Part shown: positions 1 through 64,000 of the stretch, piece by piece
Layout: the number at the start of each line of letters is the position of its first letter
Position numbering within the stretch: the stretch's first letter is position 1
Virus record (IMG/VR): IMGVR_UViG_3300008267_000022
Coordinates: 1-64,000 of that record
DNA from: a virus
Length of the DNA: 64,000 nt
Direction: 5' to 3' (one strand)
The notes under the pieces: generated by a model
The model's database searches: none
Seen by the model: only the letters and a program-made list of their open reading frames with translations
What the model was told of the DNA's origin: nothing
Translations under genes and position numbers: made by a program

Positions 1-418
1 CAATAACAATGTCTTGTATTTTTTTTAATAAAGCACACTTTTCAAACTCTTCTACTCCTTCAAAATAATTTATAGTTAATTTCACTGCACATAAAAATTC
101 TTCATCAGAGTATTTTTCTAAGGCACCTTTCCATTCTTTACTTCTAGATTTAAAATCTTTAACCCAATAATAAGCTCTTGAATACATCATAAATTCCCCA
201 GCATCATCCACCCCTTTCATATCTAATTCAGGAGTAGATTTTGAGAAGAATTTTAAAACTTGCTTTTTAAAAATAACCCCATTAAGAATCATTTTTTTAA
301 ACATCCCCAACTTAAAAATAGGAGATTTTTTAAAAGCCTCTAACTCAGCTTTTATTTTTTTATTTTCATCATCTTCTTCAGAAAACCCAAATAAGCTAAA
401 CACACTATCCAAATTCAT
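1..418 (-). CDS. hypothetical protein, truncated by window edge
   Basis: Hand-translated ORF MNLDSVFSLFGFSEEDDENKK... runs off the left end. Confidence 0.65.
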   Translation of the reverse strand, partial: MNLDSVFSLFGFSEEDDENKKIKAELEAFKKSPIFKLGMFKKMILNGVIFKKQVLKFFSKSTPELDMKGVDDAGEFMMYSRAYYWVKDFKSRSKEWKGALEKYSDEEFLCAVKLTINYFEGVEEFEKCALLKKIQDIVI

Positions 419-535
419 CGATCTATATGTATATACTACTTTCTAATTAATTTACCGCATAAAAATGCAGGTTTTACATACGGTACTCGCTAATAAATAT
501 TATAAAAAAAAGACCCAATAAATGGGCCTTTCTTA

Positions 536-775
536 TTAAAATCTTGCTTTAGCACCCGAACCCTTATACCATGGGAGCCCATCTCTACCCCTCAAAGTTT
601 CCTTCCACTTTGCTTCACTTAACTTAATTCCATTAATGTAATATTCCCGCTTTTTCATATTACCTTCAGGAATTACAGCGGGACCTTCCCAGTTATGTAA
701 TTTACCACCAAACGTGTACATTACAGTCCCATCAGTGGTTGTAATTTTTTTACTTTTAAAATCTTTTTCTTCCAT
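536..775 (-). CDS. small phage protein with LHxxxGPA...EYYING repeat-type motif
   Basis: KLHNWEGPAVI...KREYYING. Confidence 0.65.
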   Translation of the reverse strand: MEEKDFKSKKITTTDGTVMYTFGGKLHNWEGPAVIPEGNMKKREYYINGIKLSEAKWKETLRGRDGLPWYKGSGAKARF

Positions 776-781
776 AATTGA

Positions 782-925
782 TTAATCTAAAATATCCACT
801 AACATGTCTCCTAAAAGGCAACCAGCACCAAATGCTAAGCCAAATAGCCCAGTGTAACCAAAGGCTACAAATAAGCTTATCATCAATAAAATTTTGATTT
901 CTTTGTGTTCTACTCTTTCTAACAT
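782..925 (-). CDS. small membrane protein (47 aa, not in ORF track)
   Basis: AAAGGTTATG leader; MLERVEHKEIKILLMISLFVAFGYTGLFGLAFGAGCLLGDMLVDILD. Confidence 0.65.
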   Translation of the reverse strand: MLERVEHKEIKILLMISLFVAFGYTGLFGLAFGAGCLLGDMLVDILD

Positions 926-984
926 AACCTTTATTTTTATATACTTTAAACATACAAAGTAAAAGTTAAGTTCCCAAATATACC

Positions 985-1338
985 TTAATAAGTTAAGCTA
1001 AGAGTAATACCACCTACTCCTCTAAATTTCAGAGTAGAACCCACTACACTAGTGGCAGGAGTAAATACAAATGAATTGGTACCTTTAGGTAAAGAAAACC
1101 CGGCAATATAATTTGATTGGTTATACGAAGCCACGTTGGTTATTGAGGTAAGAGAGCCTGAAGTATTTTTAGGGGTGGTTCCAATGTAATCACGAACGGT
1201 TTCCATTGTGAAGTAAGAAGACCCTGAATTATTTGTTATGGTAAAAGTGTAAGGAGTACCCGAGGTGAGGTTTATTGAGGAGGTACCCTCACCTTGGGCT
1301 CCAAATAATTGCGGGAATGTATAATTTTGAGTAGGCAT
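985..1338 (-). CDS. hypothetical Ser/Thr-rich protein, possibly virion-associated
   Basis: ORF track; composition. Confidence 0.6.
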   Translation of the reverse strand: MPTQNYTFPQLFGAQGEGTSSINLTSGTPYTFTITNNSGSSYFTMETVRDYIGTTPKNTSGSLTSITNVASYNQSNYIAGFSLPKGTNSFVFTPATSVVGSTLKFRGVGGITLSLTY

Positions 1339-1450
1339 TTATTTGATTTTGGTCTGAAAAATTTCAACAAAACTAATTATTCCACAAGCAATTATAGATA
1401 AGTATCCTATTGCAAATAGAAAGGGTATAGATAGTAACCTTTTCAATACT

Positions 1451-1693
1451 TTAGTTTTTTGTATTCCAACTTAAAAAACCATTAAGCCATTTTTTACGTT
1501 TAGTACAATTACATTCTTGTAAACCAAAGAAGCTTTTATAACGCTCTTGGGTAATACCAAATTTGGTAAGTGTAGATTCAACTACATCACCCAAACCGCG
1601 TCTTTGAAGTTCTTCTTTTGGTGTGTTAAAAGTAACTCCTTTACTTTCTAATTCTTGAATTATTTTGTCTAATTCTGGTCTAACGTCACTCAT
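1451..1693 (-). CDS. hypothetical protein with GLGD..CxC..RK motif (start MSDV)
   Basis: ATATTTATA motif and A-rich leader precede ATG at 1693. Confidence 0.65.
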   Translation of the reverse strand: MSDVRPELDKIIQELESKGVTFNTPKEELQRRGLGDVVESTLTKFGITQERYKSFFGLQECNCTKRKKWLNGFLSWNTKN

Positions 1694-1762
1694 AATTTTT
1701 ATTTTTAATTTATTATAAATATGAGCAACCAACGGATTCTTCTTGGGGGGTCCAAAGAATTT

Positions 1763-2023
1763 TTATCCTTTGTGTGGATTGTTTTTTATTGCCGCGTCTA
1801 GTGCATCTTGTACTCTTTGAAGCATTTCTGTCATTTCTTCAATACCGTTAATAGCCCATTGTTTTGTTTTTAAAACAAAAAAGCCACCGTTATCAAAATC
1901 AATTCCTAAACTTGATTTAACTTGTATTTCGATTTTTTCGTAATCATCACTTCTTCCATCTACACAATTTGCATCTTGTGTAAATAAAAATGTAATACTA
2001 TCTAAAGCTGGTTTATCACTCAT
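1763..2023 (-). CDS. hypothetical protein
   Basis: ORF track. Confidence 0.65.
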   Translation of the reverse strand: MSDKPALDSITFLFTQDANCVDGRSDDYEKIEIQVKSSLGIDFDNGGFFVLKTKQWAINGIEEMTEMLQRVQDALDAAIKNNPHKG

Positions 2024-2089
2024 TTTAAATTATATTAAATAATGTTATACCTAATAGAACCCATAGGGTTATTTCAATAATAATGTCTT

Positions 2090-2290
2090 TCATTTTACTG
2101 GTTTGTATGCGTTTAGTCTTGTTTTTTCCCATTCATCACGAGTCATTGGTCTTACCTCTAAAGATAAAATTAACTCGCGTAGTTTATTTTTTTTAATTTG
2201 TTCGTATTTTTCTACCTGAGGTATAACTTCATTTTCAAGAATTTCTTTTGCTTTGCGGTTAAATTCCTCTATATCTATTTTAAAAGGCAT
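2090..2290 (-). CDS. hypothetical protein
   Basis: ORF track; overlapping operon packing. Confidence 0.6.
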   Translation of the reverse strand: MPFKIDIEEFNRKAKEILENEVIPQVEKYEQIKKNKLRELILSLEVRPMTRDEWEKTRLNAYKPVK

Positions 2291-2519
2291 CTTCTTCTGA
2301 TCTAAAGATTAAAAATTCTTCATATCTTTTTTCCATATCTTCCTTATCTCTAAAGACACCACAAGCTAAGTCATCTGCTATTACATAAGCAAAATCTACT
2401 ATCTGATCTATTTCCATTGCTTTGGCTTTCTCAAATTCATTAGCTAACAGTCTCATTCTATCTTTGCCTAATGATATAGTTAGATACTCTTCTAATTGTT
2501 GTACCGCTGTTTGTTTCAT
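2280..2519 (-). CDS. hypothetical protein (MKQTAV...AKAME family-like)
   Basis: ORF track. Confidence 0.65.
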   Translation of the reverse strand: MKQTAVQQLEEYLTISLGKDRMRLLANEFEKAKAMEIDQIVDFAYVIADDLACGVFRDKEDMEKRYEEFLIFRSEEDAF

Positions 2520-2782
2520 TTTATTATCTTTTTTAATACATAAAATCCACCACTTTCAAAGTCATATCCAAATTCAAGATTGTTTTCAATTAAGAAACTC
2601 ATTACCATTTCTTTTTCATCCTCGGTTAATGTGTTACAATCATAAGCTTGTATACTCCGTAAAGAGTCAATTGCATCCCTTTTACCCGCGCGGTATCCTC
2701 GTTCAAATGATTCATTACGCATGTCCTTTAAAACATCATCATGAATAAGTTGGTAAGGAAATATTCTACAGTGTTTTTTCAT
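2516..2782 (-). CDS. hypothetical protein
   Basis: ATGA stop/start overlaps. Confidence 0.6.
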   Translation of the reverse strand: MKKHCRIFPYQLIHDDVLKDMRNESFERGYRAGKRDAIDSLRSIQAYDCNTLTEDEKEMVMSFLIENNLEFGYDFESGGFYVLKKIIK

Positions 2783-3057
2783 TTTACCGGTTTGTAAGTG
2801 GTTTTTATGGTTTTTTTCTCTTCTTCTTCAAAAATATACTTTTTATATCCTTCAATAGTATCGAGTGCATCTTGCTCTGTAGAATGAGATTCATACATTA
2901 ATTGGGCCGACATATAGCCCCAACCAGATTTAATTATATTTTCCCATTCCATAGAGAGAAAATCAAATTTACCTATTCGTAAACGTGGGGTTCCAACTTG
3001 GGGGATATAACGCATGGTACCATTTCGTTTTTCTTCGATTTGTATTCTGAATTCCAT
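2779..3057 (-). CDS. hypothetical protein
   Basis: ORF track. Confidence 0.6.
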   Translation of the reverse strand: MEFRIQIEEKRNGTMRYIPQVGTPRLRIGKFDFLSMEWENIIKSGWGYMSAQLMYESHSTEQDALDTIEGYKKYIFEEEEKKTIKTTYKPVK

Positions 3058-3068
3058 CTTATTCTGAT

Positions 3069-3329
3069 TTAGATGTTATTAAATTCTTCATTAACTAATT
3101 CTATTTCTTCTGTTACTCTCTCAAGTTCTTTAGAAATCATTTCTTTAATAATCTCTCTGTTAAAAAAACTAACCTCATCTTTTCTTGAAAATGGTCCTGG
3201 GTGGGTAAATTTAATTTTTACTTCCAAACCACAAGATTTAAGAGCAGCTTCTAATTTACGTTTTTGTCTTTCCAACCTATCAAGATCTTCTTTAATCTTT
3301 TTAGCTTGCTCAAATTTTTCTATTTCCAT
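3069..3329 (-). CDS. hypothetical coiled-coil protein
   Basis: AAAGTTATG leader; TTTG-type promoter upstream. Confidence 0.65.
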   Translation of the reverse strand: MEIEKFEQAKKIKEDLDRLERQKRKLEAALKSCGLEVKIKFTHPGPFSRKDEVSFFNREIIKEMISKELERVTEEIELVNEEFNNI

Positions 3330-3469
3330 AACTTTTATTTTAATTCTTTAAATATATGTATATACCTTATCGATGCCAAAGATTTTTACAAGAAGAAGAA
3401 TTTGGGATCCGTGGGGTTTTAAAAAGATGGGTAAAATGGAATTTTAGGATTAAATTATGGGTATATATA

Positions 3470-3655
3470 GGGATATACAAGCTCGATGTGAAAGGGTCGT
3501 TTTCGAGCTGTAAAGACGTCTAAACCTCCCTTTTTCGGTCCCCCGCATATATTGACCACTGCGCGCGTGGGGCCCTACCCGGGTATAACTGCCATATATA
3601 TACCGCCGACGTACGGCCCCAACACCCCCCTACCCCTTATAAGGGTAGGTCTCCT
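3470..3655. other. GC-rich non-coding island with palindromes and G-runs
   Basis: GACGTC, GCGCGC, GGGCCC, TACCCGGGTA, CGTACG; minus strand GGGGTAGGGGGGTGTTGGGG. Confidence 0.6.
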
Positions 3656-3861
3656 TCCTCTATGACCTGGTTCTTCCAATTTATAACTCCCGGAAGCGGG
3701 TCTTCAAAATTCTCAAGTGCTTGGATTATATCATACTTTACCTGAGCCATATCTAACACATTCAGGTTCTCTGTCTTGTAACCTAATGCTGTTAACAGGT
3801 CGTGTACTGCAAAGAATTCATCTACTACACTCACTTCTTTTACTCGCTCTAACTTTTTCAT
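3637..3861 (-). CDS. hypothetical early protein
   Basis: Own promoter/leader cassette. Confidence 0.7.
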   Translation of the reverse strand: MKKLERVKEVSVVDEFFAVHDLLTALGYKTENLNVLDMAQVKYDIIQALENFEDPLPGVINWKNQVIEEGDLPL

Positions 3862-3902
3862 ATTATCTTTTTTTAATTATACTTAAATATACGACAAGTC
3901 AG

Positions 3903-4055
3903 CTACACATTTGGTTCCGTTGCTTCAGCTTTAATTAAATACTTATTTATCTCATTCATACACTCTTCAGCTGCTTCAACATCACCTGTTCGTTTGAAAT
4001 AAATGTAATCGTCCATTAACGCATGAACTAAATTTAAAATGTTTTCTTGATTCAT
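3903..4055 (-). CDS. small hypothetical protein (50 aa, not in ORF track)
   Basis: Promoter cassette; MNQENILNLVHALMDDYIYFKRTG... Confidence 0.65.
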   Translation of the reverse strand: MNQENILNLVHALMDDYIYFKRTGDVEAAEECMNEINKYLIKAEATEPNV

Positions 4056-4156
4056 AACTTTATCTTTTTAATTATACAACGAATATACGAAACGTTATTT
4101 TACTTTTTATCGTCTTAAAAATGTACTTAAACTCATATGTCTCTGCTTTAAAATAA

Positions 4157-4184
4157 AAGGGGTACTATATTTCAAGTACCCCTA
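4157..4184 (-). terminator. intrinsic terminator
   Basis: GGGGTACT/AGTACCCC stem then TTTT on minus strand. Confidence 0.65.
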
Positions 4185-4201
4185 TCTTGTTATTTTACTT
4201 A

Positions 4202-4624
4202 TTAACCTGCTACCTCATCTTTAGCTTTAGCTGGGCGTCCTCGCTTAACCACTCCTCCATTCGCTTCAGCCTTAGCTTGTAATTCAGCTAATCTAACTTG
4301 TCTAGCCGATTCTGAACTTACAGGGCGGCCACGTTTCAATTCGCCATTTGCTCGTTTCGCCTCTAACTCATTTAAACGAACTTGTCGAACGGAACTTGTA
4401 TCTACAGGTCGTCCACGTTTAAGCTCTCCATTTGCTCGCTTTGCCTCTAACTCAGCTAAACGTACTTGCCTTGCTGAACTTGTATCTACAGGTCGTCCTC
4501 GCTTACCTGTTGTTTCCGGCTTGCTCATTCCTGCAAGCATTTCTTCTAATACTACGCTTTTCATTGAATGCGCTTTCTCAATTCCTGCTGCTTTTGCTGC
4601 TGCTACTAATTCATTTCTGTTCAT
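4202..4624 (-). CDS. AT-hook (KRGRP) repeat DNA-binding protein
   Basis: Four KRGRP motifs in ~28-aa tandem repeats. Confidence 0.75.
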   Translation of the reverse strand: MNRNELVAAAKAAGIEKAHSMKSVVLEEMLAGMSKPETTGKRGRPVDTSSARQVRLAELEAKRANGELKRGRPVDTSSVRQVRLNELEAKRANGELKRGRPVSSESARQVRLAELQAKAEANGGVVKRGRPAKAKDEVAG

Positions 4625-4677
4625 AACCTTAATTTTTAATTATTACTTATTTTAATTATACCTCAAATATACGAATT

Positions 4678-4830
4678 TTAAAACGAAGCATTGGTCCCAT
4701 ATACAAACGAATTGTATATAATAACTGATACTAATGTTGTTACTACTCCAACTAACAATGCTATTGTCAATTTGTCTTTTCGGGTTAATTTCTCCGTTTT
4801 GTTTACTGTTTGATTTACTGTTTTACTCAT
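4678..4830 (-). CDS. small membrane protein (50 aa)
   Basis: Promoter cassette; hydrophobic LTIALLVGVVTTLVSVII. Confidence 0.6.
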   Translation of the reverse strand: MSKTVNQTVNKTEKLTRKDKLTIALLVGVVTTLVSVIIYNSFVYGTNASF

Positions 4831-4882
4831 AACTTTTATTTTTTTAATTATACACTAAATATACGAACTCAATTTTACTCAC

Positions 4883-5020
4883 TTACTCCCCACTAAAACT
4901 AATAGAACCAAATTGGGCATAATTCATTTCACCCATAATCATAGCTCCCACTATAATAATTAAACCAATTATGGCTGTTGATGCCATCAAACCTAAAATT
5001 AAATTACTTACTAACTTCAT
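4883..5020 (-). CDS. small membrane protein (45 aa)
   Basis: Promoter cassette; MKLVSNLILGLMASTAIIGLIIIVG. Confidence 0.6.
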   Translation of the reverse strand: MKLVSNLILGLMASTAIIGLIIIVGAMIMGEMNYAQFGSISFSGE

Positions 5021-5085
5021 AACTTTGCTTTTTTTAATTATACTTTAAATATACGAATTTGACTTTTAACTAATTTGTCCTGTGC

Positions 5086-5274
5086 TTAATTACTCTGCAT
5101 CATGTAATGGACGATATAACCTAATTCTTCTTGGGTAAATAATGGCTCGCCCTCCCCAATCCATTCTCTCATTTGGAATTGAACTATGGCAGCTATGTCT
5201 TGCCCATTTATACACCCGTTTTCAAGATGCCTCATCGCAATTTGGTATTGCGTCTCAATAATAATTTTATTCAT
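5086..5274 (-). CDS. hypothetical early protein
   Basis: Promoter cassette. Confidence 0.65.
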   Translation of the reverse strand: MNKIIIETQYQIAMRHLENGCINGQDIAAIVQFQMREWIGEGEPLFTQEELGYIVHYMMQSN

Positions 5275-5331
5275 AACCTTTATTTTTAATTATACACTAA
5301 ATATACGAATTGTGTTTTACTGTTTTTATCC

Positions 5332-5410
5332 GACACCGAAAGCCCACTTGCGTGAGCTTCCAATGCCGTATAATTAAAAAAGATAGGGCTGTTTTCCGGC
5401 ACAACCCCAA
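5332..5410 (-). ncRNA. candidate antisense sRNA: hairpin - anti-leader segment - GNRA hairpin
   Basis: GGGTTGT/ACAGCCC stem, then TATCTTTTTTAATTATAC, then 16-bp stem with GCAA loop. Confidence 0.5.
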
Positions 5411-5416
5411 GCCATG

Positions 5417-5686
5417 CTATCCATGTAGTAGAATTTCTTTATATTTCTCTAACACCTCAGCTATTTGCTGTGCATTGCCCTTCACCCCAAAATACCATTT
5501 CACATCTGTAATTTTCCACATTCGGTGTGGCTTAATCCCTTTGCTATATAACTTAACATCACGGATTGAGGTAATCAAATTCCAATAACCAACGGGCATT
5601 GCCCCCCCGTTCACACTAATACTTTTACCCAAATCAGCTTGGAACTTAGTTCCATTAATTGCTTTAACCATTTGTTCTAATTTCAT
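5417..5686 (-). CDS. hypothetical early protein
   Basis: Promoter cassette. Confidence 0.7.
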   Translation of the reverse strand: MKLEQMVKAINGTKFQADLGKSISVNGGAMPVGYWNLITSIRDVKLYSKGIKPHRMWKITDVKWYFGVKGNAQQIAEVLEKYKEILLHG

Positions 5687-5731
5687 AACCTTTATTTTTT
5701 TAATTTATACTTGAAATATACGAATGTGATT

Positions 5732-5956
5732 TTAATTAACTTGTTCCTGCAATTTAGCTAGACACTCTGGGCACCCCACTTCCTCAATACCCTCATAACG
5801 GGCGTGGTTGGAGCTTAATGCTGGTGTTCCACATAAATTACCTGACCCAGGTCCAAATCCTGATTTGTAGGCATGAGCGGTCCCTGACCATACGTTTCCT
5901 TTGTTTCCAAAAATTGAATACTCGGGTCCTAAATCTTTAATGTTTACTTTTTTCAT
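5732..5956 (-). CDS. small putative zinc-binding protein
   Basis: H...LCG...CPEC. Confidence 0.6.
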   Translation of the reverse strand: MKKVNIKDLGPEYSIFGNKGNVWSGTAHAYKSGFGPGSGNLCGTPALSSNHARYEGIEEVGCPECLAKLQEQVN

Positions 5957-6013
5957 AACTGCTTTTTTTAATTATACCTTAAATATACAAAATGTATTTA
6001 TTAATATTTATTC

Positions 6014-6208
6014 CTACTTTAAACTAATAATTAAATCAAATAATAAATCCTCTAAACTATCATCACCCTTCCACCCTCTCTTATACAAATAATATTCTTT
6101 TACATCTGTTAAGGTTTCTAATTTATCAATATCTTCTTTTACTTCTAAAGCAAATTCTTCTCTACTTACTTCACACTCAAATTCAAATACTTTTTTACTT
6201 AATTTCAT
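6014..6208 (-). CDS. hypothetical early protein
   Basis: Promoter cassette. Confidence 0.65.
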   Translation of the reverse strand: MKLSKKVFEFECEVSREEFALEVKEDIDKLETLTDVKEYYLYKRGWKGDDSLEDLLFDLIISLK

Positions 6209-6267
6209 TTTTTTATCTTTTTAATTATACACTAAATATACGAATTGTGTTTTAATTATTTTATTCC

Positions 6268-6411
6268 TTAACAATAATGATAATCAATAAACTTTTTACA
6301 AGTGTCTTTATCATCAAAATCAAATCTATTTCCATTAGCATCATGTATGAACCATCCAATCAATTCATCAAACTTAACTAACATACCTCTATATACAAAC
6401 ATATTATTCAT
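6268..6411 (-). CDS. small hypothetical protein (47 aa)
   Basis: Promoter cassette; hand translation. Confidence 0.55.
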   Translation of the reverse strand: MNNMFVYRGMLVKFDELIGWFIHDANGNRFDFDDKDTCKKFIDYHYC

Positions 6412-6416
6412 AACCT

Positions 6417-6602
6417 TTATTTTTTAATTATTTTAATATACGGTTCGGTTTTTACTTCTTTCATTCCCTTAATTATGGCTTCAATGACTTTTTCTTTTAA
6501 GTCCTCGCCACCTAGTGCCTCACATTTTTGTAAATACAAGGTAATGTCATTAGTGATTGCTTTTAAGCTATCCCACTCTGATTGGATGTTTGATTTTGTC
6601 AT
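6417..6602 (-). CDS. hypothetical early protein
   Basis: Promoter cassette. Confidence 0.6.
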   Translation of the reverse strand: MTKSNIQSEWDSLKAITNDITLYLQKCEALGGEDLKEKVIEAIIKGMKEVKTEPYIKIIKK

Positions 6603-6638
6603 AACTTATCTTTTTTTAATTATACTTAAATATACGAT

Positions 6639-6761
6639 TTAATCTTGATAGCTTTTGTTCCCTTGATGCTTGTCTTTTCGGGTGTATTTTTTCTTATTTT
6701 TATACACGTTTGGCCTTGTCGCCATCCTTATTTCCTGAATTGTTATTTCAATTGTTTTCAT
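6639..6761 (-). CDS. small basic protein (start MKTIEIT)
   Basis: Promoter at ~6770-6810 places the start at 6761; KNKKKYTRKDKH. Confidence 0.6.
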   Translation of the reverse strand: MKTIEITIQEIRMATRPNVYKNKKKYTRKDKHQGNKSYQD

Positions 6762-6854
6762 CTCTTTTTTCTTAAATATACGAAAGTTGTCTTGGTGAAA
6801 GATATCCTGAGCAGTAAAATGGCCTGCACACCTGTGCAAGCTTTGTTTTTAATT

Positions 6855-6980
6855 CCGCTTTGAACATTAATGGTTACCTTTCCTGAGCCAAATTACTAGG
6901 TAGTGGAGGGAAGCATTCGCAATATCGCACCTACGCCGAAGCACCGTTCTGTTTAATCCAGGAACAACGTTATGTTCTAT
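6855..6980 (-). ncRNA. candidate structured ncRNA
   Basis: Nested pairings GAACAT/ATGTTC, CCTGGATTAAA/TTTGGCTCAGG, TAGGT/ACCTA; C(UUCG)G hairpin. Confidence 0.4.
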
Positions 6981-7019
6981 AATACATATGTGAATATACT
7001 AATTTTTCCTTAATTTTCC

Positions 7020-7145
7020 AACCATTTTTCACCACTTTTTCACCCCCCTTTCCCCCGTTCCCCCACGGGGGGACATGTTTGTTCATGCTTTTTGTATATA
7101 CTTTTGAACCAGAATGAAAAGGGGCGGGGCGATGTGAATGGGGGT
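7020..7145. other. second GC-rich G/C-run island
   Basis: cacccccctttcccccgttcccccacggggggac; ggggcggggc. Confidence 0.55.
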
Positions 7146-7667
7146 TAGATAAACCATTTTCTTATACCATCTACTACCAAACACACTTTCCACATACCAT
7201 ATACAATTTTCATTTTGATGATACCCATCATTGACAATTCACATTCCCCACGTTGATTTTCATTCCACACATTAACAATTTCCTTTCTTGTGTTATCTTG
7301 ATGATTTCCACTTATTTGACAATTGCCATTGACAATGCTCATTTGCGTTATTTCCACGTTAATTCTCATTTATTCTACATCTAAATCTTGAGTAACTAAC
7401 AATGCCCATCCTACTAATAACAAAAATACTACCATAACATTTCAATTTAAAATGATATCAAATCAATTGCCATTTCCCCTATTCCTTTTCCATCACGAGT
7501 TATTTCATAATTCGGATCCATTCCGCTTATCATAACATCATTTATCAACTCATTCATTGTGTTGAATTCCTTCTTGTAATAACTACATTTTAAACTATAC
7601 ATAACTTATCTTTTTTTATTATACACTGAATATACGATCTATCTATCTATTATTTATTTCCTCTATA

Positions 7668-7868
7668 TTATTCTTCAAATCTCCATTTCAAAAATGCTCC
7701 CTCTACTCTACCTATTCCTCTATTAACTATTTCATCTATAAAGTAATTCCATCCAGTGCCAGGAATACTATTATAAATTTCAATGCATTTAAGTTTATCC
7801 TGTTTATCAACAGCATTCATTAACAATTCTAATTTGTTATTTACTAGCTTAAATGTTTTTTCTTTCAT
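7668..7868 (-). CDS. hypothetical early protein
   Basis: Promoter cassette. Confidence 0.65.
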   Translation of the reverse strand: MKEKTFKLVNNKLELLMNAVDKQDKLKCIEIYNSIPGTGWNYFIDEIVNRGIGRVEGAFLKWRFEE

Positions 7869-7909
7869 CTCTTTTTTTTCTTAAATATACGATTTATATT
7901 TTATATTTT

Positions 7910-8125
7910 TTATTCCTCAATTATTTTATCTATAAATTCCATTACTTCCTCTACTAGTTCCTCTTCATCAATTGCATTTCCATCTTTGCTTTTCAATGAA
8001 TAATCAATTACTTTTCCATCTGTAGCATCAGCTAGTTCTGTATAGATCAATATTCCTTCTGTTGGGTGTTGAATTGTAAAGCTACGTTCAATAACGGCAT
8101 TTACTGTTTGTTTTAGAATTTCCAT
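7910..8125 (-). CDS. hypothetical early protein
   Basis: Promoter cassette. Confidence 0.7.
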   Translation of the reverse strand: MEILKQTVNAVIERSFTIQHPTEGILIYTELADATDGKVIDYSLKSKDGNAIDEEELVEEVMEFIDKIIEE

Positions 8126-8185
8126 AACTTATCTTTTTAATTTGCTTAAATATACGATTTTAATTTTAATAATTTTATTCCTTAA

Positions 8186-8479
8186 TCAATAAACCCAATT
8201 TTCTAATTTATTCTTTAAATCTTTAGGTGTTTTGAATGAAAACTTTCTACCAACTTTGCCACTACCAATAAATTCCCCGATTAAACCAAATGCCATAATT
8301 GTAGTTGGTTTCATTCCTCTCAATGCCGCTACACGGTTTGGTTTAGTTTCATCCAAATATATATGAAAACTATTACCATTTGTTGCCTTGTATTGTACCA
8401 TTGTAAAATCATTAAATGGATATGAATCTTGAAACCCATTTTTAATTAGTTGTTCTTTGACTTCTTTTAAATTATTCAT
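8186..8479 (-). CDS. hypothetical early protein
   Basis: AAAGGTTATG leader. Confidence 0.7.
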   Translation of the reverse strand: MNNLKEVKEQLIKNGFQDSYPFNDFTMVQYKATNGNSFHIYLDETKPNRVAALRGMKPTTIMAFGLIGEFIGSGKVGRKFSFKTPKDLKNKLENWVY

Positions 8480-8484
8480 AACCT

Positions 8485-8700
8485 TTATTTACTAATTTTC
8501 AACATTGTACCCATTGCTTTAACTGTATAACCATTATCCTTCAAAAAACCGGTTATAACTGTTTTCATTCCTGGAGCAGGAACAATTAAATTAGGTGAAC
8601 ATGACCTAAATTGGTATTGATTTCCTGGTGTTGAATCTGGTAGTGTATTACCATCTACTAGTCCAAATTTGCTTAATAATTCAATTGCTTCTTTTAACAT
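8485..8700 (-). CDS. hypothetical early protein
   Basis: Promoter cassette. Confidence 0.7.
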   Translation of the reverse strand: MLKEAIELLSKFGLVDGNTLPDSTPGNQYQFRSCSPNLIVPAPGMKTVITGFLKDNGYTVKAMGTMLKISK

Positions 8701-8747
8701 AACCTTTATTTTTAATTTGCTTAAATATACGATTTATATTTTTAAAC

Positions 8748-8972
8748 TTATATTCCTCTACTACATTTAATTAAATCAAATATTTCTTTTGCACTTTCAA
8801 CTACGTTGAATCCACCATTGTTGTGTGTTGTTACTCCTACTCTAGTATGTTTTTCCTTTACAACACGCCCATAATTCATTTCGGCTGGTGATTCCCAAAA
8901 ATGTCCTATCATTTCTACATTTACATAGATAGGTTGTTTGTCCTGTAGTGATGTTAATTTAATTATTCTCAT
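8748..8972 (-). CDS. hypothetical protein, FlbD-like pattern
   Basis: IKLT...IYVN..MI...VVES..EI. Confidence 0.55.
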   Translation of the reverse strand: MRIIKLTSLQDKQPIYVNVEMIGHFWESPAEMNYGRVVKEKHTRVGVTTHNNGGFNVVESAKEIFDLIKCSRGI

Positions 8973-9363
8973 AACCTTTATTTTTAATTTGCTTAAATAT
9001 ACGAATTTTTATTTATACCATTCATCCTCTTCACCATACCAATTATTTTCTAATTGGATACCCATTTCACTTAGGTATTCAACATAACTCATTCTATCTT
9101 CGGGATGCGCTTCGCGTTGATATTTTTCCCATGCTGCTCTTAATTCTGCTTCGCTTTTCATTTTCTATTTTTTATTATTTCAACATAACTAGCTCCATCA
9201 TAACCATTACTAGCCCATTTATCTAGTTCTGCCTCGTTTAATGTATATGCTAATCCTTCAATTTCTTCAATTGACATTTTATCAATTTGTTTTGCTGTAT
9301 AACTCATAACTTTTATTTTTATATTTTAAATATACGAAAAAACCCTCTTTCGAGGGTTTCCAT

Positions 9364-9660
9364 TTATCTACTTATTACTGATTCAATTACTTCTGTTCCT
9401 GAGTTAATCATTGCTATAACCCCACCCCACATATTCTCATCTGCTTCCCATTCTATTTCATGTTTAGCATGTTTCATTTGCCAATTTGATACTGCAAATC
9501 CCATTCCATCTAGTTTAAAATCACCATTATCATTTTTTCTAAATCTTAAATGGCCTACATTATCACACATACATGATACTGTTTTGAATATTACCTCTCT
9601 AGCTCCTTCTTTGATGGTTAGTTTAGGTGCGTTTAATCTTAATTCTCTATACTTACTCAT
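9364..9660 (-). CDS. hypothetical early protein
   Basis: Promoter cassette. Confidence 0.7.
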   Translation of the reverse strand: MSKYRELRLNAPKLTIKEGAREVIFKTVSCMCDNVGHLRFRKNDNGDFKLDGMGFAVSNWQMKHAKHEIEWEADENMWGGVIAMINSGTEVIESVISR

Positions 9661-9694
9661 AACTTTTCTTTTTTATTTACTTAAATATACGAAT

Positions 9695-9934
9695 TTAATT
9701 TTCATCATCATTTTCCTCTTCATCATCTTCATCATGCATTCTATCAATGTACTGTTGAATCCCCATGTTGTATGTTCCTGCTGCATCTAACCAACTACGT
9801 AAATGTCCTATAATATAAGCATTAGCATGTCCTTCTAATGAAGTTCCTCTTACTGCATCCCTAATTTTCTGAATTGCTGATTGTAGTTCATCTTTTGCTT
9901 CATCTAGCAAATCTATTCTATCAAATTTATCCAT
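9695..9934 (-). CDS. hypothetical protein with acidic tail
   Basis: Promoter cassette. Confidence 0.7.
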   Translation of the reverse strand: MDKFDRIDLLDEAKDELQSAIQKIRDAVRGTSLEGHANAYIIGHLRSWLDAAGTYNMGIQQYIDRMHDEDDEEENDDEN

Positions 9935-10059
9935 AACTTTTCTTTTTTATTTACTTAAATATACGAATTCAAATTTCATCAACTTACTCCTTTAGTATAT
10001 ACGTATTTGAGTATGATGGGTGTGGTGATGAAGAGCCAAAGCTATTCTTGTGATGATTA

Positions 10060-10377
10060 TTAACTAATTGTTATGTAATCAATACCAAAAAATTCCTTTA
10101 ATATTGCTGCTTCCTCTTCTTCATAGACAGTATTCCTCATTGCTAATAAAATATCTTTTAATGAACATGCTTTTTCTAATTGTACAATCGCTTCTTCAGT
10201 GTAACGTTCGTTAATTCGAATCGATTCAATTATTTCTTCAATTTCCTCAATTGCATTTTCTTCATTTCTGTTAATGATTATTTTGATATCTTCTCCCATA
10301 TCTACTTTAAAATCATAAATGAATTGTTCTAACATAATAACAATTCTTTCTTTGCCTTCTTTAAAATCTACTTTCAT
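10060..10377 (-). CDS. hypothetical acidic protein, resembles the 13532-13834 module
   Basis: F..GK..I and ACSLKDI vs ASTLKEI. Confidence 0.65.
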   Translation of the reverse strand: MKVDFKEGKERIVIMLEQFIYDFKVDMGEDIKIIINRNEENAIEEIEEIIESIRINERYTEEAIVQLEKACSLKDILLAMRNTVYEEEEAAILKEFFGIDYITIS

Positions 10378-10438
10378 AACTTATCTTTTTAATTTACTTG
10401 AATATACGACTTTGATTTTATTAAAAATTATCCTCTGA

Positions 10439-10777
10439 TTACCAATTAACAGGATATTTGGTTAATATTTCTGATGAGTATAAGTGTGAATTATCATTAT
10501 AGCTAACAACATCTTCCCACCAACGAATGCCTACCATTAGTCGGGGCACAGCAAATGAAGCTACATCATCATCATGAACATAAAATAATAAGTCATGTCT
10601 ACCACCTGTACCTTCTACTTCATTATCATCCTCATCTAAATCAGGGTTAGTAATTACTTCCTGTTCAAATTGGATCCTAGCATTAAAATTCTCCTGAAAG
10701 AAATCTGCTAAGTCTTGTGATGTGCTTTCGCCCATTACTGTTCCAGGCCAAACACATAGTTGATTGAATTTGCTCAT
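10439..10777 (-). CDS. hypothetical early protein
   Basis: Promoter cassette. Confidence 0.7.
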   Translation of the reverse strand: MSKFNQLCVWPGTVMGESTSQDLADFFQENFNARIQFEQEVITNPDLDEDDNEVEGTGGRHDLLFYVHDDDVASFAVPRLMVGIRWWEDVVSYNDNSHLYSSEILTKYPVNW

Positions 10778-10826
10778 AACTTTTCTTTTTTATTTACTTA
10801 AATATACGAATTTAATTTTATTGATT

Positions 10827-11291
10827 TTATTCCTCTACTTTAAGTGCAAACAGTATTTTTGCTCTTACACGATTACCATCATTTGGGTTTCCTATTACAA
10901 CACCATCAATAATTGAAAATGCATGACGTTTAACTATGATTAGATATTTACCCTTTGAGTATTTCTCTAAAAACATGTTTAGTGTTATTTCAGTGGGTTC
11001 ACCCCCATTCATTTGATGTCTTGCTGAGCCTGGGTATAGTAGATTTTCTTTGGGTATGATGTTGTATTTAATTCCTAGTATATTATCTCTAGTTCTTAGT
11101 TTAATAGCGGTTCCAAATGTACCTTTACGTGGTTGTCTATTAAACTCATCAGCTACAAATTCATGCGCCACATCATATTTTAAATTAAATGTGGAAGCGA
11201 CTGCTCTAACTACACAATCGTTACGTTCACCTTTAGCTGTTACACTTTCATTATAGCCAATAATATGGTCTGCAGAGCAAATACTTTTCAT
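10827..11291 (-). CDS. DCVVRA-motif protein, possible Cys/His peptidase-like fold
   Basis: NDCVVRAVA...RHAFSIIDG. Confidence 0.5.
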   Translation of the reverse strand: MKSICSADHIIGYNESVTAKGERNDCVVRAVASTFNLKYDVAHEFVADEFNRQPRKGTFGTAIKLRTRDNILGIKYNIIPKENLLYPGSARHQMNGGEPTEITLNMFLEKYSKGKYLIIVKRHAFSIIDGVVIGNPNDGNRVRAKILFALKVEE

Positions 11292-11373
11292 AACTTTTAT
11301 TTTTTTAATTATGAATTAAACATACGAAAAGCCCTCTTTCGAGAGCTTTCCTTTTTATTATTTTTTGTATTTA

Positions 11374-11754
11374 TTATTCAATTACTTCAATATTAAGTGA
11401 GGAATCAGTAACATCCTCTTCAATGATGTCCTCTTTAACATCTTCAAAACGGCGTAATACTGCATTGATATGATCCATTGCATCATAAACATTGATTTGG
11501 GCATCCTCAAGTTCAATTACATTCCCATAACCAATTGAAAATTCAGCATTTTCCTTATCAACTAAATCACTGCTGTTATAATCTAAACAACGTTCAATTT
11601 CTCCTGATAATTCATCAATTAATTCCTCACTCAATGTTGTTACTGTTTTAACATCATCTAGCTTATTGATGAGTTCAATTACTTTATCAATATCAACCTG
11701 TGATGATAATGCTTTTGCTGTTTCTAGTTGTGCTACTAATTCTGCTTTTTTCAT
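11374..11754 (-). CDS. hypothetical acidic protein
   Basis: Promoter cassette. Confidence 0.7.
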   Translation of the reverse strand: MKKAELVAQLETAKALSSQVDIDKVIELINKLDDVKTVTTLSEELIDELSGEIERCLDYNSSDLVDKENAEFSIGYGNVIELEDAQINVYDAMDHINAVLRRFEDVKEDIIEEDVTDSSLNIEVIE

Positions 11755-11808
11755 AACTTTTATTTTTTTAAATTTATACCTTAAATATACGAACTTGATT
11801 TTTAAACT

Positions 11809-12180
11809 TTATTCCTCTAATTCATCTTTTAAAATTTTAATTGTATTTTGAAGGGTATACAACAACCACACACCATCGTTATTTAAATAATACACATATT
11901 CTTCTCCACTGTTGAAACCATTTTCAAACAAATCTTCAATGTTTAGATAGTCTGTTGAGCACAGATCTTCCCCTCTATCTCTATGATATGCCACTGTATT
12001 TTCAGTTGATTCACCTAGTGATGATATATCACCTAATTCAATTAGTTTTTCTAATTTTTCCTTATCATAGTGGTTGTATAATGTTTTACCCACACCACTA
12101 ACATAACCATCAAAATGACAATAAATTGATTTTACTGTACCTGATTCGGTTTCAATTGCAATTCTACTTCTTGTACTCAT
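11809..12180 (-). CDS. conserved phage protein (MSTRS..YCHxDGY family)
   Basis: SIYCHFDGYVSGVG...EYVY. Confidence 0.7.
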   Translation of the reverse strand: MSTRSRIAIETESGTVKSIYCHFDGYVSGVGKTLYNHYDKEKLEKLIELGDISSLGESTENTVAYHRDRGEDLCSTDYLNIEDLFENGFNSGEEYVYYLNNDGVWLLYTLQNTIKILKDELEE

Positions 12181-12229
12181 AACCTTTATTTTTTTAAATT
12201 ATACACTAAATATACGAATAATATTCTTG

Positions 12230-12466
12230 CTAAAGATTTCCTTCTATATACTCTAATACTTCTTGGGATGCTTTACTTCTAAATATACTCTGGTTATCCC
12301 AGTCAAACATTCTATAGAATACCATAGCATTATCTTGAATGTTACTAAACGAATTAATTCGCTTTAACTTTTCATCTACATAACCAAACTGATTGCTATA
12401 TGTGTTCCATATATCAGTTGCTATAGCTTTCATTTCATCAAATACTTCTTGGCTTGGTGTTTCCAT
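12230..12466 (-). CDS. hypothetical protein
   Basis: ORF track. Confidence 0.65.
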   Translation of the reverse strand: METPSQEVFDEMKAIATDIWNTYSNQFGYVDEKLKRINSFSNIQDNAMVFYRMFDWDNQSIFRSKASQEVLEYIEGNL

Positions 12467-12668
12467 AGTTATTTCATTCTGTTGATTAAAACTTTAAATA
12501 TACCCTTTTCCTCATAAGTGTTTTTAACTGTTGTTTCAAATAGTCTTTCTGGGTATGAGTAGTAATATCTTTTTATTTTGATTTTTAACTCATCCTGTGT
12601 TTTAGCAGTTAAAGTCACATTCATTCTTTCATCATCCATTTTTCATGTTTTAATATACGAATTTGTAT

Positions 12669-12881
12669 TTAGTAATTTTTTCCCTTGAAGTAAATTATTG
12701 CTCCTATAATTCCGAAGATAAGCAAACCTAAACATAATGGAATCCAAATTGGAGAAAAAATCCACCACCATGACCAGTACTGTACTGGTCCAACTTCTGC
12801 TAATTTAAGTGTTAGGAAGATAAGGAACAATATTGTTCCTAATCCGATTCCATTACTTGTTGTTTTTGATTCTTTTGACAT
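12669..12881 (-). CDS. two-TM membrane protein (WSWWW..SPIW type)
   Basis: LFLIFLTLKL..WSWWWIFSPIWIP. Confidence 0.7.
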   Translation of the reverse strand: MSKESKTTSNGIGLGTILFLIFLTLKLAEVGPVQYWSWWWIFSPIWIPLCLGLLIFGIIGAIIYFKGKNY

Positions 12882-12897
12882 GTTTTATTTTGTTTTA

Positions 12898-13416
12898 TTA
12901 TTCAAATACTATTGTATCTCCTTTTATTTTGTATTGAAATGATCTACCAATTTCATATTGGCGATATTGAGTTGATTTGAGTACTCTTCTAATTTCATCT
13001 TTTGCTCTAGTTAAAGGGCGCCTTGTATCTTCTTTTTTATCTCCTTCTTGTAGGACATGTTTGCTAACTTTCATCCCATAAACAAACAACGTACCTGATT
13101 CATTATGAATTTTTAATCCTTTACCTACATGAGTATAAGCATTAACAACTCCTTCTGATCTGTTTTTAGATGGGGCAATAAAACTATTAAGTAAATCAAC
13201 TCTAGCTTCTTCTAATAAATCAATATCTAAATTACTATTCAATGTATTTACATCTAACTGTAATAAAAATTCAATATCTTTTTCTTTTGCGTTTTGATAA
13301 TCAACACCCACATTAAATACTGTACGATGTTTTTCATTTTGTTGATTTACATAAGTAACAGATACAAATGATACTCCTGTAATGCCTTCTAATTTTTTAG
13401 CTAATTCATCTTTCAT
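12898..13416 (-). CDS. hypothetical early protein
   Basis: Promoter cassette. Confidence 0.7.
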   Translation of the reverse strand: MKDELAKKLEGITGVSFVSVTYVNQQNEKHRTVFNVGVDYQNAKEKDIEFLLQLDVNTLNSNLDIDLLEEARVDLLNSFIAPSKNRSEGVVNAYTHVGKGLKIHNESGTLFVYGMKVSKHVLQEGDKKEDTRRPLTRAKDEIRRVLKSTQYRQYEIGRSFQYKIKGDTIVFE

Positions 13417-13531
13417 AACTTTTTTATTTTAAATATACGAACTTTATTTTGATAACTCTATTCCTAATTCTAAAAGAAATAAAGTCATATAGATCTCAAA
13501 TCGAGCTATCTCAATTTCCTCTACTTGTTGT

Positions 13532-14155
13532 TTAGCTGTTTTTCTCATCCTCTTCATGCATAAAGAAATCAATAATTACCTCATCATCATTTTCTAAATT
13601 AGTATCTTCGATCAAATCAAATATTTCTTTTAATGTTGAAGCATTTTTAATTGCTACTACTCTATCAATATAATCTTTTTCATATAAATTAAATGACTCT
13701 ACCTCTCTCCCTATTGAATCCATACTAAGCATTGAATGAATGCACATTAATGCTCCTTCTTCAGCCATTTCAAATTGATGATCGAAATAGTGGATTAAAG
13801 CTGTTTTTCCTTTTTCAAAATTAAATGTTTTCATATCTTTTTTTTCTTTTAATATACGACTTTCTTTTTTAAATGATTGTTCCTCTGACTTAGCAAACAT
13901 ATGTTCATAGTACTCGCCATCATTTTGCCCATTATCATCCCCATCTCGAACCCATTTTATCTCGATAAGCTCACCCCCATCACGATCAGTATAATATTGA
14001 CCTGTAAATACTGCTTTTGCTCCTTTTTTAGCTGAGTATACACCTTGTGGGTCAAATTCTAATATGTCTCCTTTTTTAAATTTCATGTTTTGTTTTGGTT
14101 GTGGAAAATCCCCATCTGATAGTTGGGGGTCATCCCATGATGAATAATTACTCAT
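13532..14155 (-). CDS. apparent in-frame fusion of two cassettes (internal promoter and start at 13834)
   Basis: Promoter/leader is translated as SRILKEKKDM. Confidence 0.6.
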   Translation of the reverse strand: MSNYSSWDDPQLSDGDFPQPKQNMKFKKGDILEFDPQGVYSAKKGAKAVFTGQYYTDRDGGELIEIKWVRDGDDNGQNDGEYYEHMFAKSEEQSFKKESRILKEKKDMKTFNFEKGKTALIHYFDHQFEMAEEGALMCIHSMLSMDSIGREVESFNLYEKDYIDRVVAIKNASTLKEIFDLIEDTNLENDDEVIIDFFMHEEDEKNS

Positions 14156-14317
14156 TGTTAAAATTCAATTTCAAAGTTTAATTTTCTGCATCTCGCTTCA
14201 ATAGCTTTTTTACTGCTATTTTTAATTCCTAACCATTCCGCTACTTGCATTTGGTTATCAAACCATCTTGAATTACTAATACTTGTTTTTAATCGTATCA
14301 TAACTTTTCTTTTTTAA

Positions 14318-14596
14318 TTACCAATGGTTTCCGTTATTTCTTGATGGGTTTTGTGCAAATGCTTCTTTACACATCATTTCTACATGATTATCTTTAAACG
14401 CACCCCAAGGAACAAACCCTAAATATGTTCCATAAGTGTACCCATATGTATTAACTTTAACAATTTGTTTTAGTATATCCATTTCCTCATCTGTTTTAGC
14501 TATTTGTTCAGCTGAGATTGTACGTAATTGACCATATCTGTCACAACCGCTTGTTTTGTAATGGTTAATTAATTTTTTTTCAATTTCATGTCTCAT
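14318..14596 (-). CDS. hypothetical early protein
   Basis: Promoter cassette. Confidence 0.7.
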   Translation of the reverse strand: MRHEIEKKLINHYKTSGCDRYGQLRTISAEQIAKTDEEMDILKQIVKVNTYGYTYGTYLGFVPWGAFKDNHVEMMCKEAFAQNPSRNNGNHW

Positions 14597-14639
14597 AACC
14601 TTTATTTTTTAATTATACCTGAAATATACGAAAGCTCTC

Positions 14640-15413
14640 TTAATTGAGAGCTTCCTTTTTAACTTGTTTTGAAAACTGTTCTAACAATTCCTCTGGACTT
14701 AAATTATCATATTCAACATCTTTTTTCTTAAACATAACATCTCTGTCATTGTATGAATCAATTCGAAATTCAATGAAACTACCTGATTCAAATTCAACCT
14801 TAACTGTATCAAACGAACCATAATACTTTGCATAGTCACGTCCACTTGTAACTGTAGCTGAAGGGTACAATGTTTTATATTTTTCAAGTGTAGCATTTAG
14901 CAATGCAGTTGTTTTGTTATATTCTTCAAATCGACGTTTTTCCTTTTCATTATGCTCCAACAATTTAGTTAATAATGTACTTGGTTTAACATAACGAGAT
15001 TGTTCTTGAATACTCCATGATTGTATTTTGTCTCGTTGAACATCAAAACCAAACACACCATCTTTTAATTCTTTAGTTGTTGTATCAAAACGTTTACCTA
15101 ACAAACTAACCCCACCTGTACAGAACTTTGCTGTAACTTCAGTTTCAAATTGAGTTTGATTGTAACTATAACCTAATGTTACTTTACGTGTGTCAGTGAA
15201 TGATTTGAAATCGTTTTTGAAATGAACATCTTTAACAAATCCTGCATCAATGAGCATCTTTTCAATTCGTTGACGTTCATTTTCATGGGATGTGGTGCTT
15301 TTTTCTTGGTTAGCAATGTATGTATCAACTTGTTTTTGTTGGTCAGGTGTTAACAACACACCTGCAAATAAATCCAATTGATTTGGATCCTTAATTTCTT
15401 CTAAATTTTCCAT
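14640..15413 (-). CDS. hypothetical protein with N-terminal QLDLF clamp-binding-like motif
   Basis: DPNQLDLF. Confidence 0.65.
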   Translation of the reverse strand: MENLEEIKDPNQLDLFAGVLLTPDQQKQVDTYIANQEKSTTSHENERQRIEKMLIDAGFVKDVHFKNDFKSFTDTRKVTLGYSYNQTQFETEVTAKFCTGGVSLLGKRFDTTTKELKDGVFGFDVQRDKIQSWSIQEQSRYVKPSTLLTKLLEHNEKEKRRFEEYNKTTALLNATLEKYKTLYPSATVTSGRDYAKYYGSFDTVKVEFESGSFIEFRIDSYNDRDVMFKKKDVEYDNLSPEELLEQFSKQVKKEALN

Positions 15414-15470
15414 AACCTTTATTTTTTAATTTATTTAAATATACGAAATTGATTTTAAAATAGAGTTTCC

Positions 15471-15824
15471 TTATCTTTGAAAACAATAACTAAAACTCTC
15501 TTGATAATCATCATTACTAGCCATTTCCCTTAATTTATCAGCAGTAACAGAATTATAAAAATCTTCACCACGACCAACTACATCATAAACCAAATCACTC
15601 CAGCTATCATCACTAACATCAAAACCGGGCCCTCCATCTCTACCTAACCAAGCATCATGGTATATTTTAGATAATGTTTTGGCCTTTTCATGTACAAATT
15701 CTTTTAATTCTTTAAAAGTTTTATCATCTAAACTAGATAATTCTACTTCTATTCTTCGGTAACTATGATCAGATTTCCATTTTGTAGCTTCGATTAGTTC
15801 CCAATTTTTCTTTTCGTTTGTCAT
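15471..15824 (-). CDS. hypothetical protein, DUF4240-like pattern
   Basis: W.LIE...SDDSWSDL...VVGRGEDFY...ESF.Y. Confidence 0.5.
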   Translation of the reverse strand: MTNEKKNWELIEATKWKSDHSYRRIEVELSSLDDKTFKELKEFVHEKAKTLSKIYHDAWLGRDGGPGFDVSDDSWSDLVYDVVGRGEDFYNSVTADKLREMASNDDYQESFSYCFQR

Positions 15825-15829
15825 AATTC

Positions 15830-16024
15830 TTATTTTAGGTATTTAACTCTTCTAGTTTTGATTTCGTCTTTATCATATCCATCTTTGACAAGTTGCATAA
15901 TTAACTGTCGTTTTGAATGATATGCTACATTGTGAATAGCAATCCCACCTTCAACCCAAATGTCGTAACCAATATTGGTCCAACTTTCTTCATAATGATA
16001 ACCCATAAACATTGTTACACCCAT
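15830..16024 (-). CDS. hypothetical early protein
   Basis: Promoter cassette. Confidence 0.6.
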   Translation of the reverse strand: MGVTMFMGYHYEESWTNIGYDIWVEGGIAIHNVAYHSKRQLIMQLVKDGYDKDEIKTRRVKYLK

Positions 16025-16061
16025 AACTCTTATTTTTTAATTATACATCAAATATACGAAG

Positions 16062-16568
16062 TTAATTTTTATTAAGTAGTTCCTCTAATGATTTTGGTTT
16101 ATAATCTACATGTTCACAAGAAACACAAATGTAACGGTAATCTATTTCTTCCCAACCATCAAGCATTTTCATTACTTGCTTTTCATGAATATGGCCATGT
16201 ATGTTTTTTGGAAAGCGGTATTCAAGTTCCATTGGATGAATTGGGCAATGTGTTAATATAAAACCTTTATACTGTACCATTCCTGTTACGCTAACAACGT
16301 GTTCAAGTAATTTATGAACATCTTGACGGCGATCATGGTTTCCCATTACAACATGCTTCATACCATTTAATTGGTCAAGTAAGTGGTATGGGGCTGATTT
16401 TTCCATTGTTACATCACCTAAAATATAGGTAATGTCTCGTTTAGTTACCACACTATTCCATTGAGTAATAGCATACTCATCATGTTCCTCTACAGTTGAG
16501 AAACCACGTTTAATAGCCATGTTAGTATGGCCTAAATGTAAATCTGCTATAAATCGAACAACACTCAT
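16062..16568 (-). CDS. calcineurin-like metallophosphoesterase
   Basis: DLHLGH, LGD, GNHD, TH, HGHIH. Confidence 0.9.
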   Translation of the reverse strand: MSVVRFIADLHLGHTNMAIKRGFSTVEEHDEYAITQWNSVVTKRDITYILGDVTMEKSAPYHLLDQLNGMKHVVMGNHDRRQDVHKLLEHVVSVTGMVQYKGFILTHCPIHPMELEYRFPKNIHGHIHEKQVMKMLDGWEEIDYRYICVSCEHVDYKPKSLEELLNKN

Positions 16569-16577
16569 TTTTTTATA

Positions 16578-16898
16578 TTAAGCAGTTAACCAATTTGTAT
16601 CATCCATCAATTGGATAGATTCACTACCATCATACTCGTTGATGATGAATTTTGCACCCTCAGGTACCCATACAATATTTAAGTCGGCAATACCACCTGA
16701 ATATGCGTCAGGGTATTTTTTTTCTACATATGTTATTGCGTCTTGGGTTGTTCCATTTTCAATTAGGTCAACCAAAGTAGGGTCAAATATGGCTTCAACC
16801 GGAGCACCCCATGTAAGAAACCCTGCACCCCAACCATAAGATACTAATACTGCTACTTTTCCGTCTCGAACTACTTTTTTCATATTATTCATTTTCAA
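16578..16898 (-). CDS. conserved phage hypothetical protein
   Basis: VAVLVSYGWGAG...EYDGSE. Confidence 0.7.
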   Translation of the reverse strand: MKMNNMKKVVRDGKVAVLVSYGWGAGFLTWGAPVEAIFDPTLVDLIENGTTQDAITYVEKKYPDAYSGGIADLNIVWVPEGAKFIINEYDGSESIQLMDDTNWLTA

Positions 16899-17127
16899 AA
16901 TTTGACGTAACTACTAATCGCTCAGGTAAATACTCTATTTGGCCTGCGCATTGGTTATATTTTGGATAATTTTTATTTTCTAACAACTCAAAATAACATT
17001 TACCATCTTGAGTATAAAGCAATTTACCTCTAAAAGTGGAAAATAGGTTAGTAACTAACACTTTTCCAATCATGTCTTTTAGATTAGCGTTTACTTCAAT
17101 CCTCGGTGTTATCTTGTTTCTGCCCAT
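16885..17127 (-). CDS. hypothetical protein
   Basis: ORF track; operon packing. Confidence 0.55.
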   Translation of the reverse strand: MGRNKITPRIEVNANLKDMIGKVLVTNLFSTFRGKLLYTQDGKCYFELLENKNYPKYNQCAGQIEYLPERLVVTSNFENE

Positions 17128-17455
17128 TGTTTAATTTATCTAAATCTTCTTTTAATCGTTCTATAAATGATTCTTCACCATCATCTCCACTCATATACCA
17201 ATCAATTCTATGAGCATATATTTGGGCAATGCGAAGTACTTTTACTGCTTCTTTAAATGCTTCAATAATTTCATCTTGATGCTTATAATGAAATTTATCT
17301 TCAGGGTATTTTTCGTACCAATCTGGGTCTCTCCATCGTTCTTCATCTAGCTCACGTTTGGTTTTTTCTCGGCCATTATCTCTAATGCATTGCTCAATTT
17401 CATCAGCAATATAACCAATTTTATATTGGTCGTAATTAAAAGCTCCTCCTGACAT
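17096..17455 (-). CDS. conserved phage protein (MSGG.F.Y...W..SGDDGE)
   Basis: Motif pattern. Confidence 0.7.
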   Translation of the reverse strand: MSGGAFNYDQYKIGYIADEIEQCIRDNGREKTKRELDEERWRDPDWYEKYPEDKFHYKHQDEIIEAFKEAVKVLRIAQIYAHRIDWYMSGDDGEESFIERLKEDLDKLNNGQKQDNTED

Positions 17456-17472
17456 TGTTTTATTTTTTGTGG

Positions 17473-18054
17473 TTAATATACGAATTCTATTTTATCTTTT
17501 AATACCCTTTTCAAATTAGCTTTAGCTTTAAATAAATTTGATTTAGATGTACCTTCACTGATGCCTAATTCATTTGCAATTTCAGCATGAGAATATTCTT
17601 CAATAACATACATGTTAAATACTATTCTATAAGCAGGAGATAATTTAGCTACTGCTTCTAACATTAACTTAGTAACCCTTTGTTGATCACCTTGCAATTC
17701 AAAATCATATATCTCATCATGATCAGTTGTTTTAAACATACTATCCTGGTCACTTAATGTTATTTTTCGTTTTCGTTTTCGTTCTCTAAGCTTATCAATT
17801 GCTAGATTAACAATGATTCTTTTCATCCAGAACCAAATGTCAACTGTAAAGTTATATGTTGATAGTTTATTAAATATTTTAATAAACCCTTCTTGGAGTA
17901 CTTCATTAGCATCATCTTCATTCCCCATATACCGATAACTAAGAGACATTAATCGACCAGCATAGGTATCAAATAGGATTTTTTGGGATTTTCTATCATT
18001 GTTGATGCACCCTTTAACGATATCTTCTATTTTATTTTTAACTTGGTAATCCAT
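17473..18054 (-). CDS. RNA polymerase ECF-type sigma-70 factor
   Basis: Region 2 DANEVLQEGFIKIF..WMKRIIVN; region 4 LSPAYRIVFNMYVIEEYSHAEIA..LGISEGTSKSNL. Confidence 0.93.
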   Translation of the reverse strand: MDYQVKNKIEDIVKGCINNDRKSQKILFDTYAGRLMSLSYRYMGNEDDANEVLQEGFIKIFNKLSTYNFTVDIWFWMKRIIVNLAIDKLRERKRKRKITLSDQDSMFKTTDHDEIYDFELQGDQQRVTKLMLEAVAKLSPAYRIVFNMYVIEEYSHAEIANELGISEGTSKSNLFKAKANLKRVLKDKIEFVY

Positions 18055-18112
18055 AACTCTTATTTTTACTTAAATATACAACTTTATCTTAATTAAAAAA
18101 TATCCTTTGATA

Positions 18113-18147
18113 AAAAACCTGCCGCACGCTTGCAGTCGCACGGCAGG
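18113..18147 (-). terminator. intrinsic terminator of structured RNA
   Basis: 11-bp CCTGCCGTGCG/CGTGCGGCAGG stem plus TTTTT. Confidence 0.7.
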
Positions 18148-18173
18148 AAAAGAAACGGTTATGAAGCGTTTTG

Positions 18174-18245
18174 TAGTCAGGGTGGGATTCGAACCCACGG
18201 GTACCTATCACTTTTCGATTTATTAAATCTTATAGTAACCTGACC
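18174..18245 (-). ncRNA. tRNA-like RNA (acceptor and T arm, no canonical D or anticodon arm)
   Basis: GGTCAGG/CCTGACT-A; GTGGG-TTCGAAT-CCCAC. Confidence 0.65.
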
Positions 18246-18311
18246 TACCCCGAATTTTCTAGTAGCGGCACTTTTACGCGGCCGTCGGTTCTACTTGCGA
18301 CGATTTTTTGC

Positions 18312-19115
18312 TTAGGCAGCTGTATATTCAGCTGCCATTGCAAATAATTTTTGGTTAATTTCCATATCTTGTTTGAAATTCTTTACTTTACGTGCTTTTC
18401 TAGATTTAGCTCCTGACATGTATGTAAAGTCTCCATCCAAAATTTTCTCTTGGATTACATTAAACACTGACCATAAGTCGCTTCCTTTATCTTCTGGTCG
18501 AGTTGGTTCTAGTAATTTGTCTAAATCGAAACTCATTCCTTCTACTTGATCTTCAGTAAATCTTGTTGTGAGTGCTTTCTTAGCTAGTTCTTTTGCTTGA
18601 TCTTCTGATAATTGGATTTGTTTCATTTTATTCATTGACTCAACTGTCAGTGGTAGTTGTTCAACCATGGCACGAACTTGTTCTTGTAGTTCCTCAAATG
18701 TGTAACCCATATGACGAATTTTTACATTTTCAAATTCCTGTGTTGAAATAACTAGTCCATTCTCACAAACCATTCTAAATAAACCAGCGGTGAATGTAAA
18801 TGCATTCTTCCCATCATTTGAATTAGTTAATAGGATTTGTGGGAATACTGTATCACCATCTGATCCATTGATTACTACATCAGGGTTTCTAAACACGACT
18901 AAATGTTTTTGGTAACCTTGGCCTTTACGGGCTTTAACTTGTTTGGCATCAACTACTCCCCAACCTAATTGTTCCATATCCTCAATCACTCTGTGAGTTG
19001 GGATGTGAATAAATTTGCTTGATACAGTCGGTGCTGCACTTGTTGTGAAAATTGAGTTAGCGCGTTGCTTAACTTCGTCCATTTTCAAAAATCCATCTTT
19101 GCTTAAATCTAACAT
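18312..19115 (-). CDS. DUF932/DUF945-family protein
   Basis: ILLTNSNDG..AF..AGLFRMVCENG; DLWSVFNVIQE. Confidence 0.85.
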   Translation of the reverse strand: MLDLSKDGFLKMDEVKQRANSIFTTSAAPTVSSKFIHIPTHRVIEDMEQLGWGVVDAKQVKARKGQGYQKHLVVFRNPDVVINGSDGDTVFPQILLTNSNDGKNAFTFTAGLFRMVCENGLVISTQEFENVKIRHMGYTFEELQEQVRAMVEQLPLTVESMNKMKQIQLSEDQAKELAKKALTTRFTEDQVEGMSFDLDKLLEPTRPEDKGSDLWSVFNVIQEKILDGDFTYMSGAKSRKARKVKNFKQDMEINQKLFAMAAEYTAA

Positions 19116-19392
19116 AACCTTTACTTTTTTTAAATTAATACTTAAATATACAAACTTTATTTTTAAAACTTTTTTCCCTTTTAAAAATTACCCATTGACA
19201 TAAACATTTTATACAGCATATGCTCTTCATAAGCTAAACATTCATCATATGAACCTTGAAATAAAACAGAGTTATCTGATGAGTTTATTACTTGGTAAGT
19301 ATTGTTTATTAAATGAACTACTTCCATAACTTTATTTTTTTAAATTTATACCTTAAATATACAAACAATATTTTAATCAAAAAATCCCCTCT

Positions 19393-19743
19393 CTACTTCC
19401 AGAGAAATTGAATTAAAAGTATACCTAGAGCCAATGTTAAGCATGTTAGTGTTTTTAATGTAAGTACTTCTCCAAATACACTCCAACTAAATATAGTAAA
19501 TACTATTGTGCCGATGCTAAATCCAATTAGGCGAGATGGCCATATTTCTCCCTCAAATGCTGTTACCATGTGTTTTACAGAAAACATAAACATCATTGAA
19601 ATAGGAATACCCATCAATACTACCACCCAATAATGATTTTTAAACCAATCAAATTTAAGTGAGCCTTGTAATTGGAAGAATGTAGCTACTTGGGCTAAAA
19701 ACCCAAAAAACATTCCTAATATAAGTGATCCTATGTTATTCAT
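19393..19743 (-). CDS. small multi-pass membrane protein (SMR/EamA-like)
   Basis: Four hydrophobic helices; FGE.LT.K. Confidence 0.55.
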   Translation of the reverse strand: MNNIGSLILGMFFGFLAQVATFFQLQGSLKFDWFKNHYWVVVLMGIPISMMFMFSVKHMVTAFEGEIWPSRLIGFSIGTIVFTIFSWSVFGEVLTLKTLTCLTLALGILLIQFLWK

Positions 19744-20087
19744 TTATAAAATTTACTATCATCAATTTCTACCTCAAAATCATCATCAACTGATTCCCAT
19801 TCATCTTTAATTAATTCAATAACATCTTCATCTTCATCTCTATATTCAGGCAATAAACCTAATTTCTCTACCATCCACCAAGCTCTGTCTTTATATGTGT
19901 TGATTGAAATTCCATCCAAATATTTAATTCCTCTTTCTGTTAATATTGACAAATGAGCAATTAAATCACAAGTTAAATAGTCTAATTCTTCTAAGTCAGG
20001 GTTTTTTTCTTTTGCTTTTGCTTTAATAGTTTCCCACTTATCCCAAATGATGCTTTTTTCTATTCTAAATGATTTCTTTTTCTTCAT
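19740..20087 (-). CDS. hypothetical protein
   Basis: AAAGGTTATG leader. Confidence 0.65.
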   Translation of the reverse strand: MKKKKSFRIEKSIIWDKWETIKAKAKEKNPDLEELDYLTCDLIAHLSILTERGIKYLDGISINTYKDRAWWMVEKLGLLPEYRDEDEDVIELIKDEWESVDDDFEVEIDDSKFYK

Positions 20088-20092
20088 AACCT

Positions 20093-20341
20093 TTATTTTA
20101 CTATTCTATTCGTTAATAAATTAATTAGTGCCTGCACTTCACCAAATTCATAAAATCTTATATATGGATCTGTATTGAAGAATTCAACATACCAATTACC
20201 GTCTTTTATTTCTTCGTTTGTTGGTGTTATAAATGTCAGTCCATCTACAATATCTAAAACATAATAGTAAGACTCGTCTTCATCGTGTTCTCTAATTTCT
20301 TCACTTCTTAGTCCTAATAAGATAATTTCTCTTTCTGTCAT
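20093..20341 (-). CDS. hypothetical protein
   Basis: ORF track. Confidence 0.65.
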   Translation of the reverse strand: MTEREIILLGLRSEEIREHDEDESYYYVLDIVDGLTFITPTNEEIKDGNWYVEFFNTDPYIRFYEFGEVQALINLLTNRIVK

Positions 20342-20342
20342 T

Positions 20343-20579
20343 TTACTTGGTTTTTACAATGCTATATGTTCCCTTCTTAATTACATATGGAGGGTTAATT
20401 CTTACTTTACTACTATCACTATTAAAATAATATACAGTATCCCCATCAAAACTTATTGTATCGGTATACCAAATAGCTGGGTGTGGTCCTTCTTTGGTTT
20501 TTGTTGTTCCTTCAATTTTGTACAAATTTTCTTTGTTTGTACATGATGCTAATAATAGAATTAATGCTAATTTTTTCAT
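20343..20579 (-). CDS. putative lipoprotein
   Basis: MKKLALILLLASC lipobox. Confidence 0.65.
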   Translation of the reverse strand: MKKLALILLLASCTNKENLYKIEGTTKTKEGPHPAIWYTDTISFDGDTVYYFNSDSSKVRINPPYVIKKGTYSIVKTK

Positions 20580-20818
20580 GTGTTTTCTTCTTTTAAATAG
20601 TCTCTAATAATTGCTGCTAATTCATATAATTCTTCACCAACTGCATGATGCATCATATCTTCTATTAGTTTATTTATGTCCCCCTCAAACTCGTCATCTA
20701 ATAAACTTTGTAGTATGATTTTATCTTTTTGTGATAATTTACTACCTTTTATTACGGGATGCATATTCATATTACTAGCGATTATTAAATTCATTATCCT
20801 ACTTTCGTTTTCATCCAT
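20576..20818 (-). CDS. UvrB/UvrC-motif protein
   Basis: AV.EELYELAAIIRD. Confidence 0.6.
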   Translation of the reverse strand: MDENESRIMNLIIASNMNMHPVIKGSKLSQKDKIILQSLLDDEFEGDINKLIEDMMHHAVGEELYELAAIIRDYLKEENT

Positions 20819-20878
20819 AACCTTTATTTTTTATTTATACTATAATATACGAAAACCCTCTTACGAGGGTTTTCCTTT

Positions 20879-21652
20879 CTAAATTGCTATTGAGTATTGA
20901 TTAACTAGAGCTGATAGTTGCTTATTTAATCTAATATCTTCATTTAAGTTGCGAACATCAGCAGTTAGATTTTCTTGTATCCTGTTGAATACAGTCCATA
21001 AATCGTTTCCTTCATCTTCAATTCGATTAACTGAAAGTAGATCATTTATATCAATATCATCTAAATTATTGTATCGTAATTTGGCTGCTTCGTAAGCTAA
21101 TTTTCGCATATCTGTTAGGGATAAATTTGTATGTTTTAATTTTTCAAATTCATTTACTATTGTTGATGTTTTTCTAGATACATTTGAAATGTATTGATCT
21201 AAATCATAGTAATTAACTCTGATATGTTTAATTATTTCGCTTTCTGCTGCTTGTTCATACGCAATTGCTCCATTACTACATACTTGGCGATACACTCCTA
21301 AATCTAATTGTAACGGTTTGCTTCCATTACAACTATTTGTAATAGTTAATGATGCTAATGCTTCATTTCTTCCTTTACTATCCTTAATAGCAAAATCAGG
21401 ATGTTGCATTTGAACATAATTATTAACAATTTTACGACTATTACCCCGTTGTTCATTTACCCCAGCTATTTGCCATCCTTCATCTTGTAGTTTTGTAACT
21501 ACATCTATTGTTGGAATGTAGAATTCTTTTGTTTTAATTCTTTGAATGTTTTTAATGTTGTTTACATCCAATGTATTAGCAAAAGCAATTGCTTTGTTTA
21601 AATCATTGTTTACTGGGATGAATTTAGTTAATTTTGAATTTCTTGTTCTCAT
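20879..21652 (-). CDS. DUF932/DUF945-family protein (second paralogue)
   Basis: ITNSCNG...GVYRQVCSNG; DLWTVFNRIQE. Confidence 0.8.
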   Translation of the reverse strand: MRTRNSKLTKFIPVNNDLNKAIAFANTLDVNNIKNIQRIKTKEFYIPTIDVVTKLQDEGWQIAGVNEQRGNSRKIVNNYVQMQHPDFAIKDSKGRNEALASLTITNSCNGSKPLQLDLGVYRQVCSNGAIAYEQAAESEIIKHIRVNYYDLDQYISNVSRKTSTIVNEFEKLKHTNLSLTDMRKLAYEAAKLRYNNLDDIDINDLLSVNRIEDEGNDLWTVFNRIQENLTADVRNLNEDIRLNKQLSALVNQYSIAI

Positions 21653-21663
21653 GTTTTTTGTTT

Positions 21664-21783
21664 TTAATTATACGTTGGTTTAATATTTCCTTTCTTATCT
21701 ACAGTATATCCTGTAGGTTTTTTTAGATTATTCGCTTTGTTGTAGCGACCTTTTTTAGTTGATTTTCCTCCTGAACAGCTCAT
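21664..21783 (-). CDS. small basic peptide (39 aa)
   Basis: Promoter cassette; MSCSGGKSTKKGRYNK... Confidence 0.55.
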   Translation of the reverse strand: MSCSGGKSTKKGRYNKANNLKKPTGYTVDKKGNIKPTYN

Positions 21784-21836
21784 AATTTTATTTTTGATTT
21801 GAATATACGAAAGAGAGATTGCTCTCTCTATCCTTT

Positions 21837-22640
21837 TTATTCTTCTTGATTAAATGCATAATGAACCCCATCATTGTATATTGAGAAATATATTTTAAAA
21901 TCCTTATCGCAATCCCGATTTTTCTCAAAATGCAATGTTCGCTCTAAACCATCTTTACTACGCTCAACTTTACAGAATGCTTCCATCATATGTTTTAATC
22001 TTTGGGATCCTGCAAATTCATCGCTTTTAGTTACTTGTTGAATATTGATAAATGAAGTATAATATCCTTCTGAATTTTTACCTTTTTTAACTTCATCTTG
22101 TAGCTTTAAAAACCATGATTCAGCTTGCTTAGCGGTGCCCCCATTTTGATCCCTATACATGTTTAGTATCTCAGCAACGGAGTCAACTCCAATAACATCA
22201 TATCCTAAACCAAATACATGTTCAATTGTTTCCTTAACATTATCCATATGATCTTTTAAAAATAATGTTTGGATACAACCAAACGAAGGCATTCTTTTAC
22301 AATACTTGTAATGTCCTATTTGATCCATTTCTCCTTGAATTAACAAGCATTTTAATCCTTGCATTGTAAATTTAGATAACATATCTAATACTAATGTTGA
22401 CTTACCTGAACCTGGGCCTCCTGCAATCATCATGCTTGTACCTGGCATTAGTCCTCCTTCAGTAGATAATATAATATCTATTTCTGTGTTGGTTCTAAAT
22501 GGGGTAAATAATGACTCATTGAAATGTAATTCATTACCTCTAAATAATTTAATTACTTCAGGGTTGAATTGTGTTTCTTCAACTTGTTTTTTAGGACGTC
22601 CTCTACGTTCTTCTTTCATTTCTCTTTTTTCGATTTTCAT
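21837..22640 (-). CDS. RecA-superfamily (RadA/Sms-like) ATPase
   Basis: Walker A GGPGSGKST, Walker B IGVDS, FAGSQRLKH, KNR. Confidence 0.8.
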   Translation of the reverse strand: MKIEKREMKEERRGRPKKQVEETQFNPEVIKLFRGNELHFNESLFTPFRTNTEIDIILSTEGGLMPGTSMMIAGGPGSGKSTLVLDMLSKFTMQGLKCLLIQGEMDQIGHYKYCKRMPSFGCIQTLFLKDHMDNVKETIEHVFGLGYDVIGVDSVAEILNMYRDQNGGTAKQAESWFLKLQDEVKKGKNSEGYYTSFINIQQVTKSDEFAGSQRLKHMMEAFCKVERSKDGLERTLHFEKNRDCDKDFKIYFSIYNDGVHYAFNQEE

Positions 22641-22703
22641 AACCTTTATTTTTTTAATTTATACTTGAAATATACGAACTTAAATTTTAGAAACTTGTCC
22701 TTT

Positions 22704-22928
22704 TTAAAAGTATTTTTGGTACAAATAAATACCTCCAATAACATAAGGAGCTAATCCTAATAAAATGCCTAACCAGAATAAACCAGTAATTGCTTCTACT
22801 ATTCGATAAATAATAGTAAACGGAATGAACAAAATACCAAATATTAGATTGAAAAATATATTCCCAATCTCAATTTCTTCAGTACGGCTAACCGTTCTAT
22901 AAATGCGATTTTTGTTGTAATAATCCAT
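22704..22928 (-). CDS. membrane protein (start MDYYNK)
   Basis: Promoter/leader directly before 22928. Confidence 0.6.
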   Translation of the reverse strand: MDYYNKNRIYRTVSRTEEIEIGNIFFNLIFGILFIPFTIIYRIVEAITGLFWLGILLGLAPYVIGGIYLYQKYF

Positions 22929-22993
22929 AACCTTTATTTTTTTAAATTTATACCTTAAATATACAAAAAAACCCCTTATAAAAGGGGTCCTTT

Positions 22994-23569
22994 TCAAGCT
23001 TCAAAATTAATCCTACCTTCACTTAGGTATTTATTAATATATAACTCGGGATGAGCTAAAAATGATTCAATTTTACTTTGTACATCAATCGCTTTCTCAG
23101 TGAATTCTTGCTTTAATCGGGCTTTACCCATTTCAACTAATTCAGGTAATTCATAAGCACAATCCCCCCATCGAGCAATAAGTATTTTTTCCGTATTCCA
23201 CGTATAACCATTATCTCTATCTGATTGGGTTCTATATTTTTCCCCTACAATAATTGGGTCTGGGTTTTTATCGTCGTACCATACTTTAATGAAGTCAAAC
23301 ATTTCATTTTCCTTAATGAATTTAATAGCACGTAATACTTCTACAGGTATAGTACTTCTACTATAACTTTCTAAACTAGTACTAGCAGGGCATAATGCTT
23401 GTAATGCTCTAACTTGTACTGTATTTAATGTTTGGTAAACACTAGGCGTTTTACCACTTTTAACTTCAGGAATACCTAATTCCTCTGCTAATTGTTGGTA
23501 CTCTGCTAGCTCATCTTCGTTTAACAATAAACCTACATTTTCAGGTTCTCGATAAATTTTAACTTCCAT
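22994..23569 (-). CDS. hypothetical early protein
   Basis: Promoter cassette; DPIIVG...IARWG. Confidence 0.7.
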   Translation of the reverse strand: MEVKIYREPENVGLLLNEDELAEYQQLAEELGIPEVKSGKTPSVYQTLNTVQVRALQALCPASTSLESYSRSTIPVEVLRAIKFIKENEMFDFIKVWYDDKNPDPIIVGEKYRTQSDRDNGYTWNTEKILIARWGDCAYELPELVEMGKARLKQEFTEKAIDVQSKIESFLAHPELYINKYLSEGRINFEA

Positions 23570-23629
23570 AACTATTTATTTTTAAATTTGCTTAAATATA
23601 CAAACTTAGATTCTAAAAAAATGTCCCTT

Positions 23630-23890
23630 TTAAAATCTTGCTAAAGGATCTACTTTTGGAGCTCCTCCATCTGCTTCTCCTTTAGAATTAAGTGTCTTTT
23701 CTTCAGGAGTAACAGTAACTACAATTCCATTTATTTTAAATGAACCTCCTTGTTTAAGGAGTTTTTTAAATAATTTTTGGTGGTTTTCATTCCATGATTC
23801 ACTTGTTGATATTACAGTTTGTTTGTCTACTACGTTACTATCAAACTTAATAGTGATTCCTTTTCTAATTGATTGAGGTGATATAGCCAT
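23630..23890 (-). CDS. hypothetical protein
   Basis: ORF track. Confidence 0.65.
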   Translation of the reverse strand: MAISPQSIRKGITIKFDSNVVDKQTVISTSESWNENHQKLFKKLLKQGGSFKINGIVVTVTPEEKTLNSKGEADGGAPKVDPLARF

Positions 23891-23908
23891 TTTATATATT
23901 TTTGTTAA

Positions 23909-24448
23909 TTAATCCCACCAGCGTTCGATATTCTCTTCCATTATCTTAAATAATAATTTACGAGAACGTTCTTGGTTATTACGAGCAATTTCTATAGCAA
24001 TTTGGTGATTATCTTTATCTGTTTTATCAATCAATTTATGTTGATTACGATATTTGTAAAAATAATCAATTAAGTCATCTCGTGTAACAGTAGATTCCAT
24101 TGTAAACCATTTTTGGGTTTCATCAGTTGGGATAAATTCAAAATCTTGGTCTAAATAATCCGTGTATTCCATTCGATATAAATCTTCTTGTTGTATCCGA
24201 GCTAAACGAGCACATAGAAACATTTTTTCAGCATCACGCTTTGCTCTAGTATGCCAATCTCTTTCTCCAATATATTTGGCTTGTTTCTCCAATTTATGGA
24301 TTAACACCTCATAGATAAATGTTTGATCCCAATCTCTATCTCTCCAAATAACAGGAAACCAATTCCATAAATTTTTTATTCCATTGATGAAATCTTTATG
24401 GTAATATCTACCTTCATATTTCCACCACAATCTAATTTTTTCTAACAT
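23909..24448 (-). CDS. conserved phage protein (DRDWD...WWD)
   Basis: WFPVIWRDRDWD...ERWWD. Confidence 0.7.
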   Translation of the reverse strand: MLEKIRLWWKYEGRYYHKDFINGIKNLWNWFPVIWRDRDWDQTFIYEVLIHKLEKQAKYIGERDWHTRAKRDAEKMFLCARLARIQQEDLYRMEYTDYLDQDFEFIPTDETQKWFTMESTVTRDDLIDYFYKYRNQHKLIDKTDKDNHQIAIEIARNNQERSRKLLFKIMEENIERWWD

Positions 24449-24458
24449 AATTTAATTT

Positions 24459-24866
24459 TTATACTGTATGTTCAATTTGTACTCTAATACAATTTTGTGG
24501 TAATCTATTTAAATGTCTGTAATTGTTAATGTAACCCATCATATTTGCACTACCAACGGCATTTGCAGAGTGTACTACAACATCAACAACAGGTTTACCA
24601 TCTAACCATTTATTAACTAACCATTTAGTACAATCCATTCCTGTTTTTTCAGTAATATTATCGTAATTAATAGTATAATTCTTAACAACACCATAATGCC
24701 ATTCAGCCATTGCTGAGTCACCTAAATCATGGTCTAATGAGATAAGTTCAATATTCTCTAAGCCAATTGAATTTATCTTCTGCACAAATTCATCATAATT
24801 TCTTACTATGACCCAATCTTTATCAATTGGTGTTCGGACATCGTCTAAGTATATTTTATGTTTCAT
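24459..24866 (-). CDS. cyclic-phosphate-processing receiver (REC)-like protein
   Basis: IYLDDVRTP, ISLDHDLG, TGMDC, VHSAN. Confidence 0.8.
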   Translation of the reverse strand: MKHKIYLDDVRTPIDKDWVIVRNYDEFVQKINSIGLENIELISLDHDLGDSAMAEWHYGVVKNYTINYDNITEKTGMDCTKWLVNKWLDGKPVVDVVVHSANAVGSANMMGYINNYRHLNRLPQNCIRVQIEHTV

Positions 24867-24908
24867 AATTTTATTTAAAATATGTTATTTAAATGTTCAG
24901 GGCAAGTA

Positions 24909-25148
24909 TCAACTATGTGTTTCTTCCACCATGTTTTGAGTTTCTTCAATAATTTCTGCATCTTGTATTGTTTCTACGAATAAAAAATGTGAATCAGTTT
25001 TTAAAACATGATCCACATTGTTTAAATAATCCCTATATTCTTTTACTATATCCATCCTGAGGTGTCCTTGTTTATCAGTAAATGAGTTTATAGGTTTTGC
25101 TCTATGGATTATATACATTATATTATTATGTTTATAAAATTGCTTCAT
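24909..25148 (-). CDS. hypothetical protein
   Basis: ORF track. Confidence 0.6.
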   Translation of the reverse strand: MKQFYKHNNIMYIIHRAKPINSFTDKQGHLRMDIVKEYRDYLNNVDHVLKTDSHFLFVETIQDAEIIEETQNMVEETHS

Positions 25149-25381
25149 TTTATATTATATAATTTTTTAAATGATTTAACAAATGATTCTCCAATGCCTA
25201 TATCAACTATTTCAAAATTAGAAGGAATTATAGGTTTGCGTTTAGAACCATCTATAATATCATCCACCCCAAGTTCAGATATTAATAAGTAATGCTTTTG
25301 CCCAGTAGGTTTTTTATAAACTACAACAGTTGGGATTTTCTTTTCAGATGGTCTGCCTTTATTTTCGTGACTGATTCTCAT
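25145..25381 (-). CDS. hypothetical protein
   Basis: ATGA overlaps. Confidence 0.6.
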   Translation of the reverse strand: MRISHENKGRPSEKKIPTVVVYKKPTGQKHYLLISELGVDDIIDGSKRKPIIPSNFEIVDIGIGESFVKSFKKLYNIK

Positions 25382-25854
25382 TTTAAATATTTTTTTCTTA
25401 AAATTAAATCGTAGTAATTGGTTGTTTCTTTTTCACCGTCCTTATACCTAACCCAAGTATTTGGAAATTCTGTCTTGCATTGCTCAATACGCTCTGCTTT
25501 TGATTTTGTCTTATCAGTATAATACTCATAAAATACCCATGAATCCCAATAATGGTCTTGCTCAGGTGCCCTCCATATGATTGCTATTTGGTATCCAAAA
25601 AATACAAATGACCAAATAGGGGCATATTCAAAACGAATATCTTTATCCGACCATTTTGTTTTCCATCCCAATTCTACAAAATCAAATCCAATTTTTTTAG
25701 GCATAAATTCTGACCACCCTGGTTTGGTTTTTGATCTAACTGTTTTGCGTGGGTAAAAGTATGGCACACCAACAGCTATTTTCCCAATATAGAATTTTGG
25801 TGTAATCGACTTGAATGGGGAGAAATATGTTTTTAGATACCTAAAGTTTTTCAC
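25378..25854 (-). CDS. hypothetical protein
   Basis: ORF track. Confidence 0.6.
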   Translation of the reverse strand: MKNFRYLKTYFSPFKSITPKFYIGKIAVGVPYFYPRKTVRSKTKPGWSEFMPKKIGFDFVELGWKTKWSDKDIRFEYAPIWSFVFFGYQIAIIWRAPEQDHYWDSWVFYEYYTDKTKSKAERIEQCKTEFPNTWVRYKDGEKETTNYYDLILRKKYLK

Positions 25855-25857
25855 AGA

Positions 25858-26160
25858 TTATCTATTAATGTTTAATTTTTTAGTTTCAACAACTTCCCCA
25901 TCTTTTAAAAGATTGATAACGTATTTCCCCTTTTCTACATTATTAAAATGTATTTGTTTAACACTACTTGCTCGTGTTTTAGGAAGAAAAATCTCATCAT
26001 CCCTATAAACTATAAGTGAATCTGCATCTTTAGTCCATTTCAATGAGTATGCATCACACCCATCTTTTGATGATTTACATCCAAATAAAGCATAACCTAA
26101 AGCTACCCCAGCTAATATATGAATAGCTCTTTCCCAAACTCGTTTCCAATTTATTTTCAT
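25858..26160 (-). CDS. putative lipoprotein
   Basis: ALGYALFGC lipobox-like; GCDAY. Confidence 0.55.
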   Translation of the reverse strand: MKINWKRVWERAIHILAGVALGYALFGCKSSKDGCDAYSLKWTKDADSLIVYRDDEIFLPKTRASSVKQIHFNNVEKGKYVINLLKDGEVVETKKLNINR

Positions 26161-26507
26161 AACTTAAATAATTCGTAATTACTATTTTTTGTTTTAAATT
26201 TAACATACGAAAAATCATTTGATAATTCAAGTATTTCAATAATATCTGTTGTTTGCCAAGTGAAAAAATCATTAAATGGAGACATAAGTAATGAACGACC
26301 AACAGCAGGTTCATTATGTTTTGCTTTAAAACGACCATTTTCATCCCATTCAAGCCAAATTACCTCTTTAGATTGTTTAGTTAACCCATCTCGTTCACGA
26401 ACTAATTTCCACTTGAATCCATTTTCAACAACTCCTTGCTCAATAGCAATTTTTAGAATATTATCCTCAATAGCTATAGGAATCTCTGTTCTTGGTATTT
26501 TACTCAT
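26157..26507 (-). CDS. conserved phage hypothetical protein
   Basis: WQTT.I.EI...F.T.NS.Y.L. Confidence 0.65.
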   Translation of the reverse strand: MSKIPRTEIPIAIEDNILKIAIEQGVVENGFKWKLVRERDGLTKQSKEVIWLEWDENGRFKAKHNEPAVGRSLLMSPFNDFFTWQTTDIIEILELSNDFSYVKFKTKNSNYELFKL

Positions 26508-26805
26508 TATTTTCAGTATTATATGGTGATGGGTATATTTTTAATCCCCACATTAAACTAACCCACATCATTTCTTTTTTAGCTCGGTAAGCAGGTACAG
26601 ATAATTTTTTCTTGAAATAGTTTGCACCCCATTCCATCCATTCATCATGTTGAGTTTCTGTCATAGTGTATTCTTGAAACCAATTATCTTTACGATCTTT
26701 AATATCATCATAAGTAACTTGGTGACCTGCTATTTTAAACATTTCATTAAGTAAATCAACAACAGCTTGTTGCATCTTTTCTTCTCTTGATAATCTTTTT
26801 GCCAT
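26500..26805 (-). CDS. hypothetical protein
   Basis: ORF track. Confidence 0.65.
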   Translation of the reverse strand: MAKRLSREEKMQQAVVDLLNEMFKIAGHQVTYDDIKDRKDNWFQEYTMTETQHDEWMEWGANYFKKKLSVPAYRAKKEMMWVSLMWGLKIYPSPYNTENNE

Positions 26806-26892
26806 TTTTATTTTTATTTTTATTTATCATCATCAGAATACCAAAAAGCTATTCCTAATATAAAAAAACCTAACGCTAACCCAAAAGCAAAA

Positions 26893-27087
26893 TCACTCAT
26901 TCTCTTCATTTACTTTTAAATCTAATTCGGACTCGTAAAAATAAGGACAACACCATTTAGGGTTGTCACACTTGAGTTTTACCATTTTTCCACCATAACA
27001 TCCTACTTGAAGTACTGTTGCCATACCTGAAAATTTGGTTTTAATTCTTTCCCCTATTTTTAATTTATTAAATCTTTTCATAACCAT
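26893..27087 (-). CDS. small SH3-like hypothetical protein
   Basis: LKIGERIK...YESEL. Confidence 0.5.
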   Translation of the reverse strand: MVMKRFNKLKIGERIKTKFSGMATVLQVGCYGGKMVKLKCDNPKWCCPYFYESELDLKVNEENE

Positions 27088-27788
27088 TTTATTTCATTTG
27101 TATGTTTATCCCATTCAATATTTAGTGGTAAATTAGTATACACATATTGTTCATTTAAAACAGATGCGTTTATAAAATGAGTATGCCCATTAAAATAATA
27201 ACCAGCACTACCATGAATGTGTCCAAATACATGTATTTTGGGCTTAGATTGATCTACTCGAGCACGTAACATTTCACATCCAACTCGTATATTCTGTCCT
27301 CCGGGTATATCTAAATAACCATAAGGTGGCCCATGCGTAATTAATACATCTGTGTTATCAGGTATAGCATCCCATTTTGCTTTCATTTCCTCTCCATTTC
27401 GAGGTAAATTGAATGCCCAATTATAAAATTCAGGTTGCCAAGGGGAGCCATAAATGCGAATATTATCTTCAGGAAAATCTCCGTTATGTCCATCATAATA
27501 ATCAACCCAAGATTCATCTTGTAGATAATCTATTGTAGGGTAATTGGGTAATATATTTTCAACCCAATGTGGGATATTTTCAAATACACGGTCGTGGTTT
27601 CCAGCAATGAATATTTTGTCTGTGTAGTTGTCTATTTTATCAAACCATTCTAAAAAATCTATTGCTTCTTGAAAATCGTACCCTCCATTCATAAAGTCAC
27701 CAGCATGAATTAATATATCTCCGCCTGGTAAGTCTTTATTTAGTAGGTTATGTTTGCTATGGGTATCTGATATGAGTGTAATTTTCAT
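27078..27788 (-). CDS. metallophosphoesterase (MPPED/239FB-like)
   Basis: SDTH, HAGD, AGNHD, THGPP, FGHIH. Confidence 0.9.
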   Translation of the reverse strand: MKITLISDTHSKHNLLNKDLPGGDILIHAGDFMNGGYDFQEAIDFLEWFDKIDNYTDKIFIAGNHDRVFENIPHWVENILPNYPTIDYLQDESWVDYYDGHNGDFPEDNIRIYGSPWQPEFYNWAFNLPRNGEEMKAKWDAIPDNTDVLITHGPPYGYLDIPGGQNIRVGCEMLRARVDQSKPKIHVFGHIHGSAGYYFNGHTHFINASVLNEQYVYTNLPLNIEWDKHTNEIKWL

Positions 27789-27927
27789 TTTAAGCAAATA
27801 TTATGGCTATTGTTATTACGGTAACAAACCAAAGTGTTACAATAATAAAAGGAATATTTTTTTTAATCATGACCTTAATTTTCTTTAAATATAAAAAAGA
27901 AATTTCAACAGACCAAGTTTTTTTAAA

Positions 27928-28412
27928 AACGTAAGAGTTTTTGACGAGTTATTTAATATTATCCTTTTAAAATTTCCTTTTTCTCATTAACTTTCTTCAT
28001 ATCGAAGTAAGTGTCTATAAGTTTATCAATTCGAGAGTCTGTGTATCGTCTCCCTTCGCTTGATTCATGTCCAACTGCGCGGTGTAACTCATCAACAGCT
28101 TGATCAGTCTCCCTTCGTGTTGCGTCAATTTGATTCATTAAGGTTTTTTCAACCATTGTTGTGTCGCGACTTGTATTGTCAAATTGTTGCCAAATTTCGC
28201 GATTTGTATTCTCGAGTTCTCGTCTTAAATCACTTTCAATAGCAGCACAAAGCTGTTGAAGTAATTCTATTTTTCTTGTTAAAAAATTAATCTTAACTAA
28301 ACCTACAACAATAACAGTTAATATAATTACTGCTACAATCGTAAGCATACCTAAAATAAATGATGTTATTTCCATAATTTCTAATTTTTATATGTCAAAG
28401 AACTCTTACGTT
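27928..28412. repeat. ~19-bp inverted repeat pair (27928-27945 and 28394-28412) flanking one CDS
   Basis: aacgtaagagtttttgac vs gtcaaagaactcttacgtt. Confidence 0.75.
27959..28375 (-). CDS. N-terminally membrane-anchored coiled-coil protein
   Basis: TM helix then helical domain. Confidence 0.7.
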   Translation of the reverse strand: MEITSFILGMLTIVAVIILTVIVVGLVKINFLTRKIELLQQLCAAIESDLRRELENTNREIWQQFDNTSRDTTMVEKTLMNQIDATRRETDQAVDELHRAVGHESSEGRRYTDSRIDKLIDTYFDMKKVNEKKEILKG

Positions 28413-28423
28413 GTCCCCAAAAT

Positions 28424-28742
28424 AAAAAACCCCTAGTAGTTTTCCAAGCGTCCTTGGCACTTGCTAGGGGGTGATAATGGTTATATGGTTGAGTAAGTAT
28501 GTCTGGCCGGACAGGTATTACAGCAATCCAATTTCCCAATATCGAAAAGACCATCCAAGTGAGCAGATCTAACGGGATGCCCGATGGTACTGGGCCTATG
28601 GTTATCTCACCACAGGGGGGTATTCTTGAGCAACAGTATCACTCAAGGGTTCCAACATTCACATGTTGGTGGGGTAAAAGACCTACCCTGGTACGCTCGA
28701 TCGTGGTCACCACAGTCCAGAAGCGTGGTAGGTACTGTTTGC
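28424..28742 (-). ncRNA. candidate large multi-hairpin ncRNA (~310 nt) with terminator
   Basis: At least 7 stems, e.g. CCAACAT-GTGA-ATGTTGG, CTTGAG/CTCAAG, CCTGTGGT/ACCATAGG; ATATTTATA upstream; CCCCTAG/CTAGGGG-TTTTTT end. Confidence 0.65.
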
Positions 28743-28755
28743 TTTTATAAATATG

Positions 28756-28829
28756 TGGTCCCTCCTGGGTTCGAACCAGAGACCTACTGATTATGAGTCA
28801 GTTGCTCTAACCTGCTGAGCTAAGGGACC
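28756..28829 (-). tRNA. tRNA with CAT anticodon, Ile2(lysidine)-like
   Basis: GGTCCCT/AGGGACC-A; ACTGA-CTCATAA-TCAGT; TTCGAAC loop. Confidence 0.9.
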
Positions 28830-28833
28830 ATTA

Positions 28834-28931
28834 TAGGTGGCGAATAATTTGCGGTTATTCATTTCTACTTTTGAATATGCTGATTAAGTCAACTTCACAG
28901 CAGGAATTTCATTTTCGTCTAACTACCACCC
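28834..28931 (-). ncRNA. tRNA-like closed-stem RNA
   Basis: GGGTGGT/GCCACCT-A; GAATAA-CCGCAAA-TTATTC in T-arm position; TGCTG/CAGCA. Confidence 0.45.
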
Positions 28932-28946
28932 TTTGTAGTTTTTGTG

Positions 28947-29009
28947 TGGTCAAGGGGGGACTCGAACCCCCTGCTGAGTATAGTGCATTTACCCTTATGC
29001 AACATGACC
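28947..29009 (-). ncRNA. 63-nt tRNA-like RNA lacking an anticodon arm
   Basis: GGTCATG/CTTGACC-A; D arm GCAT/ATGC; 13-nt linker; GGGGG-TTCGAGT-CCCCC. Confidence 0.7.
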
Positions 29010-29013
29010 ATTG

Positions 29014-29081
29014 TAGTGGAGATTTGTAACCAACGCAGGATCACCCCTGTGCTTCGTTTCATTTGTCTTCGGCACTCCACT
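29014..29081 (-). ncRNA. tRNA-like closed-stem RNA
   Basis: AGTGGAG/CTCCACT-A; internal CAGG/CCTG. Confidence 0.45.
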
Positions 29082-29083
29082 GT

Positions 29084-29175
29084 TGCAAGTACTTCTTTTT
29101 TATCTTGCGCCACCATTCATGCACTATCCTATATGCTAATGGTTGTTACTGTACTATAGGATGTCAAGTAACTGC
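29084..29175 (-). ncRNA. closed-stem structured RNA
   Basis: GCAGTTACTT/AAGTACTTGC closing stem; ATCCTATA/TATAGGAT hairpin. Confidence 0.35.
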
Positions 29176-29177
29176 TG

Positions 29178-29250
29178 TTGCGGGGGCCAGACTCGAACTG
29201 ACGATCTCGGCTTATGAGACCGAGCGGATAACCATCTTCCACACCCCGCA
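29178..29250 (-). tRNA. tRNA-Met (CAT), initiator-like body
   Basis: TGCGGGG/CCCCGCA-A; TCGGT-CTCATAA-GCCGA. Confidence 0.88.
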
Positions 29251-29256
29251 ATATTG

Positions 29257-29407
29257 TAGCTCTAGTAGGAATCGAACCCACCTTGTAAATTACTTGTCAA
29301 ATGCCTCACCATTTTGCTCCGATACTAGTATTAAGGAGTCGTAAGCCAAATAACCATCATTCACCCACTCGCAGCTGCTAGGAGCGACCCACGCTTGCTA
29401 TAGAGCC
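29257..29407 (-). ncRNA. 151-nt tRNA-scaffold RNA with large insert
   Basis: GGCTCTA/TAGAGCT-A; GTGGG-TTCGATT-CCTAC; internal hairpins. Confidence 0.65.
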
Positions 29408-29472
29408 ATATTTAGATTTTTAAAACCCATCCCTCGTTTGGGGTAAGGAAACTCCACCTAATGTTTTTTGCG

Positions 29473-29616
29473 TAGTCAGGACAGGATTCGAACCTGCAAA
29501 CCTACCTGTTGCCTCGGTTTTAATTAGCTTGGGTCTTTAACAACACATACCCATAACTAAGTGTCTAATTCAAAAAATCGAAACATTTTGAATCTTACCA
29601 ATTCCACCACCTGACT
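29473..29616 (-). ncRNA. 144-nt tRNA-scaffold RNA with large insert
   Basis: AGTCAGG/CCTGACT-A; D-loop-like GTGGAATTGGTA; GCAGG-TTCGAAT-CCTGT. Confidence 0.7.
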
Positions 29617-29628
29617 AACCTTTAAAAA

Positions 29629-29826
29629 TTAATACTCAGGCTCTTTAAATAGCTTAACCAATCTAAAACTCCAGCTATCAGGAAAATCTGCTAGTCTAGA
29701 GGTTGTTGGTGCTAATTTAGTAGCCTCTCTCCTTGTTTTAGCCTCTACAAACCTGTAGGGGGCATGGTATCCATTTCGATGGACCCACTCCACTCTCCAA
29801 AGTGGATATTGCGCTTGCGCTTTCAT
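29629..29826 (-). CDS. hypothetical protein within RNA island
   Basis: ORF track. Confidence 0.55.
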   Translation of the reverse strand: MKAQAQYPLWRVEWVHRNGYHAPYRFVEAKTRREATKLAPTTSRLADFPDSWSFRLVKLFKEPEY

Positions 29827-29885
29827 ATTGATAAATCAATATGTCAGCCTGGAGATTTGTTTTTACACATTTGTTTTAATTTTAG

Positions 29886-29969
29886 TACTCGGGGAGGGAC
29901 TCGAACCCTCACAGCCATCTAGCCAACAGATCTTAAGTCTGTCGTGTCTACCAGTTCCACCACCCAAGC
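29886..29969 (-). tRNA. tRNA-Leu (TAA)
   Basis: GCTTGGG/CCCGAGT-A; ACAGA-CTTAAGA-TCTGT; long variable arm. Confidence 0.93.
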
Positions 29970-30166
29970 AACTGCAGGACCCGCTCCCTGCTCTGAGTTT
30001 GTACTTCACTCTATTAAGCGTTTGTAGGTTTAGTATTTTCTTTTTTTAGTAGTGGATTTTAGCCATTGGAACCATTCTTTAAATTGGTCTACTCTTTGTT
30101 TAGCGGTATTTTTACTCATTATTTTTTTTATTTTAATATACAAACTTTATTTTAATATACAAACTT

Positions 30167-30817
30167 TTATTTACCTAAAGCAAATAATTCTTTATAATTT
30201 TCTTCACCTATTGCATTTAATATTTGACGTAAAAATTCACGTTTATCTTTAAATGATCCTTTTCTGTATTGAGTAATTAATTCAACAACTTCTTTTTCTT
30301 TATCTCTATTTAATGAAGTTTTATAATCCATAACGTCCATAAAACTCATATAATAATATCCTCCTACTGGTGTTGCGCTTTGTAGGATTTCATTAGTTGG
30401 TCTAACCTGCACATCAGCATATGCTCCTCCAGCTTTTGATGGGTCCCATACAGTAAATGCTTCTATTGAACCATCTGATGTTGGTCTATAGATTCCGCCT
30501 GCTTTTAATTCTTTATCAAGGCCAGCATCAGCCCAAAGAATTTCATTAGGGATTACTATATCTAAATCCCCAATACCTCCAGATAGTCCAAAAGCATCTC
30601 TTAACTCAGGGTAAAGGTATAAACGAGCAGATCCTGCTATGAAATATTTTTTTTCAGAAGGTTTAATATTGAACTTATCAAAAATTAAAGTATTAGCTTC
30701 TTGTAATAAACTAGCCAAATCAGAGCTTACAGCTTCATCTAATTGGAAGTCTTTTTCAAATTCATTCCAGAATTCCTTTAAAAATACTTCTTTTAAATAT
30801 ATTTCAGTTAACCTCAT
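30167..30817 (-). CDS. putative nucleotidyltransferase (Pol-beta superfamily)
   Basis: FIAGSA...GDLDIV. Confidence 0.6.
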   Translation of the reverse strand: MRLTEIYLKEVFLKEFWNEFEKDFQLDEAVSSDLASLLQEANTLIFDKFNIKPSEKKYFIAGSARLYLYPELRDAFGLSGGIGDLDIVIPNEILWADAGLDKELKAGGIYRPTSDGSIEAFTVWDPSKAGGAYADVQVRPTNEILQSATPVGGYYYMSFMDVMDYKTSLNRDKEKEVVELITQYRKGSFKDKREFLRQILNAIGEENYKELFALGK

Positions 30818-31112
30818 GTCTTTTTAATCTTGTTAAAGCTCTTTTACAATAAATATTTTCCATTGTAAGATGTTTAAATGAAAAAAACATACTTAATGGA
30901 CTTGGCCCTTTTAAAAATAAAAAATTATATGCTGACCACTCAGATGTAACGAAGTATTTATCTTTTACTATATCAAGTAGAAGTAAAGGATTTTCATCTA
31001 CGCACATCCAATCATAAATATGACATGTTCTGCTAACTTGTTTGATAAATAAGTGTACTTGAGCAATTCTTGTGAGAATTATTACTAGTATAAAAATTGA
31101 TACAATTACCAT
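30804..31112 (-). CDS. hypothetical membrane-anchored protein
   Basis: AAAGGTTATG leader; N-terminal TM. Confidence 0.6.
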   Translation of the reverse strand: MVIVSIFILVIILTRIAQVHLFIKQVSRTCHIYDWMCVDENPLLLLDIVKDKYFVTSEWSAYNFLFLKGPSPLSMFFSFKHLTMENIYCKRALTRLKRHEVN

Positions 31113-31160
31113 AACCTTTATTTTATTTTAAAAATACAAATACAATTTTTAGCTTCCAAA

Positions 31161-31466
31161 TTACTTTGATTTCTCTTTTAAAAATCCAATTGCTTTAACT
31201 ATCTCAGCACATTTTTCATATAATTCATTTTCTTCATAAATTGGTAGATTTTGTTCCAAAGTGTGAACAAATTCTTTACGATCAATAGTTACATCATAAA
31301 TGGTTTGTTCTTGTTCTACTAGAACAGATAAAGCATGTAAATGCCTTTTTCTACCATTTAGATTTTTTAGTATTGTTTCTACTAATGCTTTTGAAATCCT
31401 TAAATCTCTACCAGCAACCAATTGCTCAAATTCATCACTATCAAATACGTTTATCTCAGTTGCCAT
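31161..31466 (-). CDS. hypothetical protein with C-terminal UvrB/C-like motif
   Basis: ENELYEKCAEI. Confidence 0.65.
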   Translation of the reverse strand: MATEINVFDSDEFEQLVAGRDLRISKALVETILKNLNGRKRHLHALSVLVEQEQTIYDVTIDRKEFVHTLEQNLPIYEENELYEKCAEIVKAIGFLKEKSK

Positions 31467-31637
31467 ATCAAAATAAATTTAAAAAATCAGTATTAATAGA
31501 TTTCCCCTTTAATTTACTAAGCTTTTCATCATTTTCCAAGATCTTAGAAGCAAGCTTTTCGAGATGTTTTTCTTTTTGCTTGTCGTAGTCTCTGACTACT
31601 TTGTTATGTTTTTTCTTTTTCATCTCATCTATACATA

Positions 31638-32291
31638 TTATTTTTTTCTTGAGACTAAAGAGTAAGGGTCATCATCTACTTTTTTATCCCATAACCCTAC
31701 CTCTTCTAAATGCTTCTTTTGATAATCATCCAATTGAAAATCAATCATTTCAGTCGTTTTATAAACTGTTTGATGACCTTCTAATGACTCCATATCACGT
31801 TCAGTAAACACGTTTCCTAAACGTAAAAAATAACAGTTATAACAAGATAATTGACAATTACCATCTTGGTAATTATTTCGATGCCCATCTTTAAAAAACA
31901 TTATTAATGGGATTTTTCCATCTATTTCTCTTTTTTCACTAAAACCACACCAATAACACTCTTCAATCATGTAACCGGCCTCAATTAACTTAAATTTAAG
32001 CTTTTCAGGGGTAAATGAAGAAGTATCAGCTCTACCATTTACAACATCTTCAATTGCTGGTAGTTTTTTTCCAAATGGGGAATGACTCATAAATTTAGGT
32101 ATTCCTTTCCCACATTGGTTTTTATGTAAATCAAATAAAGACAAGCCTGTTTCCTCATCTTTATAAGCCTTCATAAATGGTTTTAGATGTTGGTAAGAGC
32201 AATTTAAGTAGCGAGCAGCTGCTTTAACCGAGCGAGTTTGTTTCATTGCTCGTAAGCAATCCTCTTTTGATATCGGTTTTGGTTTAGCCAT
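31638..32291 (-). CDS. HTH plus degenerate HNH zinc-finger protein
   Basis: SVKAAARYL HTH; CYWC...FFKDG..NN...CYNC. Confidence 0.65.
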   Translation of the reverse strand: MAKPKPISKEDCLRAMKQTRSVKAAARYLNCSYQHLKPFMKAYKDEETGLSLFDLHKNQCGKGIPKFMSHSPFGKKLPAIEDVVNGRADTSSFTPEKLKFKLIEAGYMIEECYWCGFSEKREIDGKIPLIMFFKDGHRNNYQDGNCQLSCYNCYFLRLGNVFTERDMESLEGHQTVYKTTEMIDFQLDDYQKKHLEEVGLWDKKVDDDPYSLVSRKK

Positions 32292-32292
32292 A

Positions 32293-32634
32293 TTATAAAT
32301 CTTCTAATCCATCCATTAACGTTGCATCCCAATCACTAAGATCATCATCCTCATCATCGTTTTTTTCTTCTTCAATATCATTACCCTCTTCTATTCGACT
32401 TTCTTTCTCTGGGTCTTCTAAGTATGCTTTTTTTATTTCAACCTCCTTATGCTCTCCGGGCTCAAAAATTATCATGTCATTCCATGTATGATCTTTTTCA
32501 CCAAATGTTACAGGCATACCTTTTTTAATTCCTACAGTTGAGCAATTAACACAAGTTAATGTTTGGGGTAAAGCTTTTATTCTCAATGGATTTATTACTT
32601 CATTGCATTTAATACATATTTTATCTTCCATCAT
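32293..32634 (-). CDS. TraR/DksA C4 zinc-finger protein
   Basis: CIKCNEVINPLRIKALPQTLTCVNC. Confidence 0.75.
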   Translation of the reverse strand: MMEDKICIKCNEVINPLRIKALPQTLTCVNCSTVGIKKGMPVTFGEKDHTWNDMIIFEPGEHKEVEIKKAYLEDPEKESRIEEGNDIEEEKNDDEDDDLSDWDATLMDGLEDL

Positions 32635-33013
32635 ATCTTTTTATAAATTTATATAGTTGGGTTGGAGTTTTAATAATATGTTTTATATTATTTTCATCTA
32701 CTAAAGGATAGATATCTCCGTCTGGGGTTATGCTGTCAAATACCCACCAAAGAATAATTGAGGTTTTCAATTGTCCATAATGTTTCATCATTAGCATTTC
32801 AATAGACTGGTAAAATGGGTTATCATGTTTTTCAGTATGTATTCCTACTGTTTTTAATACTGCACCGGCGGCTTCAATTTGGCATAAATTATCTATCAAT
32901 GCCATGAAGAATGCTTCATCTTTTTTTTGGGCTGATTTTGGGTTTTCTTCTATTTTAGAATTAGATCCAATAAGCTCATTTAATTTTTTAAATTTATTTT
33001 CTTGTTCGCTCAT
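32621..33013 (-). CDS. hypothetical protein
   Basis: ORF track. Confidence 0.65.
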   Translation of the reverse strand: MSEQENKFKKLNELIGSNSKIEENPKSAQKKDEAFFMALIDNLCQIEAAGAVLKTVGIHTEKHDNPFYQSIEMLMMKHYGQLKTSIILWWVFDSITPDGDIYPLVDENNIKHIIKTPTQLYKFIKRYDGR

Positions 33014-33169
33014 ATTCTTCTACTTTAAATACTTTTAAGAAGTCATCTTTAGACATCTCTTTAATATGGGATGCTAATAAAATAGCATCTTCTAAATTGA
33101 TTGCTTCAAGTTTACCTTGTGGTTCTTTTGTTGAATCAAATTTGTTATAGTATATATATCTTTTCATAA

Positions 33170-34018
33170 TTAATCTTTTGAAACAGCTCGCCCAACTTGC
33201 CTTGTCCAGTCTAAATCAGTACGAACCAAAACATTTTTAGTCATAGTAGCTACTAGCATAGTTGTATCAACTCCTAATTGTTTTGCTACATATGCTAAAG
33301 CAGCTATATCTTTAGGGAAACAATGCCCCCCAAACCCAAAATCACCATCAGGCCCAGGAACTGCCCAATGTGAATTACCTAGCCTATCATCATATCTAGC
33401 ATATTCAATCACTTTATCATAGTCAACTCCTAATTTATCGCATAATTGGTAAATTTCATTCGCGTATGAAACTTTCATTGCTAAAAAAGTATTTGTTACA
33501 TACTTAATAGTTTCTGCAATCGTTGATGATGTTTTAATGATTGGTACTTTGGGAAAAGCTTTAGCAAATATCTGTTTTACTCTTGATGAATATGGCCTTT
33601 CAGCTCCAATTATTATTCTATTTTGATTCTTATAATCTTCAACAGCATTTGCTTCAGTTAAAAACTCAGGATTAAAGGCTATATGGATATTAGGAAATTC
33701 CTTATTTAATTTTTCAGTTGTGCCTGGAGGGATTGTGGATTTGATTATTACAATGAAATCTTTTTTATCATAGTATCCAACCATTACTGATAGCTGGGTG
33801 AGGCACTCATTTACAATTGATAAGTCACATTCTCCACTTTTACGCATTGGGGTAGGTAAGCATAAAAATGTTTCGTTTACATTTTTTACTAATTCGCCTA
33901 AAGATGATTCATTGCAATTGCCATTGATATCAAATGTCCTAACATCAAAGAAATTTTTCATTCCTTCTTTTACTGCAGTGCCTACAAATCCCTGCCCTAT
34001 AACTCCTATTTTTTCCAT
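33170..34018 (-). CDS. UDP-glucose/GDP-mannose 6-dehydrogenase family
   Basis: GQGFVG, CLPTP, IKSTIPPG, NPEFL, GFGGHCFPKD. Confidence 0.9.
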   Translation of the reverse strand: MEKIGVIGQGFVGTAVKEGMKNFFDVRTFDINGNCNESSLGELVKNVNETFLCLPTPMRKSGECDLSIVNECLTQLSVMVGYYDKKDFIVIIKSTIPPGTTEKLNKEFPNIHIAFNPEFLTEANAVEDYKNQNRIIIGAERPYSSRVKQIFAKAFPKVPIIKTSSTIAETIKYVTNTFLAMKVSYANEIYQLCDKLGVDYDKVIEYARYDDRLGNSHWAVPGPDGDFGFGGHCFPKDIAALAYVAKQLGVDTTMLVATMTKNVLVRTDLDWTRQVGRAVSKD

Positions 34019-34019
34019 A

Positions 34020-35027
34020 TTAATTTGTTTTCCAGAATGAATAAATTCCTTTATCTAATTCATAAGAAGGCCAAACAAAACGCTCTCTAGGAGGTTGTAT
34101 TTGTGCCCATCTCCACATATTGGATAATCCTTCTTTTAATGAAGTTTTATGTTCAAATCCTAAAATATCTACAGATTTTTGATATGTTGGGATAGAATGT
34201 TTTACTTCATGCCTAGCTTCTTTATGAATTACATTACCTCCACCTATTACTTCTATCAAAACATCATTAGCTTGTTTAATGGAGTATTCTTCAATACCAC
34301 CCAAATTAATAATTTGTTTTGATGCTTCTGGTAAGATGGCTGCTTTCCATAGTGGTTCTAGAGAGTCATCTATGTAACTAAAGGCACGTGTTTGAGACCC
34401 ATCACCAAAGATAGTCATTGGCTCATCATTCATGTATTGGTACATCCATATACCTAACACATTTCTGTATTTATCCCAAATATTTTGTTTTATACCGTAT
34501 ACATTATGTGGGCGAATAATACACCAATCTAATCCATGTTGTTCACCCGCAATTTGGATATCCATTTCACAGGCATATTTTGCTACTCCATACGGGTCAA
34601 TAGGTTTTGGTATTTGCTCTTCATCAAATATACCTCCATATCCGTGCCCATATACAGCAAGAGTTGAAGTAAATACTAATCGTTTTACATCATGGCGGAT
34701 ACATTCATTAACTATAGCAGCTGTTACTTTTAGATTATTATCATAATTATAAGTCCTTATAAATGGAGATAAACCTTCAGCAGCATAAGCAGCAAAATGA
34801 AATACATAATCTGGTTTATATCTTTGGAAGATAAGGTTTAGGTTTGATGATCCCCTAACCAAATCAAAAAGATGAAAAGTTACTTTATCATTGATATTTC
34901 CTTTGTACCCCCCACTTAAGTCATCTAATCCTACTACTTTATATTCTGGGTGGTTTTCAATGATCCAATCTGCTAAGCGGCTACCTAATAAGCCTGCCAC
35001 CCCTGTAATTAAAACTGTTTTTTGCAT
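34020..35027 (-). CDS. NAD-dependent nucleotide-sugar epimerase/dehydratase
   Basis: TGVAGLLG, YGVAK. Confidence 0.9.
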   Translation of the reverse strand: MQKTVLITGVAGLLGSRLADWIIENHPEYKVVGLDDLSGGYKGNINDKVTFHLFDLVRGSSNLNLIFQRYKPDYVFHFAAYAAEGLSPFIRTYNYDNNLKVTAAIVNECIRHDVKRLVFTSTLAVYGHGYGGIFDEEQIPKPIDPYGVAKYACEMDIQIAGEQHGLDWCIIRPHNVYGIKQNIWDKYRNVLGIWMYQYMNDEPMTIFGDGSQTRAFSYIDDSLEPLWKAAILPEASKQIINLGGIEEYSIKQANDVLIEVIGGGNVIHKEARHEVKHSIPTYQKSVDILGFEHKTSLKEGLSNMWRWAQIQPPRERFVWPSYELDKGIYSFWKTN

Positions 35028-35030
35028 TGT

Positions 35031-35822
35031 TTAAAAATTAATTCCTTTAATTGTATGGTTTTTAGGTCTATGGCTATTATTTTCAAATAATTGAGGAGCT
35101 ATACCCCATTTGTACATAAACATTTGTGCTGCTGGGTGTTCGGTTTGTTTGAATTTGTTTCCTTCTTTTCCATTTTTTGTTGCAGCACTTCCAAAGTGGT
35201 AAAAATGTAAGTTATGAGTTCTAGTAAAATTAACTCCGTTTAGATCTAACTTTAAAAAGAAATCCCAATCACATATAAAAGGTGATTGATACATAGTATC
35301 AAATCCTCCTACAATCATATAGTTTTTCTTACTTATAACAAAAGGAAAAATACCTCCATCTAATGTCATAACTTCTTTTCTGATGGAAGGCTCATAGCTA
35401 ATAAAATCATTATATTTAAATTCACTTGGAATTTTACCAAAATCTTTTACAGGAAAATTAAATATACCGGGTCCAGTTGGTTCTATCTGGTTAATAGTTA
35501 GAACAGAGTTGGGGTTATATTCTTTTTCTATGATAATATCCCAATCTTTAGATAGTACATTATCATCATTTATGATACAAATAATTTCATTAGATGCATT
35601 CATAACAGCTAAATTAAGGGCTGTTTGCATTCCTTGATTAACCCCCATATCAAGTATTTGTATGTCATCTTGATATTTATCTAATATGTGTTGACTTTCT
35701 TCTATAAAACCATCTACAGATACTATTATTTCATTTTTGTTTGCTTGATTCTCAATTGCTGATTTTAAGCAAATGTCTAAGTGTTCTGGGCTTTTGTAAG
35801 TTGGTATTATTAAACTAATCAT
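35031..35822 (-). CDS. glycosyltransferase family 2
   Basis: ISLIIPTY, INDD, DWDF; likely start MISL. Confidence 0.85.
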   Translation of the reverse strand: MISLIIPTYKSPEHLDICLKSAIENQANKNEIIVSVDGFIEESQHILDKYQDDIQILDMGVNQGMQTALNLAVMNASNEIICIINDDNVLSKDWDIIIEKEYNPNSVLTINQIEPTGPGIFNFPVKDFGKIPSEFKYNDFISYEPSIRKEVMTLDGGIFPFVISKKNYMIVGGFDTMYQSPFICDWDFFLKLDLNGVNFTRTHNLHFYHFGSAATKNGKEGNKFKQTEHPAAQMFMYKWGIAPQLFENNSHRPKNHTIKGINF

Positions 35823-36514
35823 ATTTGGCTCCAATTTGTTAAAGGTGATAACCAAGCTGTTTCTCCATGAGTAGCATATCCTGGTATCGGGGTGATTAAT
35901 AACCCATTATTTTCTCTTAATTCTAAGAACATTTGAAAATCATTTGGGTGGGTTCCTTGAGTGTGCTTTCTAAGGATTGGTTCATATTTTTTTAATTCTT
36001 TTACAGTTGATGCAAATGTCATAGTAGTACTATTAGTTAACTTCCAATGGCAAGAATCAGTTAAATACACCCTTGTATCTTCAGCTCCACCTTGACAGTA
36101 TGGATTTCCTCCATTTAAAGGATCTAAATACTTATCTGGGTGGTCATATAAAGATACGAAAGATGCTCCTAGTGTCAAACCCTCTTTTATTATTTTAGGG
36201 GATAATTGTTTATGTAAATAATCATTTTCTACAAAGTAAATAACTTCATCATCAGGCCAATATAAAGCCATGTCTAAAGATAGATTAAATGTACCGGCAC
36301 CATGTCCTATAGAAACTTTATGTATATTAACAGGATCAATATACCTGCTTATCATTGTAAGTGTCTTCTCACTACAGTTATCTGCTAAAATAATTATGTC
36401 ATGTATGTAATCAAAAAATACATTACAAAAGTTTTTTAAACAAGCACTATTGTGTATGTAAGCAGGTTTTACCTTATTATATCCTGAATCTGAGATGCGG
36501 TATATTATTTTCAT
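35819..36514 (-). CDS. putative GT-A fold glycosyltransferase
   Basis: IYFVENDYLH; context. Confidence 0.6.
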   Translation of the reverse strand: MKIIYRISDSGYNKVKPAYIHNSACLKNFCNVFFDYIHDIIILADNCSEKTLTMISRYIDPVNIHKVSIGHGAGTFNLSLDMALYWPDDEVIYFVENDYLHKQLSPKIIKEGLTLGASFVSLYDHPDKYLDPLNGGNPYCQGGAEDTRVYLTDSCHWKLTNSTTMTFASTVKELKKYEPILRKHTQGTHPNDFQMFLELRENNGLLITPIPGYATHGETAWLSPLTNWSQI

Positions 36515-36517
36515 TTA

Positions 36518-37261
36518 TTATGCTTTATGCCAGACAGTGGCAAAGTTATTATCATGCCAAAGGTTATTATAACCTAAACTTTTCATTGTATTACATACTT
36601 TAGCTATATCCACATTATAATGCATAGGCATATCTTCATTTTCTCCTGAGAGGTCAATTATGAGGATAAGAAGGCCATTTTGGTTAATGTATTTATCTAA
36701 TTTGTGTAGGTAATCTATTTGTGTTTGAGGGTCTAAATGTTCCCAAACTGCATCAGAATATACAATATCAAAAGTTTTATCAAATGAAAATGTATCTTGA
36801 GGGATTAAAATAGTATCAATATCAACATTATATTTTTCAAATCGCCACATAGCAAATTCAGAAATATATCCTTTTACATCAACATAAGTAACATTTTTTC
36901 CTGTATGTTCTTTAATGATTTGGGTAAATACCCCTAAACCTCCTCCAAATTCCATAAATTCATTCCCTGGGTGTTCTTGGATTACTCTCATTAATCCTGG
37001 GAGGAATTTATGCATTTTATTTGCTGGTCCTACTTTATTCCAGTTGGCTCCTAAAAGGTCATATACATATGTTTTTGAATTTTCATAAAAATCAAAGGTT
37101 GATTCTTTAGCATGGAAATCTTCAGTATTAATTTTTTGAAAGTTTCTAATTTTTTCTCTTACCTCTTCAAAAGGTACTCCTGAAAATTCTGCAAAATCAT
37201 GTACTACATCTCCATTTAATACATCTTCAGGCTCGGGGTTCATTACATTGTAATCTATCAT
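36518..37261 (-). CDS. class I SAM-dependent methyltransferase
   Basis: MEFGGGLG, FDIV..DAVWEHL. Confidence 0.85.
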   Translation of the reverse strand: MIDYNVMNPEPEDVLNGDVVHDFAEFSGVPFEEVREKIRNFQKINTEDFHAKESTFDFYENSKTYVYDLLGANWNKVGPANKMHKFLPGLMRVIQEHPGNEFMEFGGGLGVFTQIIKEHTGKNVTYVDVKGYISEFAMWRFEKYNVDIDTILIPQDTFSFDKTFDIVYSDAVWEHLDPQTQIDYLHKLDKYINQNGLLILIIDLSGENEDMPMHYNVDIAKVCNTMKSLGYNNLWHDNNFATVWHKA

Positions 37262-38112
37262 ATTTGGTTGTTTATAGTTAAAAAATCTTTTAATCCTGCG
37301 TTCCAGAGAACATCTCCAAAACTAATAAATTCTTTTGCTTTTTCAAAATTATATTTAATTGCTTTTAATTTACTTTCATAAAGTTCTTGAGTAAAATACC
37401 CATTACTTATCATTTCTAACAACTTATCAGGAGTATCAAAAAATATAATTCCATCCATATCAAACATTTTTAGATGTTCTTTAGTTTTTATATTCCAATA
37501 TATTGGGATACAACCACACACCATACTGTCTAATATTTTTTCTGAAAAGAAATCTGCATCTTCATTTTCAATTACTAGCTCAAATCGATAATCTTTTGTA
37601 CCATCTACTTTTCTATCCATAGGAGGATTTAGGTAATCTATAGCATTATAATAAGCTGAGTTTGTGTCGTTAAGGATTTTATTTTTTATAGTGTGTCGGA
37701 GTATATGCCCTTCCATAGAATTTTTATTGGAAACAATACTGCTTATATTTTTAATTTTATTGTGTATCTCCCTCCCTTCAGGTATTATAAAGCACCTACT
37801 ACCTCCATTATAATATTTATATTTACTATTCTTAATAACATCTTCTTCATAATGAACAAATACTAAATCAAAATGGTCTAATAAACGTTCTACCATATCA
37901 TGGTTATGGGGGCATAAACTTTTAGGTTCCATAAGAACCGCTATTTTATATTTGTGAGGGGATTCAATTACTCCCTTCCAATAATCTACCCAAATACAAA
38001 TATCTGAAGGTTCTTGGGTCCATTCTATATACTTGCTAGGTACACTAGGGAATATTCCTTTGGTTTCTTCTATTCCGTAGTTTCCTGGGTTGATTAGGTT
38101 AATTTTTTTCAT
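37258..38112 (-). CDS. GT10 (alpha-1,3-fucosyltransferase-like) glycosyltransferase
   Basis: YRFELVIEN...FSEKILD...GCIPIYW. Confidence 0.8.
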   Translation of the reverse strand: MKKINLINPGNYGIEETKGIFPSVPSKYIEWTQEPSDICIWVDYWKGVIESPHKYKIAVLMEPKSLCPHNHDMVERLLDHFDLVFVHYEEDVIKNSKYKYYNGGSRCFIIPEGREIHNKIKNISSIVSNKNSMEGHILRHTIKNKILNDTNSAYYNAIDYLNPPMDRKVDGTKDYRFELVIENEDADFFSEKILDSMVCGCIPIYWNIKTKEHLKMFDMDGIIFFDTPDKLLEMISNGYFTQELYESKLKAIKYNFEKAKEFISFGDVLWNAGLKDFLTINNQI

Positions 38113-39073
38113 ATATGTTGAGCCAATAGTTTATCATTTCATCCATCATGCTTTCAAATGTATAAATGGGTTCCCACCCTAACTCAGTGCGAATCTTTGT
38201 TGAATCTCCTTTTAAGTATGGTAATTCTTCAGGGCGAAGAAATTTTTGGTTTTGGGTAACATGATCTTTATAGTTTAAATCTAATTTTCCAAATACATAT
38301 TCACACATATCTCTTACTGAGCGGGTTTCTCCTGTAGCTACAACCCAGTCTCCTGGTTTGTTTTGTTGTAAGATTAAATGCATAGCACGGACATAATCAT
38401 ATGAATGGCCCCAGTCACGGTATGAATCCATATTTCCTAGTTCTAGTTTATCAACTAAACCAAGTTTAATTTGGACAGCAGTTTTAACTACTTTATTTGT
38501 TACAAAATTTGAACCTCTTCTTGGAGATTCATGGTTAAATAAAATACCATTTGAAGCATGTAGTTTGTAAGCGTTTCTATAATTACGTACAATATTATAC
38601 CCAAATACTTTAGTACATCCATAAGGTGAAACCGGGTTCATAGGTGTAGTTTCACGTTGATACCCATCTGAGTCAACACTACTTCCAAACATTTCTGAGC
38701 TGGATGCTTGGTAAAATTTAGCATTAGGGCAAGAGCGTCTATAAGCTTCTAAAATATTTAAAACTCCTAAAGCATTTGTTTGAGTAGTAAATTGAGGGAT
38801 ATCAAAACTAATCCTAACGTGAGATTGAGCAGCAATATTATATATTTCATCTGGTTGGATTTTATCTAATAGATGCTCAATACTACTTTGGTCTAGTAGG
38901 TCTCCGTAATACACATGGATTTTATCCCTCATTGATTCAATCCTAGACTGTTGATGCTCAGGTACTGAGTTTCTTCTAATTATTCCATGGACTTCATATC
39001 CTAATTCTAGTAGGTACTCTGCTAGGTAGGAACCATCTTGTCCTCCTATGCCTGTAATAAAGGCTTTTTTCAT
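38099..39073 (-). CDS. gmd: GDP-mannose 4,6-dehydratase
   Basis: GQDGSYLAE, AAQSHV, QASSSE, NHESPRRG. Confidence 0.95.
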   Translation of the reverse strand: MKKAFITGIGGQDGSYLAEYLLELGYEVHGIIRRNSVPEHQQSRIESMRDKIHVYYGDLLDQSSIEHLLDKIQPDEIYNIAAQSHVRISFDIPQFTTQTNALGVLNILEAYRRSCPNAKFYQASSSEMFGSSVDSDGYQRETTPMNPVSPYGCTKVFGYNIVRNYRNAYKLHASNGILFNHESPRRGSNFVTNKVVKTAVQIKLGLVDKLELGNMDSYRDWGHSYDYVRAMHLILQQNKPGDWVVATGETRSVRDMCEYVFGKLDLNYKDHVTQNQKFLRPEELPYLKGDSTKIRTELGWEPIYTFESMMDEMINYWLNIYEKN

Positions 39074-39091
39074 GTGTTTAGATTTTATTTT

Positions 39092-39679
39092 TTATTTGAA
39101 TATATTCATCTGAGTCAAATCAGGCCAGTCTTTTACTGACCATTTTCTTGGGGGTGTAGTTTTTGCTTGAGGGAGTTTATCTAGACCTAACTGGGCGGTT
39201 TCTGGGGTCATGTAATAGTGGTATCCGATAGAGGAAATGTTTTGTTCTCTCCAAGGAGTATTTGGGAGCCTACCATCATATGACATTTTTTTCAGTTCAA
39301 TTGCAGCCTTTTTATTATCTAATAAAATCATCCCCCCACGGCCTAAACTTAAATGTTTTTGGTATTGGAAAGATAAACTCATATATGTTTTAGGAATATA
39401 ACTATTTGGTTTCCATAACACTGCAGCATCAATTACATTGCCAGTAACGTAATAATAATCAACCCAGTCTTCATTTTTCCAAAGCAAATCAATCCATAAT
39501 TTATCAGCTAAAAAAGGAATTGATAGGTATGTATTTTTAGGAACCATAATATGATCTGCTAAAGTATATCTTAGACAAAGTTCAACCCCATGAGTACAAC
39601 TATCAACAGCTACAGCATACGGTGCTCCAAAAAATTTAGCAATTTGTTTTTCAAATTCAGTTACTGTATTAAAATTCAT
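39092..39679 (-). CDS. short DegT/DnrJ/EryC1/StrS aminotransferase
   Basis: AVAVDSCT, SFQYQKHL..G.GG. Confidence 0.8.
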   Translation of the reverse strand: MNFNTVTEFEKQIAKFFGAPYAVAVDSCTHGVELCLRYTLADHIMVPKNTYLSIPFLADKLWIDLLWKNEDWVDYYYVTGNVIDAAVLWKPNSYIPKTYMSLSFQYQKHLSLGRGGMILLDNKKAAIELKKMSYDGRLPNTPWREQNISSIGYHYYMTPETAQLGLDKLPQAKTTPPRKWSVKDWPDLTQMNIFK

Positions 39680-40101
39680 TATATATACATTTTTTTCATT
39701 GCAATTCCATTTTTAACAAAACCATTTTTTTCATAGAAACTACTTAAATTATCATCACATAATAATGTTACTCGATAACATCCCTTATTTCTACCTATTT
39801 TTATTAATTCATTTATTAATTCTATACCAATGCCTTTATTTCTTATACTTTTACATACTACAATATCTTCAATATGCCCTGCTAATTCACCTCTAATTTT
39901 ATTTTCTATTATAATACTTCCATAAGCTACAATTTTATCATTTAATAAACCTACAATAGAATTGGATGAAGTATTTTGAGTAAAATTATCCCAACAACCT
40001 TGAATATTCCTAGTTGAATAATCAATCTCAGTTAATTGCTGTAAGAGTAAAAATACACTTTTAAGGTCATGTTGTTGTATACTTCTAAATTGTACCATCA
40101 A
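39679..40101 (-). CDS. GNAT acetyltransferase (GNA1-like)
   Basis: GHIEDIVV..RNKGIG..GCY.V.L.C..FYEK.GF. Confidence 0.85.
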   Translation of the reverse strand: MMVQFRSIQQHDLKSVFLLLQQLTEIDYSTRNIQGCWDNFTQNTSSNSIVGLLNDKIVAYGSIIIENKIRGELAGHIEDIVVCKSIRNKGIGIELINELIKIGRNKGCYRVTLLCDDNLSSFYEKNGFVKNGIAMKKMYI

Positions 40102-40507
40102 TAAAGGTTTTATCTAAAGCTTGTCCTTCGTAAGGGCCTGTTTTGTATTCATAAACTAAAGTATCATCTTCTAAAATTTCATAAGTATGACCTCCTTCTA
40201 AAGTAAAAGAAGCATCACCTGGGAATAATGTTGGGGTGTAGAGTATTTGGTCATCAATGTCATATAGTATACATTTGACTCTACCTTGGATTACTACCCA
40301 ACTTTCTTGGGCTATAACATTTCTAGTTCTTTCCTTCCAGATGTGTTTATGAGGTTTAAAAGTTTTACCTTCTCCCATATTTAAGAGGGCACATTGAATA
40401 AATTGATCCTCAGGAACTACTTCTACTCTCCCCGGAGTTAAATCTTTTTTCCTTACTATTATGTGGAGTAACTTGTCAGGGTCTATTATACTATAAACTT
40501 TTTCCAT
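40085..40507 (-). CDS. cupin-fold protein (WbuC-like)
   Basis: PHKH..QE...GGH...E.K.GPY. Confidence 0.7.
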   Translation of the reverse strand: MEKVYSIIDPDKLLHIIVRKKDLTPGRVEVVPEDQFIQCALLNMGEGKTFKPHKHIWKERTRNVIAQESWVVIQGRVKCILYDIDDQILYTPTLFPGDASFTLEGGHTYEILEDDTLVYEYKTGPYEGQALDKTFIDGTI

Positions 40508-41355
40508 TATTGTAACAACTTATTTAATTTATTAACAACTTCATTATCTTTTAAATATGCATCTAAAGTAATATGGTCATCATTAGGGCTATAATATTTA
40601 GGTCCTAATTTAGGTTCTTCACATTTTTCAATAACTCCATTCCACCCATATAATTGATGAACAAAATCATCAGTTAAAATAGTTTTTGTCCCAACCCCAT
40701 AAGCTAAATTAGCTAACCCACCTTCGGCTCCTATAAAATAATTACAATTTTTTATAATAGAAGCAGTTAAACTATATTCAGATACTGTAAATAAATTAAA
40801 ATCTAATTGGCTAGTACCATTAGGCTTTCCTACTTCGATTAAATATATGTTAGGGTTTTTCTCCAATTCATTTATAATATATGAAATATCTCTTCGTCTA
40901 CCACCATACCCTAAATTAGGGACATTAACTCCAGCTTTATATTCTTCTTCTGTAAACCCAAATGATCTCTCTTCCCAGTTGGATAGCCAAGCAACTATTA
41001 TTTTACCGTGTAATGGTTTAAATAAGTGTTTAACATAATTATCTAATGATGGGTTAGTGTAAATTTTAAAATATGGAGAAGGATTTTTAACACCACATTG
41101 AATTTGGAATTGTTCACATGGGGTTAATTTCCTATGAATAGGTTGTAATTGATGTACTATATCATACTGCTTATTAGGGGCCTCAAGGTATACATTATCA
41201 ATATATGGATCATTTGAAATTAATTCATACGGTTGAACCATATTTAATAAATAATCTACTGTACATCCAGGGTGTTCTTCTTTTAGTTTTTGAGCAATAG
41301 AGCTACCAAAAAGATTATCCCCTATGTAACCTACAGCTTTAATTAATATTTTCAT
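40507..41355 (-). CDS. GT9-like glycosyltransferase
   Basis: IGD..; FIGAEGGLANLAYGVG. Confidence 0.7.
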   Translation of the reverse strand: MKILIKAVGYIGDNLFGSSIAQKLKEEHPGCTVDYLLNMVQPYELISNDPYIDNVYLEAPNKQYDIVHQLQPIHRKLTPCEQFQIQCGVKNPSPYFKIYTNPSLDNYVKHLFKPLHGKIIVAWLSNWEERSFGFTEEEYKAGVNVPNLGYGGRRRDISYIINELEKNPNIYLIEVGKPNGTSQLDFNLFTVSEYSLTASIIKNCNYFIGAEGGLANLAYGVGTKTILTDDFVHQLYGWNGVIEKCEEPKLGPKYYSPNDDHITLDAYLKDNEVVNKLNKLLQ

Positions 41356-41966
41356 TTATTTAAATTTTTATTTATAAAAAGAATATCTTGTTGATGTGAT
41401 CCATGATTATGAGATTCTTCTAATATTTCTTTTAAAGAAAAACCAATATTTTCCATAAATTGTATTACTTCATCATATAAAGGGGCACCTTCATTATATT
41501 GAGTTAAAGAAACTTCTAACAACATCCCTTTTGATTTTTTACAAAGATTTATCCCTCCTGAAATAATATCAAGTTCTGATCCTTGGGTGTCTATTTTAAT
41601 TAGGTCAAATTCTGAGTCAGGGGTAAATAAGTCATCAAGTTTAGTTCCTTGTTGGGGGATTATTTCTAATTGGTCATCTGAATAGAATTGGGTTAGCTCT
41701 TTATAGATAGAATTTCCAGTGCAAGTCGGGTCATTTTTTCTACTGTAAAAGTTATATGTAGAATTATCCTTAGCTAACATTGTTATAGAATAATTTTCAG
41801 TAATACTTTTTAGATATGGTTCACAAGGAGCTGAAGCTTCTACACTAAAAATAAAACTAGATGGGTATGCATTTTTAAATGCTGTATGGAATTGGCCTGC
41901 GTTTGCTCCAATATCTAATACTCTATAAGGATTAAAATATTGTGAGATGATATTAAGGTTTCTCAT
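41352..41966 (-). CDS. FkbM-family methyltransferase
   Basis: LDIGANAG, IKIDTQGSE. Confidence 0.9.
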   Translation of the reverse strand: MRNLNIISQYFNPYRVLDIGANAGQFHTAFKNAYPSSFIFSVEASAPCEPYLKSITENYSITMLAKDNSTYNFYSRKNDPTCTGNSIYKELTQFYSDDQLEIIPQQGTKLDDLFTPDSEFDLIKIDTQGSELDIISGGINLCKKSKGMLLEVSLTQYNEGAPLYDEVIQFMENIGFSLKEILEESHNHGSHQQDILFINKNLNK

Positions 41967-42670
41967 TAGAATAAAATTAAATCATTAATTTTTAACCACC
42001 TAACATTATCCCCAGCACTAAATTCTTCAATAGTACCATTTGTATTTTTATACCCAGAATTTAGAGTTTTATTAATATTTGCTAGTATCATGTGATTATT
42101 TATAAAATCAGGATCATTATCGTCAGGTTTATTATCTTCATGGTATAAACCATAAAATGTACCTTGTTCATTTCGTTTCCATTTATAACCTAATAACCTT
42201 AATCTATCTCTAGTATCATCATCTTCTTTACCCCATCCTATGTAATATGGATTTAATCCATTCATTTTATAAAATAAATCTCTATGTAATACAAATACCC
42301 CACCCGAATGATCTCCTACATCATTTGAAAAATTTCTATAACCTGCTGGGGTGTTGTAGTAGTCTCTGGGTTGGTTGTCGTTATCTAGAAATATTACTTT
42401 CCTAACAGGGTATAGAGGTACATCAGGCTCAGTATCATAGCTAACATCATCAGCAGGGTAATAATCTACATCATGGAATATAAGAAGTTCTCCATTTGCT
42501 TTTTGAGCAGCTAAATTATATAATGAATTTTTTTGGAATTTATCCTTATTATCTTGTTCTGCAATTATTATTTCATATGTTTTGTTTTGAAATAATTCTT
42601 GTAATCTAGGGAGAAGAGTGCTTAAATGTTCCTCTCTATCCCTATAGGATATAATTATGCTATATCTCAT
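41966..42670 (-). CDS. GT7 galactosyltransferase-like protein
   Basis: YRDREEHL, FHDVD, GWGKEDDD. Confidence 0.85.
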   Translation of the reverse strand: MRYSIIISYRDREEHLSTLLPRLQELFQNKTYEIIIAEQDNKDKFQKNSLYNLAAQKANGELLIFHDVDYYPADDVSYDTEPDVPLYPVRKVIFLDNDNQPRDYYNTPAGYRNFSNDVGDHSGGVFVLHRDLFYKMNGLNPYYIGWGKEDDDTRDRLRLLGYKWKRNEQGTFYGLYHEDNKPDDNDPDFINNHMILANINKTLNSGYKNTNGTIEEFSAGDNVRWLKINDLILF

Positions 42671-43521
42671 ATAGTAGAATCAAAATGATTTTTATACTCA
42701 GGTACTCTATCATATTGGTGAACTAAACAAAATGGTTTATCATGTTTAGTTGAATAAACTACTCCATTTTCAAATCGAGCATATTGATTTAAATTATTAA
42801 TTATTGCTCCAATCTGTAAAGCCCATAAATCATTATAATCAACCCATTGACATTTATCTTTTAATAACGTTTGGGTTAAAATATTAAATGAAGGTTGATC
42901 AGCGTGTCCTATATTATTAGACATTAAATATAAAGTTAAACATAAATCTTTACATATAGAAGCAGAACAAGCAAATGTGCCTACATTACATGCTGGGGCT
43001 TTTTTAAGGATATATTCATAAACATATGGTCCATAATTAACTAATGCATTGTTAGTATTCCATGGTTCATTCTCATATAAAATACCCTCAGAAGGTACTA
43101 ATATGTCTTTTACCATGAATTCATTTAGCCACTCTGAAGGGTTGGTTTGGAATATTACATCACGGCCATCAGTAAAAATTACTCTTTCATATGTTAAATC
43201 AGCTTCGGTTTCAACAAAATATTGCCACAAATGGAATAATCTAACATTATGAATTAATTTATTAGCATTTGAAGGATTAACTTGCCCTGAATGCCATACA
43301 AAATTATCTTCATATTCGGCTCTATAAGTATTTTTAGGAGCTAAAATATGGACGCCTAATTCTTTTAGTTTAGTGAGGTAATCATGTTGATCAGGGAAGT
43401 TATAAGCTAATACAAGTATATCACCATTATATGATGTTTTTTTCAATGATATAACCCAATTTTTTATATCTATCCAATTATAATTTTCACTTATAGTAGT
43501 GACTACTAGATCTTTTTTCAT
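42667..43521 (-). CDS. putative glycosyltransferase
   Basis: TDGRDVIFQ, DQ..FN, VHQYDR. Confidence 0.6.
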   Translation of the reverse strand: MKKDLVVTTISENYNWIDIKNWVISLKKTSYNGDILVLAYNFPDQHDYLTKLKELGVHILAPKNTYRAEYEDNFVWHSGQVNPSNANKLIHNVRLFHLWQYFVETEADLTYERVIFTDGRDVIFQTNPSEWLNEFMVKDILVPSEGILYENEPWNTNNALVNYGPYVYEYILKKAPACNVGTFACSASICKDLCLTLYLMSNNIGHADQPSFNILTQTLLKDKCQWVDYNDLWALQIGAIINNLNQYARFENGVVYSTKHDKPFCLVHQYDRVPEYKNHFDSTI

Positions 43522-44141
43522 AACGTATTGTAATAATTGTTTTGTTTTTCTTGGCGCTCTATATTTTTTGGGTGATAAAGAGCAAAGTATTCTACATCTG
43601 GCATAGCTGTGTAGTGTTTAAAGCCATCTAGCCGTTCATGGACTTTGTTTACCCATTTGATTTCAGGTTTATTCTTCCAGATACGCCATTGGTAATCAGG
43701 CCAATTAACCCACCCTTCATCATTTACTCTCCATCCCCATTTTGCAATATGTTCAGGAGTTAAACCTTCTACTGTGTTTACTCTAGGGACTAGAAAAACA
43801 TCAACTTCATTGTTTTCTTCTAATAATTCAGGTAAAACCATTATTAGATTTTCATTCGGAATTTCATCAGCATCAATTTGAAAAATATAATCGCCACTGC
43901 ACAAACTAGTTAATTTATTTTTCCAATCTGCAAAATGACGATTAAATTTTCCTTTATGCCATACGAATTCACCATTTATAGAATGCGTTCGTAGGAATGA
44001 TTCTATCTCCGGGTCACCATTTGCTTCATCATATAATATTACAATGTTGTCTTGTTGTCGTTTGTGTTGAAGCAAAAATCGCACTAAACGTTGAATTTCT
44101 AAAAATTCATTACAAACTGTAATCGCATAACTTATTTTCAT
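43518..44141 (-). CDS. glycosyltransferase family 2
   Basis: IDADE, VHE. Confidence 0.85.
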   Translation of the reverse strand: MKISYAITVCNEFLEIQRLVRFLLQHKRQQDNIVILYDEANGDPEIESFLRTHSINGEFVWHKGKFNRHFADWKNKLTSLCSGDYIFQIDADEIPNENLIMVLPELLEENNEVDVFLVPRVNTVEGLTPEHIAKWGWRVNDEGWVNWPDYQWRIWKNKPEIKWVNKVHERLDGFKHYTAMPDVEYFALYHPKNIERQEKQNNYYNTL

Positions 44142-44146
44142 ATCTT

Positions 44147-44611
44147 TTATTCAGGTAATACTCCAATATAAGAAAGAGCTTCAATATAATCACGCTCTTC
44201 AAAAGATTTCATGTTTTTCATATCCATTCGATATTTCATAAATTCTCCTGGTTTACCTGGGATTGGGTGGTTAAGTCTATCTTCTTCAGGGATTTCAATA
44301 GCTTTTACAGCTGCCCATTTCCAGTCAGAAGCATCACTACCATTAGCAAACACCATTCCTAGTTCAGGTTGATTGATAGTATTTGGAAGCCAAATTAATT
44401 CTGTTTCGGGATCTTTCCAAGCTAAGTCTTTATACAATTCAGGTAATGTTTCTATTTGCTGTTTAAAAAATTCATGATCTTCAGTCATAAATGAATTAGT
44501 CCAAAAACCACAAGACAGACTCATATAATTGTAAATCTCAGGGGCAACCTGTGCTTTGTAGCACAAGTCACCTCCTGATTTAGGGCATGTTATTATTTCT
44601 TCGTGTTGCAT
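44147..44611 (-). CDS. hypothetical protein
   Basis: ORF track. Confidence 0.7.
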   Translation of the reverse strand: MQHEEIITCPKSGGDLCYKAQVAPEIYNYMSLSCGFWTNSFMTEDHEFFKQQIETLPELYKDLAWKDPETELIWLPNTINQPELGMVFANGSDASDWKWAAVKAIEIPEEDRLNHPIPGKPGEFMKYRMDMKNMKSFEERDYIEALSYIGVLPE

Positions 44612-45927
44612 TATAATTCGATTTTATTTAATTTAGGCAATTCAATTTTATTCAATTTAGGTAATTCAACCTTATTTAATTTAGGTAATTGAAGTTGTAC
44701 CTGCTTTGGAAATTCAGGAATTTTTTCTTCAAACAATTCACCTAATTTTTCTTTCATTGCCTCAAATGAGAATTTAGTGCGTGATTGAAAACCTTGTCGT
44801 TTTGCATTTTCAGCATAACCTTTGTAATTTTCAAATACATCTTTTAAATAATGCCCTACGTGACCATAATCTACACTAAACCATTCTGCATCTCCTAATA
44901 ACATATTATTTGCAGCTGATGGGTGCACTTTGGTCATTTGTCCAGGAAGCAATGTAGTAAATTCAGGGTTTAAATAATCAATATGACCACTCCAATTTGT
45001 TGTAATTACTGGTTTATTTACAAGTGAGAATTCAAGTAATGGCCTACCAAATCCTTCACCTTTAGTTAAATTAACCATTGCTTTAACTTTAGAGTGATTA
45101 TAAATCTCATTTATTTCAGCATCAGAAAATTCACCATGAAGTAAGTATACATTAGGAAGATTATTTGATTTAACAGTTTCTCGAATTAATTTAATTCGTT
45201 TAATTATTTCATCTCTATCCATGTATGAAGAAGCTACTGTAGATGTCTTTAAAATTAAAGCTGGTTTTTTAGATTTGTTTTTAAAGGTTTCAAAAAATGC
45301 TTTTATTAATAAACCTACATTCTTTCTATCTTCACCCAATTGACCTTGCATCCAATGTCCTACAAATAAGTAAGCAAAATCTTCTTTTATGCTAGATAAA
45401 TCAAATGTTGATTTTACAGGCTTATAAACATCAGTATTAGCACCTTCAAAAATAACTTCTCCATCTCCAACCCATTCAAGAGCTCCTAATAATCTATTAG
45501 TATTTTGTTCACGTTTTTCAAATTTACTATTTCTTAATACATCAATAGTATGTTTTGAAGAACCTAAAATTAGATTCATTCGTTGGCATCCTTCAATCCA
45601 ATCACCAGGAGCTACAGTTGTTTCAATTCCTGCAGTACATCCGATGTTATATTTCCCTATTGGTTGGAACTCATTTGGAACTGTAATTTGCATCCAAATT
45701 TCAGGTTGAGCAGGTAATTGAGGGTTATTTAATAAATGTTTAGTTAAAAATTCCCATTCAGGATTATCCTTAATAAATCCCCTAGGGGTAGAACCCCATC
45801 GTTGGGACATGATTTTTACATCATATCTATCTAGTTCAATAATCGCTTTAACGATATCGCGAGAACGTGCTCCGTATCCACTATAAGTGTCAATAGGGCA
45901 GCTTATTACAAATGTTGGTTTATCCAT
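44611..45927 (-). CDS. GT4-like glycosyltransferase with C-terminal LPKLNKxE repeats
   Basis: SGYG, RKN, GEGFGRPLLE. Confidence 0.85.
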   Translation of the reverse strand: MDKPTFVISCPIDTYSGYGARSRDIVKAIIELDRYDVKIMSQRWGSTPRGFIKDNPEWEFLTKHLLNNPQLPAQPEIWMQITVPNEFQPIGKYNIGCTAGIETTVAPGDWIEGCQRMNLILGSSKHTIDVLRNSKFEKREQNTNRLLGALEWVGDGEVIFEGANTDVYKPVKSTFDLSSIKEDFAYLFVGHWMQGQLGEDRKNVGLLIKAFFETFKNKSKKPALILKTSTVASSYMDRDEIIKRIKLIRETVKSNNLPNVYLLHGEFSDAEINEIYNHSKVKAMVNLTKGEGFGRPLLEFSLVNKPVITTNWSGHIDYLNPEFTTLLPGQMTKVHPSAANNMLLGDAEWFSVDYGHVGHYLKDVFENYKGYAENAKRQGFQSRTKFSFEAMKEKLGELFEEKIPEFPKQVQLQLPKLNKVELPKLNKIELPKLNKIEL

Positions 45928-45932
45928 GATTA

Positions 45933-47372
45933 TTAATATACAAATGCGTGATTAATTGTGTCTTCTTTAACTTCACTAACGTTGATTAACTCATATTTTT
46001 CTCGTGGAGTCCACGTGTCAAATAATTTATCTATCGCGTTAATTGCTCTAACTCCCATATACTCTCCTGTAAGGCCTGCTTCATTCATTGCCCAATGTCT
46101 TCCTGTTTTACCAAGTTCTTTTCTCATTGTTCTATCTAAAGCATATACTTCAGCAATTCTAGCTGCTGCATCTTCAGCATTACATCTATCATCCCAAATA
46201 TAAGGTGTTTTAGGTGAACCTTGAATTGAGCGATTTGTTGGGTAAACCGGGAATGCCCATGAACCATGATTTTTATAACGGCCTGTATGATTTGAAGGAA
46301 TTTCAGGTGATGGTGTGTACCAATTTCCGTATTCATCTTCAAAACGCATTTGATCTTGCATACCACCCGTTACATTAGCAATAATTACAGTACCTGCTAA
46401 AATTGCTTCTGTTAATGATAATCCCCAACCTTCATTTGAAGTTAACAATATTTGAGCATCTGCTATATTGTAAATAAAATTCAATTGGCTACTATTTAAT
46501 TTATTAACTGAAAAATAAACAGCATTGGGGTAGTCGTGGAATAAAATTCTACGTACTGCTTCTAAATCAGTGCCATGATCACTTACTACTTCAGTATGCA
46601 TTACCATAGCACATTTTTCTGCTTTTTCTTTTGGTAATGTATCTAAAAATAATTTAAAAGCAAGCATTGTATCTGGAATTTGCTTACGTCTAATATTTCT
46701 AGAGTTAAAGAATACAACAAAGTCTTTTTCTTTTCCTCCAAAGATACTATCTTTAAAAGCTTTTAATTCTTTTAATTCATCTTCTTTTTCAATTGGATAA
46801 AAATGGTTTTCATTTAAACCATGAGGAACATATTCAATGATTTTATTCTTAGCTTTTTCACCTAAAACAAGCTCATTAATTAATTTTGTTTGTTTTGAAA
46901 TTGCTAATAATGCATCGCATGATTCATAAAATGCTTTGTTGTACAACGGTGCCGGATAATCATCCCAGATGTTTAAATAAATGATTGGACATTGTTTTCT
47001 AATCTCGTTTTCAATCATAAACAACCATTCAAAATACCTTGGGTCAGTAATTAACATGATAGCATCAGGCTTTTCTACTTCCATTAAGTATCGAATCATT
47101 TCATGATCACCGTAACCATCTATTGGATATAAAAATACAGATGAATCTTCTATACCTGCATTTATATTAGTATCTGCTGATAAATCAAAACGTTTTCCTT
47201 TTTCTGGGTGGTTTAGGGCTCCTGCTAGGTTAATCCAATTGAAATGATGGGCTGTGTTTAGTACTAATTCACGTGCTACTGTAGCTACGCCGGAGTGTAC
47301 TCTAATGTCATCACAAATTAGTAGGATTTTTTTTCGTTCCTTTTGAGGGAGGTAATTGAATTTGTCTTTCAT
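45933..47372 (-). CDS. GT4-like glycosyltransferase
   Basis: VPHG, RNIRRK, NEGWGLSLTEA. Confidence 0.85.
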   Translation of the reverse strand: MKDKFNYLPQKERKKILLICDDIRVHSGVATVARELVLNTAHHFNWINLAGALNHPEKGKRFDLSADTNINAGIEDSSVFLYPIDGYGDHEMIRYLMEVEKPDAIMLITDPRYFEWLFMIENEIRKQCPIIYLNIWDDYPAPLYNKAFYESCDALLAISKQTKLINELVLGEKAKNKIIEYVPHGLNENHFYPIEKEDELKELKAFKDSIFGGKEKDFVVFFNSRNIRRKQIPDTMLAFKLFLDTLPKEKAEKCAMVMHTEVVSDHGTDLEAVRRILFHDYPNAVYFSVNKLNSSQLNFIYNIADAQILLTSNEGWGLSLTEAILAGTVIIANVTGGMQDQMRFEDEYGNWYTPSPEIPSNHTGRYKNHGSWAFPVYPTNRSIQGSPKTPYIWDDRCNAEDAAARIAEVYALDRTMRKELGKTGRHWAMNEAGLTGEYMGVRAINAIDKLFDTWTPREKYELINVSEVKEDTINHAFVY

Positions 47373-47405
47373 ATAACTTTTTAAAATTTAATTTAATATA
47401 AAACT

Positions 47406-47603
47406 TTATTGTTCTGTTTCCAAACTTAAGTCGTTGTGATTGTGAATTTGTTTTCTAAATTCTTCTTCTGTTAAATAAAGGTGAATTGCTCGTTCACTTA
47501 ATTTTTGAAAACTAAATTTTCGTTTAATACACTCAATTTTGAATTTTTCGAATAACTCGTTGTCTATTTTGACACTTGTTAAAACTTGGTTTTTTTCACT
47601 CAT
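47406..47603 (-). CDS. putative ribbon-helix-helix DNA-binding protein
   Basis: TSVKID.ELFEKFK...SFQKL.ERAI..YL. Confidence 0.6.
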   Translation of the reverse strand: MSEKNQVLTSVKIDNELFEKFKIECIKRKFSFQKLSERAIHLYLTEEEFRKQIHNHNDLSLETEQ

Positions 47604-47646
47604 ATGTTTTTAATTTAATATTATCGTATATACATATGGCGGGATA

Positions 47647-48582
47647 TCAATAGGTTGCAGAGCATAAGTGGGTTTTATAAAAAGAACACCATTTACAATT
47701 ATCATTTTGTTTTGGTTGGTGTTCTACTTCTTTAAAACCATTCCGATCAAATGCTTGTTCTATAAATTCTTCTATTGATTTTGTTGCTTTGTTTATTTTT
47801 ACTTTTCCCGAAGCAGGGCTATAAGTTTGGATTCTTCTAATTACAAAATCTTCACTTTCAAATATCTTACGTTTTACAATTAAAAATTCAATTTCTATAT
47901 TGTCTTGAGGGATACCGTAAACTTCAGAAAAATATTTTTTATATATTACAAGTTGAAGTTGTTTTTGTTCATTTGATTTTTCTCTAGCACTCCATCCTTG
48001 TTTGCTTGTTTTTATATCTATAATCTTAATTTTATTAGTTGGCTCATGATATAAAACAACATCTAAATATGCTTGAAACATTATGTTAGGAAACTTAGAA
48101 TGTGGATTTAATGTAAGAGGCAATTCAATTCCTACTAAATACCAACCTCGTTTACTAAAATACCTTCCTTTACTTTTAGATAACTCCCTAATAATTTCTA
48201 CTCCATCTTCATAAAACTCCCTTAATTCTTCCGGAGTGACAAAATGCTGGTTGTTATTAGACTTGTATTGTTTTTTGTATTCTTCACGGAGGTTTTCTTC
48301 TAGTAATTCAGAAGTGTTAATTCGATCTGCTTCAGCTCCACTTTTTTCATAAAATGTAGTTAAGTAATGTTGAAGTGTTTCATGGAATGCTGTTCCAAAA
48401 ACAGTATGGATTGAGGAAGTAAATTGTTTATACCCTTCTCTATATTGTAGTGACCATTTTTTAGGGCATTCATTAAACATGGAAAGTTGAGAGTATGAAA
48501 TAGATTTTTGGGTTGCATAATCTATTTGTGGTAAAACCTTAGTTTTTATTTCTTTTAATACAGAAGGTAACTTTTTTTTCAT
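47647..48582 (-). CDS. PD-(D/E)XK nuclease (RecB/Cas4-like)
   Basis: ISYSQL..CP, GT.FH, IIDIKTS, CKWC..C. Confidence 0.85.
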   Translation of the reverse strand: MKKKLPSVLKEIKTKVLPQIDYATQKSISYSQLSMFNECPKKWSLQYREGYKQFTSSIHTVFGTAFHETLQHYLTTFYEKSGAEADRINTSELLEENLREEYKKQYKSNNNQHFVTPEELREFYEDGVEIIRELSKSKGRYFSKRGWYLVGIELPLTLNPHSKFPNIMFQAYLDVVLYHEPTNKIKIIDIKTSKQGWSAREKSNEQKQLQLVIYKKYFSEVYGIPQDNIEIEFLIVKRKIFESEDFVIRRIQTYSPASGKVKINKATKSIEEFIEQAFDRNGFKEVEHQPKQNDNCKWCSFYKTHLCSATY

Positions 48583-48619
48583 TACCTAAAGATATAAAAA
48601 ATTTTTTATTTTGCCAAAG

Positions 48620-48680
48620 AAAAAGAAAACCCCCACGATAGCGACGTTGGGGGTTTCGCCGTTACAGTTTTGTAACGGTC
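48620..48680 (-). terminator. double-hairpin terminator
   Basis: CCGTTACA/TGTAACGG then AAACCCCCA/TGGGGGTTT followed by TCTTTT. Confidence 0.7.
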
Positions 48681-48687
48681 CTAAATA

Positions 48688-49083
48688 TTATTTTTCAGGA
48701 ACTAATCTTTTAAGATCTTCAGCATCTAAAGTAATTTGGATATAGTCTGCTATGGCTTCATACGTAGCTGATGAGCTATTGTTATTTAGGTATCTAAAGA
48801 TTTTAGGGGCTTCTTCTTCGAAGAATATTTCTTCATTATTGTATTGGTCGCCTAAATCATACCCATCTTCATCAGGTTCATAAACTACTGAGAATGATAC
48901 TTGGCCATTATCCTCAATGCTTCCGTAGTATTCGCCAGAGTTTGAATGTAATGTAACTCCTTTTCCATCAGAGTCATATTCTAGATACGCATTATCTTTA
49001 TAATCCTCATTTAATTCAGCGGCATATTTGCTTTCAGTGATAATGCCAGCTAACATTTGCATGCGAAATAGTTCTTTATTCAT
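48688..49083 (-). CDS. putative head-packaged protein (N-terminal QMLAGIITE)
   Basis: Shared AGII motif. Confidence 0.6.
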   Translation of the reverse strand: MNKELFRMQMLAGIITESKYAAELNEDYKDNAYLEYDSDGKGVTLHSNSGEYYGSIEDNGQVSFSVVYEPDEDGYDLGDQYNNEEIFFEEEAPKIFRYLNNNSSSATYEAIADYIQITLDAEDLKRLVPEK

Positions 49084-49084
49084 T

Positions 49085-49321
49085 TTACTTTATAATACCA
49101 GCTCTAACTTGGAGCATTCTACGTTCAGCTAATTGTTCTTCAGAGGCACCTACGATCATATCATAATCACTCATAGATAATACTTTTCCAGCTTCACTCA
49201 TTTTAATTATGTTTTCAGCTACATCATGGAGGTCCATGTCATTCTTAGCATCTTCTCTAGCATATTCGAGTAAACGAATAAATAAAGGGACATCTACTTT
49301 GATTATATCTCGAGGATTCAT
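49085..49321 (-). CDS. hypothetical protein (C-terminal QVRAGIIK)
   Basis: Shared AGII motif. Confidence 0.65.
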   Translation of the reverse strand: MNPRDIIKVDVPLFIRLLEYAREDAKNDMDLHDVAENIIKMSEAGKVLSMSDYDMIVGASEEQLAERRMLQVRAGIIK

Positions 49322-49325
49322 CTTA

Positions 49326-50090
49326 TTATCGTTTAACGTTTTTCCACATAGCAGCAGCTGCTATTTTTTGGCCTTTTTCTCCTCCACCGGCAGCTTTAGC
49401 TACATCTTCAAACCCTTTTCCTTTTTTACCAATATCTTCTCCAGCTTTTGCTTTTTTAACTACTGCTGATTTTTGTTTTGCAGATAAACCAGCTGAAGGT
49501 TTTTTATCTTCTCTTAGCTTGCTTAGTAAAGCATCCAATTCTTCTGGGTTGTTAGTAAAGTAATTTTCTCCACCTTCACCTTTAAGGCTGCTTTTAAGTT
49601 GCATAGCAATATTTCTTGGTCCTTCAGGTGAAAGGAGGTAATTAGCTAGTTCAATCATTTCATCATTTCCAGCTTGGGAAAATTCAAATACTTTAAGGAT
49701 TTTATCTATAGTAGCCCCTACGTTTTCATTTACTTCAGCTTCATATACTTGATTAGCATCTGTTTCTTCATGAGATGGTGCTTCAGGCATATCGTCTTTA
49801 GATTCATATACATCTGGGTCTTTATCTTCTTCTAGGTCTTGCTCTCTATTTTCAAATTTATTTAAATAGCGCTCACCTAAAAAATGTTCAAATGCATCTT
49901 CATATGATTCTTTTACACGACCCTCAAATGGGTTATTGATTGCTCCAATTCCTACAATCCCTCCAGCAACATAGTGTTCATTTAATGAATCTTTTTCTGT
50001 GTTTTGAGATAGCTCTTCAAGTTTAATTCGATATTCACCTTCAGTAATAATACCTGAAAGCATTTGTAAGCGTAGTTGTTCTTTATCCAT
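49326..50090 (-). CDS. putative head-packaged protein (N-terminal QMLSGIITE, basic tail)
   Basis: Shared motif; ATATTTATA upstream. Confidence 0.6.
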   Translation of the reverse strand: MDKEQLRLQMLSGIITEGEYRIKLEELSQNTEKDSLNEHYVAGGIVGIGAINNPFEGRVKESYEDAFEHFLGERYLNKFENREQDLEEDKDPDVYESKDDMPEAPSHEETDANQVYEAEVNENVGATIDKILKVFEFSQAGNDEMIELANYLLSPEGPRNIAMQLKSSLKGEGGENYFTNNPEELDALLSKLREDKKPSAGLSAKQKSAVVKKAKAGEDIGKKGKGFEDVAKAAGGGEKGQKIAAAAMWKNVKR

Positions 50091-50111
50091 TTGAGTATTT
50101 TATTATAAATA

Positions 50112-50330
50112 TTATAGGTTTTTTGCTTCGCGCAATATTTGTAGAGTTTTTTGCATGTATAGCAAATCATCCATTTTTTCCTGGATGCTATGTTCAAGCC
50201 AATCCTCTAAAGATAAATCATTACGATCCATATTAGTACCGTATTTTTGTTTACCAACAGTAGCTCTTGAAACAAATTGATCAATGATTGAATCAACAAT
50301 TGAATCTGTAACCTTAATTTCTCTAGTCAT
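50112..50330 (-). CDS. conserved phage protein, MazG-like helical pattern
   Basis: KYGT.M.R.DL..WL.H..E..D...Y. Confidence 0.6.
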   Translation of the reverse strand: MTREIKVTDSIVDSIIDQFVSRATVGKQKYGTNMDRNDLSLEDWLEHSIQEKMDDLLYMQKTLQILREAKNL

Positions 50331-50758
50331 TGTTTTAATAACTTATTAATTTCTTTTTCTTCTATTCCCATATCATATAACACTCTTCGAGTGCCATGTT
50401 CACGTAAAATATCAATGTACTCTTCAGCTTCGCCTAAACTGCATTCAAAATGTTTTGCTACGTGCTCTACCAAAGTAGCAGGCTTTCTCTTTATTCTTGA
50501 TTTAACGTATTTCAAGAACGTTTTAGTTTTTGGAATCATCTCTCTATAAATTTGATATGTTTGTTGTTTGTTCTCGTATGGTAGAGTTTGAACAAAATTA
50601 GCTAATTCAACATAATTTATATTCATAGATACATATCGATGTATCATGTAGGAGTTCCATTTCTCCCATGATTCTTCCGAAATATTTTCAATAGGAGTTT
50701 TATAGAGGGTGATTTCATTTAACCACCCCCATATATCTTTTATTTGTTTTTTAGACAT
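50327..50758 (-). CDS. putative clamp loader small subunit (gp62-like)
   Basis: YMIHRYVSM...K.FLKYVK; near clamp loader. Confidence 0.6.
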   Translation of the reverse strand: MSKKQIKDIWGWLNEITLYKTPIENISEESWEKWNSYMIHRYVSMNINYVELANFVQTLPYENKQQTYQIYREMIPKTKTFLKYVKSRIKRKPATLVEHVAKHFECSLGEAEEYIDILREHGTRRVLYDMGIEEKEINKLLKQ

Positions 50759-50993
50759 TCAAAGTAATATCTTTATATTCCTCACGAATTTCTTTAGGAA
50801 GTGAATCAGGTAAAATTTTCTTTGATTCTAAATCATAAAAAACAGGTACAGGAATAAGCATATCTTCATCTGATCCTACAAGGAATTTGGATACTTTTCG
50901 GATGATTACTGCTTGTCCAAATAATTTACCCCCATTATCTCCTTCAACTGGGGTTGTGTTTTGGAAGTCGATGTTTAATTGTGGTTTTTCCAT
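50751..50993 (-). CDS. hypothetical protein
   Basis: ORF track. Confidence 0.7.
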   Translation of the reverse strand: MEKPQLNIDFQNTTPVEGDNGGKLFGQAVIIRKVSKFLVGSDEDMLIPVPVFYDLESKKILPDSLPKEIREEYKDITLNV

Positions 50994-50994
50994 T

Positions 50995-51207
50995 TTATTT
51001 ATTTTGATTGTTTATTTTTTCTTTTCTATATTCATAAAAGTCATGAATGAATCCTGCTGCTACTATTATATTCATTCCAAAAGACATTAATATTTCATGT
51101 AAATCAGCATATATCGATGTCATCAAATGAATGTGTCCAACTGTCCAAAAAGGTACAGATAGGTTACTTGATACCCACGAAAGAGTATATTTTAAAAAGT
51201 GCTTCAT
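50995..51207 (-). CDS. small membrane protein
   Basis: Hydrophobic; ATGA overlap. Confidence 0.55.
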   Translation of the reverse strand: MKHFLKYTLSWVSSNLSVPFWTVGHIHLMTSIYADLHEILMSFGMNIIVAAGFIHDFYEYRKEKINNQNK

Positions 51208-52112
51208 ATTACTTCTATAATCTTTGCGATTGCAGACATTATATTAATTTCTTTATCTATTCTAAAATTAGCTTGATGTAAATGTTCATTTAATATTATT
51301 GCAACAGAGCCTTCTTTGCCTGGGGCGTATTTTGAGGAGTGTTCAAATAATGAGCGGTATAGTTCTTCAAAGTCTTTAATATTTGAATCTGCTATAATTT
51401 GTCTAATAGTGAGCCATTTCTTATCACCCATTAATTCTTTTAATACTTCTTTAATGTAATTATTTGAAGTTAAAACAGTTTTATCTAATTGAACATGATC
51501 ATCTTTTATAGACATTTGGATTACATTTAACATTTTCCTCATATCAGGATAATATTGAATAATAAGTGTCTTAAGATCTTCAGGTTGATAAGATAAACTT
51601 AATTGATCTGCTAATATCCAAGTTAAATGATTATAAACATCTTTTTTAGTTGGGGGTACAATTTTAAGTACTTGACAACGTGATTGAAGTGGATCAATTA
51701 TACGTTCAACAAAATTACAAGTTAATATAAAACGTGTTGAGCGAGAAAATGTTTCAATTACGTTTCGTAAAGCCGCTTGCCCTTGAATAGTAATAAAATC
51801 GGCCTCATCTAGTATTACTACTTTAACTCCTTTCCAAGATGCAGCACTAGCAAATCCTTTTACTTTTTCTCGAATTGTATCAATTCCATTTTCATCTGAA
51901 GCATTGATGTAAAGGTAGTCGCAGTCTAAGTTTTTAACTATAATTTTAGCTAATGTAGTTTTACCTGTACCTGCGGGTCCATAAAAAATAAAGTTTTGAA
52001 TATCACCCTGGTCAAGGTATTTTTGGATTATATCTTTAACATTTTCATTACCTACATAATGTTTTAATTCAGTAGGACGAAAACGTTCTACATATAATGT
52101 GTTTTCTTTCAT
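51204..52112 (-). CDS. clamp loader AAA+ subunit (RFC/gp44-like)
   Basis: VERFRP, GPAGTGKTT, NASDE, LDEAD, QSRC. Confidence 0.93.
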   Translation of the reverse strand: MKENTLYVERFRPTELKHYVGNENVKDIIQKYLDQGDIQNFIFYGPAGTGKTTLAKIIVKNLDCDYLYINASDENGIDTIREKVKGFASAASWKGVKVVILDEADFITIQGQAALRNVIETFSRSTRFILTCNFVERIIDPLQSRCQVLKIVPPTKKDVYNHLTWILADQLSLSYQPEDLKTLIIQYYPDMRKMLNVIQMSIKDDHVQLDKTVLTSNNYIKEVLKELMGDKKWLTIRQIIADSNIKDFEELYRSLFEHSSKYAPGKEGSVAIILNEHLHQANFRIDKEINIMSAIAKIIEVI

Positions 52113-52148
52113 AACCTTAATATACTAAAAACTTTTATTAAAACAAAT

Positions 52149-53123
52149 TTATTTTATAATACCTGCTCGAACTTGAAAAGCACGCTTGAGTTTACGTTCA
52201 AATAATCTGTTTGTAATATTTTGTACTTTTTGTTGAATAGCACTTCTTTCTTTACCACTTTTAAATCCTGATATTTGAATTATAGCATTGTCAGGGTTTT
52301 GTTTAGAAATTACTACTTTAACTTTTAAATCTGAGGCTCCTGGTTTTAGTTCGGGGACTTTAGATTCTAGGTCATCCTTTAAATCTTCAGCATCTCCTAC
52401 GCTTAATGGGTCTCCTTCAGGTGTGTTAGTAATATTGTATGAAGGAATAGCAGTTTTTACTGGTTCTTTAGTTTTAGGTTCAGAAGGTGTTTCGTCTTTT
52501 GCTTCTACTGGTTTGATGGTGAAGTCACTTATTCCAGCATTTTTCATTACTGTTCTAAGTACTTTTTCCAAAGTTTCATCATTAGGAACAGTTTTATTAT
52601 CTTTTCTAGGGAACACTATTAATCCATCCTCTTCAACCCATTTTAATATATCTGATTTTTGGGTGATGTCTAAGATAATTGGGATCATAGCTTCAATACT
52701 AGATTGAGGATAAAATACTTTCCAATCAGTAGCTTCTTTTGGTAACTCATCAAAACTTAAATTTTCCCACCCTGTAATATCTAAGCCAGTTCTTGATTGG
52801 ATATCTTTAGCTTTTTTAAGTTTCCACTCGGCATCAGATGAATTCCATTCTTTTCTATTAGCTGGGGTTTTCATGTTAGGGCCTCCACCTGGTCCAAATG
52901 CTTTTTGGATTATAGGGTTAATTGATGGGTCAGCTTGCCTTTGGTAAGTTACGTACTGGCCATATCCGGCATCTTTGTAGTTATTTAGGTCTTCTAAAGC
53001 AGCCTCAACTTGTTCTATCGGGGTTTCTTTAGTAAATAAAGCTACATTTTTTACTCGTCTAAGACCTTTAGAATTGTCTTGGTCTTGATCTTCGTTTTCA
53101 AATAAAAAGTCTAATAATCTCAT
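52149..53123 (-). CDS. putative head-packaged protein (MRLLDFLFE...QVRAGIIK)
   Basis: Shared AGII motif; ATATTTATA directly upstream. Confidence 0.65.
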   Translation of the reverse strand: MRLLDFLFENEDQDQDNSKGLRRVKNVALFTKETPIEQVEAALEDLNNYKDAGYGQYVTYQRQADPSINPIIQKAFGPGGGPNMKTPANRKEWNSSDAEWKLKKAKDIQSRTGLDITGWENLSFDELPKEATDWKVFYPQSSIEAMIPIILDITQKSDILKWVEEDGLIVFPRKDNKTVPNDETLEKVLRTVMKNAGISDFTIKPVEAKDETPSEPKTKEPVKTAIPSYNITNTPEGDPLSVGDAEDLKDDLESKVPELKPGASDLKVKVVISKQNPDNAIIQISGFKSGKERSAIQQKVQNITNRLFERKLKRAFQVRAGIIK

Positions 53124-53153
53124 AATTATAAATATCTAAAAAAATAGGACCCA

Positions 53154-53417
53154 TTACATCGGGTCCCCGTAAATATTAAAACGTTTAACTGGTTCCGGTT
53201 GAATTTCTTTTTCTTCACTTTTTATAACATAAAGTTTACTATCTAAAGGAGCTAAGCGAAATTCTGCTTTTTCTTGATATTTATCAAACCATGCTTCTAA
53301 AACATCGGTAAGTGACTTATGAATAACTTTATTACTATCATTCACAAGCACCCACTGATCTCCAGGGGGTACTCGTGTTGCTATAAGTTCGTGGTATTCT
53401 ACTTTTTCTGTTTTCAT
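53154..53417 (-). CDS. hypothetical protein
   Basis: ORF track. Confidence 0.7.
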   Translation of the reverse strand: MKTEKVEYHELIATRVPPGDQWVLVNDSNKVIHKSLTDVLEAWFDKYQEKAEFRLAPLDSKLYVIKSEEKEIQPEPVKRFNIYGDPM

Positions 53418-53418
53418 A

Positions 53419-55350
<1,932 letters not shown>

Positions 55351-55354
<4 letters not shown>

Positions 55355-55707
55355 ATTTCTACTTTATTTAACATTGATTCAATTCCCTCTTTAACATTAT
55401 TCCAGGTACTAATATACCCTTGAATAGTTTCATATTCACCTTGATTTTGATAAAATTTTTCTTTAGCAATGCGACCTAAGGCATTTTTAAAACTTGTGTA
55501 ATACCCTATAACATTTTCTCTTTCTTTACCAGAAGCTTCAGCTCCTCTAAATCCTTTTTCAGCAATCTTTTTTTCCATTACTGTAAAGTTAGATGCATCT
55601 TTTACAATGTAAAAAGGCTCAATTGCGGGGTCTTTAATAGTACAATAATTGGATTGTGTGTCATTTTCATCCTTAGCAGGACGACCTTTACTTTTTGTTT
55701 CTTTCAT
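55351..55707 (-). CDS. hypothetical protein
   Basis: ORF track; leader. Confidence 0.7.
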
Positions 55708-55775
55708 AACTGAATTTAAATTTATAACTATAATATACTAAAACTATTTTAGATTTCCAAATCTTGTTATAAATA

Positions 55776-56510
55776 TTAAAAGGCACTCTCTTCTTTGCGT
55801 ACCATATAATATTCACATGTTGTGCCCTCTGATTTAAATTCTAATTTCATTAAACCTTGGTAGCTTAAAAATATAAAGCCTTCCTCTAAATCTTTATTTT
55901 CTTTTAAGATATTTCTAAACATATCTGAATTGAATGGTATTTCAACTTTTTCAGGTTGGATTTTACCGTACATCTGGTATGTAATTTTGTTGTTATGGCC
56001 TTGTTCATCTCCAAATGTAAATACACACATGTTATCTCCTTGCATATCAACATCAACTTTAACAGTCATTGATCCTATTCCTGTTAGAGCATTTTTTGCT
56101 TTAACTAGATTATCAACATACTCTTTTTCTAAAGGTAAAACAGCATCCCATTCAGGTTCTGTAACGGAACCTACTTTCCCAATCAACAAAGGGTCTGCTA
56201 AAGCATATGTTAAGTTAAAGGCACTATCCGCAAAATGTAATTTAGTGTAAACATTTTTACCTTTTTCTAGGGTAAACATTAAGTCGCCTGAGGTGATTCC
56301 TAACAGGTTTAGGAATTTCTTTGTATCAAAGATTGCTAATTCACTATCCTCTATATCAAAATTTTGATGTACAATTTTACCTATAACTTCTTTGTTTACA
56401 GACATAAAGTTAATAGTAAGTGTTTTATCTTTGATTTTCCACTTGACGGATTCGTTTTCGCCTAAGTAGTACTTGTTTATAACTGATTGTAAAATTAATT
56501 TATTTACCAT
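55776..56510 (-). CDS. putative DNA polymerase sliding clamp (gp45-like)
   Basis: Size, position next to polB, LAIFDTKKFL, GLMKLEF. Confidence 0.7.
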   Translation of the reverse strand: MVNKLILQSVINKYYLGENESVKWKIKDKTLTINFMSVNKEVIGKIVHQNFDIEDSELAIFDTKKFLNLLGITSGDLMFTLEKGKNVYTKLHFADSAFNLTYALADPLLIGKVGSVTEPEWDAVLPLEKEYVDNLVKAKNALTGIGSMTVKVDVDMQGDNMCVFTFGDEQGHNNKITYQMYGKIQPEKVEIPFNSDMFRNILKENKDLEEGFIFLSYQGLMKLEFKSEGTTCEYYMVRKEESAF

Positions 56511-56542
56511 GTGTTAAATGTATGAAATATTTTTTAAGTATC

Positions 56543-59272
56543 CTAGTTGAAATTAAAGAATTTTGCTTTAAACGGGTTCAAATTTAATACCCACCCAATG
56601 TCATTGTATACGCCTTCCAACTTGTTTCTAATTACACTATCAAACAAACCATCACGATCAATATACTTATTAATTAAATCTGTTACCTCAGATGGATCGT
56701 TATATCCGTTATACCCCATTACTTCTATTTGGTATGGGTTTGGTTTTAAAATAGCAATATACATTTTATCTCCAATTGTAAATTCGGGATACTTTACATG
56801 AAGGTTTTTATGTCGTAAATAGTCATTGTAAATAATAGCTGCTTTTGTATTAACAGGACATTTTAATTTTAATTTAGAGAATAACTCACCAGGCATAGGT
56901 TTACGCTCAATATATTCACCCATTTTCTTTAATCCAGTTGGTTTAAGTAATTTAATCCACTCTACAGTTTGAATTGAGTTTTTAAAGTCCATTACATCCT
57001 TATCTATTTCTTCTTTTGATTTACTAAATAAGATGTTTTTGATAAGCTGTTCTCCAAAGTTTCTAAAGTAAGGGGGGAAATTAGATTTCATAATATCCAA
57101 TCCTTTCATTTCAAGTTCCTCAATTGGTACCCCCTCTTTATTTACAATATACATAGCATAACGACGTTTACCGGACCAATATGCTTTTTCAGCAATTACT
57201 TCTTGTTTTAATTCAAAATAATGCTTGCCATGCATATTAAATAAATCTTGAGTAATATTATTTAAATTAGCATTTGCTACTGTTTGAAGTTCACTTGTTA
57301 ATGTTAATAATCGTTTAATTTTTTCTTCACGATCATTATAATCTAAATCAGGATTGCGTTTTTTAAGTAAATCCGTTAACTCCATATAAAGTGAATCTGT
57401 ATCTGAAGCGATAACAAATGTTTTAGGGTCAATTTCAAGTTGGTCTGATATATATTGGTTTACAAAAGTGATTGATTCTTTGGTTAGGCGTTGGCCACTG
57501 TTTGTAATTGCTGCAGAACATATTTTAAATCCATCAGTAAAGCGCCATGAATTAATTGCATATGTACCGTATAAAGCGTTTTGTAAGATTTTAAATGCCA
57601 TTTGGTACAAATCATATAATTTATAGTTTGCCCAATCTTCTGCTTTACCTGCTTTTTTCTTAAGTGCTCTATAATGCTCTCGTTTTCCAAACCAATCTTC
57701 TAATACTTCACAAGCAATACTTTTTTTACTTGTTGTAAAAAATGCTCCACTAGCAGATATGGTCCACTCATTATCTTCTATAAGTCTAATAAGAGCACCT
57801 ATTGTTATATTTGCATCTTTTAATTTATAAGAATATTTATTTAATCTTTGTATGTGGATTTTTTCTTCAGGGTCACGTTGTTTTAATTGTTCAAGTGAAT
57901 TATATTGCTCATAATTAGTTTTAGTAACAATTCTACCCATTAACGTTTCAACACCTAAATTCAATGATTTAATAATTGAAGGATATAGTGAGGTAAAGTC
58001 AAGGTCACTTACATCTGAGTATAATCCAGGTATAGGGTCAAGTAGGTAGCCTCCAGCGTATGAGTCTTTTTTCTTAATAGTTTTAGGGTTTCGAGCAATG
58101 TACTTCCCAGCTGCTGTTTTAACTATAACTTGATTTTCTTCAAAACTATAAACAATACCTTCAACGGTTGGAGTACCTCGTTGTTGCATAACAGGATCAC
58201 CTAATTCTAATTCTCTAATTAAAGGGTTAGTAGTAGTTGGTTTGTTAGGTGCAATTATATTTTTACGTTTTAAATACGTTAAAATAGCACCTTCATTCAA
58301 TGCTGTATTGTAGTAGATAGATTCGTAAGGTGTATGGCATAGGTGGGAAATTAAAATAGTTAATTCAATAAACTTTTGTTTTTCCTCTAACGCCTCTATA
58401 ATCTCAACATCTCGAATATTATAATCTATAAATTTATTTGGATCTTCTTTAAATAAGGTATCTAAATTACCATTATATTCAATTTTACCTAATTTAGCAT
58501 ATTTAGTTCCAATATCACCTAACTTATATGATGGTTCTTCCTTCATAATATATTTACGAAGCAAATGCATATAGTCTAAGCTATTAACTAACCCAATACG
58601 AATCGGCGAATTTGGTTGAGATGGTACTTCTTCAACTTTACCCACAGGAGATAACCGATTTACCGCATCTCCTAAACGTTTTTTAATTCTGTAATATAAA
58701 TATGGAATATCAAAGAAATCACTGTTATAACCTACAACAATAGTAGGGTCCATTTGTTCCCACTTGCTTAAAAATTTATTTAATAAAGTGTTTTCATCAG
58801 GACAAGGTACAACTTTTTTACCCTCTGAATCAATTTCTTCAATGTTATTTGCTTTATCTAAAATAAAGCATATTTTTTCTTTAGTAGAGGTATCAATTAA
58901 AGCAATTGCTGTTATTTCAGCATTTGCTTCTTTAATTGTTTGGGGTGTAAGTGCACCTAAAATTTCAATCTCAATATCTAAATAAACTGTATTATGGTAA
59001 GATGGCATTTCATCGGTTTCGGAATATAAATCTCTTAGTAATACAATTTCACGATCAATATCTTTTTCTAAGATAGTAGGATCTTTTCTATCGTATTTAC
59101 CTTGAAGAGCAGAACATCTATCACCAAATAATGTTTCAAATTCACCATCTTCATCAAGTTTATAAACAGTGGGCCAATATTGGAATTTATGTATTCCTTT
59201 TTTATCATCCCGTAGAAAATAATGCCATTGATCTTCTCCAGGTAATCTATTATAGAAAACCGATTGGTACAT
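56543..59272 (-). CDS. family B DNA polymerase
   Basis: DIE, GYNSDFFD, YN..D, DFTSLYPS, K...NALYG, SDTDS. Confidence 0.96.
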   Translation of the reverse strand: MYQSVFYNRLPGEDQWHYFLRDDKKGIHKFQYWPTVYKLDEDGEFETLFGDRCSALQGKYDRKDPTILEKDIDREIVLLRDLYSETDEMPSYHNTVYLDIEIEILGALTPQTIKEANAEITAIALIDTSTKEKICFILDKANNIEEIDSEGKKVVPCPDENTLLNKFLSKWEQMDPTIVVGYNSDFFDIPYLYYRIKKRLGDAVNRLSPVGKVEEVPSQPNSPIRIGLVNSLDYMHLLRKYIMKEEPSYKLGDIGTKYAKLGKIEYNGNLDTLFKEDPNKFIDYNIRDVEIIEALEEKQKFIELTILISHLCHTPYESIYYNTALNEGAILTYLKRKNIIAPNKPTTTNPLIRELELGDPVMQQRGTPTVEGIVYSFEENQVIVKTAAGKYIARNPKTIKKKDSYAGGYLLDPIPGLYSDVSDLDFTSLYPSIIKSLNLGVETLMGRIVTKTNYEQYNSLEQLKQRDPEEKIHIQRLNKYSYKLKDANITIGALIRLIEDNEWTISASGAFFTTSKKSIACEVLEDWFGKREHYRALKKKAGKAEDWANYKLYDLYQMAFKILQNALYGTYAINSWRFTDGFKICSAAITNSGQRLTKESITFVNQYISDQLEIDPKTFVIASDTDSLYMELTDLLKKRNPDLDYNDREEKIKRLLTLTSELQTVANANLNNITQDLFNMHGKHYFELKQEVIAEKAYWSGKRRYAMYIVNKEGVPIEELEMKGLDIMKSNFPPYFRNFGEQLIKNILFSKSKEEIDKDVMDFKNSIQTVEWIKLLKPTGLKKMGEYIERKPMPGELFSKLKLKCPVNTKAAIIYNDYLRHKNLHVKYPEFTIGDKMYIAILKPNPYQIEVMGYNGYNDPSEVTDLINKYIDRDGLFDSVIRNKLEGVYNDIGWVLNLNPFKAKFFNFN

Positions 59273-59289
59273 AACTTTTATTTAAATTT

Positions 59290-59931
59290 TTATTTAAAGA
59301 ACTTACTTAGATCAGGTCTGAAGTAGTTAATATTTTTCATAACTTTTCTATCGCGTGTTCTATAGACGATAAAATATTTATTAACCTGTTCATAGTGACA
59401 TGGTTCCTTTTGCTCTGCGGAACGTACTCTAACGGTTTCTTGTGCCTCTTCTTCACTAATGCAAGCTTTACTAAGATTCGATGCTTGTACTTCTTGATAT
59501 GCGGGCCATACTTTATCCTTAAGACCATGTAACATAGTGCCGTTACCAAGCGAAACGTAGGTAATGTCACATAAAGCATCAAGCACTTCAACAATATTGT
59601 TTGTCTCACAAGCATGTTTATATTCCTCGAGTTCTTCCAAAATAAAATTATAGACAAACATCCACTCCTTCTCGTCGGGAATGACCGGGTTATAATTATT
59701 GGGTTTTCCCATCACTGCATTGAATTCTTCAACTTCTGATATAAATGGTGTGTATGTTTCTTTTAGGTCATTGATTTCTTTATTTAATCTATTCCATTCT
59801 TGGATTACATCATTTCCAAATTCAATTTTAGACATTACAGAAAGATCTATTGCTTGGCCTTTTAGTAGTTCGATTAATTCTTCTTGTTTTTGTTCTAGTA
59901 GTGTCATATTAAATAGAGGTTGAAGGGTCAA
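59290..59931 (-). CDS. MazG-like NTP pyrophosphohydrolase
   Basis: EELEEY, EVLDALCD, VQASNLSK. Confidence 0.8.
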   Translation of the reverse strand: MTLQPLFNMTLLEQKQEELIELLKGQAIDLSVMSKIEFGNDVIQEWNRLNKEINDLKETYTPFISEVEEFNAVMGKPNNYNPVIPDEKEWMFVYNFILEELEEYKHACETNNIVEVLDALCDITYVSLGNGTMLHGLKDKVWPAYQEVQASNLSKACISEEEAQETVRVRSAEQKEPCHYEQVNKYFIVYRTRDRKVMKNINYFRPDLSKFFK

Positions 59932-60136
59932 TTAATTTTAATGCTTGAAGAGTTTCAAGTTTATCTTCAGCTTCAGCTAATTGAGCTACAAACTTATCCA
60001 TTTCTTCTAAATGTTGAGGATGTTCTCCAATACCAACTGAACTTGTAAAATAAATTGCTAATGTTGCTTTTGCTTCTGCAATTTGGGCTATGTATTTTGA
60101 CTCTAAAGCCTCATAGAGTAATTGTGTTTTGTCCAT
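59909..60136 (-). CDS. conserved phage protein (GIGEH motif; start MDKTQ)
   Basis: VGIGEHPQ; A-rich leader. Confidence 0.65.
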   Translation of the reverse strand: MDKTQLLYEALESKYIAQIAEAKATLAIYFTSSVGIGEHPQHLEEMDKFVAQLAEAEDKLETLQALKLIDPSTSI

Positions 60137-60141
60137 AATTT

Positions 60142-60552
60142 TTATTTTAAATAATCTTGTATTGTTTTTGAATCTTTTTCTTCCCATGGGTATACAATCC
60201 AATCATCTGAAAAGAATTTATTAGCTGAAAAATCTGGGTTGAAGTTAGATGTGTATGGTTTAAAATGTAAGCAGGCAAATATAGAGTGGGGGTATTTAAG
60301 AAAAAATTCTTTGAATGTTTCTCCACTATCACAAATATCATCTACAATCAAAACATTTTGTCGGGCTAATTCTTGGGTCATTGGGATGCCTAACTTATGT
60401 GAAAGCATTACAGCAGGTATAAGTCCTCCTCGTTGTAAACCAAATATGTACTCTATTTGGATTCCTGATTGTGCAATTTGTTGTGCTAAGAGATCAACTA
60501 GTTCTTCTATCTCTTCCCAGCTATAGAATAATTTAGATTTGGTGTCCACCAT
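60142..60552 (-). CDS. type I phosphoribosyltransferase
   Basis: RGGLIPA, LIVDDICDSGET, WIVYPWE. Confidence 0.88.
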   Translation of the reverse strand: MVDTKSKLFYSWEEIEELVDLLAQQIAQSGIQIEYIFGLQRGGLIPAVMLSHKLGIPMTQELARQNVLIVDDICDSGETFKEFFLKYPHSIFACLHFKPYTSNFNPDFSANKFFSDDWIVYPWEEKDSKTIQDYLK

Positions 60553-61231
60553 TATTAACTTTTAATGAATCAAAGAATTCTATACGAGCTTGGTTGCTAT
60601 TTTCCATAAACACACCGGATGCTTTAGTTGTAACCATTGAAGCACCTTGATGTTTTACGCCACGGCAAGATACACAATTGTGAGTTGCTACTACAGTCAC
60701 AATAACACCTTTATTACCTTCACATACTTTATCTACAGCATTATGAATAGCAGATGTTAATTGTTCTTGGATTGCTCCTCTACGACCAAATAATTCTACA
60801 ATTCTATTTAATTTAGATAAACCAATTACTTGTCCTTCTTTACCAACTACATAACCAATATGTACAACTCCTCCAATTGTTTGGTGATGATGGGAACACA
60901 TTGAAGTTAACGGAATGTTACGTTCAATAACAATACCATCATACCCATCTGAGGGGAATGAAGTAATATCTGACATGGCATTATAGCGGCCTGCAAATAA
61001 ATCAAATACATAAGCTTTAGCTACACGGCGAGGCGTTTCCATTGAGTTAGGGTCATTTTTCCAATCAACTCCTAAAGCATCTAAAAATTGTCCATAAGCT
61101 TTTTCAGCTTCATCTACCATATCCCATTTTTCTTTTTCAGTAAGGGGAAATCCAGGTGCAACTCCATTTGCAAAACCTACTTTAACACACTCTAGATCAG
61201 TGTGGTTTTTTCTACGTTTATTTTCTGTCAT
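60533..61231 (-). CDS. folE: GTP cyclohydrolase I
   Basis: TPRRVAK, CSHH, IGLSKL.R, QEQLT, HNCVSCRGV. Confidence 0.95.
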   Translation of the reverse strand: MTENKRRKNHTDLECVKVGFANGVAPGFPLTEKEKWDMVDEAEKAYGQFLDALGVDWKNDPNSMETPRRVAKAYVFDLFAGRYNAMSDITSFPSDGYDGIVIERNIPLTSMCSHHHQTIGGVVHIGYVVGKEGQVIGLSKLNRIVELFGRRGAIQEQLTSAIHNAVDKVCEGNKGVIVTVVATHNCVSCRGVKHQGASMVTTKASGVFMENSNQARIEFFDSLKVNNGGHQI

Positions 61232-61261
61232 ATAACTTTGAATTGTTTTTAGATGAATATA

Positions 61262-61284
61262 AAAAGGCCCCTTAAAGGGGCCAA
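61262..61284 (-). terminator. terminator overlapping a TTTG-type promoter
   Basis: GGCCCC-TTTAA-GGGGCC-TTTTT. Confidence 0.7.
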
Positions 61285-61311
61285 ATTATTTTTCAAAAAA
61301 CATTGATTTTT

Positions 61312-63786
61312 TTAGAATGGATCAACAGTTAATGTTGGGCTACCACCAGCAAAGAAGTTTGGTTGATTTACTGTTACAACAGATGAAGTATAAGTATAAA
61401 TCAATTGGGCTGGGCTGACGATGTTTCCTGAGTTATCTATTATTTGGGTAAATAATTTAAAATCATTATTTCTAGGGTCAGCGGAGTTAGCTATTAAGTT
61501 AGGGAACACCATATTAACATTATACCAATATGATTGGTAGCTATACCCTATGTTATAATTTACCCCTCCAGAATATGGCATAGAAGGTATAAGTGATGAT
61601 GAACATACTGTACCTCCTAAATTAGGTAAAATGGTCCAACCTGTAGGAGAACCAACGGATGGGACAAATGGGATAGTTTGGGCAGAATATAATGGTAAAG
61701 TTGCACCGAAAAATCCTCCTGATCCTGAATAGAATGTAGGTGCGGTTACTGATCCTGTTAGTAATCTAGTATTTCCCCAAGGTTGGGTGTATTTTGATGA
61801 GTTATTATTAGTTTGGGAAACAGTGTTAGGTGGAAGTGAAGCAAAGCTAGAAGAATTAAATGAATCTAAAATAGCAGTTGGGTGGCCTTTGTACTTATTA
61901 TACCCATAACAATCAGTACATCCACCAAAATTTAAACAATCCGCTACTTCAGGCATTGGTATTGTTATAGACCAGAATCCAGATGGATTGTTTTCAACAA
62001 ACACTATACTAGGATAAGCAGTTCTATGAATGTAAAATGTCAGGGGAACATTAGGATCACCACAAACACTGTTAGGAGTTACAGATCGAGGTACTATTAA
62101 CTTATACCCAGCATAATATCTGTAATTAGTACAATCTGTTACTATAGGGCCTACATTGTTAATTAGAATTGCTTCTTGATTTAATAATTCATTCTTATAA
62201 TGAAGATAATCAACAGCATTGTCAAAAGTCATATATATTTGACCTAAAACAGCTCCATTAGATGCAAATCCATTAGCAGGAACATTAGTTTTATCAAATG
62301 TTATAGTTGCTGGTTTAGGAATATCACATGCATTAGCTAAATATGTTGTAAATACGTTACACTGTGTTCCACCATCTAGAGAAATATAGTTCCAAGGGTG
62401 GTAGGTTTGATTAGGGCTACTTGAACCATAATAAGAAATATAATCTAAATCTGAAGAATATGCAAAGCATCCTGAAGCATTTACTATTAATCTTTGGTTA
62501 AGGCATGGGTTTTGTGATGCTAATACTCTGTCAAGGTTAATAGAGGTTATTTTTCTTGGTGGGTTGCTGTCAAATGTACAATCTTCACAATCAAATTTAT
62601 CCAAACATTGCATTTTTAATTGCCAACTTGTTTGTGGATTTGTTGGGTTTGGAGTAATTATAATTTCTAATTGGTCAGTAGCTGTTCTTTCTAATCCTGT
62701 TAAGCTAAGTACTCTTTTAAGACCACCACCATAATCTACTGATGTTTTAGGGTAAACACCACTTGTGAAAGATTGACTGTAGTATAAATTACTAGCTGTT
62801 ACTGCTGGGAATGCTAAATTTACATCACTTCCTATGTTTATGTTTTCTAAATAAATTGGCCCTGAATATAATGTTGGGTTAGTAGTAGCTGATGGGTTAC
62901 CAGATTTAAATTTAATGATTAAATTATCATAAATGTTATAACCAGTGAATTGGTAAGCAAAATGGATAGTAGATAATGATAAATCATAAGTTGCTGATAT
63001 AGGGGGAACGGCAACTCCATTACCAGTTGCTGTTAAGCTTACTTGGTGGGTATAAGGTAAAGGGAATGTTCCATTATCACATTTAAATGCTGAGACTACT
63101 GCTGTTTCAAAACAACTGTCAAATGGAATATTTACTCCATTACCTGATCCACTTACACTGCTATAAGTAGTTCCATTTATGATAACATCATGGATTATCC
63201 CTTCATAATTTCCTGCTACTACCATAGGAGCAGTATTAGCAGCTATAGTTAATGGGTGAGGGAATTGGTAATTAAAAGTAGAACCAAACCCTGTTGTAAT
63301 AGCTGGGGCTGAGTAGTCACCATTTAAGTACCATCCTATGACATAATCTGTAACTGTTCCGCATGTACTGATTAAGTTGCCAGCAATAATTCGTCCTACT
63401 GTAGTAGGATCATATGTATCAAATTCAATCCCACATTCAGTACACCAACTAGTGCAATCACTAATGTCAATGAGAGAATAACAACATTCAGTAGTAATAG
63501 CACCCGCAGCTATATCATCTGGGTTGAAGATTGAAGCTACACTCATTTGATTTACACATTGGTCTACTATTAATAGTTGTGTAGCATTGTTGGGAATACC
63601 ATTAACAGTATAAGGGCATGTTCCTGTTGGTGGAGGAAATAATGCTGATAACGGGATGTTAGTAGCTATAGGGGTAGTAAAACCATCAGCATTAGTGTAT
63701 ACTGAGAAACTACCTAATCCACCATTTGAAAGGTTAGTAGGGTCAAAGTTGGTTGATAGCGGGTCTAAACAGATAGTGTAGTTCAT
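61312..63786 (-). CDS. large Cys/Thr/Asn-rich protein, probably virion structural (tail or appendage)
   Basis: 824 aa; composition. Confidence 0.6.
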   Translation of the reverse strand: MNYTICLDPLSTNFDPTNLSNGGLGSFSVYTNADGFTTPIATNIPLSALFPPPTGTCPYTVNGIPNNATQLLIVDQCVNQMSVASIFNPDDIAAGAITTECCYSLIDISDCTSWCTECGIEFDTYDPTTVGRIIAGNLISTCGTVTDYVIGWYLNGDYSAPAITTGFGSTFNYQFPHPLTIAANTAPMVVAGNYEGIIHDVIINGTTYSSVSGSGNGVNIPFDSCFETAVVSAFKCDNGTFPLPYTHQVSLTATGNGVAVPPISATYDLSLSTIHFAYQFTGYNIYDNLIIKFKSGNPSATTNPTLYSGPIYLENINIGSDVNLAFPAVTASNLYYSQSFTSGVYPKTSVDYGGGLKRVLSLTGLERTATDQLEIIITPNPTNPQTSWQLKMQCLDKFDCEDCTFDSNPPRKITSINLDRVLASQNPCLNQRLIVNASGCFAYSSDLDYISYYGSSSPNQTYHPWNYISLDGGTQCNVFTTYLANACDIPKPATITFDKTNVPANGFASNGAVLGQIYMTFDNAVDYLHYKNELLNQEAILINNVGPIVTDCTNYRYYAGYKLIVPRSVTPNSVCGDPNVPLTFYIHRTAYPSIVFVENNPSGFWSITIPMPEVADCLNFGGCTDCYGYNKYKGHPTAILDSFNSSSFASLPPNTVSQTNNNSSKYTQPWGNTRLLTGSVTAPTFYSGSGGFFGATLPLYSAQTIPFVPSVGSPTGWTILPNLGGTVCSSSLIPSMPYSGGVNYNIGYSYQSYWYNVNMVFPNLIANSADPRNNDFKLFTQIIDNSGNIVSPAQLIYTYTSSVVTVNQPNFFAGGSPTLTVDPF

Positions 63787-63810
63787 GTTTTTGTTTTTTT
63801 ATTTTTTATA

Positions 63811-64000
63811 TTAACAATTATTGTGGTGGGTAGTAAGACCAACTTGCCAGTAAGTTGAACCACTACACGCTAATGTTTTAGTGTCATTACTTCCCGATGT
63901 TGTAATGTAATTTATTTCATCTACAATAGTCATAGGTTCTGATGGCGTCCAAGCTGTTGTCCATGCTTTAACTCCTAATTCTGAAGCTACATGGTCTATA
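63811..64000 (-). CDS. partial CDS entering from the right edge
   Basis: ...WQVGLTTHNNC* open frame. Confidence 0.55.
   Translation of the reverse strand, partial: IDHVASELGVKAWTTAWTPSEPMTIVDEINYITTSGSNDTKTLACSGSTYWQVGLTTHHNNC

Follow-up and report, generated by a model that had tools for sequence, protein, structure and literature searches.

One copy of the leader shared by the early genes of this phage stands inverted, beside hairpins, at the end of an early gene. What could a backward leader be for? We use the term window for the whole stretch of DNA that was analyzed, 64,000 nucleotides of an 83.7-kb IMG/VR viral contig, which is its source genome. The phage is uncultured and from freshwater, and its host is probably of the Flavobacterium type; the DNA runs containing it were from freshwater and estuary samples. 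A DNA search of the cultured-phage collection with positions 4000–8000 of the window gave no match. The nearest cultured phage as judged by GroEL is Flavobacterium phage immuto (vB_FspM_immuto) with 57.8% identity, and the element described here is absent from it (best E 0.39). The window encodes the GroEL chaperonin (PHROG 5725) at 53419–55056 and a family A-type DNA polymerase at 56543–59272, both on the minus strand. Every gene in the first 23 kb is on the minus strand, mostly in small cassettes, and the early control regions have the format GGA-N20-TCGTATATTT-N3-GTATAATT-A5-7-...(G)GTTATG. Bacteroidota hosts initiate translation without a Shine-Dalgarno sequence, and unstructured A-rich leaders are needed for translation.

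An inverted early leader and its hairpins

The inverted copy is in the 3′ UTR of the early gene P0001 (5417–5686, minus strand; from the ORF list and its translation), an ORFan of 89 aa. Pfam and PHROGs searches with P0001, P0002 and two neighboring genes gave no match. Homologues of P0001 in four viral contigs (L003-L006) are followed by the same element. In gene-sense (minus-strand) order, the TAG stop of P0001 is followed by hairpin 1, the segment UAUCUUUUUUAAUUAUAC, hairpin 2 and a GGA; sequence and fold agree here with the order of hairpin, segment and hairpin given in a preliminary description of the locus. Hairpin 1 (5384–5409, minus strand), found by a terminator scan and by folding, has a 9-bp stem and an 8-nt loop and is followed by UCUUUUUU. 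The scan scored it as similar to an intrinsic terminator, with 9 pairs, four of them G-C, and the tail UCUUUUUUAA; its U-tract (U6) overlaps the segment. The segment itself (5368–5385, minus strand), which we call the anti-leader, is the reverse complement of the leader GUAUAAUU-A6-GAUA and is unpaired in the MFE fold. It includes what we refer to as the invariant core, UUUUAAUUAUAC (5368–5379, minus strand). Hairpin 2 (5331–5368, minus strand) carries a GCAA tetraloop on a stem that was first described as 16 bp and is in fact folded with 17 pairs, six of which are G-U. It abuts, with no gap, the GGA (5329–5331, minus strand) of the next early promoter. The control region of this next cassette (5272–5331, minus strand) includes the -7 box TCGTATATTT at 5300–5309, the leader box GTATAATTAAAAA at 5283–5295 and the ATG at 5272–5274, and it would be the cis partner of the anti-leader. 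Directly after the stop codon of P0001, CAUGGCUU (5409–5416, minus strand) is a possible anti-start-codon half, an assignment of low confidence.

The minus strand of a 131-nt stretch folded at -45.5 kcal/mol (z -5.70, with 0 of 200 shuffles as good), whereas the plus strand of the same stretch folded at -19.6 kcal/mol (z +0.85). Because the minus strand folds and its complement does not, the structure is that of the gene-sense RNA; hairpin 2 can form only in this RNA because six of its pairs are G-U. Hairpin 2 has no U-tract and is not listed by the terminator scan of the window. It is followed by GGAUAAAAACAG in the window and by GGGAAUAUGG, GCGUAAAAC or AUG in relatives. The element has neither a promoter of its own nor a U-tailed terminator. 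Rfam at the gathering threshold found only three tRNAs in the whole window, and an Rfam scan with E-values up to 1 over L001 (window 3800–6930) and L036 found one tRNA only. In run X1, a DNA contig that is 96% similar over 5065–5988 has G>A at 5332 (C>U in the RNA), by which the second-to-last G-C pair of hairpin 2 becomes G-U and pairing is kept. Metatranscriptome contigs from three runs were short, mainly from relatives, and mostly matched repeated promoters; their cover over 5376–5459 is zero, and they are uninformative on expression and RNA ends.

With at most one mismatch allowed, GTATAATTAAAAA was found in 17 copies, against 1.71 expected. Sixteen are on the minus strand at promoter or leader positions and all face genes, and the only copy on the plus strand of the 83.7-kb genome is at 5368–5380. 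The earlier claim that 5368–5385 is the sole inverted copy of the leader therefore stands. The leaders at 3861, 4055, 6208 and 6602, said to be one bulge from a perfect match, read GTATAATT-A5/A7-GATAA; the inverted copy has A6, and the bulge is a difference of one A.

The extent of the inverted homology was compared with the likely start of the early mRNAs. The -7 element of F. johnsoniae spans T-12 to G-5 and has the form TAnnTTTG, in which T-12 and A-11 are nearly invariant (PMC6847099). When this geometry is applied to TATATTTA-GTGT-ATAATT, the predicted start is the first A of GT|ATAATT, and the predicted 5′ end of the early mRNA would read AUAAUUAAAAA.... The inverted homology runs from this predicted start (±2 nt) toward the ATG and never includes the -7 box. 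With the start site taken from geometry, these bounds fit complementarity to an RNA and not a copied promoter.

At a distance of 11 bp downstream of the -7 box GTATATTT (e.g. 5283–5309), the leader box GTATAATT differs from it at a single base. In L047 (7755–7940) the second box is sometimes GTATATTT itself, and many promoters of relatives are without a second box. Possible readings of the doubled box are a tandem -7 element and a sigma-dependent site of pausing. Terminator hairpins were also seen inside early-promoter spacers in the arrangement GGAA-stem-GNAA-stem-TTTC-GTATATTT, at 9338–9361, 11326–11351, 14630–14655, 20851–20874 and 22965–22994 (minus strand). At the base of each stem are the upstream GGA and the TC that precedes the -7 box, which itself also serves as the U-tract.

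Conservation and covariation of the element in relatives

Pattern scans and a covariance model retrieved 44 copies of the element in about 25 uncultured freshwater viral contigs. There are 1–3 copies per genome, with two in a complete 166-kb genome and one in the genome of the window (73.5 bits). Conservation in relatives, which the preliminary description had put forward as a check, was thus found, and the element is a family that is new here and is not in any catalogued RNA family. A broad hairpin pattern mostly drew unrelated GC-rich terminators of other phages, and these were discarded. The core UUUUAAUUAUAC is exact in 38 of the 44 copies and in 20 of 23 when retrieval used the hairpin alone, and it is usually extended to UUAUC. 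Hairpin 2, which has 15–17 bp across the family, covaries: 94.7% of cells are paired, compared with 18–65% in slid controls, and the 35 double-change cells compare with 8.7 ± 2.4 in shuffles (0 of 500 shuffles as high). The anti-leader stretch is unpaired in all six copies that were folded and lies 0–2 nt from the hairpin. The core is kept while the arms and loops of the hairpin and the flanks vary.

The two closest relatives, L010 and L024, lack hairpin 1 and keep UUUUAAUUAUAC and hairpin 2, the latter with GAAA or GUAA loops and compensatory changes. Hairpin 1 is present with compensatory changes in copy 1 of L019 and in L027. By these sequence comparisons, conservation as a unit is limited to the anti-leader and hairpin 2, with hairpin 1 as an optional part. 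The proposal of an ~80-nt RNA flanked by two hairpins finds no support here, as hairpin 1 is missing in L010 and L024 and is terminator-like, such that it would end transcripts inside the segment. The notion that the segment is a mere U-tail of a terminator was likewise dropped in view of L010 and L024.

The copies occur in two contexts. About 20 are 0–4 nt before the GGA of an early promoter, and their upstream neighbor is an ORFan, an AT-hook gene or a tRNA-like RNA. About 17 precede a conserved 57-aa gene without an early leader, at 2–25 nt from its ATG; no homologue of this gene was found in the genome of the window. Three copies, in L010, L024 and L027, consist of the hairpin only. In L019 (2807–3764), as well as in L015, L016, L025 and L031, element copies flank an 88-aa cassette in direct orientation, and the order is AT-hook gene or tRNA-like RNA, element, early promoter, 88-aa gene, element and 57-aa gene. 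The 88-aa gene is recognized by ...LDLHDEVCDQDF and the 57-aa gene by M[ST]T..FI..NQ.RILNIDGNLD. In L010, L018 and L024 the hairpin ends 2–4 nt upstream of the ATG of the 57-aa gene.

Two other arrangements were seen in relatives. A conserved intergenic region of ~95 nt holds the anti-leader-like GTTATTAYCTTTAATTATATTTTAAT without a hairpin and with a TTG 20 nt upstream; it is found in L017 (8441), L018 (3163), L020 (5244), L024 (4588), L030 (3891), L032 (3505), L045 (4128) and L049 (4550). This region has a decayed start region (AAAGGTTATAAAG), precedes a conserved gene (MKNKELVLRRLESLEGKLKR...) and is absent from the genome of the window. In L008 (~3300–3480) and L009, a distant homologue of P0001 is followed downstream by an insert of ~85 nt that is GC-richer, looks structured and is enclosed by the arms of a long perfect inverted repeat (ATATAACAATAAACAATAGGGC ... 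GCCCTATTGTTTATTGTTATAT).

A single inverted copy is likewise present in this genome for GUUAUGAA, the remaining half of the early start region; it is in a hairpin loop at 18158–18165. For GTTATGAA, there are 22 sense copies and this single inverted one. The loop belongs to the mini-hairpin AAACG-CUUCAUAAC-CGUUU (18153–18171, minus strand; from sequence and fold) and is complementary to GUUAUGAAG. Two loci of the window therefore hold halves of an anti-start region, each with a hairpin. The surroundings of the second locus (18105–18260, minus strand) include a tRNA-like RNA (acceptor and T arm), the mini-hairpin, a strong 11-bp terminator and the next promoter. At 18.1 kb, a canonical terminator occupies the spot of the big hairpin of relatives. 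In L020, L029, L030, L033 and L047, a mini-hairpin ACCG-CUUCAUAA-CGGU is directly 5′ of the anti-leader and hairpin, and its stem has a compensatory change in L029. Because the CUUCAUAA loop complements GUUAUGAAG, which is the early start region, the combined unit reads in reverse complement as the full early leader plus ATG, and both halves are contiguous in these relatives. In L018 (6201), UUCAUAAC is in the loop of the big hairpin. No gene target was found for the long inverted leader-plus-ATG copies, as GTTATGAAGCGG occurs only within elements and no gene starts so; direct reading of the opposite strand of these copies revealed no conserved ORF.

Co-change of the segment and its target had one informative variant only. 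The anti-leader of L047, UUAUCUUAAAUAUAC, matches the variant leader box GTATATTT that is used by two L047 leaders. A-run lengths track loosely, and a U-to-C change in L045 (8044) breaks one pair. The matching of segments to own versus foreign leaders is uninformative on co-evolution because the core is invariant and the A-run lengths alone differ.

Predicted pairing with early leaders in cis and in trans

The explanation we favor, in which we have about even confidence, is that the anti-leader pairs with early leaders at the RNA level, in cis when there is a cassette downstream and otherwise in trans. A role in RNA is indicated because the G-U pairs make the hairpin specific to the sense strand and because the segment is strictly adjacent to it. 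The module would ride on gene-sense RNA, as part of a 3′ UTR here and of a tRNA-like trailer or an intercistronic spacer in relatives. Most transcripts in the window would first be stopped by hairpin 1 and its U6. The read-through RNA would carry the anti-leader, hairpin 2 and the next cassette, and the anti-leader would occupy the leader and start region of that cassette in cis, such that its translatable RNA would be the product of its own promoter only. The exposed segment would also be available in trans for other early leaders. Pairing would block translation, since a leader without a Shine-Dalgarno sequence must be unstructured. The key pairing partners would be AAUUAUAC in the segment and GUAUAAUU in the leader, and the model needs GUAUAAUUAAAA inside early mRNAs. 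While the sequence relation, the strand-specific structure, the conservation and the covariation are shown, we infer transcription past hairpin 1, the presence of the leader bases in early mRNAs, the pairing itself and repression by it.

Pairing in cis was modelled on the read-through RNA from 5255 to 5430. The anti-leader was predicted to pair with the leader of gene 5274, with hairpin 2 enclosed, and CAUGGCUU to pair with the AUG region AAGGUUAUG of the next gene in both the MFE and the centroid folds; by direct reading, CAUGGCUU is not conserved in L019 or L027. The cis pairing in the window is worth -3.8 kcal/mol in the model, and the mean unpaired probability of the gene 5274 leader is 0.27 in the read-through RNA compared with 0.61 in the own-promoter RNA. 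Among true early cassettes, the only ones predicted to be equally closed are gene 5274 and the gene after the 18.16-kb piece; the gene with its ATG at 18054 ties with gene 5274 for the lowest leader accessibility predicted in read-through RNA. In 16 of the 20 copies that precede an early cassette, at least 8 of the 12 core nt are predicted to pair with the leader of that cassette. A complement of the start region upstream of the promoter, which is the mark of T4-type sequestration, was thus found in silico for these 16 of 20, and it is inapplicable to about 17 copies. As modelled, cis pairing accounts for the window no less well than global silencing in trans does. It is not general, because about 17 copies have no downstream leader and the next leaders in L010 and L024 lack the box. 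For the whole family, the copies before the 57-aa gene and those in L010 and L024 would therefore need pairing in trans or with the 5′ leader of the same mRNA.

Segment-leader duplexes of -12 to -17 kcal/mol were predicted with 13 leaders, whereas shuffled segments had a mean of 1.07 leaders at -12 kcal/mol or better and a maximum of 10. Several observations count against the pairing model. Hairpin 1 and its U6 may stop most transcripts within the segment, the element lacks a promoter of its own and hairpin 2 a U-tail, and the predicted duplexes are AU-rich and modest. Co-change of segment and target was seen in one variant (L047), and the nearest cultured phage, immuto, has no copy. Against pairing in trans, 1–3 copies of the element would face about 20–40 abundant early mRNAs.

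The preliminary description had read the locus as one sRNA that could silence a whole class of early mRNAs or else titrate a leader-binding factor. What stands of the sRNA is a conserved, non-chance inverted leader that is predicted to be single-stranded and to end no more than 2 nt from the predicted start, with anti-start-codon motifs alongside it in relatives and at 18.16 kb here; its delimitation by two hairpins is not supported. Titration is likewise not supported; the segment is the complement of the leader and not a copy of it. A more far-reaching proposal is that a dedicated anti-start-region RNA of Bacteroidota phages switches off translation of the whole early class. Such an RNA, released from 3′ UTRs or tRNA-like trailers, would pair through an exposed stretch of 12–18 nt, and sometimes an anti-AUG loop, with the 5′-terminal leader common to that class. 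We consider this proposal tentative and the balance of probability to be against it.

Alternative explanations and known systems

The alternative that survives best, although we find it unlikely, is that the element forms or processes RNA ends. The AU-rich stretch would be an entry site for a nuclease and hairpin 2 would mark or protect the ends, while the likeness to the leader would be the scar of an ancient inversion, retained for a sequence-specific RNase or RNA-binding protein. The location of the element agrees with this, since it invariably lies between cassettes, with a gene or tRNA-like RNA before it and the next GGA 0–4 nt after it. So do the canonical terminator at the homologous 18.1-kb spot of the window, the hairpin-only copies in L010, L024 and L027, and the copies that are complete inverted leader-plus-ATG pieces, as inversion would leave. 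A scar should decay, however, and here 12 nt are exact in 38 of 44 copies beside a hairpin that varies. The explanation also leaves the recurring anti-start loop motifs and the L047 variant that tracks the leader type unaccounted for, and hairpin 2 has no U-tract.

It appears improbable that the segment is a promoter in the sense direction. In this case, TATCTTTT would be a -7 box (TAnnTTTG) with a start near ..TATAC, and hairpin 2 would be the protective 5′ end of a longer second transcript of the next gene. The sequence is suggestive in that TATCTTTT fits the -7 consensus in the window and in most copies, with T in place of G-5, and TATCTTTT-N-AATTATAC aligns directly with TATATTT-AGT-GTATAA of the early promoters. 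However, about 6 of 14 context types lack the TA while AAUUAUAC is invariant (TA-less: L019 copy 1, L027, L014, L024, L025, L032 and L048), and the distance from box to hairpin shifts with the T-run (T4–T8). Terminator-promoter junctions of this phage usually consist of a hairpin and then a T-rich -7 box, and a similar TTATCTTTAATTATA is present in a conserved intergenic region of eight relatives; yet the element has 1–3 copies per genome, and this genome has no other sense copy. In L023 (12630–12699), an early promoter of canonical type (TTCGTATATTTCAGTATAC) stands in place of the segment, in register and in front of the same hairpin; this speaks for a promoter, although a deletion between TATA microhomologies can account for it.

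We are similarly doubtful that GTATAATTAAAA functions as DNA, read either as a double-stranded site or by sigma as a -7-like element in either orientation, with the inverted copy as an extra operator, roadblock or antisense promoter. A DNA-binding factor would account for the invariance in both orientations, but not for a copy that is always inverted and always abuts a hairpin possible only in sense RNA. That the leader box GTATAATT nearly copies the -7 box GTATATTT, and is identical to it in L047, suggests a role in promoter DNA; however, neither -7 box 1 nor a GGA is present in the antisense direction, and the target downstream in that direction is inconsistent (P0001, an AT-hook gene, a tRNA-like RNA or the 88-aa gene). 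The anti-start motifs in RNA loops would be unexplained as well. A chance resemblance is hardly credible, for although U6 tails a terminator-like hairpin and A-rich leaders and U-rich tails are complementary by composition, the exact 13-mer is present as a single inverted copy and is conserved in about 25 contigs, including copies without hairpin 1.

Pairing of an anti-leader with early leaders would have counterparts in known systems. In T4, the start regions of genes e, 49 and I-TevI are folded up in a stem of the long early transcripts, and the late promoter is inside that stem. This start-region sequestration was reportedly described by McPheeters and colleagues in 1986. The element resembles it in having a complement of the start region upstream of a promoter, in belonging to the temporal control of a phage, and in that the RNA made from upstream is predicted in silico to be silent and the own-promoter RNA to be open. 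Unlike the T4 stems, it is a portable, invariant module that is tied to its own hairpin and matches the consensus leader of a whole class, and it also occurs without a following leader. The c4 RNAs of P1 and P7 and the CI RNA of P4 are cut from a longer sense transcript and have exposed stretches that base-pair with the ribosome-binding regions of phage genes. They act in lysogenic immunity on one or two targets, are processed by RNase P and are cloverleaf-like, whereas here the leader that would be targeted is common to at least a dozen early genes of a phage of lytic type, and there is no match in Rfam.

Among bacterial RNAs, CpxQ, SroC and 3'ETS-leuZ similarly have a conserved single-stranded seed by a 3′ hairpin, in a 3′ UTR or after a tRNA-like RNA, and the 3′UTR-5′UTR pairing of icaR in Staphylococcus aureus resembles possible pairing with a 5′ leader, perhaps of the same mRNA. 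The element differs from all of these in having no U-tail and no Hfq context, in its Bacteroidota host and in that its processing is putative. As for Rho-independent terminators, hairpin 1 with U6 fits the type, whereas hairpin 2 is instead followed by GGAUAAAA or an A-rich sequence. In T4, RegA is a protein repressor of many early mRNAs, and RegB is a nuclease that cuts early ribosome-binding sites. The proposed shut-off is likewise a class-wide one of early translation through a common feature of the start region; the agents are proteins in T4 and, as proposed, RNA here.

To our knowledge, the ending of the early phase is known in detail for few model phages only and is protein-based there, and few sRNA mechanisms are known in Flavobacteria. 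The pair AAUUAUAC and GUAUAAUU is ready for testing RNA control in these bacteria. If there is a dedicated RNA, it would be the RNA counterpart of T4 RegA and RegB. A conserved RNA mirror of the early leader would be a simple, portable and sequence-programmed means of control, with two possible uses: insulating cassettes from read-through and shutting off a whole class of genes.

Follow-up and report, generated by a model that had tools for sequence, protein, structure and literature searches.

A conserved anti-start hairpin behind a tRNA-like element at the 3′ end of a phage DUF932 gene is a candidate trans-acting regulator of phage translation

Introduction

The phage antisense RNAs known to us (C4, OOP, and sar) each act on one gene or operon, and C4 of phages P1 and P7 blocks translation through exposed loop sequences that pair with mRNA. 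In Escherichia coli, the RNA 3′ETS-leuZ was reportedly described by Lalaouna et al. in 2015. The C4 precursor is described as a substrate of RNase P in a review (PMC11143913) that refers to Hartmann et al., 1995 (PMC41593). 3′ETS-leuZ is a base-pairing RNA that lies in a tRNA trailer, extends up to the operon terminator, and is freed during maturation (bioRxiv 10.1101/2021.04.25.441314). In the MALAT1–mascRNA system, the ends of neighbouring RNAs are set by RNase P and RNase Z, which are drawn to a tRNA-like fold inside a longer transcript (PMC8457004). The bacterial tRNA mimics treated in a 2026 preprint have other motifs.

Here we analyse a module in viral DNA in which a tRNA-like element is followed by a hairpin complementary to gene starts. 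The window, by which we mean the whole stretch analysed (64,000 nucleotides), covers the initial 64 kb of a viral contig from IMG/VR (83.7 kb) with a completeness estimate of about half. A search of Rfam placed the module in none of the known families above, and in full-text literature searches we met no account of anti-leader RNAs located behind tRNA look-alikes in phages.

Results

Source, relatives, and probable host

DNA-sequencing runs that contain this stretch are mostly freshwater metagenomes. All genes around the RNA module lie on the minus strand. The DUF932 protein encoded upstream of the module has 46% identity with its counterpart in Flavobacterium phage immuto. The sigma factor encoded downstream, which has sigma-70 r2 and r4 domains, has phage relatives at 63–98% identity (98% for P0002 and 93% for P0004) and next-best matches at ~50% identity, some of them labelled Crocinitomicaceae by their sources. 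Because DUF932 lies near immuto and sigma near Crocinitomicaceae-labelled proteins, the host is probably a freshwater member of the Flavobacteriales.

We collected more than 10 related contigs by two routes, a metagenome scan with an alignment of the sigma factor and a scan of viral contigs with the conserved 3′ end of DUF932. The contigs that carry the module are labelled L043–L046, L123–L130, and L132, L170 belongs to a different phage group, and L001 is immuto. In viral contigs, a single-protein locus search with sigma returned nothing and an alignment search returned only relatives at 35–44% identity. Neither megablast nor blastn of the region matched any GenBank phage, and no cultured model was found. 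Phage immuto, the nearest cultured relative, has DUF932 and lacks the RNA module; its single CTTCATAAC lies within coding-looking sequence.

The module belongs to the 3′ end of DUF932

The RNA module is the 3′ untranslated region of the DUF932 gene (PF06067, 1e-31; 18312–19115, minus strand), which has a cassette promoter at ~19152 and a TAA stop codon at 18314–18312. A perfect 8-bp hairpin, GGCAGCTG-AATATA-CAGCTGCC (18336–18315, minus strand), takes in the final codons of DUF932 as far as the stop; its z-score is −5.9, and none of 200 shuffles folds as well. This stop-codon hairpin is conserved at the nucleotide level in all relatives, although their DUF932 proteins are just 81–91% identical, and it could therefore be used as a scan pattern; it may protect the 3′ end of the DUF932 mRNA or serve as a nuclease or processing site. 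The features that follow on the minus strand are a GC-rich module of 66 nt between the DUF932 stop and the tRNA-like element (ATCGTCGCAAGTAGAACCGACGGCCGCGTAAAAGTGCCGCTACTAGAAAATTCGGGGTA; 18311–18246), the 72-nt tRNA-like element itself, with acceptor stem, T arm, and discriminator A (18245–18174), the anti-start hairpin (18171–18153; stem AAACG/CGTTT, loop CTTCATAAC at 18166–18158), a U-rich linker, CTTTT (18152–18148), between this hairpin and the terminator, and an intrinsic terminator, CCTGCCGTGCG-ACTGCAAG-CGTGCGGCAGG followed by T6 (18147–18112). The neighbouring promoter-leader cassette of the sigma gene (TTGTATATTTAAGTAAAAATAAGAGTT; 18080–18055, minus strand; ATG at 18054) lies outside the module.

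The terminator has the G+C-rich stem (11 bp, 8 of them G–C) and following U run that characterise intrinsic terminators. Across relatives, 5 of 10 pairs show compensatory changes; MAFFT did not bring the 3′ stem strands of hairpin and terminator into a common register. L125–L128 and L130 have the 66-nt GC-rich module nearly unchanged, always directly 5′ of the tRNA-like element, and it is absent from L044–L046, L123, L124, and L129; it is thus optional. It has no stable fold (z +1.05) and no Rfam match at E ≤ 10. We rejected two candidate identities for it, an HDV-like or theta ribozyme, given these two results and by eye no C in the would-be J4/2, and an ECF-type promoter, as a similar motif was not found upstream of late genes.

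Each DUF932 orthologue at 81–91% identity has the module at its 3′ side. The order of DUF932, stop-codon hairpin, tRNA-like element, CUUCAUAAC hairpin, and terminator recurs in L045, L046, and L123–L130, and the same module is found in L132; L044 has this order without the tRNA-like element. The gene after the terminator in L123–L130 differs from the sigma gene of the window, and L127 and L129 have no sigma match in the 5–7 kb downstream of DUF932. The position just upstream of the sigma gene, noted in an initial annotation of this DNA, is therefore correct for the window and L043–L046 and does not extend to L127 or L129. By these genome comparisons, the module is tied to the 3′ end of DUF932 and not to sigma. 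The window also holds a second DUF932 paralogue (PF06067, 1.3e-18; 20879–21652, minus strand) and a third, equally long ORF (267 aa; 21837–22640, minus strand), neither of which has an RNA module behind it.

Four RNA-library runs were searched as contigs, which are patchy, come mostly from relatives, and do not allow strand or RNA ends to be read. No part of 18099–18311 is covered by a near-identical record in these four runs. Contigs of relatives join the 3′ end of DUF932 to a tRNA-like element, with coverage of the T arm through CTTCATAACCGT, and one contig continues for ~530 nt past the hairpin; RNA contigs of this kind may represent DNA carry-over. They give a weak hint that the module is transcribed.

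The tRNA-like element keeps an acceptor stem and T arm

The tRNA-like element has a 7-bp acceptor stem (GGTCAGG, 18245–18239, and CCTGACT, 18181–18175), a T arm with a 5-bp stem and a TTCGAAT loop (GTGGG-TTCGAAT-CCCAC, 18198–18182), and a discriminator base, A18174. The D arm and the anticodon arm with its 7-nt loop are absent, and the Infernal alignment skips both, confirming the earlier description of a 72-nt element with a perfect T arm and neither of these arms. The 40-nt interior folds instead as a single AT-rich hairpin (z −2.7; 0 of 200 shuffles fold as well). The Rfam tRNA model (RF00005) gave this element 24.1 bits, below its gathering score of 29, leaving the element unlisted at the gathering level. 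ARAGORN called a 'tRNA-Ile(aat)' here with odd boundaries, a call that we do not find credible.

As had also been claimed, the acceptor 3′ strand is common to this element and the RNA at 29473–29616, a 144-nt RNA that likewise ends in CCTGACTA. The latter lies on the minus strand in a tRNA cluster (28945–29616) in which three more tRNA-like RNAs that do not decode are set between real tRNA genes (Leu and Met): the 144-nt RNA, which ends at 29473 and has the shared acceptor stem AGTCAGG/CCTGACTA, a second of ~135 nt ending near 29257, and a third of ~63 nt ending near 28947.

Orthologous tRNA-like elements with other bodies are present in L045, L046, L123–L130, and L132. They differ in almost every lineage and range from 69 to 118 nt. 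Their T stems covary (GTGGG/CCCAC, GCAGG/CCTGC, ACAGG/CCTGT). A tRNA-Leu-type D arm (GUGGCGGAAUUGGUAGACGC) is found in L123, L125, and L127–L130 and is absent from the window and L045, whose interiors differ from each other. L044 has the hairpin and lacks the tRNA-like element altogether, and the putative handle is therefore dispensable and helpful at most.

The pattern GGTTCGAATCCTGNCCTGACNA alone, scanned against viral contigs, matched at least 120 of them, which together carry at least 159 elements. Among the matches listed, 128 of 159 elements are not called as tRNAs by ARAGORN, all have discriminator A, some have a tRNA-Leu-type D arm, and the interiors are diverse inserts. We found no paper on phage tRNA-Leu-frame RNAs with variable inserts. 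The window element has the features of this family ([A/G]GUCAGG/CCUGAC[U/A], discriminator A, T loop UUCGAAU) and resembles it in the acceptor AGUCAGG/CCUGACUA, the T arm, and discriminator A. Many family members, however, keep a D arm and longer inserts, whereas the window copy lacks the D arm and, at 72 nt, is of the shortest type. The best reading is that the window element is a decayed member of a widespread phage tRNA-Leu-derived family, reduced to an acceptor/T-arm minihelix. The acceptor and T arm have stayed whole as the rest decayed, a sign that selection maintains the minihelix. RNase P, RNase Z, and the CCA-adding enzyme need no more than such a minihelix as their substrate. CCA is not encoded in the window's own tRNA genes, which fits maturation by RNase Z.

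The anti-start hairpin has an invariant loop and a covarying stem

The trailer of the window (18173–18112) lies where a 3′ETS-type tRNA trailer would, following the tRNA-like element and running to the operon terminator. Within it, CUUCAUAAC forms the loop of a hairpin with the 5-bp stem AAACG/CGUUU (18171–18153) and begins the segment CUUCAUAACCGUUUCUUUU (18166–18148); the loop is predicted to be open in both the minimum-energy and the centroid fold. In all related contigs, the DUF932 stop is followed by a CTTCATAAC hairpin and then by a terminator. The hairpin starts 3–14 nt past the discriminator and stands behind at least six different tRNA-like bodies.

Across 13 copies in 6 distinct stem contexts, all 9 nucleotides of the loop are invariant. 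The stem, by comparison, occurs in the variants ACG/CGU, CUG/CAG, GCU/AGU, and CCG/CGG, with all 5 pairs changed on both sides and a covariation score that 0 of 500 shuffles reach. An invariant loop combined with compensatory stem changes argues for selection on an RNA hairpin whose loop is sequence-specific. Thus, judged from comparative sequence evidence, the element is real, conserved, and acts at the RNA level. A double-stranded DNA operator at GGTTATGAAG was considered and rejected, as the flanking stem covaries as RNA.

The loop mirrors a start tag common to many phage genes

Thirty-two near-identical promoter-leader cassettes lie on the minus strand between 925 and 23602, ahead of most small genes. 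Their form is [C/T]GTATATTTAAG(G)TATAATTAAAAAAATAAAGGTTATGRA, also given as [C/T]GTATATTTAAG(G)TATAATTAAAAAAATAAAGGTTATG. The cassette boxes and a GTTATG start tag are found in all relatives and are sparser in phage immuto (L001). In the window, the minus strand has 70 copies of GTTATG and the plus strand 12; 48 AUGs that open ORFs are preceded by GUU, and the loop matches 20 over at least 8 contiguous nucleotides (8 or 9).

The loop sequence, CUUCAUAAC, is exactly antisense to GUUAUGAAG, and both the loop and the GUUAUG tag are invariant within the clade. Including the linker and the 3′ stem strand, which extend complementarity beyond the loop, a 19-nt trailer segment is antisense to the A-rich leader AAAAGAAACGGUUAUGAAG. 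The module therefore offers what is expected of the seed of a trans-acting antisense sRNA, an open conserved loop complementary to gene starts. Sequence and fold here agree with the annotation, which had described a trailer complementary to the start region, partly held in a hairpin loop and closed by a strong terminator. Its restriction of the match to the early start region was too narrow: dozens of gene starts are mirrored, and late-region genes (59272, 55707, 52112, 43521) also carry the GUUAUG tag.

When plus-strand positions (~64,000) were scored with a weight matrix built from the 32 leaders, 18148–18166 came first, at 16.7 bits, with three of the four sizes of matrix. The runner-up, inside a coding region, scored 16.1 bits; the window alone is thus not decisive, and the evidence from conservation decides. 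The mean duplex energy of the trailer with gene starts was below that of all 200 shuffled seeds, and the best targets had predicted duplexes of −12 to −15.7 kcal/mol, compared to −10.0 for sigma and −12.2 for DUF932. Compared with gene interiors, start regions as a class showed no significantly better pairing in a crude duplex-energy test (p=0.11), because coding sequence is A-rich and the trailer is U-rich.

The start context reported for Flavobacteriia is A-rich and Kozak-like, unlike the phage tag RGUUAUGRA. A UUAUGA context, as at the starts at 20087, 5020, and 22640, is complementary to U33-CAU-A37-A38 of the anticodon loop of methionine tRNA; an idea of our own is that this context could strengthen binding of initiator tRNA on mRNAs that have no Shine-Dalgarno sequence.

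A second locus carries a longer anti-leader trailer

In L128 (near 852–880) and L129 (5991–6060), another tRNA-like element lies behind unrelated genes and is followed by ACCG[CTTCATAAC]CGGTTTTATCTTTTTTAATTATAC. This trailer, from CTTCATAAC to TTTTATCTTTTTTAATTATAC, is the reverse complement of the 33-nt leader GTATAATTAAAAAAGATAAAACCGGTTATGAAG, which runs from approximately the transcription start to codon 3. The mirrored leader starts at GTATAAT and has no CGTATATTT promoter box, so that the antisense copy covers solely cassette sequence lying downstream of the box. In the window, the minus-strand segment 5381–5363 (CTATCTTTTTTAATTATAC) is antisense to the 5′ part of the cassette leader and homologous to the 3′ half of the L128/L129 trailer. 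As L128 and L129 join both halves in one trailer, the window's findings at 18113–18310 and 5332–5410 are halves of one theme, and the kinship proposed between the two stands. The pairing of a tRNA-like element with an anti-start segment likewise proved to be recurrent: relatives have it at two distinct loci, and at least six different tRNA-like bodies take part in it.

Searching for the acceptor and T-arm pattern across phages, as the annotation had advised, uncovered the family in at least 120 viral contigs described above; the trailers outside the clade are not anti-start. Among the matches listed, 3 of 132 trailers match at least 2 local ORF starts, which is about the level of chance. We therefore rejected anti-start trailers as a general property of the tRNA-like family and regard them as specific to this clade. 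In L170, CCATAACCTAATTTTTCTAAG and G+C-rich hairpins lie on the minus strand just 3′ of a tRNA-like element that ends at locus position 11541 and is the last of a four-element array, and CCATAACCTAATTTTTCTAAG is antisense to the AAAAAGGTTATG starts of that phage. The L170 variant CCAUAACCUAAUUUUUC faces AGGUUAUG starts, in one distant case in which chance is possible; this segment may be an independent variant or a coincidence.

Other readings of the module

The tRNA-like interior is degenerate and has changed freely between the window and L045, a coding-region site comes close to the trailer's score with the leader matrix, and repeated cassettes invite recombination. All of this would be expected if the module had no regulatory role and consisted of a decaying tRNA gene with a stability or terminator hairpin derived from an inverted copy of a leader, so that complementarity would reflect origin only. 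We regard this account as unlikely, because the 9-nt loop has remained invariant while stem and terminator were rewritten with compensatory changes, because the acceptor and T arm persist in a decaying body, and because a tRNA-like element is paired with an anti-leader at two loci.

Recurrence behind unrelated genes also bears on a cis-acting 3′ untranslated region, for which pairing of the 5′ and 3′ ends of Staphylococcus aureus icaR mRNA provides a model. Here, the anti-start hairpin would pair with the start of its own DUF932 mRNA, resulting in autoregulation or RNase III-type decay, and the tRNA-like element would be incidental. The module does lie at the 3′ end of DUF932 in every relative, even where the downstream gene is another one or the tRNA-like element is missing; the DUF932 leader AAAAGUAAAGGUUAUG differs from the trailer complement AAAAGAAACGGUUAUG at 2 of 16 positions, and the predicted duplex is the one of −12.2 kcal/mol given above. 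However, DUF932 begins with AUGUUA in 11 of 11 genomes, which leaves the invariant CUU of the loop without a partner there, the same hairpin follows tRNA-like elements after unrelated genes in L128 and L129, and excision of the tRNA-like element would separate the trailer from the mRNA. Weighing both sides, we think a purely cis-acting role rather improbable.

Phage decoys against tRNA-targeting defences are plausible in principle, and the hairpin could be one if it mimicked the anticodon stem-loop of initiator or methionine tRNA and bound a protein or the ribosome, for example a host anticodon nuclease. Its UUCAUAA sequence has the U-CAU-AA of the window's tRNA-Met genes (CUCAUAA), and the hairpin adjoins tRNA-like elements that have no anticodon arm. 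The loop has 9 nt rather than 7, however, the stem does not contain the G–C pairs of initiator tRNA, and complementarity extends beyond the loop (19 nt here and 33 nt in L129), for which a loop mimic would have no need. A decoy is consequently a quite improbable function for this hairpin.

A small plus-strand gene opened by GGTTATGAAG and encoding MKRFVVRVGF..., which the annotation had named as the case that would overturn its reading, is scarcely credible: AAAAGAAACGGTTATGAAG does resemble a leader and start on the plus strand, but the ORF has 21 aa in the window, 7 aa in L044 (read by eye), and other lengths elsewhere, the shared GFEP is merely the reverse of the T arm, no CGTATATTT cassette promoter faces that way, all neighbouring genes are on the minus strand, and the hairpin covaries in the manner of an RNA rather than of codons.

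Discussion

Given the anatomy, conservation, RNA-level covariation, and complementarity observed, we infer the transcription, cuts, in vivo pairing, and direction of effect in the following model. We put at roughly even chances that the module combines an RNase P/Z-type processing handle with a trans-acting anti-start RNA that tunes phage translation. The DUF932 promoter would drive a transcript through the module to the terminator, with the tRNA-like element acting as a cutting and stabilising handle. RNase P would cut at 18246/18245 and RNase Z after A18174, and this excision would leave a DUF932 mRNA capped by the stop-codon hairpin. The freed trailer of ~62 nt (18173 to ~18112) would contain the anti-start hairpin and the terminator hairpin. 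Its loop CUUCAUAAC, with a YUNR U-turn (UUCA), would kiss the GUUAUGAAG start region common to many phage mRNAs, and pairing could then spread into the A-rich leader over up to 19 nt. The start codon would be masked and translation lowered, or the duplex would be cleaved, and the trailer RNA would serve as a throttle or timer for many phage genes. To our knowledge, Bacteroidota generally have no Hfq, and pairing by the trailer would therefore have to work without that chaperone.

A more ambitious version of this model is possible, and we advance it tentatively, considering it more doubtful than probable. In it, the phage would mark most of its genes with a private start tag, RGUUAUGRA, and would control them through one matched master antisense RNA, cut from an mRNA tail by host tRNA-processing enzymes by means of a non-decoding tRNA shell, which would act as a genome-wide timer or throttle of translation on ~50 messages in a host phylum without Hfq. 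Approximately 50 target species for one RNA raise a concern about stoichiometry.

If the model is correct, an RNA aimed at the start tag of dozens of genes would be a new means of post-transcriptional timing or throttling of a whole phage programme, and some non-decoding phage tRNA look-alikes would gain a concrete role as processing handles. The module would also be a natural model of chaperone-independent pairing between a loop and start codons in Bacteroidota, in which sRNA biology is little known. The combination of tRNA shell, seed hairpin, and terminator would be a ready-made scaffold for synthetic RNA regulators.

Comparison with known systems

In its proposed form, the module is like C4 in that a tRNA-processing enzyme releases a phage antisense RNA from within a longer transcript, a step that for the module is predicted. 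C4 has one target operon (icd/ant), downstream in its own transcript, whereas the window module faces a motif common to dozens of genes. The module, unlike C4, also has a separate tRNA-like element upstream of the antisense hairpin, and the two have no homology in sequence or structure. The Rfam C4 model had no match at E ≤ 10 in 18000–18400; the only C4-related match, to c4-a1b1 (E 0.79), is on the other strand over the DUF932 stop-codon hairpin and is attributable to chance.

The window trailer and 3′ETS-leuZ have the same position, between the 3′ end of a tRNA or tRNA-like element and the operon terminator. 3′ETS-leuZ, however, sponges sRNAs, depends on Hfq, and lies behind a real tRNA, whereas the window trailer lies behind an element without decoding capacity, is presumed to target the start sites of mRNAs, and would operate in a phylum, that of the likely host, in which Hfq is generally missing. 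MALAT1–mascRNA differs in being a eukaryotic nuclear long noncoding RNA, with no homology to the window module and no antisense role for its by-product. On present sequence evidence, the module is best classed as antisense control with tRNA-type processing, with a predicted function and an unusual feature, its many-gene target set.

What the first reader, a model, noticed from the sequence alone, without database searches (positions are those of the whole stretch)
28424..28742. ~310-nt GC-rich multi-hairpin ncRNA downstream of the tRNA array
Seen: a run of stems (ACCAC/GTGGT, GGGTA/TACCC, CCAACAT-GUGA-ATGTTGG, CTTGAG/CTCAAG, CCTGTGGT/ACCATAGG, GCCC/GGGC, CATCC/GGATG), CAGTACC twice, its own ATATTTATA motif upstream and a terminator. 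I see no RNase P, tmRNA or SRP signature. Known: large phage ncRNAs such as GOLLD and ROOL often sit beside tRNAs but are longer. Inference: an uncharacterised structured RNA class.
Basis: partly seen in the sequence, partly recalled or inferred. Interest (0 to 1): 0.75.

Follow-up and report, generated by a model that had tools for sequence, protein, structure and literature searches.

The report
Phage decoy of AbiF antitoxin RNA
This 315-base phage gene makes a folded non-coding RNA carrying two copies of the small hairpin RNA that sits in front of the AbiF 'suicide nuclease' gene of Bacteroidota bacteria, where relatives of that RNA are known to keep the nuclease off, so the phage most likely uses it to disarm this defence.

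Summary
On the minus strand, 28739->28424, just after tRNA-Met, lies a ~315-nt GC-rich RNA gene ending in a hairpin plus U6. No Rfam family matches, even at E<=10. I found 49 distinct relatives in uncultured viral contigs. On 16 full-length relatives, 76 pairs in 12 helices are 98.6% paired and 33 pairs show compensatory changes. Contigs identical to it occur in three freshwater metatranscriptomes from two studies.

It is not a wholly unknown class. Its only universal core is a ~50-nt hairpin that also stands alone in Bacteroidota chromosomes, directly behind a promoter and directly upstream of Abi_2/AbiF genes (23 of 30 sampled Abi_2 loci). A covariance model built only from those bacterial hairpins hits the 64-kb window twice: 28676-28739 (E=3e-12) and 28545-28594 (E=2e-5). 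No Abi_2 gene was found in the phage record or in 253 viral loci.

Published work (Saunier 2025; Zilberzwige-Tal 2025, PDB 8VZ6) shows that AbiF is a HEPN RNase toxin neutralised by its upstream hairpin RNA, also in trans. Best reading (~0.6): a phage pseudo-antitoxin decoy, like pseudo-ToxI of phage PhiTE. Binding is inferred, not shown.

This scan reached the same reading earlier on a related RNA in another genome (e1-5825784).

The parts
28747..28754 (-). AUAUUUAU motif 8 nt upstream of the RNA; a possible own promoter element (function inferred)
   Evidence: Present in most relatives. Missing where the RNA directly follows a tRNA 3' end (L091, L086, L131), so the RNA may be made from its own promoter or co-transcribed with the tRNAs. 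No 5' end was mapped.
28676..28739 (-). Module A: AbiF-leader-type hairpin, AACAGUACCUACC-ACGC-[inserted helix GACUGUGGUGACCACGAUC]-GCGU-ACCAGG-GUAGGUC-UUUU
   Evidence: R2, a model built only from hairpins upstream of bacterial Abi_2 genes, scores 52.7 bits, E=3.4e-12, over the whole window with filters off. R1 gives E=5e-3. A helix in place of the loop is also seen upstream of bacterial Abi_2 and hsdR genes (L343, L323, L312). Helices 1-3 are 99-100% paired across 16 relatives.
28652..28669 (-). Hairpin H1: CCAACAU-GUGA-AUGUUGG
   Evidence: Three of five counted pairs show changes on both sides and 100% of cells are paired. Variants are CCGUUAU/AUAACGG, CCAAUG/CAUUGG and CCGUUAG/CUAACGG. Absent in the shorter relatives L080, L084 and L085.
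28625..28647 (-). Hairpin H2: CUUGAG...CUCAAG. In some relatives a ~60-80-nt insertion follows it.
   Evidence: Five of six pairs show compensatory changes. The insertion is seen in L082, L099, L128, L083, L081, L187 and L221.
28595..28616 (-). Hairpin H3: CCUGUGGU-GAGAUA-ACCAUAGG
   Evidence: Four of eight pairs show compensatory changes and 99.2% of cells are paired.
28545..28594 (-). Module B: canonical AbiF-leader-type hairpin, AGU-ACCAUC-GGGCA-[UCCCGUUAGAUC]-UGCUC-ACUUG-GAUGGU-CUUUU. It is the only module present in every relative.
   Evidence: R1 gives 34.9 bits, E=5e-6; R2 gives 29 bits, E=1.7e-5. Covariation on 37 long-type copies: 91% paired, 42 cells changed on both sides, 0/500 shuffles reach this. 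On 52 short-type copies: 98.5% paired, 62 such cells, 0/500. The same motif was found in 95 viral and 49 bacterial contigs.
28471..28544 (-). Domain C: closing stem GAUAUUGG/CCAUUAUC, conserved GGGAA and UAUAACC strands, and a variable-length inner hairpin. Role unknown.
   Evidence: Helices 9-11 are 94-98% paired and 8 of 14 pairs show compensatory changes. The inner hairpin is shortened or replaced in the minimal ~135-nt relatives.
28424..28470 (-). 3' hairpin (7-bp outer stem, internal loop, inner stem-loop) plus U6: an intrinsic-terminator-like end of the RNA
   Evidence: Helix 12: 5 of 9 pairs show compensatory changes. It is conserved in all 49 relatives selected for it. In many relatives a tRNA gene begins right after the U-run, so it may also serve as a structural 3' end. 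Termination was not tested.
28755..28829 (-). tRNA-Met (CAU) immediately upstream; the last canonical tRNA of the array
   Evidence: ARAGORN; Rfam tRNA, 69.9 bits.

Best explanation
The region encodes a stable, modular, ~315-nt phage RNA. It is made either from its own promoter-like motif or as the tail of the tRNA-array transcript, and it ends at a hairpin plus U-tract.

The RNA displays two hairpins (module A 28739-28676, module B 28594-28545) that copy the small leader RNA encoded directly upstream of Abi_2/AbiF genes in Bacteroidota.

In AbiF systems the upstream hairpin RNA is a type III-like antitoxin. It binds the HEPN RNase toxin, one RNA per monomer of a dimer, blocks its active site, and also works when supplied in trans (published; see evidence).

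The phage has the RNA but no toxin gene. Inferred mechanism: during infection the phage floods the cell with this pseudo-antitoxin. AbiF then stays inhibited even if host transcription stops and the host's own labile antitoxin decays, so abortive infection is prevented.

The remaining helices (H1-H3, domain C, 3' hairpin) are inferred to give stability, spacing and a defined 3' end.

Shown here: the RNA family, its fold, its presence in RNA libraries, its match to the bacterial Abi_2 leader hairpin, and that no Abi_2 gene was found in the viral DNA held. Inferred: binding to AbiF, neutralisation, and the host.
For: 1. Real RNA.
- 49 distinct relatives in viral contigs.
- 76 pairs in 12 helices, 98.6% paired, 33 pairs changed on both sides, 0/500 shuffles reach any of the five measures; slid controls are 33-47% paired.
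- Contigs with no differences from the window over 28479-28715, 28515-28695 and 28469-28692 in three metatranscriptome runs from two studies.

2. Shared core.
- The module-B motif occurs in 49 bacterial contigs, nearly all Bacteroidota. It stands alone about 4 nt behind a TAnnTTTG promoter box and is followed by a U-run.
- 33 of 52 copies precede Abi_2-like genes. Pfam PF07751 was confirmed on four of them, E 1e-53 to 1e-59.

3. Reciprocal test.
- Abi_2 homologues were found in 35 of 401 evenly sampled genomes of the class.
- 23 of the 30 loci fetched have the hairpin on the same strand just upstream of the gene.

4. Independent model.
- R2 was built only from 13 such bacterial hairpins.
- With filters off it finds exactly two significant matches in the 64-kb window: module A (52.7 bits, E=3.4e-12) and module B (29 bits, E=1.7e-5).
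- It finds the hairpin in 40 of 49 related phage RNAs; L086 scores 75.7 bits.

5. Orphan status.
- No PF07751 match in the 83.7-kb record.
- No tblastn hit of four Abi_2 proteins in the window or in 253 viral loci.

6. Known biology.
- C. difficile AbiF is neutralised in cis and in trans by the upstream RNA RCd22, which has two hairpin motifs plus a terminator and binds the protein directly (PMC12373285).
- AbiF of Prevotellaceae is blocked by its ncRNA AbiFr (Zilberzwige-Tal 2025, as reported in PMC12737573 and PMC13064643).
- The solved protein 8VZ6_A matches a hairpin-associated Abi_2 at E=1.6e-43.
- Phage PhiTE escapes ToxIN through an RNA antitoxin mimic (PMC3475682).

7. Other, unrelated phages carry the same hairpin 7-8 nt behind their major head protein gene, a position where it would be transcribed abundantly.
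Against: - No binding or neutralisation data exist, and these tools cannot model protein-RNA complexes.
- I could not read the RNA chain of 8VZ6. That my Bacteroidota hairpin is the published AbiFr therefore rests on position and on protein homology.
- The Rfam abiF motif RF03085 does not match the phage RNA or the Bacteroidota hairpins.
- The host is unknown, so it is not shown that it carries AbiF.
- The virus record is only ~52% complete, so a phage-borne abiF elsewhere cannot be excluded.
- In bacteria the hairpin also precedes hsdR, DUF3800, SLFN_AlbA_2 and AAA_14/DUF4143 genes. In other phages it fills intergenic gaps. It could therefore be a more general terminator or regulatory element.
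- Two thirds of the RNA (H1-H3, domain C, 3' hairpin) are conserved, yet the decoy idea does not explain them.
- R1 was built from sequences fished with a pattern derived from the phage family. R2's training hairpins were located with R1, although they are anchored by the Abi_2 gene.
Confidence: 0.6

Rival explanations
1. The shared hairpin is a general cis-element of Bacteroidota and their phages: a factor-dependent terminator or attenuator, an mRNA stabiliser, or a processing or antitermination site. The phage RNA then has some other, unknown job, and the hairpins only punctuate the tRNA-array transcript.
For: The hairpin is always followed by a U-run. It also precedes hsdR, DUF3800, SLFN_AlbA_2 and AAA_14 genes. 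It fills the gap after major head protein genes in other phages. In many relatives tRNA genes start right after the RNA's terminal U-run.
Against: It is rare (1-2 copies per 3-6 Mb genome). It is strongly tied to one gene family (33/52 and 23/30). Its 12-nt loop and stem base are sequence-conserved across orders, which a plain terminator does not need. The two hsdR copies seen in full (L282, L273) lie in loci that also hold Abi_2.
Confidence: 0.17
2. It is the cis antitoxin of a phage-borne AbiF toxin-antitoxin system, as in the C. difficile prophage. The toxin gene would lie in the unsequenced half of the genome, where it could serve superinfection exclusion.
For: AbiF systems do occur on prophages (PMC12373285). 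The record is only ~52% complete.
Against: Wherever found in the bacterial Abi_2 loci, the RNA lies within ~170 nt upstream of the gene. Here the next gene is a 138-aa membrane/coiled-coil protein. No Abi_2 was found in the record or in the flanks of 49 related RNAs among 253 viral loci.
Confidence: 0.06
3. The hairpins are binding sites for a phage protein, such as a translational or antitermination regulator. Host AbiF leaders copy the phage site to sense infection, as lactococcal AbiD1 mRNA is activated by phage Orf1. The phage RNA would then be the natural operator or buffer of that protein.
For: AbiD1 (Abi_2 family) translation is activated by a phage protein that binds its mRNA (PMC2661086; PMC13064643). 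The hairpin recurs in very different phages.
Against: I found no conserved candidate protein next to the RNA. The neighbours differ between loci. The published AbiF-ncRNA structure and genetics already explain the host hairpin as an antitoxin.
Confidence: 0.08
4. It is a captured host leader plus decaying tRNA-array debris, with no function of its own.
For: The array around it contains several aberrant tRNA-like elements.
Against: 49 relatives carry compensatory changes in every helix. Module composition is conserved. Identical contigs occur in RNA libraries.
Confidence: 0.03

Closest known systems
AbiFr, the cis-encoded ncRNA antitoxin of AbiF (Abi_2/HEPN RNase); PbAbiF-ncRNA complex PDB 8VZ6 (Zilberzwige-Tal et al., Cell 2025, read through PMC12737573 and PMC13064643)
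   Same: The hairpin sits behind a promoter and directly upstream of Abi_2 genes of Bacteroidota. The solved protein is homologous to the hairpin-associated Abi_2 (E=1.6e-43). The phage modules A and B match the model of these leaders. One RNA per monomer of a dimer fits two hairpins per phage RNA.
   Different: The phage RNA has no toxin gene beside it. It joins two different hairpin variants into a 315-nt multi-helix RNA and lies in a tRNA array. Sequence identity with the published AbiFr could not be checked, because the RNA chain is not held.
RCd22 / abiF motif (Rfam RF03085) of Clostridioides difficile (Saunier et al. 2025, PMC12373285)
   Same: Both have two hairpin motifs in one RNA, ending in a Rho-independent terminator. 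RCd22 neutralises an Abi_2-family toxin by direct binding, in cis and in trans.
   Different: RF03085 does not match here. The motifs differ in sequence and size (33-35 nt against 46-64 nt). RCd22 is followed by its toxin gene.
Pseudo-ToxI of phage PhiTE, an RNA antitoxin mimic that defeats ToxIN (Blower et al. 2012, PMC3475682)
   Same: The proposed logic is the same: a phage-encoded copy of a type III antitoxin RNA neutralises an abortive-infection RNase.
   Different: PhiTE escape mutants arose in the laboratory by expanding or capturing repeats. Here the mimic is a conserved natural gene family with extra structured domains, and it targets a different toxin family (HEPN AbiF, not ToxN). 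Its activity is untested.
Phage sk1 cos-region hairpin that inhibits lactococcal AbiF (Rince 2000; Zilberzwige-Tal 2025, as cited in PMC13064643)
   Same: A phage-borne hairpin counteracts AbiF.
   Different: That hairpin is reported not to resemble the AbiF ncRNA. The hairpins here do match the AbiF-leader model.
Phage T4 rnaC/rnaD small stable RNAs, and GOLLD/ROOL large RNAs next to tRNAs
   Same: Genomic niche: structured RNAs of unknown or newly emerging function inside or beside phage tRNA clusters.
   Different: No sequence match to any GenBank phage, T4 included. No Rfam GOLLD or ROOL match. This RNA is much smaller than GOLLD or ROOL.

Membership tests
AbiF-associated leader/antitoxin hairpin RNA of Bacteroidota (AbiFr-like) | Sequence and structure match to the hairpin found upstream of Abi_2 genes | tested here: met
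   R2 (13 bacterial hairpins only) hits 28676-28739 at 52.7 bits, E=3.4e-12, and 28545-28594 at 29 bits, E=1.7e-5. Nothing else in 64 kb is significant. R1 gives the same two places in the 83.7-kb record.
AbiF-associated leader/antitoxin hairpin RNA of Bacteroidota (AbiFr-like) | Encoded on the same strand immediately upstream of an Abi_2/AbiF gene | tested here: not met
   Met for the bacterial copies (33/52; 23/30). Not met for the phage RNA: the next gene is a 138-aa membrane protein, and no Abi_2 was found in the record or in 253 viral loci. The phage RNA is therefore an orphan copy, not a cis antitoxin.
AbiF-associated leader/antitoxin hairpin RNA of Bacteroidota (AbiFr-like) | Binds AbiF and blocks its RNase activity | not testable with these tools
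   No protein-RNA modelling or assay is available. The claim rests on published systems.
AbiF-associated leader/antitoxin hairpin RNA of Bacteroidota (AbiFr-like) | Identity with the RNA chain of the solved PbAbiF complex (8VZ6) | not testable with these tools
   Only protein chains are held. The protein homology is E=1.6e-43.
Rfam abiF motif RF03085 | Covariance-model match | tested here: not met
   No hit at E<=10 on 28300-30300, at E<=1 on six bacterial loci, or in the record and four Bacteroidota genomes. In one search the control genomes did not ring either.
GOLLD (RF01998) / ROOL and other large tRNA-adjacent RNAs | Covariance-model match | tested here: not met
   All 4227 Rfam 15 families were scanned. 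Only tRNA hits appeared in the region.
tmRNA / RNase P RNA / SRP RNA / 6S RNA | ARAGORN tmRNA call or Rfam match | tested here: not met
   ARAGORN finds 4 tRNAs and no tmRNA. No Rfam match.
Phage RNA antitoxin mimics (pseudo-ToxI type) | Phage-encoded RNA resembling the host's type III-like antitoxin, without the toxin | tested here: met
   This is a functional class rather than a sequence family.
Phage RNA antitoxin mimics (pseudo-ToxI type) | Confers escape from the cognate Abi system | not testable with these tools
   This needs a host and an infection or toxicity assay.

The most novel reading that the evidence does not exclude
The RNA is a composite anti-defence RNA. Modules A and B are two different AbiF-antitoxin variants aimed at different AbiF clades. 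The other conserved, swappable modules would each mimic the regulatory or antitoxin RNA of further defence systems. These modules are H1-H3, the optional ~70-nt insert, domain C and the 3' hairpin. The neighbouring anticodon-less and insert-bearing tRNA-like RNAs may do the same. The phage tRNA array would then double as an array of RNA decoys.
Probability: 0.15. Interest if true: 0.92.

Novelty: new variant of a known kind. Interest (0 to 1): 0.78.

Why it matters
RNA antitoxin mimicry by phages is so far known mainly from laboratory escape mutants of PhiTE against ToxIN. AbiF-ncRNA systems were only characterised in 2025 and are regarded as the ancestors of Cas13.

A natural, widespread, modular family of phage RNAs carrying AbiF-antitoxin hairpins would be an RNA-level anti-defence gene. 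I found none like it against AbiF in the papers searched.

It would give a function to one of the many enigmatic structured RNAs in phage tRNA clusters. It would also offer a compact natural inhibitor for AbiF, and a probe for the protein-RNA recognition from which crRNA binding is thought to have evolved.

As a by-product, the work defines the Bacteroidota AbiF leader hairpin, which has no Rfam model. It also shows that hairpin in front of type I restriction and other defence genes, and behind capsid genes of unrelated phages.

Tried and rejected
- Rfam at gathering score and at E<=10, and ARAGORN tmRNA: nothing.
- blastn of the RNA against 50,697 GenBank phage records: no match. The whole array matched only through its tRNAs.
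- Exact 18-mer scan of H1 in viral contigs: no hit.
- Loci fetched with the two flanking genes (138 aa and 216 aa): single-sequence nhmmer found no relative of the RNA there. A profile later found minimal forms in L004, L006 and L070. The metallophosphatase gene, 1 kb away, was the query that brought in close relatives.
- RF03085 (abiF motif): not found. The control genomes did not ring either, so that search is weak.
- Protein-coding reading: the short ORFs over the region (57 aa on the minus strand; 83 and 68 aa on the plus strand) were not pursued. Relatives differ by indels that are not multiples of three and by compensatory stem changes.
- Ideas dropped for lack of support:
  - A loop-loop kissing dimer through the AGAUCU palindrome; about 40% of copies have AGAAC instead.
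  - A pseudoknot between the loop AAGA and the 3' UCUU; I saw no covariation.
  - A resemblance of the module to 16S/23S rRNA segments; this was recalled from memory only and not tested.
- RNA-run contigs: there was no cover of the flanking protein genes, most of the tRNA array or the terminal hairpin in the three metatranscriptomes, whereas a DNA run covers 28 of 30 bins. This is at most a weak hint of selective abundance and says nothing about RNA ends or strand. DNA carry-over in RNA libraries cannot be excluded.
- Literature: the Cell 2025 AbiF paper itself is not held. No held paper describes phage-encoded AbiFr-like RNAs.
- The metagenome-contig scan and complex prediction were not used. 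Patterns for the other modules would give too many chance hits, and RNA cannot be a chain in complex prediction.

Full report
**What is there.**
- The window is part of an 83.7-kb IMG/VR virus record, estimated ~52% complete.
- The genome is ~30% GC, and the genes around the finding lie on the minus strand.
- The phage has a family-B DNA polymerase that is only 31% identical to its best cultured match, Microcystis phage Mel-JY01, and ~25% identical to T4-like cyanophages. It also encodes a GroEL. It is therefore a deep-branching T4-like phage with no close cultured relative.
- Between 28424 and about 30050 lies a gene-free island of 45-50% GC. It holds tRNA-Leu, two tRNA-Met and several aberrant tRNA-like elements, all on the minus strand.
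- The finding is the last ~315 nt of this island. It runs from AACAGUACC at 28739 to a long hairpin plus U6 at 28470-28424.
- The single sequence folds better than all 100 shuffles (z = -3.6).
- No Rfam 15 family matches, even at E<=10, and ARAGORN sees no tmRNA.

**Relatives and fold.**
- GenBank phages hold nothing similar.
- Viral contigs fetched through the nearby metallophosphatase gene (55-83% identical proteins) contain clear relatives of the RNA. A motif scan added more. In all I count 49 distinct copies.
- Copies range from ~130 nt to ~420 nt and are visibly modular:
  - an optional 5' module A;
  - optional hairpins H1-H3, with an optional ~60-80-nt insert;
  - a universal module B;
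  - a domain C whose inner hairpin varies in length;
  - a conserved 3' hairpin with a U-run.
- On 16 full-length copies the RNAalifold consensus has 72 pairs, 30 of them with compensatory changes.
- With H1 added by hand, 76 pairs in 12 helices are 98.6% paired and 33 pairs changed on both sides. No shuffle out of 500 reaches any of the five measures, and sliding the partners drops pairing to 33-47%.
The other three are replaced by better-supported alternatives.
- 30 of the 49 copies have a same-strand tRNA within 1.5 kb, and some start 0-3 nt after a tRNA 3' end or are followed at once by a tRNA. The other 19 show no tRNA in the DNA held.

**Presence in RNA libraries.**
- Three freshwater metatranscriptome runs from two studies contain contigs of 181-240 nt with no differences from 28479-28715, 28515-28695 and 28469-28692.
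- The same libraries also hold variant contigs that skip the H1-H3 part, that is, relatives of other module composition.
- Contigs cannot give strand, ends or level, and DNA can contaminate RNA libraries. This is supportive, not conclusive.

**The key observation.**
- The only part shared by all relatives is module B: AGU-ACC(N3-4)-...-GC(A/U)-U(C/A)CC(G/A)UNAGA(U/A)C-(U/A)GC-...-(N3-4)GGU-C-U-rich.
- A degenerate pattern for it hit 95 viral contigs. It also hit 49 contigs of bacterial genomes, nearly all Bacteroidota, including isolates of Algoriphagus, Cyclobacterium, Ravibacter and Corallibacter.
- In bacteria the hairpin stands alone (~46-52 nt). It starts about 4 nt after a Bacteroidota-type TAnnTTTG promoter box and ends in a long U-run.
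- Covariation is strong in both length variants. In the 52 short copies 98.5% of cells are paired, 62 cells changed on both sides, and the A-U/U-A swap at the loop-closing pair occurs 34:18 with no mismatch. The 37 long copies behave alike.
- The gene that follows is Abi_2-like in 33 of 52 cases. Four of these were confirmed as Pfam PF07751 (E 1e-53 to 1e-59); the rest were recognised by the shared ISYYRLKGYWW N-terminus.
- In the other cases it is a type I restriction hsdR (4), DUF3800, SLFN_AlbA_2 or AAA_14/DUF4143, or the gene is unclear.
- The element is rare: 1-2 copies per isolate genome, and 3 of 150 other sampled genomes of the class. It is not a general terminator.

**Reciprocal and independent tests.**
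- Starting from the protein, Abi_2 homologues occur in 35 of 401 evenly sampled genomes of the class.
- In 23 of the 30 loci fetched, model R1 finds the hairpin on the gene's strand just upstream of its start (17 of them at E below 0.05).
- The commonest bacterial form is AACAGUAC(C/U)CGCC-ACGC-U(A/U)CCC(G/A)UNAGA(A/U)C-AGCG-(U/C)(C/A)CCAGG-GCGAGUC-UUUU. It has the same frame as the phage's module A.
- Bacterial variants in which a helix replaces or splits the loop also exist (L343, L323, L312). Module A is therefore a natural variant, not a decayed copy.
- I built model R2 from 13 of these bacterial hairpins only and scanned the whole window with filters off. Module A scores 52.7 bits (E=3.4e-12) and module B 29 bits (E=1.7e-5). 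The next match has E=0.065.
- R2 also finds the hairpin in 40 of the 49 related phage RNAs. One copy, L086, scores 75.7 bits.
- The phage record has no Abi_2 gene. Neither the window nor any of 253 viral loci gives a tblastn hit with four Abi_2 proteins.

**What is known about such RNAs.**
- In Clostridioides difficile, AbiF (Abi_2 family, HEPN RNase) is toxic. It is neutralised by the upstream RNA RCd22, which has two hairpin 'abiF motifs' followed by a terminator. RCd22 binds the protein tightly and works in cis and in trans (PMC12373285).
- For an AbiF from Prevotellaceae, the cis-encoded ncRNA AbiFr was shown to be the antitoxin. In the cryo-EM structure (8VZ6) each monomer of the dimer holds one RNA, and bulge nucleotides block the active site. 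I take this from PMC12737573 and PMC13064643, because the original Cell 2025 paper is not held.
- The solved protein matches one of my hairpin-associated Abi_2 proteins at E=1.6e-43 over its full length.
- The Rfam abiF motif (RF03085) does not match the Bacteroidota hairpin or the phage RNA. The Bacteroidota leader is a distinct, uncatalogued variant.
- A phage defeating a type III toxin-antitoxin system with an RNA antitoxin mimic is established for PhiTE and ToxIN (PMC3475682). A hairpin in the cos region of phage sk1 is reported to inhibit lactococcal AbiF.

**Interpretation.**
- The most economical reading is that this phage RNA is a pseudo-antitoxin. It is a stable RNA, made with or beside the tRNAs, that presents two AbiF-leader hairpins without the toxin, and so keeps AbiF inhibited during infection.
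- Two hairpins per RNA fit a dimeric toxin. Two different variants could also broaden the range of AbiF clades covered.
- The same hairpin lies 7-8 nt behind the major head protein gene in unrelated phages. This fits a need for abundant expression, although it equally fits a terminator role.
- I put this reading at about 0.6. The steps from 'matches the leader' to 'binds and neutralises AbiF' are inference.
- The main rival is that the hairpin is a more general regulatory or terminator element of defence loci and phage operons. This is kept alive by its presence before hsdR and other genes, and by the unexplained conservation of the rest of the RNA.

**Relation to earlier notes of this scan.**
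- I reached the link to Abi_2 leaders and the decoy idea from the data.
- I then saw that a follow-up on another genome (e1-5825784) had come to the same reading for a ~380-nt relative. That note gave me the name AbiFr and the PDB lead, which I checked myself.
- The agreement is not independent evidence.

**Verdict.**
The interpretation 'uncharacterised structured RNA class' is partly right: no Rfam family exists, but the core matches the AbiF leader/antitoxin hairpin.
- Novelty: a new variant of a known kind (phage RNA antitoxin mimicry), now against AbiF, as a natural modular gene family.

Noticed in passing
window 28830-29885 (minus strand): The rest of the array holds aberrant tRNA-like RNAs: a 63-nt element without an anticodon arm (28947-29009, Rfam tRNA 35.9 bits); a 144-nt tRNA-like element with large inserts (29473-29616, 28.9 bits); and a ~150-nt acceptor/T-arm-closed element (29257-29407). 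The 117-nt spacer 28830-28946 is conserved in other viral contigs (nhmmer E 1e-19 to 1e-25 in L004, L022 and others).
   Followed up: partly
window 28376-28412 and loci L008, L016, L028, L033, L036: A GUUCUUUGACAU(A/U)UAAAA motif directly upstream of the 138-aa membrane/coiled-coil gene is conserved across distant relatives. In many phages that gene sits within ~40 nt of the last tRNA of an array.
   Followed up: partly
L256, L258, L263, L272, L279, L281, L297, L302, L313, L314 (bacteria) and L197 (viral): Many Abi_2 leaders carry a second conserved terminator-like element 20-40 nt after the first hairpin: AAUACACCUCYUAUGCCUCUCNACGAUGCACACUNAGGGGGU plus a U-run. It matched no Rfam family in the loci scanned, and the phage RNA lacks it.
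   Followed up: no
L282, L273, L295, L288, L312 (hsdR); L283 (DUF3800); L264 (SLFN_AlbA_2); L276 (AAA_14/DUF4143): The AbiF-type leader hairpin also sits directly in front of type I restriction hsdR and other defence-type genes, sometimes in the same locus as Abi_2. This suggests a shared RNA-level control of several defence genes.
   Followed up: partly
L243, L240, L214, L193, L226 (after major head protein genes); L222, L219, L245, L215, L253 (before a virion structural protein gene): Unrelated phage contigs carry the short form of the hairpin exactly filling the gap after a highly expressed structural gene. It lies 5-8 nt after the stop codon and 6-33 nt before the next start codon.
   Followed up: partly
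L016:1449-1724 and L033:5724-6000: A different ~200-nt, 40% GC non-coding stretch with its own terminator occupies the same slot (between tRNA-Met and the 138-aa gene homologue) in two other viral contigs. It shows no similarity to the RNA studied here.
   Followed up: no
window 24459-24866 and 27078-27797 (minus strand): A cREC_REC domain protein (PF20274, cyclic-phosphate processing receiver, E=2e-22) and a calcineurin-like metallophosphatase lie 1-4 kb downstream of the RNA. They are candidates for an RNA-end repair module that could counter RNA-cleaving defences.
   Followed up: no
window 29400-29460 and upstream of the RNA in L099, L081, L128, L085, L084, L080, L110: A conserved element, GGAGUUUCCUUACCUCA..GAGAUGGGUUUUA(C/G)AAGU, precedes the AUAUUUAU motif in many relatives. 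In this window it precedes the 150-nt tRNA-like element instead. It may be a terminator-promoter cassette that moves with RNA modules.
   Followed up: no
L282:1750-1815 (Algoriphagus sp.): A DUF3800-VIII RNA motif (RF03075, 46.7 bits) lies on the opposite strand between the hairpin-led Abi_2 gene and the hairpin-led hsdR gene.
   Followed up: no
L291 (Cyanobacteriota MAG), L279 (Pseudanabaena MAG), L255/L264/L276/L294 (Marinimicrobia MAGs): The hairpin-plus-Abi_2 arrangement also appears in contigs binned to non-Bacteroidota genomes. This could reflect wider distribution, horizontal transfer or binning error.
   Followed up: no

What the first reader, a model, noticed from the sequence alone, without database searches (positions are those of the whole stretch)
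28756..29616. Tightly packed array of tRNA-scaffold RNAs, most of which cannot be decoding tRNAs
Seen: eight closed-stem RNAs are packed mostly 2-15 nt apart, and only two (both CAT) are canonical. The others keep an acceptor-type closing stem and a following A but vary the core: no anticodon arm (28947-29009), large multi-hairpin inserts (29257-29407, 29473-29616), or degenerate T arms (28834-28931, 29014-29081, 29084-29175). Inference: a polycistron that uses host tRNA processing (RNase P and 3' trimming) to release cargo RNAs, or decoys against tRNA-targeting defences. Intact stems with G-U pairs argue against simple decay.
Basis: partly seen in the sequence, partly recalled or inferred. 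Interest (0 to 1): 0.85.

Follow-up and report, generated by a model that had tools for sequence, protein, structure and literature searches.

The report
Phage array of tRNA-shaped cargo RNAs
A lake phage related to Flavobacterium phages carries, among three normal tRNA genes, a row of conserved small RNA genes that keep tRNA ends but cannot read codons; one belongs to a large, apparently undescribed phage family with a constant leucine-tRNA frame and exchangeable inserts, whose job is unknown.

Summary
The observation largely holds. On the minus strand, 28756-29616 holds two canonical tRNA-Met(CAU) genes and six non-decoding structured RNAs, spaced 2-15 nt apart with one 65-nt gap.

- **Real tRNA shells (three):** 28947-29009 has no anticodon arm; 29257-29407 is 151 nt; 29473-29616 is 144 nt.
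- **Closed-stem RNAs without a T loop (two):** 28834-28931 and 29014-29081.
- **Structured, but closing stem unsupported (one):** 29084-29175.

All six are conserved in related uncultured phages, with compensatory base-pair changes, so they are not decaying pseudogenes.

The 144-nt element belongs to a large family: 254 copies in the 203 loci I fetched. The family has an invariant acceptor stem and T arm, usually a tRNA-Leu D arm, and a hypervariable structured insert of about 20-110 nt. Family members carry the same flanks as the phages' true tRNAs (U at -1, A73 followed by C). Inserts and flanks are uncoupled between phages. About 30% of copies sit 13-18 nt upstream of an ORF start.

My best reading is that host tRNA-processing enzymes cut the polycistron at these shells. 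This would release stable cargo RNAs and the pieces between them, including a 65-aa micro-ORF mRNA. Processing was not shown and cargo function is unknown.

The closest known relatives are the T5 RNA1/RNA2/RNA3 and T4 RNAC/RNAD stable RNAs. This scan has already noted the same family in at least 11 other genomes.

The parts
29886..29969 (-). Canonical tRNA-Leu(UAA), the first unit of the RNA island (context).
   Evidence: ARAGORN. Rfam tRNA model, 54.4 bits.
29629..29826 (-). A 65-aa micro-ORF lying between tRNA-Leu and the 144-nt shell. It is protein-coding, not a spacer RNA.
   Evidence: The ORF is intact in four phages. Variable columns fall 35 at third codon positions against 17 and 16 at the others, and there are no frame-breaking indels. 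It has no Pfam or PHROG family. Short metatranscriptome contigs in 4 of 4 runs cover it.
29473..29616 (-). A 144-nt member of the tRNA-Leu 'chassis' family. It has acceptor AGUCAGG/CCUGACU plus A73, a Leu-type D arm carrying a 29-nt hairpin inserted in the D loop, two cargo hairpins in place of the anticodon and variable arms, and T arm GCAGG-UUCGAAU-CCUGU.
   Evidence: Rfam tRNA model, 28.9 bits. Family census. The constrained tRNA-like fold is within 1 kcal/mol of the MFE. Flanks are U at -1 and C at +1.
29408..29472 (-). A conserved 65-nt trailer that follows chassis elements in many phages. It holds a small covarying hairpin, a U run and an A/T-rich motif. It may be a terminator or attenuator plus a promoter.
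   Evidence: BLAST conservation of 29500-29408 in L006, L034, L052, L007, L008, L009, L005, L067 and L014. Aligned trailers. Its function was not tested.
29257..29407 (-). A 151-nt tRNA-like RNA. It has acceptor GGCUCUA/UAGAGCU plus A, a canonical T arm, and a multi-helix interior of about 115 nt with no anticodon arm.
   Evidence: Strict closure scan. Homologues in L060, L139 and L035, with 8 of 39 predicted pairs showing compensatory changes. A 241-nt metatranscriptome contig covers 29163-29403 with one mismatch.
29178..29250 (-). Canonical tRNA-Met(CAU), second copy.
   Evidence: ARAGORN. Rfam, 46.4 bits.
29084..29175 (-). A 92-nt structured RNA with two covarying hairpins whose loops are complementary (a possible kissing-loop pair). 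It is not a tRNA scaffold and the proposed closing stem is unsupported. It lies 2 nt from a tRNA on one side and 2 nt from the next closed-stem unit on the other.
   Evidence: Alignment A1 and RNAalifold pair counts: AU<->GC at columns 42/75 and 45/72, GC<->AU at 48/68, AU<->CG at 52/65. The MFE fold lacks the closing stem.
29014..29081 (-). A 68-nt closed-stem RNA (AGUGGAG/CUCCACU plus A) with no T-loop consensus.
   Evidence: The closing stem is kept in 6 of 6 phages, and pair 1-72 covaries, AU in three and GC in three. There is no tRNA-model hit.
28947..29009 (-). A 63-nt 'armless' tRNA-like RNA. It has an acceptor stem, D arm and T arm, with a 12-nt linker where the anticodon arm and variable region would be.
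   Evidence: Rfam tRNA model, 35.9 bits. In five homologues, 8 of 14 predicted pairs show compensatory double changes, in the acceptor, D and T stems.
28834..28931 (-). A 98-nt closed-stem RNA with a 6-bp hairpin at its 3' side (loop CCGCAAA, not a T loop). It is bracketed by the armless shell and tRNA-Met.
   Evidence: Homologues in L054 and L198, about 90% identical, with two compensatory pairs. MFE z-score is -2.5.
28756..28829 (-). Canonical tRNA-Met(CAU), first copy.
   Evidence: ARAGORN. Rfam, 69.9 bits.
28400..28750 (-). A structured ncRNA of about 310 nt followed by an intrinsic terminator (CCCCUAG...CUAGGGG plus a U run). This is the last unit of the island and is context only; it is a separate first-reader finding.
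   Evidence: It is conserved in about 20 loci. The alignment shows covarying helices, indels that are not multiples of three, and no conserved ORF. Metatranscriptome contigs cover 28450-28703.
18174..18245 (-). A second chassis-family member (72 nt; GGUCAGG...GUGGG-UUCGAAU-CCCAC-CCUGACU-A). It sits after a gene's stop codon and before a terminator.
   Evidence: At the syntenic site L035 has a different insert between similar flanks; L007 and L054 share the downstream trailer with yet other inserts.

Best explanation
The stretch is the core of a polycistronic RNA-gene island of about 1.6 kb (about 28400-29970, minus strand). It lies in an uncultured myovirus related to Flavobacterium phage Immutovirus.

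**What the island holds.** Besides three decoding tRNAs it encodes non-decoding RNAs. Three of them are tRNA 'shells': they keep the acceptor stem, the T arm and (in two of three) a D arm. Together these parts form the upper body and elbow of a tRNA.

**Inferred mechanism.**
- Host RNase P cuts at the 5' end of each shell.
- A 3' endonuclease of the RNase Z type cuts after the discriminator A.
- CCA is then added, exactly as for the neighbouring tRNAs.
- These cuts yield stable small RNAs that carry a non-tRNA 'cargo'.
- The same cuts free the units lying between shells: the 92-nt and 98-nt structured RNAs, the micro-ORF mRNA and the 310-nt ncRNA.

**The chassis family.** The 144-nt shell belongs to a very large phage family with a constant tRNA-Leu-derived chassis and a structured, exchangeable insert. 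The cargo is the selected and mobile part. What it acts on is unknown.

**Shown versus inferred.** Shown: the anatomy, conservation, covariation, tRNA-type flanks, family size and the uncoupling of insert from flanks. Inferred: processing, stability, CCA addition or charging, and any trans-acting role.
For: **Anatomy and tRNA likeness.**

**Selection on structure.**
- The armless shell has 8 of 14 predicted pairs with compensatory changes.
- The 151-nt shell has 8 of 39.
- The 29180-28939 block has 8 of 48.
- The 98-nt RNA has 2.

**Family of the 144-nt shell.**
- There are 254 copies (234 unique) in 203 loci, 54-259 nt long.
- All copies lie on the gene strand.

**Flanks.**
- U at -1 in 175 of 209 copies.
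- C after the discriminator in 205 of 209, but CCA in only 5 of 209.
- The canonical tRNAs of the same loci show the same signature.
- In the window, the three shells and the three tRNAs all read U(-1) and A73-C.

**Cargo.**
- The 234 unique elements fall into 199 cargo clusters.
- Cargo GC is 41% against 31% for the genome. Mean MFE z-score is -0.79 and 80% of z-scores are below 0.
- Cargo subfamilies show compensatory changes.

**Exchange between phages.**
- 18 element pairs share both flanks but not the cargo.
- 37 pairs share the cargo but neither flank.
- Only 3 pairs share all three.

**Transcription.** Short contigs from four riverine metatranscriptome runs match 29163-29403, 29596-29885 and 28450-28703.

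**Precedent.** T5 annotates RNA1, RNA2 and RNA3 as 'tRNA-like stable RNA' inside its tRNA cluster. T5 RNA1 has a Leu-type D arm plus an insert.
Against: - No RNA ends, CCA tails or discrete RNA species were observed. Contigs cannot show ends, and the libraries may contain DNA.
- Three of the eight units are not tRNA-like, so the 'scaffold' logic applies to them only through their neighbours.
- The near-invariance of the chassis sequence is stronger than RNA structure alone requires. It points to an added constraint, either a specific protein partner or DNA-level recombination.
- My covariation count on the chassis is circular, because members were selected for pairing.
- No target was found for any cargo.
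- About 30% of family members sit 13-18 nt upstream of an ORF start. That fits a processing-signal role in which the cargo matters less.
Confidence: 0.6

Rival explanations
1. The shells are mainly transcript punctuation. They serve as RNase P/Z cleavage signals that cut polycistronic phage transcripts and give downstream mRNAs a short A-rich leader, as tRNAs do in mitochondria and t-elements do in plant mitochondria. On this view the insert only has to fold harmlessly.
For: - 62 of 209 family members (30%) have an ATG-initiated ORF starting within 30 nt downstream, with a sharp mode at 13-18 nt. The figure for canonical tRNAs is 13%.
- 25 members sit between a stop codon and a start codon.
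- In the window, the micro-ORF is bracketed by tRNA-Leu and the 144-nt shell.
- The 18174-18245 element lies between a stop codon and a terminator.
- U at -1 and C at +1 are conserved.
Against: - Identical cargo recurs in unrelated flanks: 37 pairs.
- Cargo helices covary.
- Cargo is GC-enriched and folds better than its shuffles.
- About 70% of members are not next to an ORF.
- In the window's array the shells mostly abut other RNAs.
- A plain tRNA would serve as punctuation equally well.
Confidence: 0.17
2. The shells are tRNA-Leu mimics that are charged or bound by host factors. They could act as a sponge or decoy for LeuRS, for defence toxins that target the acceptor end, or for other proteins that read the tRNA elbow.
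For: - The chassis keeps the E. coli LeuRS identity set.
  - A73 is present in 98% of members and U8 in 95%.
  - A Leu-type D arm with A14, A15 and G18G19 is present in 48%.
  - A U precedes the T stem in 81%.
  - The T loop reads UUCGAAU in 83%.
- LeuRS ignores the anticodon and the variable arm.
- LeuRS still charges tRNA-Leu variants lacking both arms (PMC9976931, citing Larkin et al. 2002).
- The invariant acceptor sequence suggests a sequence-specific partner.
- Phage tRNA loci are linked to anti-defence (abstracts of PMC13096335 and PMC12803027).
Against: - About half the members lack a Leu-type D arm.
- Without an anticodon loop they cannot decoy anticodon nucleases.
- A decoy does not need about 200 different inserts.
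- The Leu features may simply reflect descent from a tRNA-Leu gene.
- No charging data exist.
Confidence: 0.12
3. The constant 25-26-nt ends act mainly at the DNA level, as homology blocks for recombination that shuffles neighbouring cassettes between phages. The RNA would then be incidental.
For: - The ends are invariant across phages that share nothing else.
- Module conservation across the island is mosaic.
- Flanks and inserts are uncoupled.
- An RNA contig from a relative joins a chassis 3' end directly to the micro-ORF module.
- An HNH endonuclease-like gene lies nearby at 31638-32291, as in the T5 tRNA region.
Against: - All copies are on the transcribed strand.
- They carry tRNA-type flanks.
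- T-stem variants keep their pairing.
- The D arm and T loop keep tRNA tertiary-contact nucleotides that DNA homology does not need.
Confidence: 0.08
4. The elements are decaying tRNA pseudogenes in a lineage that is losing tRNAs. Related phages carry up to 22 tRNAs at this locus.
For: - Relatives have much larger canonical arrays upstream of the same phosphoesterase gene.
- The shells look like tRNAs with deletions or insertions.
Against: - Compensatory changes maintain the non-canonical folds across diverged phages.
- The armless form is kept with an entirely different acceptor sequence in L005 and L006.
- The family has hundreds of copies with invariant ends and structured inserts.
- All copies are on the gene strand.
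Confidence: 0.03

Closest known systems
Phage T5 RNA1, RNA2 and RNA3, annotated in GenBank AY543070 as 'tRNA-like stable RNA with unknown functions'. T5 RNAI, RNAIII, RNAIV and RNA2H are annotated there as 'stable RNA with unknown functions'.
   Same: - They lie inside a phage tRNA cluster, interleaved with tRNAs, small ORFs and HNH endonuclease genes.
- RNA1 (144 nt) has an acceptor-like closure, a Leu-type D arm (GCCGGAAUUGGUAGACGG), a T arm and an insert of about 85 nt. It scores 24 bits on the tRNA model.
- RNA2 has the T arm GCAGG-UUCGAAU-CCUGU, identical to the family's.
- Their function is likewise unknown.
   Different: - There is no detectable sequence homology: blastn of the 144-nt element against 50,697 phage records found nothing.
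- The acceptor sequences differ.
- T5 has single copies, not a multi-copy family with one constant chassis and exchangeable inserts.
- The hosts differ (Enterobacteria against probable Bacteroidota).
Phage T4 RNAC and RNAD (species 1 and 2 RNAs)
   Same: They are small RNAs transcribed from the phage tRNA region, and their roles are unknown (PMC3014915).
   Different: I did not compare sequences or structures here. No family of exchangeable inserts is described for them.
Engineered tRNA scaffold for recombinant RNA (Ponchon and Dardel approach; PMC3753655), and tRNA-flanked polycistrons used in biotechnology
   Same: The anticodon region of a tRNA is replaced by a cargo RNA, so that cellular tRNA processing and the tRNA fold give a discrete, stable product. 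The window's shells have that design. Units between shells would be released in the same way.
   Different: The engineered system is artificial. The natural elements also carry inserts in the D loop (the 29-nt hairpin in 29473-29616), and about half lack a D arm. Processing here is inferred, not shown.
tmRNA (SsrA)
   Same: The 5' and 3' ends form a tRNA-like acceptor and T-arm domain around a large non-tRNA interior. tmRNA is processed by RNase P and is aminoacylated (PMC3985003 abstract).
   Different: ARAGORN finds no tmRNA. There is no G3-U70 alanine identity; the acceptor has U3-A70. I identified no tag reading frame or pseudoknot ring. The elements are far shorter, and there are many per genome.
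Mitochondrial tRNA punctuation and plant mitochondrial t-elements (PMC1920247)
   Same: tRNA or tRNA-like structures at transcript boundaries define mRNA ends through RNase P/Z cleavage. This fits the 13-18-nt spacing to downstream start codons and the bracketing of the micro-ORF.
   Different: Those elements are organellar. They have no constant chassis with exchangeable, structured, conserved inserts.
Canonical class II tRNA-Leu (Rfam RF00005)
   Same: The acceptor, D and T architecture is shared, as are discriminator A73 and a D arm identical to that of E. coli tRNA-Leu in 20% of members.
   Different: There is no anticodon arm and the anticodon calls are incoherent. Only 32 of 234 elements are called as full-length tRNAs by ARAGORN, spread over 22 different 'anticodons'.

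Membership tests
Canonical decoding tRNA (RF00005) | A cloverleaf with a 5-bp anticodon stem and a 7-nt loop carrying U33 and a purine at position 37. | tested here: not met
   ARAGORN calls none of the six non-canonical units. Rfam aligns 28947-29009 and 29473-29616 only by skipping the anticodon arm. The other four get no hit at E<=10.
Canonical decoding tRNA (RF00005) | A 7-bp acceptor stem, a T arm with the UUCRANY loop, and a discriminator base. | tested here: met
   Met for 28947-29009 (one U-U mismatch in the acceptor stem), 29257-29407 and 29473-29616. Not met for 28834-28931, 29014-29081 and 29084-29175.
tRNA-Leu chassis family (AGUCAGG ... ACAGGUUCGAAUCCUGUCCUGACUA) | Constant acceptor stem and T arm sequence, with discriminator A. 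| tested here: met
   29473-29616 matches the 22-mer exactly. 18174-18245 has the same acceptor 3' strand with a covarying T stem. The other window units do not belong.
tRNA-Leu chassis family (AGUCAGG ... ACAGGUUCGAAUCCUGUCCUGACUA) | A Leu-type D arm (UGGCGGAAUUGGUAGACGC). | tested here: met
   29473-29616 reads UGGUGGAAUUGGUA[29-nt hairpin]AGACAC. 18174-18245 has no D arm, like about half of the family.
tRNA-Leu chassis family (AGUCAGG ... ACAGGUUCGAAUCCUGUCCUGACUA) | A non-tRNA insert unrelated to the inserts of other members. | tested here: met
   The window's cargo is a singleton among 199 cargo clusters.
Phage 'tRNA-like stable RNA' (T5 RNA1/2/3 type) | Encoded inside a phage tRNA gene cluster and tRNA-like at its ends. 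| tested here: met
Phage 'tRNA-like stable RNA' (T5 RNA1/2/3 type) | Accumulates as a discrete stable RNA in infected cells. | not testable with these tools
   Only metatranscriptome contigs are available. They cannot show ends or abundance.
Phage 'tRNA-like stable RNA' (T5 RNA1/2/3 type) | Sequence homology to T5 RNA1 or RNA2. | tested here: not met
   There is no blastn match to any of 50,697 phage records. Only the short T-arm string is shared with RNA2.
tmRNA | G3-U70, a tag reading frame and pseudoknots. | tested here: not met
   ARAGORN's tmRNA search is negative. There is no Rfam tmRNA hit. The acceptor has U3-A70.
tRNA gene interrupted by a group I intron | An intron of 200 nt or more with the group I core, inserted in an otherwise complete anticodon loop. 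| tested here: not met
   There is no group I hit at E<=10. The inserts are 20-110 nt. No anticodon-stem halves flank them.

The most novel reading that the evidence does not exclude
Phages of freshwater Bacteroidota run a natural 'plug-and-play' small-RNA system.
- One constant tRNA-Leu chassis is matured by RNase P, RNase Z and the CCA-adding enzyme, and may be leucylated, since it keeps the full LeuRS identity set.
- The chassis presents hundreds of different structured cargo RNAs.
- These cargo RNAs are exchanged between phages at the constant ends.
- The cargo pool would be an arms-race repertoire, an RNA counterpart of anti-defence gene cassettes.
- The same elements also punctuate phage mRNAs.
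- If so, the stable RNAs of T4 and T5, unexplained for about 50 years, would be isolated members of this strategy.
Probability: 0.25. Interest if true: 0.9.

Novelty: new variant of a known kind. Interest (0 to 1): 0.72.

Why it matters
Non-decoding tRNA-like stable RNAs have been known in the tRNA clusters of T4 and T5 for decades without a function.

Here the same kind of element appears as a large comparative data set. There are hundreds of copies, a constant chassis, covarying cargo subfamilies, defined flanks and a clear pattern of exchange. That makes the old question approachable by covariation analysis, by in vitro processing and charging assays, and by genetics in T5 or in Flavobacterium phages.

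If the shells are matured as inferred, they are a natural precedent for the tRNA-scaffold and tRNA-flanked polycistron designs used in RNA biotechnology. They would also extend tRNA punctuation of mRNAs to phages.

There is a practical point as well. Gene callers either miss these elements or mislabel them as odd tRNAs, for example 'tRNA-Ile(AAT)' at 18173-18255. The 86-nt 'tRNA-Cys' annotated in Immutovirus may be another case.

Tried and rejected
**Known RNA families.** Rfam at gathering and at permissive thresholds gave only tRNA-model hits on the window, and no group I intron, tmRNA, Y RNA or skipping-rope hit. On eight element-rich loci the only additional hit was one near-threshold freshwater-1 match at L098:4124-4186.

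**Cultured phages.** The 144-nt element has no blastn match in 50,697 phage records. The closest cultured relative, Immutovirus, lacks the chassis motif in its whole genome.

**Host tRNA origin or att site.** The exact 24-mer occurs in only 18 contigs among 185,579 species genomes. All are MAG contigs, many labelled Bacteroidota, and none is a canonical tRNA.

**Antisense or guide role.**
- Cargo matched no other sequence in 2.1 Mb of related loci or in the 83.7-kb contig, apart from other family members and boundary artefacts.
- Cargo is not complementary to the downstream leader or start region: mean duplex z-score is -0.11.

**Coding explanation.** The 264-nt 'spacer' at 29621-29884 turned out to be a real 65-aa gene. 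The 310-nt region and the 29180-28939 block show no conserved frame.

**Phage-encoded RNA enzymes.** No RNA ligase (PF09414), CCA-adding enzyme (PF01743) or RtcB (PF01139) was found in the contig, which is only about 52% complete.

**Chassis covariation count.** This is formally perfect but circular, because members were selected for pairing. I do not use it as evidence.

**Metatranscriptome coverage.** No contig covered the insert of 29473-29616, nor 28834-28931, nor 29014-29162. Absence from contigs says nothing.

**Literature.** Four full-text searches found no description of this family.
Full report
**Setting.** The window is the first 64 kb of an 83.7-kb IMG/VR viral contig. The contig is about 52% complete and about 31% GC, with genes mostly on the minus strand. 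A 2-kb stretch around 28-30 kb stands out at 42% GC. The gene just downstream (27078-27797, minus strand) is a calcineurin-like metallophosphoesterase. Its closest cultured relatives are Flavobacterium phages of the genus Immutovirus, at 55% amino-acid identity. The same gene retrieved 373 related IMG/VR stretches. I kept 80 of them (L004-L083), and many carry tRNA arrays of up to 22 tRNAs upstream of it.

**Checking the observation.** ARAGORN and Rfam agree on two tRNA-Met(CAU) genes inside the stretch. They also find a tRNA-Leu(UAA) just upstream at 29886-29969.

Three further units are genuine tRNA shells.
- 28947-29009 scores 35.9 bits on the tRNA model, with the anticodon arm skipped.
- 29473-29616 scores 28.9 bits, with large inserts.

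With the acceptor stem and T arm enforced, their folds lie within about 1 kcal/mol of the unconstrained minimum.

The other three units (28834-28931, 29014-29081, 29084-29175) have no T-loop consensus and no tRNA-model hit. Calling them tRNA scaffolds is not justified.

**Are the units selected RNAs or decaying tRNAs?** BLAST of the island against the related loci shows a mosaic. Each unit is conserved in a different subset of phages. Comparative folding gives compensatory changes throughout.
- **Armless shell, 28947-29009.** 8 of 14 predicted pairs have double changes. The acceptor is GGUC.../...GACC in three phages and AACC.../...GGUU in two others. D-stem and T-stem pairs also switch.
- **151-nt shell.** 8 of 39 predicted pairs, including a fully switched internal helix.
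- **Block 29180-28939.** 8 of 48 predicted pairs. The closing stem of 29014-29081 switches between A1-U72 and G1-C72. The internal hairpins of 29084-29175 covary.
- **Kissing loops in 29084-29175.** The loops of those two hairpins are complementary, and the complementarity is maintained through changes (CCUAUA/UAUAGG against UCCGA/UCGGA, read).
- **Closing stem of 29084-29175.** It is not supported. L005 and L006 carry uncompensated changes, and the MFE fold does not form it.
- **98-nt RNA.** It has two compensatory pairs among three sequences.

Simple decay is therefore excluded for practical purposes.

**The 144-nt element belongs to a very large family.** Its last 22-25 nt (GGUUCGAAUCCUGUCCUGACUA) recur, always on the gene strand.
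- The first 80 loci held 50 copies.
- Across 203 loci I collected 254 elements, 234 of them unique, running continuously from 54 to 259 nt.

The members share these features.
- 5' strand AGUCAGG.
- U8 in 95%.
- A Leu-type D arm in 48%; in 20% it is letter-for-letter the E. coli tRNA-Leu D arm.
- A U before the T stem in 81%.
- T loop UUCGAAU in 83%.
- Discriminator A in 98%.

Between these constant parts lies an insert with no family-wide similarity. The 234 elements fall into 199 cargo clusters, 175 of them singletons.

ARAGORN accepts only 32 of 234 as full-length tRNAs, with 22 different 'anticodons'. Two of these look like real tRNAs built on the same chassis, Lys-UUU and Ile-UAU.

In the set retrieved independently of the motif (80 loci plus the contig), there are 146 closed T-arm elements. 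Of these, 100 are canonical tRNAs and 46 are not. All 46 lie on the gene strand, and 34 are of this type.

The window holds a second member at 18174-18245, which ARAGORN mislabels tRNA-Ile(AAT).

The motif is absent from 50,697 cultured-phage records and from Immutovirus. Among 185,579 species genomes it occurs only in 18 MAG contigs, and never as a canonical tRNA.

**Signals for processing.**
- Family members have U at -1 in 175 of 209 cases.
- C follows the discriminator in 205 of 209, but an encoded CCA is present in only 5.
- The canonical tRNAs of the same loci show the same signature: U at -1 in 73%, and C after the discriminator in 95% once ARAGORN's one-base end offset is allowed for.
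- In the window, the three shells and all three tRNAs read U(-1) and A73-C.
- The 92-nt and 98-nt RNAs do not carry these flanks, and 29014-29081 has only the C after its discriminator. All three lie 2-15 nt from the ends of tRNA or tRNA-like neighbours, so cleavage at those neighbours would release them.
- I found no phage-encoded CCA-adding enzyme, RNA ligase or RtcB in the half-genome available. Host enzymes are therefore implied.

**Is the cargo junk?**
- Cargo is 41% GC in a 31% GC genome.
- Cargo folds better than its shuffles: mean z-score -0.79, 80% below zero, t-test p of about 2e-18.
- Cargo subfamilies found in several phages show compensatory changes.
  - GUGA...UCAC switches to GAGA...UCUC, and GGUCCA...UGGACG to GGCCCA...UGGGCG.
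  - In a GCGUAAUG...AAGGUUGC group, the closing helix switches among AUUGC/GCAAU, AUGC/GCAU, AUAC/GUAU and GAGC/GCUC.
- Cargo and context are uncoupled. Among element pairs with any similarity, 18 share both 150-nt flanks but not the cargo. Another 37 share the cargo but neither flank. Only 3 share all three.
- The site of the window's 18174-18245 element is one such case. L035 has a different insert between similar flanks. L007 and L054 share the downstream trailer with yet other inserts.

So the insert, or the whole element, is an exchangeable unit that is conserved where it recurs.

I found no target for any cargo. There were no antisense matches in 2.1 Mb of related sequence and no pairing with the downstream leader. 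There was no Rfam family for any cargo either.

**A link to protein genes.**
- 62 of 209 members (30%) are followed within 30 nt by an ATG-initiated ORF, with a sharp mode at 13-18 nt. The figure for canonical tRNAs is 13%.
- Many members directly follow a stop codon.
- In the window, the 264 nt between tRNA-Leu and the 144-nt shell is not spacer RNA. It is a conserved 65-aa gene: intact in four phages, with third-position-biased substitutions of 35 against 17 and 16.
- That mRNA is therefore bracketed by a tRNA and a shell.
- This supports a punctuation role alongside the cargo role.

**Expression.** Contigs from four riverine metatranscriptome runs match three parts of the island.
- 29163-29403, covering tRNA-Met plus the 151-nt shell, with one mismatch.
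- 29596-29885, covering the micro-ORF, in all four runs.
- 28450-28703, within the 310-nt ncRNA.

One relative's contig joins a chassis 3' end directly to the micro-ORF module, which illustrates the mosaicism. Contigs cannot show ends, and DNA carry-over is possible, so this is weak support for transcription only.

**Comparison with what is known.**
- Earlier notes of this scan pointed to phage T5, so I checked the record. AY543070 annotates RNA1 (144 nt), RNA2 (125 nt) and RNA3 (73 nt) as tRNA-like stable RNAs of unknown function. It also annotates four other stable RNAs, among tRNAs, small ORFs and HNH genes.
- T5 RNA1 has a Leu-type D arm, a T arm and an insert of about 85 nt, and scores 24 bits on the tRNA model.
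- T5 RNA2 has the same T-arm string as the family.
- T4 RNAC and RNAD are likewise unexplained (PMC3014915).
- There is no sequence homology to T5. The multi-copy constant-chassis and exchangeable-insert organisation is not described in the papers I could search.
- LeuRS needs A73, A15-U48, G18G19 and the D/T-loop contacts. It does not need the anticodon or the variable arm, and it charges tRNA-Leu variants lacking both (PMC9976931). The chassis keeps exactly these features, so leucylation is plausible but untested.
- The engineered tRNA scaffold (PMC3753655) is the closest functional analogue.

**Verdict.** The array is real and is under selection as RNA. Three units are tRNA shells and three are other structured RNAs. 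The stretch belongs to a larger RNA operon that also holds a micro-ORF and a 310-nt ncRNA ending at a terminator.

The most likely mechanism is maturation by the tRNA-processing machinery. This would release stable cargo RNAs and also cut the polycistron (confidence 0.6). What the cargo does is unknown.

The same family has already been noted by this scan in at least 11 other genomes. My results agree with those notes. I add the flank signature, the ORF spacing, the micro-ORF, the metatranscriptome matches, and the finding that half of this window's units are of other types.

Noticed in passing
window 29629-29826 (-): A conserved 65-aa protein gene (MKAQAQYPLWRVEW...) sits inside the RNA island between tRNA-Leu and the 144-nt shell. 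It has no Pfam or PHROG family. The ORF is intact in four phages with third-position-biased changes.
   Followed up: partly
window 28400-28750 (-): A structured ncRNA of about 310 nt with many covarying helices, ending in an intrinsic terminator. It is conserved in about 20 related loci, L006 carries a 60-nt insertion, and no ORF is conserved. There is no Rfam match.
   Followed up: partly
window 29408-29472 (-): A 65-nt trailer (CGCAAAAAACAUU..GGAGUUUCCUUACC-hairpin-GGGUUUUA) follows chassis elements in at least nine phages. It may be a terminator or attenuator plus a promoter.
   Followed up: no
loci such as L084, L103, L136, L139, L171, L207 (upstream of chassis elements): A recurrent small hairpin, UGACAGCUCGGAAAGACGAGCAA, with a covarying stem (GCUCG/CGAGC, GCUUG/CAAGC, GCUG/CAGC), lies directly 5' of many chassis elements. 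It is probably the end of another ncRNA module (CUGACACGCACGGCA...GUGCGUAGGUAAG...).
   Followed up: no
L098:4124-4186: A match to the Rfam freshwater-1 RNA (RF02979), at 70.1 bits against a gathering score of 72, lies inside a related phage's tRNA and shell island. That motif has no known function.
   Followed up: no
L222:3394-3479 (Flavobacterium phage vB_FspM_immuto_2-6A, NC_055915.1 20246-20331): The annotated 86-nt 'tRNA-Cys' of this cultured phage has acceptor GAAUCGG/CCGAUUC and a good T arm. By eye I see no canonical D or anticodon arm, and I ran no tRNA model on it. In L133 and L199 a chassis element precedes the same downstream gene (MEQILAFVLG...). It offers a culturable entry point for experiments.
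   Followed up: partly
L122 (element 71 nt) and L149 (element 73 nt): Two chassis members carry canonical-looking anticodon arms (loops CUUUUAA for Lys-UUU and CUUAUAC for Ile-UAU). The same acceptor and T-arm chassis can therefore also host apparently decoding tRNAs.
   Followed up: no
window 31638-32291 (-): An HNH endonuclease-like gene (PHROG 14736, E 8.7e-06) lies about 1.7 kb upstream of the RNA island. This echoes the HNH genes inside the T5 tRNA region.
   Followed up: no
window 29473-29616 (-), also L195, L175, L127, L144: Some chassis members carry a second insertion point: a hairpin inside the D loop, between G18G19-U-A and the 3' strand of the D stem. So the elbow region tolerates an insert as well as the anticodon region.
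   Followed up: no
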